From assembly GCF_000400465.1 (NCBI RefSeq), contig NW_008806282.1, positions 180,001 to 212,000 on the forward strand: a stretch of DNA of 32,000 bases. The letters run 5' to 3'. Origin of the DNA: Wallemia ichthyophaga EXF-994. Taxonomy: Eukaryota; Fungi; Basidiomycota. Below are positions 1 through 32,000 of this stretch, in pieces (the stretch's first letter is position 1; every line of letters begins with the position of its first letter). The notes beneath the pieces are model-generated. The model was given only the letters and a program-made list of their open reading frames with translations, had not been told where the DNA came from and did no database searches. A program made the translations under genes and the position numbers.

Positions 1-1652
1 TCCTCAATATACCGCACTCACGCATGACAAATAATCAACAGATCATCTTGCTCTCTCTCCAATTCGAATATAACAGGCTCGAGTCTGACGCACAAATCGT
101 GGTATGATTCTCCCCTTGGCGTTCTAAACGAGTAAGGTGCTTTGAGAGACGAATGCCAGTCGTTAGGGAACTGCTCCCTAAACTCCTCTGGACCAACACC
201 ATCCAAGACACCGGGGTTAATTTCCGACATTTGCGCCCTTTCATGCACTCTATAACCCAATCTCACGAATGGCCATGCGGAGTGATATGAGCGACGGCGA
301 GTAGATGTCCAGACCTGTATAATGTGATGTAATGCAATGTGAGGTGAGCTTGGTTGAGCAGCTATACGAATCCACCCACCGAGAACTTTCTGTCATTCTT
401 AGGCGCTCTTGACTCGCCCCTCTCCTTGCGCTTCTGGCGCTGTTTGTCCAGGATGAAATCGGCCAGCTGGCTGGTGCTGTGTTAGGCAAATGCAAGACAA
501 AGAAAACTAAGCAGCAAACGTACTCGGCATAATCCCAACCAGCTGCAGCTAAATCTGAATCAGCCTTGTACGAGTGCTCGACAATAGACTGCCCATTTCT
601 TGCAAAGTAAATCGTGCGTGGTTTATTGTGAATGTTCATCAGATAAAAAACAATACGTGACTGTATGTACACCTTAGCGATGTTTTAGCGACAGTAGCCC
701 AACTCACCTGCAGATATCCTTCAATTTTGTTGACGATAATTCTTTGGCCGGAATTCCATATCTTTACGTAAGGGAATGACTCCTGGACTGTCTCATACTG
801 GTCCTCGTGTTCGCGAATCCTCTTCCAGTAATCTTGAACTGCTTTTTCTGAGTCCCATTTGTCGTACTTCATAGGGCTGTCAGATGGGGCTATTAAGCAC
901 CGCTCAACTTACGTCTGGTGAACTGATCTTGACCTGTGAGACATATTAGCACGGCTGCTTGGAAAAACACAACTCAAACGCACATTGCGGATGTTAGCTT
1001 CTACAGTCTCGGCTTGATCGCAGAGGCATTCTGGGCGTTTATTTTGTGAGATGTGTTGTTGATGTCACAGAGTATCACCTACCGAGGAAGATGACATGTA
1101 CACCAAGACCCTCAGAGCCGAAACGCTTAAGAATTTGTTCTCTACCAGCGGCGCCAGAGTTGTTTGCATCATAAATGGCCACCTGACCGCCGTTATTTAC
1201 GAAAAAGTCCTGGATGTTGCCCTGGAGCTCATCGACGACCCTGTCACGGAGCTTCTCAGTCTCTTGTGATTTACCAGTGGGGAGAAAGTAGTCAGGTGGG
1301 AGATCCTTAGCGCGTCCGACAGTCTGGCGTCTGTGGTCGCCGAGGGAGAAAGTGCCAACTTTGACACCAAGCCAGCGAATGTAACGCTCAATAGATCTTG
1401 ATACGTGGGTTTTACCTCTGTAGGGAAATCGTGTGAGATATTACTTCGTAACTAGGCTCACACCCACCTTGCTGGCAGACCTGAGTGGATTCGATTAGAT
1501 TAAGTCATCGATGGAGATATTTAAACGCACCGACAGCGACAATGAGCAGATTTCCTTGGTGCCACAGTTTTCCTGAGCTTGTGGTGTATAACGGGGCTGT
1601 AGAAGCATAAGGCTACGTGTACACTCGCTGCTACTGGCGTCTCACCAGCCAT
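1..1652 (-). CDS. 6-phosphofructo-2-kinase/fructose-2,6-bisphosphatase family protein (multi-exon, 3' end beyond left edge)
   Basis: Hand-spliced N-terminus MAAPLYTTSSGKLWHQGNLLIVAVGLPARGKTH contains the 6PF2K P-loop GLPARGKT (intron 1 at 1597-1645). Later exons give IYDANNS, YLMNIHNKPRTIYFARNG and FRTPRGESYHDL..RLEPVIFELER, typical of the kinase and phosphatase domains. Confidence 0.9.
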
Positions 1653-1680
1653 GATTGTATAGGAGGAAGAACTAAATGAA

Positions 1681-2696
1681 TTAATTGCGCTTTGATTGTA
1701 CATATGATTCAGTGTAGTGCAGTACCTTGTCTGCCATTTGATCTGCTGTCGTGTTCTTTCCAAACGCCTCCACAAACTCGCCATTTGGATCCATCAAGTA
1801 CATGAAAATGGAGTGATCAACGAGCTGTGATGGTTTGTTAGGCTGGAGATAGAGTAGAGCCATTTAAACACCCACGTAGTCGTCTTTTGGTGATATATTT
1901 GGCGGTGTAGAGAAGTATACCCTGTATACCTTGCAAGCGGCCTTTACATTCTCCCAAGGACCCGTAAGACCGAGCATACGAGGATGGAAGCCTGTAGTGC
2001 GCTTAGTGTGCATGTTTCTAATTGACGCGTGTCCCACCTTCCAAGTATTTCCGTGTTTGTGCAGTTGTGTCTCTCGCAGGATCGCATGAAATGAAAACAG
2101 GCTGAACAATCTGACCGAGTTTAGCATCTTGGAAGTGCATGAGATTCGCCTGTATTCAAGCACATCGTTCTACCCACCGACTTTGTCAACTACAGCGCCC
2201 ATTTTGTCCAACTCATCGGGGCAAATATCCGGGCAATTGGTGAATCCAAAGTAGACGAGACTAAATCTGCCAAGAAGATCCTCGTGTGTCACGCTGTTTT
2301 CAGTCTTTGCGTCTATCAGATTGAATGGGCCACCGATCTTTGGCTTTCCGAGTTTCTCAGACTCGCTGGTTTTGCGCTCTAAAGAAGCGTCAGCGGCGAG
2401 AGCAGATAGCAGTAAACAACCAACTTTTGCTCTCCTCGACTTGTGCCTTTGCTTTGTTGAAATACCAGTAGAGACCAGCGCCGGTGCCGACGAAGAGGGA
2501 AGCAGAGATCCAATTAAATGGCTGTGTAGAGTACCAATGAGAATATGAAAGCATGGAAAACACCACGCACGCCGACATACGCCTTATCTCTCTGCTGAGA
2601 TTTAGACTGTATCCATCTCCTCGAAGCAGCTCGATTGAGATTGCCAGTTACATTTATACGCCCAGCACGCTTAAGTAAATTATTATATTTTAACAT
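1681..2696 (-). CDS. SCO1: SCO1/SenC mitochondrial copper chaperone for cytochrome c oxidase (multi-exon)
   Basis: Basic presequence MLKYNNLLKRAGR, TM segment GPFNWISASLFVGTGAGLYWYF, IGGPF, YFGFTNCPDICPDEL (CxxxC), LTG..., DHSIFMYLMDPNGEFVEAFG; TAA at 1681-1683. Confidence 0.93.
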
Positions 2697-2749
2697 ATAT
2701 CCTTCTTGGTCTCCTACTACAACGAGTATTTTCACGTTAAGTATTCCAG

Positions 2750-5700
2750 ATGACCGCGAGTGGTGGCCACCCAACCAAAATCAAATTATCAACGAGATCG
2801 CTGCGATCTCAGCAGCCCCAAGAGATGGAGCTTACAGATACAGCCACCGATACCCACGATCATCTCCCGGCAGCCACTGATCCCGATCTCGACGAGCCAC
2901 ACACGTATCACCAAGATGCTTATCAAGAAGATGACCAAATCCAGCAGCAGGCGCAGGCACAGCTCGAGCCACAGAATGTCTCTGGATCTGAATTTGGTGA
3001 TGAGGATATTCCTGAGCCAGAGCAGTCTGATTACGACGACGATCTCACTCCTCCTCCAAAGCGCGCTGGTAGAACTTCCACTCGACGTGCACCGCCTAAG
3101 AAACGCGCTGTCGAGGAAGAATACCAAGACGACGGCAGTGAATATGAAAGTGATGAATACAATGGTGTGTTTCCCCTTTCACCATTTTCCATTTCTCACT
3201 TTATTCAGCTAGAAGAAGCCGTCCAACACGCGGTCGCCCCTCCACCCGTAGCCGAGTCCACCATTTCGTTCAATTCGACGGCGGCGATGGTGACGACGAG
3301 GAGTTTTCTCTGCGTGGCAATCGTCGTCGTTTGCGAAATGCTGGCGACGATCCACCTGAGCCTGTCACTCGCTCAAGCAGACAGTCACGATCTGTGGTGC
3401 CCTATTTCCCTCCAAAAGAAGTCATACAGGAGCGCCACGAAAAGCTTGCCAATGAGCGTGCCGATAGAGCTGAAAGAAGGAGGACTATCATGTATACGGA
3501 TGACGAAGACGACGACTCCCCAGAACGTCGCAACTACTCTCTTAGAACAAGACGTGAGCGTCCCAATTACGTTCTTCCTCCTCCTGTCCTTGATGTCAGA
3601 GAGCGTCCTGAAAAGATTGGCCGCTTGCCTTCCTTCACTGCTCTTCAACACCCCAGTATCGACTTGGTGCCTTGGAACCGTCGTGGTGGTCTTGATGACT
3701 CCGACACCGTGAGTATTTCTTACCTATTACACTCAATACTCACCTCCCATAAGGACGATGACCTTTCGCCCAGAAAACGCCCTCAACCTGCACCTGCAAA
3801 TCTGGCCGGTGGCGGTGGTGGGCTACTAGCGCCAGGAGAAGGCATGGGAATGGACAATTTAGGCACAGGTGGTCCTAGCAACCTGGGTAAGATCGGTGAT
3901 GCAGCATTCGCCGATACAGATCCACTCGGTGTGAATACAAAGATCTCATTCGAGTCTATTGGTGGTCTAGATGAGCGTGAGTAGCAGGTGTACTTTCTAA
4001 TAAGCATCTCTGACACCCTCAAGATATCCGACAACTCAAGGAAATGGTTTCTCTCCCACTCCTATATCCCGAAGTTTTTCAACGTTTCAGCATCACTCCT
4101 CCACGAGGTGTCCTCTTCCACGGTCCACCCGGCACTGGTAAAACGCTGATAGCTCGCGCTCTTGCAGCAAGCTGCTCGAGCGAGAATCAAAAAATATCTT
4201 TCTTCATGCGCAAAGGTGCAGACTGTCTGAGCAAATGGATTGGAGAAGCTGAACGTCAACTGCGACTATTATTCGATGAGGCCAAGGCATGTCAACCGTC
4301 TATCATCTTTTTTGATGAAATAGATGGTCTTGCGCCGGTGCGTTCTTCGAAACAAGAGCAGATCCATGCATCTATCGTGTCAACCCTCCTCGCTTTGATG
4401 GACGGCATGGATGGACGTGGGCAGGTTATTGTTATCGGCGCTACCAATCGCCCTGATGCTGTTGATCCTGCTCTTCGCCGTCCGGGCAGATTCGATCGAG
4501 AGTTCTACTTCCCTCTGCCAAATGAGAAGGCGCGGAGTAAAATAATAGAAATCAACACCAAAGATTGGAATCCTCCTCTCGAGCCTCAATTTCTAGATAA
4601 GCTTGCAAATCTCACTAAGGGCTACGGGGGTGCTGATATTCGCGCTCTCTGTACTGAGGCTGCACTAAACGCTGTTCAGCGTAGGTATCCGCAAATCTAC
4701 AAGACGAACGACAGACTGCTTCTCGACCCGAAAAGCATAAACGTACAAGCCAAAGACTTCATGAGGTCTATCAATAGTAGGTGTGATGAAATGAATAGCG
4801 TGGTTTACTAACACGATTTTAGAGCTAACACCGTCGTCTGCGCGCTCAAGTGCCACGTCGGCAGCACCCCTCCCCCACCATCTTACACCCTTGCTTGGTG
4901 GTGCACTAGATGAATCGAAGAAGGTAGTCGACAAAGTGATTCCACGCACTGAAGAGAAGAGCGTAATCGAAGAAGCCGAATATGAAGATGACGTTGGTGA
5001 AGATGGTGGCTTCTCACTTGAGGTGATGCGCCAAAACATGAACTCGATGCGCACATTCCGTCCAAGGATGATGGTTTATGGAGAAGAAGGTATGGGACAG
5101 GCCTTCATAGGTCCTGCACTTCTGCATTATTTGGAAGGGTACAACGTACAATCGCTAGATCTGGCTACACTGCTCAGCGATTCGACGCGCACTGTCGAAG
5201 CCGCATGTGTACAGCTAATACTCGAAGCGAAACGTACAAAACCATCCATTATATACATACCAGCGTTACATGAATGGTGCAATGTTATTTCAGAAGCGGC
5301 AAGAGCAACTGTAACAGCACTCCTCAATACTATATCCCCATCAGATCCTATACTTGTTCTCGCAATGCTAAACAATAGTCCTGATGAGCTGCCACGAGAT
5401 GTAAAAAGATGGTTCGGTTTTGGCAGAGACTCTAAAGTCGCTTTGAATGGTTTCTCAGAGGAGCAAATTACAGAGTATCTGATGGAATTGATCAATATGA
5501 TCAAACTTAAACCATCTCAATTTCCAGATACGGGAAGGCGTAAAAAACGTAAATTGGAAATACTTCCAGTAGCGCCCCCGATGAAACCACGCGAGCCTAC
5601 TGACAGAGAGCTGAATGCGCTGCTCGAAAATGATGCTAGAATTCGTGAGCATCTTAAATGGAGATTAGGTGCTGTGCTCGAGCAGCTCAAGAAGAAGTTT

Positions 5701-7357
5701 AGGAGATTTATGAAATCTTTCGCTGACGAAATTGCTATGGTTCTTCCATTACCCGTCAACACTCACAACAACGGCTCAGTCAATGCGCTCGCTCGATCGG
5801 ATTTGATGGCGGATAATGATAATCAGCAGCCACAGACTCAGCATGACAGTGAGGCCAAGGAGCAGGACGAGGATGAGGAGGAGCACGCGAAGGAGCAGCC
5901 GAATGACCAAGACAAAGACACACAAGTACAGCCAATGACCAACGGTGTTGTTGATGGAGATGTGCTAGAGTATGACAAGGTATCTGATGAAGCGGGTGCC
6001 GACGAGGTTAAGAAAGATACTGATCATGTTCAAACCGGAGATCAGCAAATGGAGCAGACAGAAGAACCTGTTGAAGGAAGTCCCGAAAAAGAAGATGAAG
6101 AGAATGATGACGCCATAGATGAAGAGATGGCTGACTTTATCCAACCGCCACAAGCTGCTAACAAAGAGATTTCCAAAGACAGCGAAGATGACGAGCCGAT
6201 CATTGAGGATAAGAACGATGACGACTTTGAGCCAGATGAAGAGGAGGAAGAAGCCCCACAAGAACCCGATCTTCAACCAGTCCCACCAAAGCCTGAGGCA
6301 AATCTACAGGAAAACATGGAAAAATCATTAGATGAAGAATTAATGGAATTATCGACAATTCAGCCTGGAGAGGATCACAGGACGCGTCTGATGATTTACG
6401 ATATTGATCTTGAAAAGATTCATTTCAATGTATACAAAGACAACTATGTGAATCCAGCGCAATTCGTCGATGATGTCGCTAAGATTGTCCATAATGCTGA
6501 ACTTGATCCTAGTGATCAGGACAGGTTGTGGAAAGCACAGCAACTCCTCACGCATGCAAGAGTATTGGTTGATCAGGCTTTCGATGGCCCATTTAGAATA
6601 GAGTGTCAGCGTATGGCCGACAGAGAAACTAAGAGGATTGCAGAATACAAAGAGAAGAGGAAGAGAGAAAAGGAGGCATCTAAGAATGTGTCGGAAGAAA
6701 ATGAGGCGGGTGCAGCTGACGGGGAACAACAAGAGCAACCAGAACAGCAACCAGAACAGCAACCAGAACAGCAAACACGATCAGAGGAGCAAGACCAGTA
6801 TCAGCCGCAGCAAGACGGAATTGCAGCTGCAGCTCCTGAACAAAATGACCAGGCTGAACAATCCGAACAATCCGAAAATGGCACATCTCTCAAACGTCCC
6901 CGTGAAGGTGAAGGTGATGGTGATGGTGAGAACGGAGGAGATGGACCTGAGACTAAGAAGGCCAAAGGAGATGTAGAGATGACTGAGAGTGTGGGTGTGT
7001 TGATAACAGAGCTAATTTAAGCTAAAAGGAATATTACAGAGTCAACCAATTGATACTAGTCAAAAAGAAGAAGAGCTTCAAGAAGCTCCAAAGGAAGCCT
7101 CACAAGCTCCAAAGTCTCCAACGCCCGAATCGGAACCTGAACCTGAACCTGAATTCTTAGTCGACGAGAGTCAATTGACTCAGTTACTCAATGAGGCTGT
7201 GGCGTTGGTGAAAGATTTCAACGCTGACGAGCTCGAGCAGACGAGAGCTAACATTTCTAGCGTGATATGGCAACATCGCGAAGAATGGAACCGACAAAGC
7301 ACGATTGAAGCTGTGAGATCTGCTTTGCACAGCTGCAAATATGATGTAGACATGTAA
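2750..7357 (+). CDS. YTA7: Yta7/ATAD2-type AAA+ ATPase with non-canonical bromodomain (histone chaperone), multi-exon
   Basis: Acidic N-terminus; AAA1 Walker A GPPGTGKT, FFMRKGADCLSKWIGEAERQLRLLF, Walker B IIFFDEIDG, arginine finger LRRPGRFDRE; degenerate second AAA (FRPRMMVYGEEGMGQ); bromodomain-like IYDIDLEKI..Y..PAQFVDDV. Short introns seen, e.g. two of 44 and 45 nt near 3165 and 3709. Confidence 0.95.
6735..6774 (+). repeat. 12-bp coding tandem repeat (GCAACCAGAACA x3.3) encoding a QPEQ repeat in YTA7
   Basis: Read directly: gcaaccagaaca gcaaccagaaca gcaaccagaaca gcaa. Confidence 0.9.
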
Positions 7358-7418
7358 TATAAGATGAAAAGAAAAGAGTTGATGCATTGATTTAATTTAA
7401 GTTGCTAAAGCACATGGA

Positions 7419-7911
7419 CTATCCTGGTATATTTCTTCTTGGCGGTAACGGAGGTGCACTGCGGCGCAAGTGATGAGTGTGATGAGTTCGAGGAGGCAGT
7501 GGAGGGGCGTAGGCGGGAGTTCGCACTGCTGGCTCATAAGCAGGAGTACGAATTGGTGGACTATAAAGTGGTGGGGGATTTGCTTCGTTTCGCTTCCTCA
7601 CCAGGTCTCTGAGTAGATCCTCACCAGCCTGTCTTCTCAATTTGTCCCTATTCAGTCGCTCTTCTAGTGACAAACAGTCGCGAGCATCCTTCTCCCAGCT
7701 TTCGCGCAGCGCTATATTGAACGCCAGCTCGGGATCAGCGCTAGGAGGGTGATCTGCGCCTTCATTAGATTCAGGCTGTTGGATTTGCCGCCTATTTCTA
7801 GCTGTAGATTATCGTGAGGTTTATAAAATACTACCAGCAATTATACTCACGTTTACGCTGCTTTTGTGCTACCAACATTTGCCGATTAGGATCTGGCATC
7901 CTGATCGTCAT
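7419..7911 (-). CDS. Hypothetical 147-aa proline-rich protein (2 exons) with UIM-like, PPxY and PxxPxR motifs
   Basis: ATG at 7911, GT-AG intron 7802-7850 (49 nt), exon lengths 61+383 nt keep the frame, TAG at 7419. No family recognised. Confidence 0.55.
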
Positions 7912-7987
7912 TTCACAAACTTGATAAGCCGGATTAATGCAATATTTCTATAGTAGTACACGTCTATTTGATCACATTAGATCACTT

Positions 7988-8968
7988 TTAGAAGTAAGGC
8001 GTCTCGTAGACCTTGTCGCGCATCTTCCAGTCTCCGTTGCGCATCCACAATGGCTTTTCGAACATGACGTAGTCTAAAACGTTGTGCTCTGGGTGGTTTG
8101 GGCCGAGTGACTGTGTGGCTTGTTAGAATTGATTCCTATCAGTGCTCAACTCATACCTGTACTGTATTGAACTTGACGACCACCTGACAAATACGCTTCT
8201 CGGCGGACTCTGGCAGCATTGGCATGACATTTGTAGTTCTCACAGAGAGCACGCTTGGTGGCTCTATCACTCTGACCACCTTCCAATCATATTTTGTGTC
8301 ACGATCCAATTTCACTGTCTTGGCTTGTGAGTCTGAAGCTTCCTTGAGCGCGTGTGTGGATAGTTTGTTGATTGATTTAAAGTCGCCGCTGTTTGAGTGT
8401 TAAGTGGGGGTTGAATTACCAGCACTTTGCACACCCGCTTACCTCGCTATTGCCTTCTGGAGCGCTGTATACTTTTCATAAGCCACAGTGCTGGCCCAGT
8501 GCGTAGATGCTTTGCGCCTTTCCATCCACTTCAGCCCAGGCACGCCTTCCTTCTCAGTCTTCCATTCACCTTTCTCGAACAGCTTCATGCGGCTGTGGGA
8601 GTTTCTTTAGCTTATTCTGTATGCACCAAAGCAACCCACTGATGATAATCCTGCAGGCTTGTGTACAGATTCCATTGAAGCCACTTAAAGAACTCCATCG
8701 GTTTGAATCCCCTTGAAATGAGAGCAGAGGGGCTTAAATCGCTCGCTTTCAAACCCAAAAAAGACCTCGATGGCTTAACGTATGGGCTCAGTTTACCGAA
8801 ATTCATCTCTTCTAATCCAACTCGAACCTCTGCTTCTCCAGTCGCACCTTTGGCGACGGCAGCTCTTTCAGCAGCAGCCTTGATTTTCCTCAGAGCTTCT
8901 GCATCAGGTTCGTTGACGAATGTCTTCCTGGAGCTGCTCGCGAATTGTCTTGCTAGTGTTGGTCTCAT
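7988..8968 (-). CDS. Mba1/MRPL45 (Tim44-like domain) mitochondrial ribosome-membrane protein, multi-exon
   Basis: Presequence-like MRPTLARQFASSSRK; spliced core YEKYTALQKAIASGD..., ICQVVVKFNTVQ, and C-terminal VLDYVMFEKPLWMRNGDWKMRDKVY match the Tim44-like pattern; TAA at 7988-7990. Confidence 0.7.
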
Positions 8969-9027
8969 TGGCGGTGTGATGGTGATACAAGCGAGCAAGA
9001 CAAAATGTTTGATTTCGATTACAAAAT

Positions 9028-10480
9028 TTACAAAGGCTCAGGACCGTCAATTACAGCCTTGATGAGACTCTTCCCGTCTTTGCCTTTACCCGCCTTTGTT
9101 GAGTCGAAAGCGCTGAGTGCATCGTTGTACGCGAACGAGTGCGTGTGCAGCTCCTTGAGATTGATCTTGCCTTGACTGACGAGATCGATGGCGAGATCAT
9201 AAGCGCCTGGTCCATATCTGAACGATGTCCTGTACTGGATTTCCTTGGACATCATAGCTCCAACTGGTATTTGAATATCTGGTCTACCCATGCCCACTTG
9301 TACGAATTTGCCTGCAGGTTTCAAGAAATGCAGTCCCATTGTAATACATGGTTGCGCTCCACTAGCCTCCAACACCAAGTCTATTCCATTGCCTCCCCTC
9401 GCTTCAACACCAAGCGATTTATGAAGATTTGCAACCACCCTTGACATGTACTCGTCCTGCGACTCTGTTTCACTCTTTGCAGGTGGCTGAAAAGAGTCAG
9501 TTTGCGCGTATTGCTTCGCGAATGCTAATCTCTCCTGGTTGATATCTACTGCAATAATACGTCTTGCGCCGAGGCTGTAAGTGGATCAAGTGAGCGGGGT
9601 GTATGTTGCCAAGCACATCAGCACTCACGCTTTGGCCGTAGCAATCAACAGCAATCCAACAGGACCGCAACCAAACACGATAACATTCTAAAAACACGAT
9701 GTAAGTGAGTCGTGAGGTGAGCATTTAGCTGAGCACTTACGTCATTTACTTTAATTTCACCGATTTTGGCAGCAGCGTGTACTGCAACGCTAAGTGGCTC
9801 CATCTGGGTTAAAAATTGCATGAGACATTGACTTTCAATGGTATTCAAGACTTCAACTCACCATAGCACCCTCTTCAAGAGATAGTGTGTCAGAAATAGG
9901 GTGGACGAAATCAGCTGGGAGCTTGAAGTAGCGGCAGAGAGTACCTCCTTCGAAGGGTGGTGTAGCGGCGAATGTCATGAATTCACATAATTCATAACGA
10001 CCGCTCTTACAATCGACACAAACACCGCAGCCGAAGCCAGGCTCCATAGCCACGCGCTGACCCGGCTTCACCTTGACTTTGTCATCTGTGCCGACCTTGA
10101 CGACGATCTGCAGGAAAGGGGAAAGGACAAGTCAGACGATATGATCACTTGAATAACATGCTCCCGCACCCCTGATGATTCATGGCCCAAGCACATGCCA
10201 TTTGGACACAAACTGACTGCAAATGAGCCTATAGCGCCGTGTTGCCAGTAGTGAACGTCCGAGCCGCACACACCCGTTTTCTTAACCTAAAAGGTACACT
10301 TAGCAAATGGAAGGACAGTCATCACTATAAAGTACTTACCTCCACCAACACATCTTGCGGACCAACCTCAGGAATTGGTCTTTCTTCATACGTGACGGAT
10401 AGCCCATCACTCTTCTTGCGGAGAATGAAGCTTGGATTTTGCATTTTGTTCGCAATGGACGAATTCTCGACTATGGACAT
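9028..10480 (-). CDS. NAD-dependent xylitol/sorbitol dehydrogenase (zinc-containing MDR family), multi-exon
   Basis: [37 protein letters not shown] (structural Zn), [28 protein letters not shown]. Start is either MSIVENSS at 10480 or MQNPSF at 10444. Confidence 0.93.
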
Positions 10481-10906
10481 TGTTTTGTTTAGCTAGAGGA
10501 GTGGTCTCCGACAACCCCGCGTTTAAATCTGCGATTTCATACTTAGATTTATGACGTAGCATACGCCGGAGCTATTCCATTTGAACGTGTCGCATGGAAT
10601 CAGGATAATTAGCTCCTATTAAGTTATTAATACAGTCTGTGGCTGCTCTAAGCTTGTTATTGACATAACACCGGAATATCCGAACGAAGAGCAGCAATTT
10701 CGCACCAAGGCGGGTCTTTGCGTTTACAATTAGCATTTATAGAGTCAGAAATCACATCGCATTCAATTTAATGTGCAATTCATGACTTTATCGAACATAA
10801 TTCCCCAAATTTTACCTTGCATTACTAACTAGCATGACAAATCTATGAAATGACAAAAAAAGAAGACAACATTTTACTAAACGTGAATTCATGACAATTA
10901 TTGTAA

Positions 10907-12882
10907 TCAAGTTATGACATCCATAGCCTTATCGAGTGCGAACTTGCATACGGCAAGGAGCTCGTTAACGTCTTCCAAACCAATTGAGCATCTAATGAGA
11001 TTCCTATCGACACCATACGACTCGATCCAATCGAGCTCCGTGTAGTGAGCGAGGATGGCATAGCAGCTTGCAAGGGTAAAGTTGCAGCCTAAAGAAGGAC
11101 CAGCCGCGAGGTTAAGATTGTCAAAGAACACACGTGCAATTTCTCCATTCCTTTCTTGTGTATTTTTCGAACTACCAAAGGTCAGACTAAATAAACCACC
11201 ATAACCACCGCCTTCTCTCTTCCTAGCGGTGTAATTGTCTTTAGTAGAGTATTTAGGATAGAATACCTCCTTGATAACGCCATTTCCGCGGCCATTGGTT
11301 TCTGACATCATGTAAAAGTAGTCACAGATAGCTTCTGTCGTCTCGTTTACCTTCTTGATACGACTGCAAAAGTCTCGTGAGTTGCGTTCCATGAATATCG
11401 CATCTTCAAACCAGTAGCTGTCTTCGTAAGTATCGACTACATAATCGCGAATATCCTCGTAGTGCCTGCCTTCGGGATTCAATATTATGCTTCCGCCCAT
11501 GACGTTCGTTTCGCCCGAGAATGCCTTTGTGAGTGATGAGACAACGACGTCAGCCATAGGGAGGATATCGATGTTCATGAAACTACCAATGGTCTCATCA
11601 ACAACTATAAGGAAGTTGTACTTGTCGGCCAATTCGCGAAGACGGGCCAAGTTAGGTGATTTGAGGAGGGGGTTACCTGGGAATTCGCAGAACACAGCAA
11701 GAAGCTGCTCCTTGCTTGCAATATCTTCCAGCATGGCTAAATCAGCATCATCACCTCTACCTAGGAAGTGAGCGCCTGGACCCCACTTCTGCAACACCTT
11801 GAGCGTATCGGTGTAGGGGAAACTGTCAGACTATTAGAATATGCTGAAGGGGTAGCAAACCAACTCACCCAAAGCAAACGCTCTTTCCAACGCCTTCGCC
11901 TCTCCATTTCATAGCAGCCTGGTGGGTCAACCAGATAGCAGCCATGCCGGTCGGGGTCAACCAGACATCATCCTCAGTGAGACCAACACCACGTTCACTT
12001 TCAATCGTTGGTCCAACAGCCGCGTCGACATGTGGGTCAATAACAACCCCCGCAATGCGTCTCTTCAATGCTCGTTTTGCGAGTGGAGCTGATGCCAATG
12101 GCAGGTTTCTTCCGTATCTCTCCTCGACATAGACAGCATGATCCTTATCGAATATGTCCTCATTGTTATCCTCATTCGCCTGCTTAATGGCAGAGCTAGA
12201 TAATATTCCACTAGCTACATCAGTACCGCCTGGAGTTGGAGGTTGGCTAGTCTGTAAAAATTTTGATTTGCTATTGTAAAAACGATTGCGACTACCGCTT
12301 CTACTGAACAGAGGAGGATTATGAAGAGGAGTGCTAGCGACAGAAGACTTTGGGCTGAGTTTCTCAGACATGTCCAGACAGTCTAAAGCGCGTTCAGCAA
12401 GTCTAGAGCTAACGCCTAAACCCGTATGTTGCCAGAACTGTTTGGCAATGCCCCAATGATCCTTATCGAATATAACAGCGTGTATCTCTATGCAAGGGAT
12501 CGCAGGGTTTGGGGATGGGTCGCAGACTGTGAGTTGGGCGAGACGGGCGTTTGTAGCAGTTGGTATAATGAAATCACGGCATTTTTCTGCGATTCTGTGT
12601 GTGGGGAATAGCATGCAGTTCTCCTTATCGAGATTGCCGAACTTTTTGAGAATCACAGCCGATAGCGCTTGTATTTTGCGATGTATAAAGAATCTAAGGG
12701 GCGGTAAGGTTAGCAGTGGGAACCTCAAGCAGCCACGAAACTAACCTCGGATACCCCGTCACCATGGCGTCAACAACTCGTGGTGCTCCTTCTTCGTAAT
12801 CCGTGTGGTCTTTCCATGTGGGAAGACTAACGCTGATTGCGTGCTCTACCGGTGGAAGTGCACTGCCTAAAGCTGCACTCAT
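10907..12882 (-). CDS. STR2: Cystathionine gamma-synthase (Str2-like, PLP-dependent Cys/Met metabolism), multi-exon
   Basis: LGSALPPVEHAISVSLPTW..MVTGYPR, TPTGMAAI, CEFPGNPLL, VVDETIG, VSSLTKAFSG (PLP lysine), GPSLGCNFTLA, LIRCSIGLED. Confidence 0.88.
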
Positions 12883-12907
12883 GGTTGTATGTGATGAAGC
12901 CAGGCGG

Positions 12908-12915
12908 ATGAGTCA
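12908..12915 (-). promoter_or_regulatory. Gcn4/Cpc1 (AP-1-like) site TGACTCAT upstream of cystathionine gamma-synthase
   Basis: Plus strand ATGAGTCA equals TGACTCAT on minus, 25 nt upstream of the ATG of an amino-acid biosynthesis gene. This is a motif match only. Confidence 0.5.
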
Positions 12916-12950
12916 CAATCGGTGGAGGCGTTTGAGAAGAGTACGTGGAG

Positions 12951-13006
12951 TTGCGTGTATCCAGTTGTGTACATTAACAGTGGCGCAATTGCGTGTATCC
13001 AGTTGT
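12951..13006. repeat. Perfect 18-bp direct repeat TTGCGTGTATCCAGTTGT (12951-12968, 12989-13006)
   Basis: Read directly; period 38 bp; the palindrome CGCAATTGCG (12984-12993) overlaps the second copy. Confidence 0.9.
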
Positions 13007-13100
13007 ATAGATAGGAAACTCAATTTGCTTATCAGTGCCACAGCATGTGATCACAAGCAGCGCTTCTTTAGGCGATCGGCTGTTGAACAGAGAAGACACG

Positions 13101-13150
13101 AAATTGACGCAAAAGTGAGCGAAAATGAGCACAAATGAGCACAAATGAGC
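13101..13150. repeat. Degenerate 10-bp tandem repeat (about 5 units; consensus near ACAAATGAGC)
   Basis: aaattgacgc aaaagtgagc gaaaatgagc acaaatgagc acaaatgagc. Confidence 0.8.
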
Positions 13151-13253
13151 AATAACCACTATAAAACACAATTAACACCTCAAACCATCAACATAGGCAA
13201 GCCGTTCAACTTATGCATATTTTCTGGTACGATTACTTTACTACAGCCAAAAA

Positions 13254-13734
13254 TTACTTGCCCTTGTTTGGACCAGCTCCCTTGGTAGCACCTGGGCCAG
13301 CGGCGACTGGAGCGTGAGCCTTGGTAGCGTTGGCTCTGGCAGCCTTAGACTCCTTAGCTTGCTTGATGGCCTCTTGACGAGCAGCAGTACGGACTTCTGG
13401 CTTCTGGGTTCTCTTGGCTTGGATAGCTTCGAGGTCGAGACCGACGATACCACGGGAAGTCTTTGCGGACTTCTTGCCCTTCTTCTTGTGAACTTCCTCG
13501 GTAACACCCTTCTTGTGGAGCTTACGGCAGAAAGCGGTCCAGGCGATCTTTCTTGGGTTCTTACGTTGGAGGAAGAGTGACTCGCACTTTCCGTTGGCGA
13601 ATCTGAAGACCTGTGGAGGGTTAGGGGCGGCCAAACACCACAAGACCACTCACTCTGTTGTCGAGTCTGACGTAAAGACGACCCTTGGCTGGGTAAATCT
13701 TTTGGCCTGAGAATGAGCAAAGTTCGACCTTCAT
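13254..13734 (-). CDS. RPL24: 60S ribosomal protein L24 (eL24), 2 exons
   Basis: [27 protein letters not shown] | [25 protein letters not shown]; 43-nt intron at 13611-13653. Confidence 0.97.
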
Positions 13735-14330
13735 GCTGCTGCCTGTGGGGTTGGGTGTTAGTGGCAGTGTCGTTGGATGGCTGAAGAATGTGCCTATGAG
13801 GGACTTTGGAGCGAAAGAGGAGCAAATCATCTGAAAAGCATTTAAGTGGGATTATACGCTCCAGAAATGCATATTCCCTCTGGCGTACACTTCCTCGCTG
13901 TCCACCTTGGCAACTCAAGAAATCTTCAAATTTGGGCGACAAGACCTGCAAAATTCCAGATAACCCGTCGACAGCTCCAGCAAGCACACCTCATCCCACA
14001 AGGCAACATCCCAGCTATTTTACAACCTCACCTTATTGGTTTCCGCAAAGGCACAAGTGAAATTCTCAGCGCCATCATCTCGCGAATTAAAAATTGATAA
14101 ATGTCGTTGGATCGAGGAAATTAAATGTGCGTTGTGGTTCTGTGGCTTTTGTTGATGCTGCCTGTATAAGCATCTCTGTACGTGTGTGGATTGTGTAGTG
14201 TGGTGATATAGCGATATGTGCAGCGATGGGCGTGGTGCGTGGGCGTGGTTAGTAGGGAGACAGCGGGAGCTTTAAATATCAACCGCATCTCGTCTCTCTT
14301 CATTTTCCAATTGTTTATCTCTTCGCAACG

Positions 14331-14963
14331 ATGATCACCACGGATAGATTGTCAGTAATTGCAACGTCTACGCTATCGAAGCTGCTCGAGCGGGAGAAGA
14401 TACGCGAGCTGGGACTCAAATACGGCGACGACGAGCTAGAGGCCAATATCGACACTCTAAGCCAAGGCTACGACGTCCTGGCAGACGATGAGTCCGACGC
14501 CGCGCTCAAGTTCAAACACCAATACCTAAATCTGCTAGATATCCTTGGCAGGGAGAAGCCGTCGCCGAAGCCATCTTCGGCAAAGGATTTGCCATCGACT
14601 CATCTCCCTAAAACGCAGAGTGCCCAGCAGACACCAGCTACGCGAACAACAAACGAACAGCAGCAAGAACAGCTGTTCAACTACGACGATCTCATGGACC
14701 AGCAGGATACCCATCTCGACAACCTCTCGCACTCTCTCAGCAACCAACACCAATTGAGCAGCACTATGACAAATGAACTCGGTCAGCATAACGAGCTGCT
14801 CCAGGATCTGGAAATAGGTTTGGATGATACGCAGCTTCGATTAGGTAAGAGCAGTACCCTCCTCAACAGGCTCAACACCAAATTCAAGTCAAATACATCG
14901 ACATATTGCATTACAATCATTATCCTCGTACTTATTCTGTTGATTTTAATATTCAAAGTGTAG
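14331..14963 (+). CDS. SYN8: Syntaxin-8-like Qc-SNARE with C-terminal TM anchor
   Basis: SNARE heptads QQDTHLDNLSHSLSNQHQLSSTMTNELGQHNELLQDL and a terminal hydrophobic tail YCITIIILVLILLILIFKV; intronless. The subfamily assignment is less certain than the SNARE call. Confidence 0.75.
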   Translation: MITTDRLSVIATSTLSKLLEREKIRELGLKYGDDELEANIDTLSQGYDVLADDESDAALKFKHQYLNLLDILGREKPSPKPSSAKDLPSTHLPKTQSAQQTPATRTTNEQQQEQLFNYDDLMDQQDTHLDNLSHSLSNQHQLSSTMTNELGQHNELLQDLEIGLDDTQLRLGKSSTLLNRLNTKFKSNTSTYCITIIILVLILLILIFKV

Positions 14964-16324
14964 CCATATCCATCTCACATGCCATTGCAAGATCTTGGAG
15001 TGTTGGTTTGGCCGGAGTCGGATCGGCGTGGCCGGGGAGGTTGTCGTGGGTGTACTGGGTGTACTGGGTGTCTGGGATTGAAGCCGCAGTCGACATCGGG
15101 GTATCGTGAGAGTCGTTGGTGTTAGTAGAAGCACTGGAAGCAACACTATCGAGTGTGATAGAGGACATTCTCCTTGCGGCGGAATTGCTGTTAAATGAAG
15201 GTGTGCTTTTAGACACACGCATACTCTTTCCGCCTTTCCCCTTCTTGCGCAAAACCTGCGTGGATCTTGCGCGTGGTAGTGTTCTCCCAGCGTACGTTTC
15301 GTCTGGGTAATGTCCGGGTGAGCGGCCTCTGACGACAATAGGCATGCTCTTGGCTTCGCCTATCCGTACTTCTGCGCTATTGTCGAGTTGAGCGTGGAGA
15401 GACACATTGAGGCGAAACATCTCCGACTTTCTGTGGGTGCTCCGTTCGAATTGGATGCGCTCAAACTTGGCTACTTGTGCCTCGCTGTCGTCGCTGTCGT
15501 TGCTTATCAACGCCTGTAGCGGCAAGCGCGATGGAAACCGTTTCGGTCCTTTCTCTCTCGCTGTGGAGAACTGGATCAAGTGAACGGGATCCTCGACAAC
15601 CGCACAGTCGTCGCACATGCTCGCGCTGATACCAACAGAGAACGAGTCTATTGGGTGGTATTGACCATTTATCATGACCAATGGATTGCCAATCTCCTCA
15701 TCGTTCATTTGAATTCGGTTGTTTGGCTGGAGAACAACGCTTGTGCTGATCTGGAAAAAGTTGCGCCGGTATGTCGTGGCTACAGTCTTGTTGGAGTTAT
15801 TTGCCCATATAAATCCCTTATCTACGCGACAGTTGATGACTGGATTGAGGCTGCAGAGGTAGTCAGCGGGGAACTTATCAAAGACACCAGCACCGCCCAC
15901 CCAACAATGTTGTCTTGAAAAGGCATAAAGAGATCATTATACTTGATGCTATTACTGAAAAAGCCAACGTTGTCGTCATCGCGGCTGTTGACACGAAAAG
16001 AGGTGGTGTCTTGGTTATTGTAGTCAGCCAGAGTGAAGCGCTCAAAATCGAGCTGAGCGGTGGGGGAGTAATTTACAGGGTCAAAAGTGGATGATGACGG
16101 AGTATCTGGTGAGTTCCACAAGGCAAAAGACGGCGTAGGTGAGTGGAAGTCGTTGAAATCAAAGCCTTTCCACAATGCACGCTCATCAAATTGGCTGAAA
16201 GGGTTCACAAGTGGCGGAGGTTCATTAAGCGTAGATCTTTGAGGTGGCGTCTGAGGCGTTTGGGATGGGCTGGAGAGTGCTCAGAGTGCTGCTAATATGC
16301 TGTGCACCTCACTCACAAGCTCAT
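14953..16324 (-). CDS. NDT80/PhoG-like (p53-like fold) transcription factor, 3 exons
   Basis: Spliced NPVINCRVDKGF, TTYRRNFFQIS, AKFERIQFERST, MFRLNVSLHAQL, SMPIVVRGRSPGHY are Ndt80 DNA-binding-domain hallmarks. Proposed ATG 16324 (MSF|PSQTPQ); a 50-nt intron lies near 15850-15900. Confidence 0.85.
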
Positions 16325-16482
16325 AAAACTAAGAAAAAGGATTTTTAACACAACGACGGTGGTTAAATGCTAAATATATTCAATTTGTACAATTTTATTT
16401 ATCAGCCGCCCTGGATTGATTTCGTGAAATGTTTGTCACTTGGTCGGGCTGAGACGCGTCTCAAAGCCTTGCAGATACGTCG

Positions 16483-18294
16483 ATGAGCTCGAGCAGCGTA
16501 AATTCACGAGAAATAATTCTGAAAATATTCTCAAAGAAGCACTCACTCTCACTGACACCACAATCACTTGGATTTCTTCAGAATTTATCAGAAACTTATT
16601 CACTCAATTCAACGAATCTAGCAAGCATCGCTGATTCTCTAGCGCTGGCATATCTCAAGCAAGACGACTGCAGCTCCATTGTAGACGCAGATGTACTCAA
16701 GAAGGTATATCTCAATCTTCAGCTCAACTACGCAGGTGGAATATCCACGCTCGATAACGAAGACTACGTCAATGAGGATGAAATTGATCCAAGGAATTAC
16801 TTAAAGATCGTAGACGCTTTCGATATTCCCAGGTACTCGTACGCTGTTGATAACAAATCCTTCGTAAAGCACAACACACACAGCATCGCTGCCCACCCAT
16901 CCAGTCTCTCTCAATTATGGCTCGATAGGTACAACACTATCAAGCAAATCATTCTCCGCAACGAGTTCTTCTCCCCTCCTTCCACCGTCGCCGCCAACAA
17001 CCACGATAGAGACAATTACATGAAAATTACTTCCACCAAGAACCTTCTCGGTAGACACAATCACCGCTTTATGCTCTTTGGTATGCTTTCACAGACTACT
17101 GATGGCAGACACGCCCTCCAAGATCCAGATGGTGTCGTTGTGCTGGATTTGAGTGATGCTGTGAGTTGTTTTAGTGCTCTCTACCTTCTCCTAACTCACT
17201 TGAATAGGTTCCTGGTGAAGGCTTGTTCACTGAAGGCTCTTTTGTTCTCGTAGATGGAGTTTATGAGCTGCTCACAGATGAACCCATCTTCAAAACATAT
17301 GGTATAGGCCATCCTCCATCTGAAAAACGTTCGTCGTCACAAGATGTGCATGGTCATATTGATTTCCTAGGTCTTGGCGGTATTTCACTTAAAGACCAAG
17401 TGGGTTGACGCGCGTTACAATGAGAATCCGCTAACACCACCCAAGAAACTTTACAACAGAATAGAAAAAAGCTTAGATCACATAGGCTTTATAGTGTTAT
17501 CCGACGTATGGCTCAATGAGCTCTCTACACAGACATCACTCAGGCGTTTATTTGAAGGCTACAACAGCGCTTTTAACGACTTCAGACCACTAATGTTCAT
17601 TTTTTGCGGCAATTTCTCCTCACAGCCCATCACCTCTTCTCGTGACATCCGCGAATATCACGACTCGTTCAATAAGCTAGCCGACATAATATGCGAATAC
17701 CCATTGTTAGCACAGCACTCAACATTCGTCTTTGTTCCCGGTCCCAACGATCCATGGAGCTCAGGCACAACGACTACACTCCCTCGCAAGCGCATACCCA
17801 CAACATTCACGCGCACATTCGAAGCTAAAGTGAGTAGGACGTATTTCACCAGCAATCCAACTCGTATACGCTACTTCAGCCAGGAAATAGTGGTATGTCG
17901 CGACGATGCCATGTCGCGGATATTGCGCAACAATGTCAAAGTGAAGGAGGAGAATGGAGAGGATGGGGAGGATATGGATGTCAAGCTGAAAAAGTTTCTC
18001 GTACAGACCGTGATTGATCAGGCACATCTAAGTCCATTCACCATCAATACTCGTCCAGTGCTATGGGAATACGATCATACATTGCGATTGTATCCTATAC
18101 CCACCTCACTCATCCTCGCTGATAAGTATGACAGATATGAGTTGAAGTATGAGGGTTGTAGAGTGTTTAATCCTGGCTCTTTCTCATTCGGTATGCTTGG
18201 AAGCGATACTAGCAACAGCAAACCCAGGTTGTGGAGTGTGTATAGACCATGGAACCAAGAAGTTGAATACTCTGAGTTGCCCGGGGAGGAGTAA
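16483..18294 (+). CDS. DPB2: DNA polymerase epsilon subunit B, 3 exons
   Basis: IVDAFDIPRY, FMLFGML, VPGEGLFTEGSFVLVDG, FIVLSDVWL, FIFCGNFSS, FVFVPGPNDPW, TSNPTRI, LRLYPIP, VFNPGSF. Confidence 0.93.
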
Positions 18295-18501
18295 TTGAAG
18301 TTAGTGGTGATGCATTCACTGCACATCCATCGCGATTAGCCAGACTATTTATTCATGTATACCCCTATAAACATTACTGCACTTATGCATTCATCACGCC
18401 TGACTATTTTCACTACCCTCTTCTAACGCAACCCTCGTTTTGGTGCATAAATCGCTTATCGCATCCGTAACGTCATCAACTGCGACCGACAAAACGAGAA
18501 A

Positions 18502-19353
18502 ATGGAGAAATTGCCAGTAGAGCTACTTTGCACGCTTTTAGAGTACTCAGGAGCCCTAGGGCTTACCTGTCGCCACCTAAATCGTCTCAGCAAGGACCTT
18601 AGCATAGTGCATATCGCGGGTCCGAATCCTCCGAATCTCGCACACTTCAACATGGATGGCAAGGGGATGTATGAAATAATGGATAATGAGAAATTTGAGC
18701 GAGATCTGGCAGTTATTTCTGCTGACAGCCTACAAGCATCGAGTGTGAGGTGAGTATTGGATTGTGTGAAAAAGCGTGCGGGTCTTTGACGAGCGATGTG
18801 CAGGCAAATAAGATACAGAGATACAGATAGCGTCAATGAGCGTGTACTAGAGCACCTCAAAAACCTACCTAACCTTACCACGGTGATTATACAATGCACT
18901 AGTGTGCTATCGATGAGTGTGCTGCGCAGGATGCGGAGGCTGCACACTCTGAATGTGAATTCGATAGTATCCGCTAAAGATATCCCCATAAACGACATTC
19001 TCAATCAGTGCCCTGCGCTCAACACACTCACCGTCGATATGATGTTTTACAAGCATTACAGCGAGAACAACCTCAACCAATTGGATGGAGTGATGGTGGG
19101 AAATCATCCAGTGCAGACTGTCGTGCTTAGACATAAGCTGTGCGGCAAGTGCTACTGCGCGCACAATCACAATCCATTCGATCTCGTGGCGGTTTACTTG
19201 CCTACTTGCACTACGAAATCTCTTAGCAACAAGCCACTAGTCTCCTTAGTCAGAGTACACAGCCGGAGCACTCTCGTCGATGTGCTAGCCCGTGCTTATG
19301 GCTGGGAAAGGGAGGAGTGTGCAGTAGAGGAGGAGTTGGCCAAGGCACTGTAG
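18502..19353 (+). CDS. Hypothetical protein with N-terminal F-box-like motif and degenerate LRR-like repeats (2 exons)
   Basis: MEKLPVELLCTLLEY..LGLTCRHL; an intron at about 18749-18802 joins the two track ORFs in frame; LKNLPNLTTVII, MRRLHTLNV, CPALNTLTV. Confidence 0.6.
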
Positions 19354-20136
19354 TGGATTTTCGTCCATTATCTCATCCGCTTCTTCCTATCTCGCTCATA
19401 TCCCCCTCGCGCCCTTTTTTCATCGTTGATTTCGTTAAATTTTGGCAACAAACAAAGCAAATTTCATCGTGTATTAAATTGATTCATTCATTCAGTTTTT
19501 GCTGTTTGTGCGTACCCTTGACGCATCCGCTAGCACAAATGATATTGTGTGCATATGTTCGATTTTCAGAGTAGTTTTTCACCTCTGTTTCTGGAGGTGG
19601 TCTGGAGAACCTGAGCCTCGATATAGATACTTCGCATAATACAATACATGCATTATTACAGTTACTGGTAAATTATGTCTTAATTTAGTCTTAGTTCTCA
19701 ACTAATTCGTCGCCGGGTCACCCAATTATTCCATGGCTTGGACGAAGCTTAAATGTGTGTCTTGACACGGCTTTGAATTTTAAGCAGGTCTAATCTAGCT
19801 CCTTTCCTGAACATAAATTTATGCATTCGTCCTCAGCTGGATTTGATCTGCTTATACCGAGTCGATCTTCTCTCACTTAATCTCAATTCCCCTAAATTCT
19901 TCAATTCTAGCAAAAATCTCATGTATGGAACACATTTTGCGACGCTTGTTTGGATTTTTACACCAAAAAGTATTGCGATGTGGCTTTTCAGATACCGCGA
20001 AGATGGCGTCAGAGGGGGATAATTGTAAATACAGCTATAATACGGATGTAAGAAGGGGGCGCAGCAGTAATAAAAGCAGTTGCTAAAGTACTCATCCTAG
20101 CAACCGATCGAAAGTCCACACTTAAACTCGCACAAG

Positions 20137-20616
20137 ATGCGAATTATTTCAACACCAGACAAAGGCAGGGGAGTATTCGCATCGCAGCCCATCAAAATCG
20201 GGGAGGTAGTTGAGATATCCCCCGTTCTCTTATTCACGAAGGAGGTGAGAAGATGCTTATCGCTCAATGCTAAGGCTAACACTATTCAGGAATACACGCA
20301 GCATGGACAGCACACAGCGCTCGATGACTATACCTTCGTGTGGCCAGATCGGAGTGGGAGGATGGGATTGGCGATGGGGATCGGATCTATGTTCAACCAC
20401 CACAAACAGCCTAATGTGAGTTATAGCATTAACACTCATACGCTCACAATCACATTCAAAACAACACGCCATATAAATATCAACGATGAGTTATGCATTT
20501 CTTACGGCCCTGAATCTAAATTGTGGTGGAGGAATACTCAAGTGGATGATGATGAGGATGATCAAGTTAAGGATATGAGCGAATTAGATCTCTTGCAATG
20601 TGATTATGGTAGTTAA
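20137..20616 (+). CDS. Small stand-alone SET-domain methyltransferase (S. pombe Set7-like)
   Basis: KGRGVFA, GIGSMFNHHKQPNV, INDELCISYG; no post-SET cysteines; 45-nt intron at 20245-20289. Confidence 0.88.
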   Translation: MRIISTPDKGRGVFASQPIKIGEVVEISPVLLFTKEVRRCLSLNAKANTIQEYTQHGQHTALDDYTFVWPDRSGRMGLAMGIGSMFNHHKQPNVSYSINTHTLTITFKTTRHININDELCISYGPESKLWWRNTQVDDDEDDQVKDMSELDLLQCDYGS

Positions 20617-20688
20617 TGTTATTGTTTTGAGTGTGTGTGCGTACGTGGATTTCATTTATTTATTTGGGTATCCTTTGTTTTACTTTGT

Positions 20689-21894
20689 TTAATTTGATGC
20701 TTTATGCTGCGTACTGGTCAACCTCTCCCGTTCGTCATCATCATCTGCCTCGCCTATATCGAATATAGCGTCATTCGAGCCACTCTCTACGGCTTGATCG
20801 CGCATGTTTAGCTCGTCATACTCCATCACTCTGCCTGTCGATGGATCGATTGGCTGGTTGGAGCTTGTGACTTGTTTGTATTTGATGTAGTTGTAGACAC
20901 TTGATTATACTTGTTAGCATGTGTAATAAAAGCAAAACACAAGAACCCACCAAATACCCAAAATAGTGATACACATTCCTGTCACGTTTATTGGGGTTAG
21001 AGTGTCACCAAAAATAGCCGAGCTAATGAATATTGTGAGAAGCTCCTTAAATATTCCTGCGATAGACATGGTGATGATAGATGAGCGCTCTATCAGCTTG
21101 AACTCGGATAGCACCATACCGAAAGCGAGAAAACCAGGTGAGATGATCATCAAGCAGGATTTTAGTGAGTGGAGTGCACCAAATTGGAAGTAATCACTGT
21201 GGAAGATATCCCACCAACTCTCAAATATGACGCTGAGTAGAATTAGACATGCGAACATGACAGGCGCGAGGAAATAAAGAATGATGAGAGGATTCTTCAG
21301 TCCATACTTCTGTTTCTGAAGAAGGATTTGAGTGAGAGACCAACGCAAACCACCCGCGGCTGTAGCGGACATGACTTGAATAGCGCCAGAAAGGACGAAA
21401 GAAGTTTCAGCGCTGACCATCAACACCACACCGATAGCTATAATGACGATAATCACAGCCATTGATAGCGATGGTCTCTCCAATTTGAACAGGAAAGCGA
21501 AGAAAAGGACCCAGATGAGTGAAGAGGACTTGCACATCGTGTAGAAAGTGAGAGTGATCGACTTAAGTGATAAGTTGCTTAAGCCAATGTCTAAAGCTGT
21601 AGCTAGAGCGCAAGGTATAATTCTCTTGCTATAATCTAATAGTGTCATAGGTTCGTTCGTTTTAAGTGCGGGGAATATCTTCAGACCGATAAAGGAGAGG
21701 ATCCACTGCATGAGCATGTGCCAGCTGGTCATGAATAGCGGGAAAGGGAAGCTGGACTGGCTGACGGAGAAGATCCACTTGTTGTAGACAGACAGGCTGA
21801 ATGCGAACGTGTACCAAAGTGAGATGTAAATGAGATTAATGAGCGCATGCCTGAAGTACCAGCTTCTTTTATCGTCTTGATTTTCCAAAGGCAT
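20689..21894 (-). CDS. Triose-phosphate transporter / SLC35C2-like nucleotide-sugar transporter, 2 exons
   Basis: LSVYNKWIF, FPFPLFMTSWH, DIGLSNLSLKSITLTFYTMCKSSSL, GLRWSLTQILL, AGIFKELLTI; the last exon GICVYNYIKY ends with TAA at 20689. Confidence 0.9.
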
Positions 21895-21919
21895 CGTTGT
21901 CAGCAATCAACGAGCACTT

Positions 21920-23368
21920 ATGACAGAACACCCGATCAAGCATGGAGACTTAGAGCTGGAGAACGCCGACGAGTATCCGTGGGTTTCTCGTAGAGTGCAA
22001 TATACCCACTCACATACTCTCAGCACCATTTTCACCACGGAAACAAGGCTCAGGAGAGGATTGTGTCCGGTGACGCAAAATAAACTGAATCCCGCTGAAT
22101 CCCACCAGCTCTACTACGAAGTACACGGCTCAGCTGATCCACAAGCTGAGAAGTTGGTATTCATTATGGGTTTGAATGGTAGTTGCTTCGGCTGGTCCAA
22201 ACAGATCAACAACCTCGCACTCACAGGGAAATATCAGCTGCTAGCCTTCGATAATAGAGCAGTTGGTCACTCAACTGGTCCCAGAGGTCCTTACAGGTTG
22301 GCGTTGCTCCTCCTCAGCCACGTGCACTCCTCTCACACAATTCCAGCACTAGCGGTATGGCAGAGGATGTCATAGTCCTTCTTGACCTACTGGGATGGAC
22401 AAACAGCCGCTCTCTTCACTTAGTTGGAGTTAGTATGGGTGGTATGTAAGTCGTGTCTTCAATTCCAATCCGAAGCTCAATTTCTCTTAGGATTTCACTT
22501 GAGCTGTGCCATAGAATCCACGAACGTATCGCGTCTCTCACTCTCGCAGTCACTAGCAGAGGCTATGGCCCTTTCTGGAATCTACCATCGGTACGTCATC
22601 GATAAGCATGTCTGCTGTCGTTGTAACATCACCGCAGTGGAGAGGTATCTACACCCTCATGTCCTTCTTCACTATCAGTGATAGCGAAAAACTCATTCAG
22701 TCGTACCTAGAACTAGTGTAGGTATTGTACTTCACTCTTTGCAACCGGCTTAGACTTGCTACCCAGATTCCCTATCCATTGGCTCGCTGAGATACGCGAG
22801 AATGACAGCCTTAAACGCACAAATAGAGAATGTGAAAGAGATGTGCGAGGGACCTTGAAAAAAGGTGTCAACCTACTCACACGCCCAACAGCACATGATC
22901 GAAAGAGCCAAATACTCTAGAGAACAAGATCCCTTCGGTGCCATCTCTCAAATGTATGCTGCCTTAGGACACAGCGTGTCTCCAGCCAGAATGAAGTTGA
23001 TTGATCACAATATACCAAAGGTGAGTAGTGAGTTTCGGGGGGAAGGTAGTTGACCTGTGCTATAGATAACTATCGTATCTGGAGATGAAGATTATCTAGT
23101 TGGTGAGTTTAGATGTATTTTTCTGTCTAACTCCCGCCTAATCACTCTCCCTAGACATATCATGTTCAGTTGATCTCAAGAAACACTTGCCAAGGTGGGA
23201 ATGGTTGGACATTAGCTAAGTAGCAGCTAACCCGCAAACAGTGCAACATACACTGTATTTGAAAATACAGGCCACGGTCTCATCGGTCAGCGTCCCTTCA
23301 GATTCAACAAGCTCATCGAGGACACTGTCGCAGAAGGGTCTGAAATAGTTGGCAGGAAAGCCAGGTAG
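21920..23368 (+). CDS. Alpha/beta-hydrolase fold protein, multi-exon
   Basis: LYYEVHG, KLVFIMGL, LAFDNRAVGHS, nucleophile elbow VGVSMGGM (GxSxG), catalytic His in FENTGHGL; TAG at 23366-23368. Confidence 0.85.
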
Positions 23369-23632
23369 ACCTTCGCTTAAGGAAATAAACACCTTCACTC
23401 ACTCTACCGCTTACTCATTTCATCACGAAAAATTACGCACATACAAGCTATTCACGTGACACGATCCTTTATTGTTAGACATCTATATAGAAATATAAAT
23501 ACTTGATATACCTCCGTCAATAGCTAGAGATAAGCTAGATAGTGAGAAGAAGTGTATTACTTTAGATGCTTATATGCAATCAATGCAGTTGTTTTGATAT
23601 ATGTGATTCACTGAGCCACTTTTATGCCATGT

Positions 23633-25530
23633 TTATGCGGTATTCTTGATAATTGCGTCTAATTCCTGCACTACTTCTGTAGCACTTGGGCGGTGTTTAC
23701 CATCTTGCACCCACATACGTTCGATGAGGTCAAGAACATCACCACCCCACTGCCTCTTGAACTGATTCAGAGACGGTCTGAGTGTGTTGCATTAGATATA
23801 TCACAAAACAAAAGCTCAACGCACCTTTTATGCTTTTGTCCTACCTGATCATAGATGAAATGCTCATTTTGACCTTCCCAGGGATAGCATTTTTTAGTAC
23901 TATGCCACTGCAATATCTCCCAATACACGAGAGCAGTAGCAAAAATATCAACTGAGGCAGTATACGAAGGCTTAGCCGACCACAACTCAGGAGCCTGCCA
24001 GTTGACAGTGCCGACTAGAGACTGGATCATAGATCTGGTACTCTGCTTCACTCTTGCCAGACCGAAATCATTTAACTTAGCTCTACCATTATCGTCTATC
24101 AACACATTACTCGACTTCATATCACGATGTATGACTTGCGGCTTGCATGTGATATGTAGATACTCCAGCCCTCTGGCAATGTCAAGCATAATAAGTAAGG
24201 CTTTCTTGTTCGTTGGGGGTGGATTGTTGCGGAGGTAGTCGAACAAATCGCCATTCTTGCATAATTCACTGATCAGCATCACTGGTGCACCATTTCCAGG
24301 CACTGAGACGCCTATAAACTTGACAATATTGGGATGATTTAATTTTGACAGTACTTGAAGTTCTCTGATATCCATCTCGGTTAATTCTCCACGTATATCT
24401 GCCACTGCGCACTTTTTCTTGCGGATTGATCCTACGTAAACATCTTTGAAACCACCAGAACCTATTCTTTCTTTCTTTTCCACTATCGTAGCCTTGATTT
24501 CCTTATTGACTAATCCAAGTTCCTGTAAATCCAACGCCAGTCCTTCGCTAGTATTGCTCGAACGATGACCTGGTTTGGGAGTAGCTTTAGAGACATCGGT
24601 GGTGTCACTCTGGCGAGCTGTAACAGTGCTTGAAAGGTCTGACAGCACAGCGCGTGTAGGTTTCGTACCTCGACCTTGGCGAGAGCGTTTTTTCTGTGGT
24701 TTGGGTGTGTGCAGGTCGCTATCGATGCTGGCGTTCTCCTCGAAATCCGACACAGCAGTGGTAGAGCTGATTTCTGAAGCGGATGATACGGGAACACTAT
24801 GCATATCCTCCTTATGCAACAGAAGTAATTCAATCAGATCATCTTTAGTGTGGTGTTTTGAATGCTCTATCCCTGAGACATTGCACATTTGTTCCAGTTG
24901 TCGCTTCAGATACCGTTTCAGAGATGATACGGTCTCATCGCGCATATCCACGTCTATATCCGTATCGCTAACGTCATCGGATTGGCGGACGCCGCGCATA
25001 TCTCTATTCTCAGCATCGCTAGAGTGATTGCTAGAGCTTGCGGTAGCGGCAGAATCTTTCTCGCTATCTGCTATGCTCATTAGGGACACGCTCTTTGCAA
25101 AGTCCTCGTCGGGTGTATGTGATGAGTCAATTGAGATTGTACGCGTGCGCAACTGATATCTATTCTGAGGCTGGGAGGAGTTGTTGAGAGACTCCACGCT
25201 TATTTTGTTCATGGCCTTGCGCTTGGCTGCGCGTGTGCGCTTTGCAGTTGCACCTGAGCTTTGGGAGTTAACGTTGCTAACGCTGAGGGGCTTGGTTGAG
25301 TATCCATCTTCGTATTCGTCTTCGGAAGAGAGACTGACGGGATGAACACAGCGCCTGTCTCTGAGCCCGTCTTTCTCGAGGAGTATCTCGATTAGCATTT
25401 CCTTGGTACACGCGCGCAGATCACCGCAGTCTGAGCCCTCAGTCGCACTCGCCGTGAGCATTTCCAGCAGATCAGCCTTCCTGCACCGCCTCAGCTGATC
25501 CTCATGTGATTTCGTTGACATCGTTGACAT
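23633..25530 (-). CDS. TKL-type Ser/Thr protein kinase with long N-terminal region and WNK-like lysine placement, 2 exons
   Basis: IGSGGFKDVY, LNHPNIVKFIG, IHRDMKSSNVL, DFGLAR, GTVNWQAPE; the last exon MWVQDGKHRPSA ends with TAA at 23633. Confidence 0.9.
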
Positions 25531-25616
25531 CGTTGTCGCTGTGTAACCTCTTATAGACACCCCACCAAGTGCCCAAAAAGTTGTGGCGCGTTTCCAACCT
25601 CTCTAGAATACAGCCG

Positions 25617-26345
25617 ATGCAGACGCGTGATAATCTCATCAGCTTCTCTCCCGTCGACTTCACGCCGCCGCCGCTGCCTATCCGTAGCGGCGGAAGTGGG
25701 AATGTAGGGGGCGTAGGAAGCGCAGCGGATACAGCGGGTACAACAGACACCGCTAGCAACAGAAGAAACAGCATCACGCCTCCTCCACCTCCCCTCCCAC
25801 TCAGGAAAGGGAGCGGTAGCAGCACGTCGAGCATCCATGCCACCGCTAGTGCACTCAGCAGACCTCAGCCAGCTACACCTGCGCCAGCGAGTAAAGTAAA
25901 ATCAAGCATACCCATTATGCCCCCGCCTGCGCGTATCAATAGCCCCGGAAGCAGTCTGCGCGGAGGACCTAGTAATACGTCACTAAATAGAATAACCGAA
26001 CGGAGTCGATCGGGCAGTGTAAATAGCACATCTAGCACACCACAATCAATACGCAATTCTCCTGCTCCTAGCTCGATATTCAAATTGACGCAGCCGACTC
26101 CTATCGACAAAATCCGCTATCAGAGTCTGTATAACAGACTTATGGAAAGGCAAAGTAAGGCAAGCGATAGGGGTGCGTTGGATGTCAGAATAGTGAGAAG
26201 AGTTTGGAAAGCTTCAAAATTAGATAATGTATACTTGGACACTCTCTACAACAACTGCAACACACCAAACAAAGAAATGGATGCAAATACATTCACCAAA
26301 TCATTAGCCACTATAGATTCGGAGCTGAGACGACGCAAGTCATAG
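25617..26345 (+). CDS. Pro/Ser-rich protein with C-terminal EH-like domain (Irs4/Tax4-like)
   Basis: PPPLPIR and PPPPPLPLRK motifs; C-terminal RYQSLY...LDVRIVRRVWKASKLDNVYLDTLY...FTKSLATIDSELRRRK resembles an EH domain. First ATG at 25617. Confidence 0.6.
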   Translation: MQTRDNLISFSPVDFTPPPLPIRSGGSGNVGGVGSAADTAGTTDTASNRRNSITPPPPPLPLRKGSGSSTSSIHATASALSRPQPATPAPASKVKSSIPIMPPPARINSPGSSLRGGPSNTSLNRITERSRSGSVNSTSSTPQSIRNSPAPSSIFKLTQPTPIDKIRYQSLYNRLMERQSKASDRGALDVRIVRRVWKASKLDNVYLDTLYNNCNTPNKEMDANTFTKSLATIDSELRRRKS

Positions 26346-26351
26346 CTAAAA

Positions 26352-27629
26352 CTAATCAATTAACGACCCAACGTCTTCATACCACGCCTTTCGAACATTC
26401 TCATTCAAGTACCGTAAATCACTATTTAATCTATTCAGCATTGCATCCGAATATCCTTCTTTAGTGAGTAAAAGCGCCTCTGTGACGTATATAGCGACTG
26501 TGATTTGAGCTAGTGGCTTCTCTGGGCGTAAACTCTTGCGCGTGTCATCTAATGATAGCTCGTCATGGAAGTATGCCTTGATAGCTTTAAGATGTCTTGG
26601 TTGTAGCGATGTAATGCGAGTACCTTCCCGTTCTATTGATCTGTTAGCCGTGTTATACTTTACTTTGTTCGAAATTGAGTTCCTGATGTGGGTATCTGAA
26701 GTGGTAGGTATAGGCTTGGTATTGTTTGCAGCGTTGTTTGGTGTCTCTTTAATTAAACCAGTTTCGTAGTCCTTTTCTACTAAGAAATTGCTATAATCGG
26801 TATCTTTGGATTGTTCTGATAATCGTTTATACATCTGATAGCCAGCGTAAACATCATTAGCCGCATATTCTATCTGCTTCCAGTCAAGAAAAGACTCCCA
26901 ATCACCAACTCTCTCATTTCCTTTATCCAGTCGCTGTTTCAACACATACTCTGTCAATTTGTCCAGTGATATCAACACTTTATTCGTGCCCAGATCTTCG
27001 GCGTGGATAGATTTAGCGAGGAAAGTCAACTCCAGCAACCCTTTACACTGTACCTTGTAGTCATTGAAGAATTTGCGACCATCGTTGCCAATATTGACAC
27101 CAAATTTAATAATGTCTTTGTTTGTGAGAAGTTTGATTAGCTCTTGAGGTAATTTTGGCATGTGGTAGAGGTGTAGGATAACAATAAGCTTATCATCACA
27201 TAGCTGTGCTTTGTCAGCTTTGCGTGGCTCAATGGCCACACTCACCTGTACAAGTGCTGTGGGACGTTGACGTGCGTTCTTACGGAAATCGACTTTCCAC
27301 TCCATATCAAAACCTACAGGACCTCTAAGGAGGGAAATTAGATCATCAGCTTCTTCCAAAGAGCGCGTGTAGGCAATCCCTGGTGCTTTGAGACCTTTGT
27401 TTGAGAAACTCGGTGGACGTGTGTAAGAGTAGAGAGGGAGGGGAGTGACTGAGGGTTTAATTGGTGGTTTACTGGCCTTTCTAGGAGTACTCTGTAGCGT
27501 CTTGTTGCGGTAATCAGCGGGTGGGTTTGGGTTTGGAGGTGTAGTAGCCACACCAGTAAAACCACCAGTCAAATCTATAATTTTATCATTTGATAGTCTT
27601 CTTATTAAATTCATATTCCTAGTGAGCAT
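26352..27629 (-). CDS. DEDDy 3'-5' exonuclease (WRN-exo/EXD2-like)
   Basis: ExoI GFDMEW, TALVQ, ExoII KFGVNIGNDG, SLDKL, DW, ExoIII YAANDVY; probable 42-nt intron at 27204-27245. Confidence 0.88.
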   Translation of the reverse strand: MLTRNMNLIRRLSNDKIIDLTGGFTGVATTPPNPNPPADYRNKTLQSTPRKASKPPIKPSVTPLPLYSYTRPPSFSNKGLKAPGIAYTRSLEEADDLISLLRGPVGFDMEWKVDFRKNARQRPTALVQVSVAIEPRKADKAQLCDDKLIVILHLYHMPKLPQELIKLLTNKDIIKFGVNIGNDGRKFFNDYKVQCKGLLELTFLAKSIHAEDLGTNKVLISLDKLTEYVLKQRLDKGNERVGDWESFLDWKQIEYAANDVYAGYQMYKRLSEQSKDTDYSNFLVEKDYETGLIKETPNNAANNTKPIPTTSDTHIRNSISNKVKYNTANRSIEREGTRITSLQPRHLKAIKAYFHDELSLDDTRKSLRPEKPLAQITVAIYVTEALLLTKEGYSDAMLNRLNSDLRYLNENVRKAWYEDVGSLID

Positions 27630-27655
27630 CACAATGCGGTAGATAACCAACGACG

Positions 27656-29547
27656 ATGATCTCAGTTGAAGAGACTATTAATTTAATAGAGAACATTAGA
27701 AATCAGCCTAATGACAGCAATTTACTTGAAGCACTTAGAGTTCTAGTTGCTGTCGACTACACAACGGCTCTATTCTCCACTATCACTCAATCTGTGCTGA
27801 TATCCAGCCATATTAAATATACTGAGAAGATCACCTTCTTCAAGTCCCTCACTGAATTCAAATTATCAAGTGGATTCAACTTGATTGGCTTGCTCGATTC
27901 TGTCTCCAGCTTCAACCAGCCTCCTTCACTCAAATTCTCCTATTTTGCCGGTGTTCTTTTGGCTGTGCAGTCTGACAACTTAAAGCTTAGAATTGAATGT
28001 GAAAATGCTCTTATTTGCGAGCTTGAAGATAGCCTACTGCTTGAGAAAGTTGCTATCAATGACGACACTTATCTTCAAGCCCTAATCTCTATTCTCCCAC
28101 ATATACCCTCATCAAAGCTCAGATTGATGGATACCAAGGTGTGCACATTCCTTGGAGCTTCTTACCAGTAATGTTTACTCAACACAGCCTCTAACGATCC
28201 TCTTTGCGAAAATCCTCTTTGATTCACTTAGCGTTGACAGCCTGGATGGCTCGATCGAGGTGGGCAGGAGTATCTAATATTACACCTGCTCTAACATCTA
28301 TCAGACTAAGTGCACGGAAATGCAACAAAGAACTCATTATCCCAGCATATCGTCCATATCACAAACTCTCACTCGTTTGTTCACACTCCGGTCACGTCAG
28401 GATAGTTCGGAATTGGAACAAGTACTAAGCACTCTGCTAGCTCTAGTATCTCAGAACGAGAGGATGCGACTACAGTCTGAATCAACGGAAATGTCCATCA
28501 ATACTCAAGTAATGTCTCACTTTAAAATACTCTTATACACCTCAATTACCATTCTATACGGGACTATCACACATTTAGCCACATCGAATGGCTTTGAGTG
28601 TGTTGAGGGGGTTGAATATGATCTACCCCTTGCCACACTACGCATTATGTCCAGATTGGCAATCATCAACAGCATACTAAATCCAGATGGAGAGTTGCGA
28701 CAGTGGAGGAGCATCAACATGCTTTGCGTAGACATGATAAATGCACAGAAAGACGTCAAACAATCTGAGCAGGTATTAGATATGCTTGTCGCTGAAACCA
28801 CCCTCGATAACTACAAACACCTATCGAAAGTCAACCATCTGTTTCATATTGCAGAATTTGTTGTTTTGAACTGCACAGTGGAGTTCGCAGTAGCTATACT
28901 TCTACCTGTATGTGATAGGTAGGTGATATTATACAGCAATTCGTAACTACTAACGTAGTTCCAAAGATATCTGGAGGATAGCACCGACATGGTTACTTTC
29001 GAGAATGCGCACTCAGTCACGCTTACTCTCTTCGCCGGGGTCAAACCTAATGCATTGGACCAAGTATTGGTAGCTAGAGTGATGAGCTACAGCATCACGC
29101 TCCTAAAAGTGAGATCAATCCTAAATAGCCAGCTAAGTTGACCACATGATTAAGGTTATGCGCATCTTATCACAGGAGCAATTTAGATTGGCGTATCAAA
29201 GTGTCATTAAGAAGGTATCTGCTCATTCGACAGATCTGACACAATGGTGCATTGACGGTTTGCTTGACTCGTATAAGAGCGTGGAAGAGGATCAAAAAAT
29301 CAAGATAGCGTACACCCTGCCTACGCTACTGCCACTTATTAACCATCACCTACTCGATAGCTTCCTTGTATCACTAGAACGTCTTCTCAGCAGTCATTGG
29401 ATTGCAGAGAACCGTGAAGATCTCCTCACTCTCACTTACAAATCAATTAAGCTGACAGGAGATGAGAGTAACCTCTTAAAATGTCTAAATTGGTGGGGTG
29501 ATTACACATCCCGAATCAAGAGCCTACCAATAAAGTCACGCCTGTAA
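27656..29547 (+). CDS. Multi-exon helical protein ending in PTS1 (SRL); probable peroxin Pex8-like
   Basis: Four track ORFs can be linked by short introns; the last exon LSQEQFRLAYQSVIK...QWCIDGLL...WW..IKSRL* is recalled as resembling fungal Pex8. No search was run. Confidence 0.5.
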
Positions 29548-29700
29548 GCTTCATATTGCACACGTGCAAGTATAACTGTATCATTATATCAGCCCTACAA
29601 AACATAAATTCATAATGAGAAAACAAGTCAATGTAAAACCCAGACAAAGATGATGTGAAACAAGTGAAGAAAGACGAACACTCTTGGACGTGAAAAGCTT

Positions 29701-30702
29701 TTAGACATAAGGAGGACCCATAATCTTACGCATTTGATTGATAGTAAAATCGACAACGAGGAGAAGAATACCACCACCTGGTCCCAATCTAGTAGCCTTT
29801 GGTATGAATCCTTTGAACAACGCCTTTACACCTTCTTCTCTAGCGACCAGCAATAGAGATGGATATGTCCAATTGTATTTTGGTACTACTCCAGGTACCT
29901 TCACGGTACCCTGTATACGACTTTTAACAACGTCGAATGGAGTGTTGAGCACTGTGCCGCACAGACCACCAATTGTACCCGCCGTAAAATTGTTGAAGAG
30001 GTTCGCCGAATTTGATTCTGCCTTTGGAAGCAAAGAGCGTACTTGGAAGATAACACCGAAGTAACCACCGTCTTGGGAATGAGCGTGGTTAGCAAGGAGT
30101 GAAAACTCAAGAAAAAAAAAACTCACTCCACCAGAAGTGTCTCCAGAAAGTAGCTTCCATGCCTGCGTACATACCCAAGACACCATCGCTCTTGACGGTA
30201 TGTTTGATTACATCGAGTGGACCTGTAGGGAGAAATTAGAATAATACTGCGTGCACACAGCAAACACACCCTTGAAAGTGCTTGTCTTGTCCTGCAACCG
30301 AATCTTAATCAACTCAAATGGAGTAACGACGAATGATTCGGTAGCACCCGCACTGCATCCGGTAGCCAAAGAAAGACCCTGTGTCATCTCACTAACGCCA
30401 GCCAAAGACTTGTAAGTCTTTCCCCAGTAGTCATTCGCCGCGAACTTTACCGCTCTCTTCGGAGCTTCAAGGGTCAATGGAGCAGCGAGACCTCTGTACA
30501 ATTTAGAGAAACCTTCGCTCTTTGCGATTTCCGACAACATCTTCACCATCCCTTGGCTTTTGCCTGCTTCGAGCTGCATTCTCGTCTTTGCAATATCAGT
30601 CGGATACATGGTCAGTATTTCAACAACACCGCCAATCGCTCCTGCTAAAGGCATAGACCAGCCTGGTAGAGGTGCTGGAGATGGGGATTTTTTCTGTTCC
30701 AT
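29701..30702 (-). CDS. ODC1: Mitochondrial carrier, 2-oxodicarboxylate carrier (Odc1/2-like), multi-exon
   Basis: Carrier signatures YPTDIAKTRMQ, TPFELIKIRLQ, TPFDVVKSRIQ; LEAPKRAVKFAAN and RLGPGGGILL are characteristic of ODC. Confidence 0.88.
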
Positions 30703-31263
30703 TATTTTGGTCCGAATGAAGCTAAAGCAAGCGACTAGGGACACCGTTTATCAATTTTACACTTATCCGATGACCACGGCCGTTGAGTGAGCAAGGCCGG
30801 TGATGGGCGGAAATGGGCGTGGTGAGTAAACGTTTCTGTTCTAATCACCTGCCAGCTTGTGTTTTAGTGTGTTTAGTCTCCACGTGATTTAGGTCATTCG
30901 GCGAAGATTGATAACGTTGTGGGGTAATTAATTCTCATTATAATTCTAGACTTGTATTTGTACTGCCCTGTTTACGTCTTGTAGTCTTGTGAGCTGCTTT
31001 ATCTTTCGCATCCGATACTCCGAAAAGTTAGACGAAACTCAAACTCATATGATTCACTTTGTGTGCAGTTTCTGAAGAGGATTAGGAACGCGCTAATTTC
31101 CGATAATTCATTGCGTAGATACTGTATCGCAACTTCAAAGCTAACCCTCCATATCATCATGTCTCCGTTCCTGTCACATAATCAGCGCACTCTCCAACAC
31201 CCATTTGCAGCGCATAATGTCACATTAATTCATACATAATTTCATCAAACAATCATTATCCCT

Positions 31264-32000
31264 TTATTTGCCAACGAGGTGCTCTACTTTGGCCTGTGCG
31301 CGGGAGAGACCAGCCTTTCCAATTTGAGAGAGGATGGTGCCAGTATCTTTTTCATCCTTGAAGTAGATGTAGCCGAGCATTTCAGAGCCGTCGTTGTATC
31401 TCTTGTTTTTGTTTGCACCTTCCAAAGTCTGGACATCCTCAGCACTCAATGCAACAACAGACTCAAAGTTCTCCTTGATTCTTGAAACTGTCTTTGGGAT
31501 TGGTGAAATGTTCTTCGCAAGAAGGAACGAAAGCGCTATTCCGTGGTTAGAAGTTTGGTATTTCTGCGCCAAAGCCTTCACAGCTGGATCTTCTACAACT
31601 TCAGCGTTCGAGCCGTAGATGTGGTTCAAACCACCAAATGGACTGTAAGCAGTGACTTGGATGCCCTGTGATTGTGCGTACTTGACCAACTCAGGTTGTT
31701 GGTTGTAGACGTGTAATTCAACTTGGAGAGATGATGGTCTGATTTTTGCCGTCTTGAGGAGGTCTGCAATTTCCGACTTTGTGTAGTTGGAGATACCAAT
31801 GTTCTTACATTTTTGTGGGACTTGGGTTTCCATTGCAGCCCACGTGTCCTTCTCCTCAACATTGTGGTCTTTGAGTGGGAAACCCTTGTCGTCTTGTGGG
31901 ATTTGAGCGGATCCATCGTAGTTTGGTCCTGTTGCAAGGGCACCTGGCCAGTGAATCAAGTACAAGTCAAGGTACTCTAATTGGAGGTCCTCGAGAGTCT
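31264..32000 (-). CDS. Aldo-keto reductase (Gcy1/Ypr1-like), 5' end beyond right edge
   Basis: DLYLIHWP, KNIGISNY, LQVELH, TAYSPFG, PIPKT; TAA at 31264. Confidence 0.92.
   Translation of the reverse strand, partial: TLEDLQLEYLDLYLIHWPGALATGPNYDGSAQIPQDDKGFPLKDHNVEEKDTWAAMETQVPQKCKNIGISNYTKSEIADLLKTAKIRPSSLQVELHVYNQQPELVKYAQSQGIQVTAYSPFGGLNHIYGSNAEVVEDPAVKALAQKYQTSNHGIALSFLLAKNISPIPKTVSRIKENFESVVALSAEDVQTLEGANKNKRYNDGSEMLGYIYFKDEKDTGTILSQIGKAGLSRAQAKVEHLVGK

Follow-up and report, generated by a model that had tools for sequence, protein, structure and literature searches.

A fungal family of TKL-like kinases with lysine at the third glycine position of the glycine-rich loop and none at the β3 VAxK position

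A gene of the fungus Wallemia ichthyophaga EXF-994 encodes a protein kinase with alanine where the VAxK motif of the β3 strand has its lysine, and with lysine where the glycine-rich loop GxGxxG has its third glycine. Is this an active enzyme, and is its lysine placement shared with the WNK kinases by descent or acquired separately? The third-glycine position is the cross-strand neighbor of the VAxK lysine. To our knowledge there are few kinase-fold families in which the lysine has moved to β2; WNK and POMK are active, while the GCN2 pseudokinase domain is inactive.

The gene lies in a stretch of 32,000 nucleotides of contig NW_008806282.1 (the window, in whose numbering all coordinates are given). 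From the list of open reading frames and the sequence it is complete, occupying 23633..25530 of the minus strand with the ATG at 25530 and the stop at 23633, and it encodes a protein of 616 amino acids. The start exon (exon 1, 23825-25530, minus strand) is followed by an intron of 47 nt (23778-23824; GTGCGT...CTAAT...CAG) and by exon 2 (23633-23777), which includes the TAA stop codon. An alternative intron pair (GTAGGA...AATCAG) was dropped, since GTGCGT...CTCAG restores the TKL 'RP' motif and gives the deposited protein exactly. The spliced translation is identical over its whole length (100% identity, 100% coverage) to the W. ichthyophaga EXF-994 protein EOR00936.1/XP_009268213.1, deposited under the name 'putative serine/threonine-protein kinase drkC'. 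The kinase domain (residues 351-606; 23666..24480, minus strand, interrupted by the intron) matches Pfam Pkinase at 3.1e-44 and PK_Tyr_Ser-Thr at 8.3e-42, and forms the extreme C-terminus of the protein, ending 10 residues ahead of the stop codon. It was modeled by AF2 with a pLDDT of 80.7 and a pTM of 0.85; confidence is low at residues 151-171 of the modeled domain, corresponding to the activation segment.

The active site was read by reverse-complement translation, and all the features below are on the minus strand. The glycine-rich loop IGSGGFKDVY is encoded at 24436..24465, and Lys362 (AAA, 24445-24447) occupies the position of the third glycine. The β3 strand reads CAVADIR (24391..24411), with Ala377 (GCA, 24400-24402) where VAxK has lysine. 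The αC glutamate is Glu390 (24361..24363, in DIRELQVL), and is followed by the catalytic loop HRDMKSSN (24106..24129) and the DFG motif (24061..24069). The activation segment LARVKQSTRSMIQSLVGTVNWQAPE (23986..24060) contains conserved serine and threonine residues and a family-specific N-W-Q-A-P-E P+1 loop, terminating in the APE motif (23986-23994). The register relative to a solved kinase is given by TNNI3K, aligned with the segment IGSGGFKDVYVGSIRKKKCAVADIR in a PDB sequence match. In a MAFFT alignment Lys362 falls under Lys233 of WNK1 and Ala377 under Cys250 of WNK1, and Ala377 is also aligned with the canonical lysine of TNNI3K and CTR1. Thus every residue cited in the preliminary description of this locus, i.e. 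the lysine of the glycine-rich loop, the alanine of β3 and the intact αC glutamate, HRDMKSSN, DFG and APE elements, is in place by translation, and the register is borne out by the alignment to solved kinases.

The same arrangement is found throughout a family of homologues. Membership of the family was set without reference to the glycine-rich loop, using the W-Q pair of the P+1 loop and a score of at least 150 bits. Lysine is present at the third glycine position in 320 of 320 distinct homologues, and at the β3 VAxK position in none of 324 family members, where the residue is always small (alanine in 138, glycine in 91, serine in 70, cysteine in 22 and threonine in three). In the canonical TKL domains of that sample the third glycine position is never lysine. 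As the spliced model corresponds to the deposited protein and the pattern holds in all the homologues, the relocation of the lysine is not due to chance, to a sequencing error or to an artefact of the gene model. It had been suggested that related basidiomycete kinases might share the feature; they do, and co-conservation of the loop lysine with the absence of the β3 lysine extends to Mucoromycota, Zoopagomycota and aphelids.

The remainder of the catalytic apparatus is conserved to a similar degree. Both glycines of the loop are essentially invariant in more than 320 sequences from several fungal phyla. The αC glutamate is present in 323 of 325 members, and the catalytic loop has the consensus HRD[CM]KSSN, with its aspartate and lysine each found in 322/326 and its asparagine in 323/326. 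The aspartate, phenylalanine and glycine of DFG are each present in all 326, as is the glutamate of APE. The sequence S-T-R-S-M..S.VGTVNWQAPE is invariant among 120 basidiomycete orthologues, and W-Q-A-P-E is retained in early-diverging fungi. Conservation of this apparatus between phyla indicates purifying selection, and is the pattern expected of an active enzyme.

The family is mostly single-copy. It is found in Agaricomycotina, Wallemiomycetes, Tremellomycetes, Pucciniomycotina and Ustilaginomycotina, i.e. in all the subphyla of the Basidiomycota, and beyond them in Mucoromycotina, Mortierellomycotina, Glomeromycotina, Zoopagomycota and aphelids. The Wallemia gene is the orthologue in its species of one ancient kinase family of fungi. 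Among the homologues there was no ascomycete orthologue, and Ascomycota appear to have lost the family; nor was any relative with a relocated lysine seen among them outside fungi and aphelids. The best match of the representative search, P0148, was set aside as an unrelated protein made up of 15 tandem HRD-DFG fragments.

On balance we consider that this is probably an active TKL-like kinase, likely to be associated with chromatin, that uses a β2 lysine gained independently of WNK. The protein would comprise an N-terminal SAP module that tethers it to DNA or chromatin, a disordered linker and, at the C-terminus, a TKL-like serine/threonine kinase, in which the ATP-anchoring lysine has shifted family-wide from β3 to the third glycine position on the neighboring β2 strand. 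By homology with Lys233 of WNK1, Lys362 would stand in for the lysine of VAxK, positioning the α and β phosphates of ATP and pairing with Glu390 of αC, with the aspartate of DFG or with both. The small residue at β3 (Gly, Ala, Ser, Cys or Thr) would leave the nucleotide pocket open; with HRDxKxxN, DFG and APE all intact, phosphotransfer would then proceed in the ordinary way, probably under regulation by phosphorylation of the conserved serine and threonine residues of the activation loop. There is precedent for such chemistry. The small cysteine at β3 in the WNKs permits ATP binding (PMC12867742), and the relocated β2 lysine is catalytically essential in WNK1 and POMK (PMC10211241; PMC4718504).

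Might the family instead consist of pseudokinases, having lost phosphotransfer and serving as scaffolds or allosteric modules, with the β2 lysine forming a salt bridge with the aspartate of DFG or of the activation loop that stabilizes the fold? We think this unlikely. Pseudokinases are usually recognized in sequence by loss of the VAxK lysine, but here this applies only formally because a compensating lysine is invariant and the other motifs are intact, as in WNK. A parallel is provided by the pseudokinase domain of human GCN2, where the β2 lysine K294 replaces that of β3 and the domain is nevertheless inactive. However, that domain has a degenerate P-loop, a bulky tyrosine at β3 that blocks ATP, and DYS (PMC12867742), whereas in the fungal family the GxGxF-K loop is clean, the β3 residue is small and leaves room for the nucleotide, and DFG is present. 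Pseudokinase families normally drift at the other catalytic residues, which are invariant here in more than 320 sequences, and both WNK and POMK demonstrate that catalysis is possible with a β2 lysine. POMK (SgK196) resembles the family in lacking the VAxK lysine and having an essential lysine on β2 (PMC10211241), but it is an O-mannose kinase of the secretory pathway in which HRD and DFG are missing from their canonical places, having migrated, unlike the fungal proteins that keep the other canonical motifs.

Two observations on the orthologue in Cryptococcus neoformans would sit comfortably with loss of activity. This protein is Ykl1 (CNAG_06671; CNF03480 in JEC21), annotated 'TKL protein kinase'; its kinase domain is 57-60% identical to that of the Wallemia protein and has IGSGGFKDVY and VAISEFR at the two key positions, while at 983 amino acids it has a disordered and much longer N-terminus. 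InterPro assigns neither an ATP-binding-site signature nor an active-site signature to CNAG_06671. Ykl1 was named, placed in the Kinomer class TKL and deleted in a kinome study of C. neoformans in 2016, and the ykl1 deletion is viable and nearly wild-type, scoring 0 in 27 of 30 conditions; the deviations are all weak (capsule -1, urease +1, H2O2 +1). The family is thus dispensable in vitro in C. neoformans. We found no mention of YKL1 together with Cryptococcus, or of CNAG_06671, in searchable paper text, and that includes the lysine arrangement.

The second part of the question concerns the relationship to WNK. The preliminary description suggested that this may be a non-WNK kinase that reached its lysine placement independently, and the comparisons with structures, profiles and trees agree in pointing to TKL or TK kinases. 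The best PDB sequence matches are CTR1, TNNI3K, ZAK and Roco4, and there is no WNK among the top 60; the top 50 Foldseek matches are TKL or TK structures throughout, again with no WNK. In database searches the next matches beyond the family are the canonical plant STY13/HT1 kinases. An HMM of the family ranks nine canonical TKL domains (161-222 bits) above WNK1 (158 bits), and Kinomer places CNAG_06671 in TKL_sub3 (3.2e-35). By sequence, profile and fold the closest known kinases are the canonical TKL enzymes of MAP3K-like type, i.e. Arabidopsis CTR1, STY13/HT1, ZAK/MLTK and TNNI3K. These kinases have in common with the family HRDxKSxN, DFG, G-T-x-x-W-x-APE, 'WE' and 'W...RP', but they have canonical GxGxxG and VAxK motifs and lack the SAP module. 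The TK/TKL motifs of the C-lobe, ...WE... in subdomain IX and [CM]W(x)6RP in subdomain XI as defined in PMC3937382, are represented in the Wallemia protein by VYWEIL and RMWVQDGKHRPS.

Could the family alternatively be a very divergent branch of WNK, the lysine having moved once in a common ancestor and the TKL-like features being secondary or plesiomorphic? We regard this as decidedly improbable, although some of the evidence leans that way. The lysine and the small residue occupy the same two positions in similar contexts (GRGSFKTVY and VAWCEL in WNK1, compared with GSGGFKDVY and VAI[AGSC]E[FLI] in the family), the alignment register is the same, and αC Glu, HRD and APE are likewise intact in WNK. 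The acidic residue that follows the small β3 residue is, however, absent from the aphelid members and from plant WNK8. Among the diagnostic columns of the alignment, eight match WNK1 and are rare in TKLs, while 13 match the TKL consensus against WNK1, including the phenylalanine of DFG, the 'WE' of subdomain IX and the 'W...RP' of subdomain XI. We note that, its own family aside, WNK1 too has its best scores with TKLs.

Trees were constructed by neighbor joining (NJ) on p-distances with 300 bootstraps, with and without the columns of the glycine-rich loop and β3. The WNK1 sequence used was 100% identical to that of PDB 5w7t and that of CTR1 came from the PDB match; those of BRAF, TAK1, ZAK, SRC, PAK1, OSR1, PKA, CDK2 and AtWNK8 are provisional. 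The family is monophyletic in 294-296 of 300 bootstraps. With all columns it groups with WNK in 14-30% of bootstraps, falling to 6% when the glycine-rich loop and β3 are masked (17-42 of 300 in the trees built both ways), and with TKL/TK to the exclusion of WNK in 61%, rising to 73% on masking (182-219 of 300). The trees and the family HMM thus lend moderate support to the idea that the WNK-type placement was reached independently. The origin is probably independent of WNK, but the support falls short of decisive, as all the trees are NJ trees and as WNK1, with 30% identity to the Wallemia kinase domain, is as similar to it as are CTR1 and TAK1.

The proteins differ from WNK in other respects. 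WNK has DLG and HRDLKCDN where the family has DFG and HRDxKSSN. WNK possesses C-terminal autoinhibitory, CCT-like and coiled-coil regions; none is present in the Wallemia kinase, where the kinase domain is the end of the protein, and the family has an N-terminal SAP module. Autophosphorylation of WNK is subject to chloride and osmotic regulation; for the family the sole observation with an indirect bearing on this is that the ykl1 deletion of C. neoformans exhibits no osmotic or salt phenotype, scoring 0 on 1-1.5 M NaCl or KCl and on 2 M sorbitol. Membership of the WNK family was accordingly rejected on the basis of similarity, NJ grouping, the DFG and HRDxKSSN motifs and the absent C-terminal regions. 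No WNK was found in the kinome tables of C. neoformans, and three WNK-like sequences (PkpA), which may be bona fide WNKs or may belong to the present family, are described in Phycomyces in one paper.

TKL is the best label for the family, but it is not a strong one because Pfam scores the members about equally on Pkinase and PK_Tyr_Ser-Thr. The respective values are 151.8 and 143.7 bits for the Wallemia protein, and 155/155, 146/153, 174/174, 175/165, 174/178 and 162/174 for other members. For canonical TKLs, by comparison, PK_Tyr_Ser-Thr is preferred by 34-41 bits (198/239 for CTR1), while WNK1 gives 193/149. The most likely origin of the family would be from a CTR1/STY/MLK-like TKL lineage, before the Basidiomycota, Mucoromycota, Zoopagomycota and aphelids separated.

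It is very improbable that the enzyme is active with the phosphate anchored by another basic residue and Lys362 in some other role, the candidates being Arg380 at β3+3 (arginine in 309 of 324 members) and the lysine or arginine at position 355 directly before the glycine-rich loop (found in 93% of a set of 288 members preselected for the loop lysine), since conservation at both positions is lower than at Lys362, members of the aphelid type carry T, S, Q or N in place of the arginine while keeping the loop lysine, and from general kinase structure β3+3 is expected to face away from the nucleotide at the end of the strand.

Fungal TK/TKL-like kinases have been described previously as the FslK group. 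These have all the conserved subdomains, are expanded in Agaricomycetes and absent from Cryptococcus, Pucciniomycotina and Ustilaginomycotina, and are confined to Agaricomycetes and chytrids (PMC3937382). Membership of FslK was rejected, as the present family occurs in Cryptococcus, rusts, smuts and Mucoromycota and lacks the lysine of subdomain II. Two agaric orthologues carry the NCBI label 'TKL/TKL-ccin' (KinBase).

The predicted tethering to chromatin derives from the N-terminal region. In early-diverging members a SAP module sits N-terminal to the kinase, and Pfam SAP (PF02037) scores above its cut-off in the orthologues of Mucor (27.9), Basidiobolus (31.2) and Radiomyces (31.4); it is sub-threshold in those of Cryptococcus, Coprinopsis and Rhizophagus. 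In the Wallemia protein Pfam detects no SAP domain, nor any domain besides the kinase. An HMM of the SAP-containing N-terminal module, built from 80 short orthologues, matches Wallemia residues 190-271 at 20.8 bits, identifying a divergent SAP-like module at residues 190-250 (...LKRYLKRQLEQMCNVSGIEHSKHHTKDDLIELLL...; 24781..24963, minus strand). A possible second SAP-like helix-extended-helix element at residues 12-52 (QLRRCRKADLLEML...TKEMLIEILLE; 25375..25497, minus strand) is a weak similarity judged by eye; it resembles an upstream motif of the family consensus (L.RLRK.EL...TK....I), while the family N-terminal HMM is not significant there (-1.1 bits) and Pfam finds nothing. A nuclear or chromatin location for the kinase is plausible on these grounds.

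In WNK1 the β2 lysine has been proposed to leave a halide-binding cavity behind the nucleotide pocket. By analogy one might imagine a chromatin kinase tethered by SAP, with its own WNK-like site, in which a cavity for a halide or other small anion couples the ionic or osmotic state of the nucleus to phosphorylation. We consider this a rather long shot; if true, it would be notable in a family that has been kept by an extreme halophile such as W. ichthyophaga.

We found no prior description of the lysine arrangement or of a family combining SAP and TKL; the pseudokinase survey of Kwon et al. 2019 might list it. If the reading that we favor is correct, the pseudokinase label that motif-based pipelines would give to hundreds of proteins should be revised. 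The practical importance of this is tempered because the deletion phenotype in Cryptococcus is weak. The family represents a fungus-specific SAP kinase with an unusual predicted ATP pocket, present in Cryptococcus, in Mucorales and in rusts and smuts but apparently missing from Ascomycota. A further case of a relocated lysine would also be a natural replicate for understanding why and how this rearrangement works, and a distinct one, lying in a different kinase group with an otherwise canonical core and strict conservation across distant fungal phyla.

The kinase gene lies on the reverse strand of the window, where exon 1 extends from the ATG at 25530 to 23825, followed by an intron of 47 nt (23824-23778; GTGCGT...CTAAT...CAG) and an exon 2 that ends with a TAA stop codon at 23633, as read from the ORF and the spliced translation. 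The 616-aa product is identical (100%, full length) to EOR00936.1 of W. ichthyophaga EXF-994, deposited as 'putative serine/threonine-protein kinase drkC', so the gene model is the same as that deposited. The kinase domain comprises residues 351-606, at the extreme C-terminus (Pfam Pkinase, 3.1e-44; PK_Tyr_Ser-Thr, 8.3e-42). Its motifs are translated as the preliminary description had them. The glycine-rich loop IGSGGFKDVY has lysine at the third-glycine position (Lys362; codon AAA, 24445-24447), and CAVADIR in beta3 has alanine at the position of the VAxK lysine (Ala377; codon GCA, 24400-24402); Glu390 of alphaC, HRDMKSSN, DFG and APE are intact. The register of Lys362 and Ala377 with solved kinases is unambiguous. 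The window sequence IGSGGFKDVYVGSIRKKKCAVADIR is aligned by HMMER against a 25-residue stretch of TNNI3K, and MAFFT places K233 and C250 of WNK1 (using a sequence 100% identical to PDB 5w7t_A) over Lys362 and Ala377 respectively.

This lysine placement characterises the whole family and is not peculiar to the Wallemia protein. In the best 120 homologues, including those of Wallemia, Cryptococcus, Kwoniella, Trametes, Coprinopsis, Suillus, Armillaria, Serendipita and Austropuccinia, the loop IGSGGFKDV is invariant and beta3 reads A-[IVL]-[A/S/C]-[E/D]-[FIL]-R. Rust and smut members (Puccinia, Malassezia, Jaminaea) came from an exhaustive search of 1.84 billion representative proteins, as did proteins of 40-47% identity having Gly at beta3, such as that of Calcarisporiella. 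Searches seeded with the Calcarisporiella protein and one aphelid protein widened the range to Mucor, Rhizopus, Absidia, Mortierella, Rhizophagus/Gigaspora, Coemansia, Basidiobolus, Massospora and Thamnocephalis, and to the aphelids Amoeboaphelidium and Paraphelidium. When the family is defined without reference to the glycine-rich loop (the criteria being W-Q in the P+1 loop and a score of 150 bits or more), the loop position is lysine in all 320 of 320 distinct sequences, and the beta3 position is never lysine (A138/G91/S70/C22/T3). The suggestion that basidiomycete relatives share both substitutions is thus borne out; none of the canonical TKL domains within the same sample has the loop lysine. 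Strict conservation of the placement extends over most of the fungal kingdom. The catalytic residues are retained, with the alphaC Glu present in 323/325 sequences, the HRD Asp in 322/326, the Asn in 323/326, and DFG and the APE Glu in 326/326. No ascomycete member occurs in any of our match lists. For CNAG_06671 the BLAST matrix published with the C. neoformans kinome has values of only 1e-16 to 1e-19 in the ascomycete species it lists, against 1e-70 to 1e-131 for basidiomycetes, and the ascomycete matches it names are kinases unrelated to the family (a p38-type MAPK, the MAPK os-2 and a CDK).

Some divergent forms were seen. Rust fungi apparently have two types of paralogue (P0120, P0188, P0386 and P0394 from the homology searches), one standard (IGSGGFKDVY ... 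STRSM) and one whose glycine-rich loop reads VGSGSFKDVY, whose beta3 position is Cys and whose activation loop differs (RDVMSMCATTCGTLNWQAPE). A divergent agaric paralogue from Flagelloscypha sp. (P0283, 40% identity) has a degraded loop (IGKGSSKIVH) that keeps the lysine, Gly at beta3, and NWMAPE rather than NWQAPE in the P+1 loop. The top match by summed score in the representative search, P0148 (1069 aa), is unrelated; it consists of an HRD-to-DFG fragment repeated 15 times in tandem and is probably an artefact of assembly or gene modelling. Among P0149-P0290 in that search are many long proteins with 2-10 tandem TKL kinase domains, and because the HRD Asp, the DFG Asp or the beta3 Lys is missing from several of the domains, the proteins look like tandem kinase-pseudokinase arrays.

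The domain had been judged TKL/MLK-like at first reading, and comparison of sequence and predicted structure agrees. The best PDB sequence matches are CTR1, TNNI3K, LysM-RLKs, ZAK, Roco4, DLK, BRAF and TAK1, with no WNK in the top 60. An AF2 model of the domain (pLDDT 80.7, pTM 0.85) has TNNI3K, ITK, BRAF and ZAK as its best Foldseek matches, with no WNK in the top 50. Outside the family scores fall sharply, and the next matches are STY13/HT1 kinases of plants ('TKL-Pl-4'), which are canonical. Scored with a family HMM, nine canonical TKL domains reach 161-222 bits, against 158 for WNK1, 155 for TAK1, 125 for SRC and 76-106 for STE, AGC and CMGC kinases. Thirteen conserved columns side with the TKL consensus against WNK1 (e.g. 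the DFG Phe, 'WE' in subdomain IX and 'W...RP' in subdomain XI), and eight match WNK1 and are rare in TKLs. Pfam scores are less decisive, Pkinase and PK_Tyr_Ser-Thr being nearly equal for the family, which is intermediate between WNK1, where Pkinase leads by 44 bits, and CTR1, where PK_Tyr_Ser-Thr leads by 41 bits.

In the kinase-domain phylogeny (neighbour joining) 294-296 of 300 bootstraps recover the family as monophyletic, and it does not group inside WNK. It joins WNK in 42/300, falling to 17/300 with the loop and beta3 columns masked, and joins TKL/TK to the exclusion of WNK, STE, PKA and CDK2 in 182/300 (219/300 masked). These comparisons indicate that the family is distinct and deep, TKL-like and separate from WNK. 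The position that follows the small beta3 residue (24397..24399, reverse strand) is acidic in 307/324 members (E231, D76), resembling C-E-L of WNK1, and is hydrophobic in aphelid-type members and plant WNK8; an acidic residue common to the family and WNK1 could reflect either convergent compensation or a history that the two share. The residue directly after the loop lysine (24442..24444, reverse strand) is Asp in 315/322 members (giving F-K-D), whereas WNKs have Thr. An origin of the lysine placement independent of WNK is probable and, in our judgement, distinctly the likelier history.

By general kinase structure, the third-glycine and VAxK positions would neighbour each other across the two strands of the beta2-beta3 hairpin (233+250 = 235+248 in WNK1 numbering), and the amine could therefore reach the same place from either strand. 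The family has the same two-position exchange as WNK (i.e. Gly to Lys on beta2, Lys to a small residue on beta3), and keeps the flanking C-spine residues (Val/Cys at Lys+2, Ala two before the small beta3 residue). Because of this exchange, the C-spine and the geometry, we propose a putative active Ser/Thr kinase using Lys362. Catalysis by WNK1 and POMK requires the beta2 lysine (PMC4718504; PMC10211241), and the WNK1 halide site is a proposed product of its odd position (PMC4718504). In WNKs the small Cys at beta3 permits ATP binding, and a Tyr at that position contributes to the inactivity of the GCN2 pseudokinase domain (PMC12867742). Against activity stands that GCN2 domain, which shows that a beta2 lysine can be purely structural (PMC12867742). 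The dispensability of the C. neoformans orthologue Ykl1 (CNAG_06671 = CNF03480, on the matching chromosome, the sole 'TKL protein kinase' in H99) also counts against the proposal. The kinome paper scores the ykl1 deletion 0 in 27/30 conditions, including 1-1.5 M NaCl or KCl and 2 M sorbitol, with weak effects only on capsule (-1), urease (+1) and H2O2 (+1); the NaCl, KCl and sorbitol scores give no hint of a WNK-like osmotic role.

An active kinase would probably be switched on by phosphorylation of the conserved activation-loop Ser/Thr (STRSM..S in Dikarya). Early-diverging members (~350-390 aa) consist of SAP plus kinase; PF02037 passes the gathering threshold in the proteins from Mucor (27.9), Basidiobolus (31.2) and Radiomyces (31.4), and is precomputed on many others. 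Basidiomycete orthologues are ~1000 aa with long disordered N-termini (~850-1070 aa outside Wallemia, P0005-P0120); those of Wallemia (P0003, P0004) are shorter (616-664 aa), the difference being disordered N-terminal region. Pfam finds no SAP in the Wallemia protein. An HMM of the N-terminal, SAP-containing part of 80 short orthologues matches residues 190-271 at 20.8 bits and so detects a divergent SAP-like module (residues 190-250; 24781-24963, reverse strand), and a second SAP-like motif nearer the N-terminus, at residues 12-52, is only suggestive. The SAP module would probably recruit the kinase to DNA or chromatin.

Upstream lies a 432-aa ORF (26352..27650, reverse) with a WRN/RNase D-like 3'-5' exonuclease domain (PF01612 DNA_pol_A_exo1, 1.9e-16). 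A Pro/Ser-rich 258-aa ORF without a Pfam match (25569..26345, forward) is oriented divergently to the kinase gene and starts, as listed, less than 100 bp away from its ATG (25530); the two could share a bidirectional promoter, and the ORF may be one exon of a larger gene. The window also has a 330-aa ORF (20914..21906, reverse) that belongs to the triose-phosphate/nucleotide-sugar transporter family (PF03151 TPT 3.2e-24, EamA 2.3e-06), and an ORF with the N-terminal part only of an alpha/beta-hydrolase fold (21920..22375, forward; PF00561, sub-threshold, 20.7 bits), which is presumably exon 1 of a gene with several exons.

The annotation of this gene and its orthologues as kinases is already known, and one orthologue has a name and a deletion strain. 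We found no literature on the family itself, on its SAP-kinase architecture or on the relocation of the lysine, in a search that did not extend to Kwon et al. 2019, the survey likeliest to list it. With this family the WNK/POMK-type beta2 lysine is found once more, in another kinase group and probably by independent origin.
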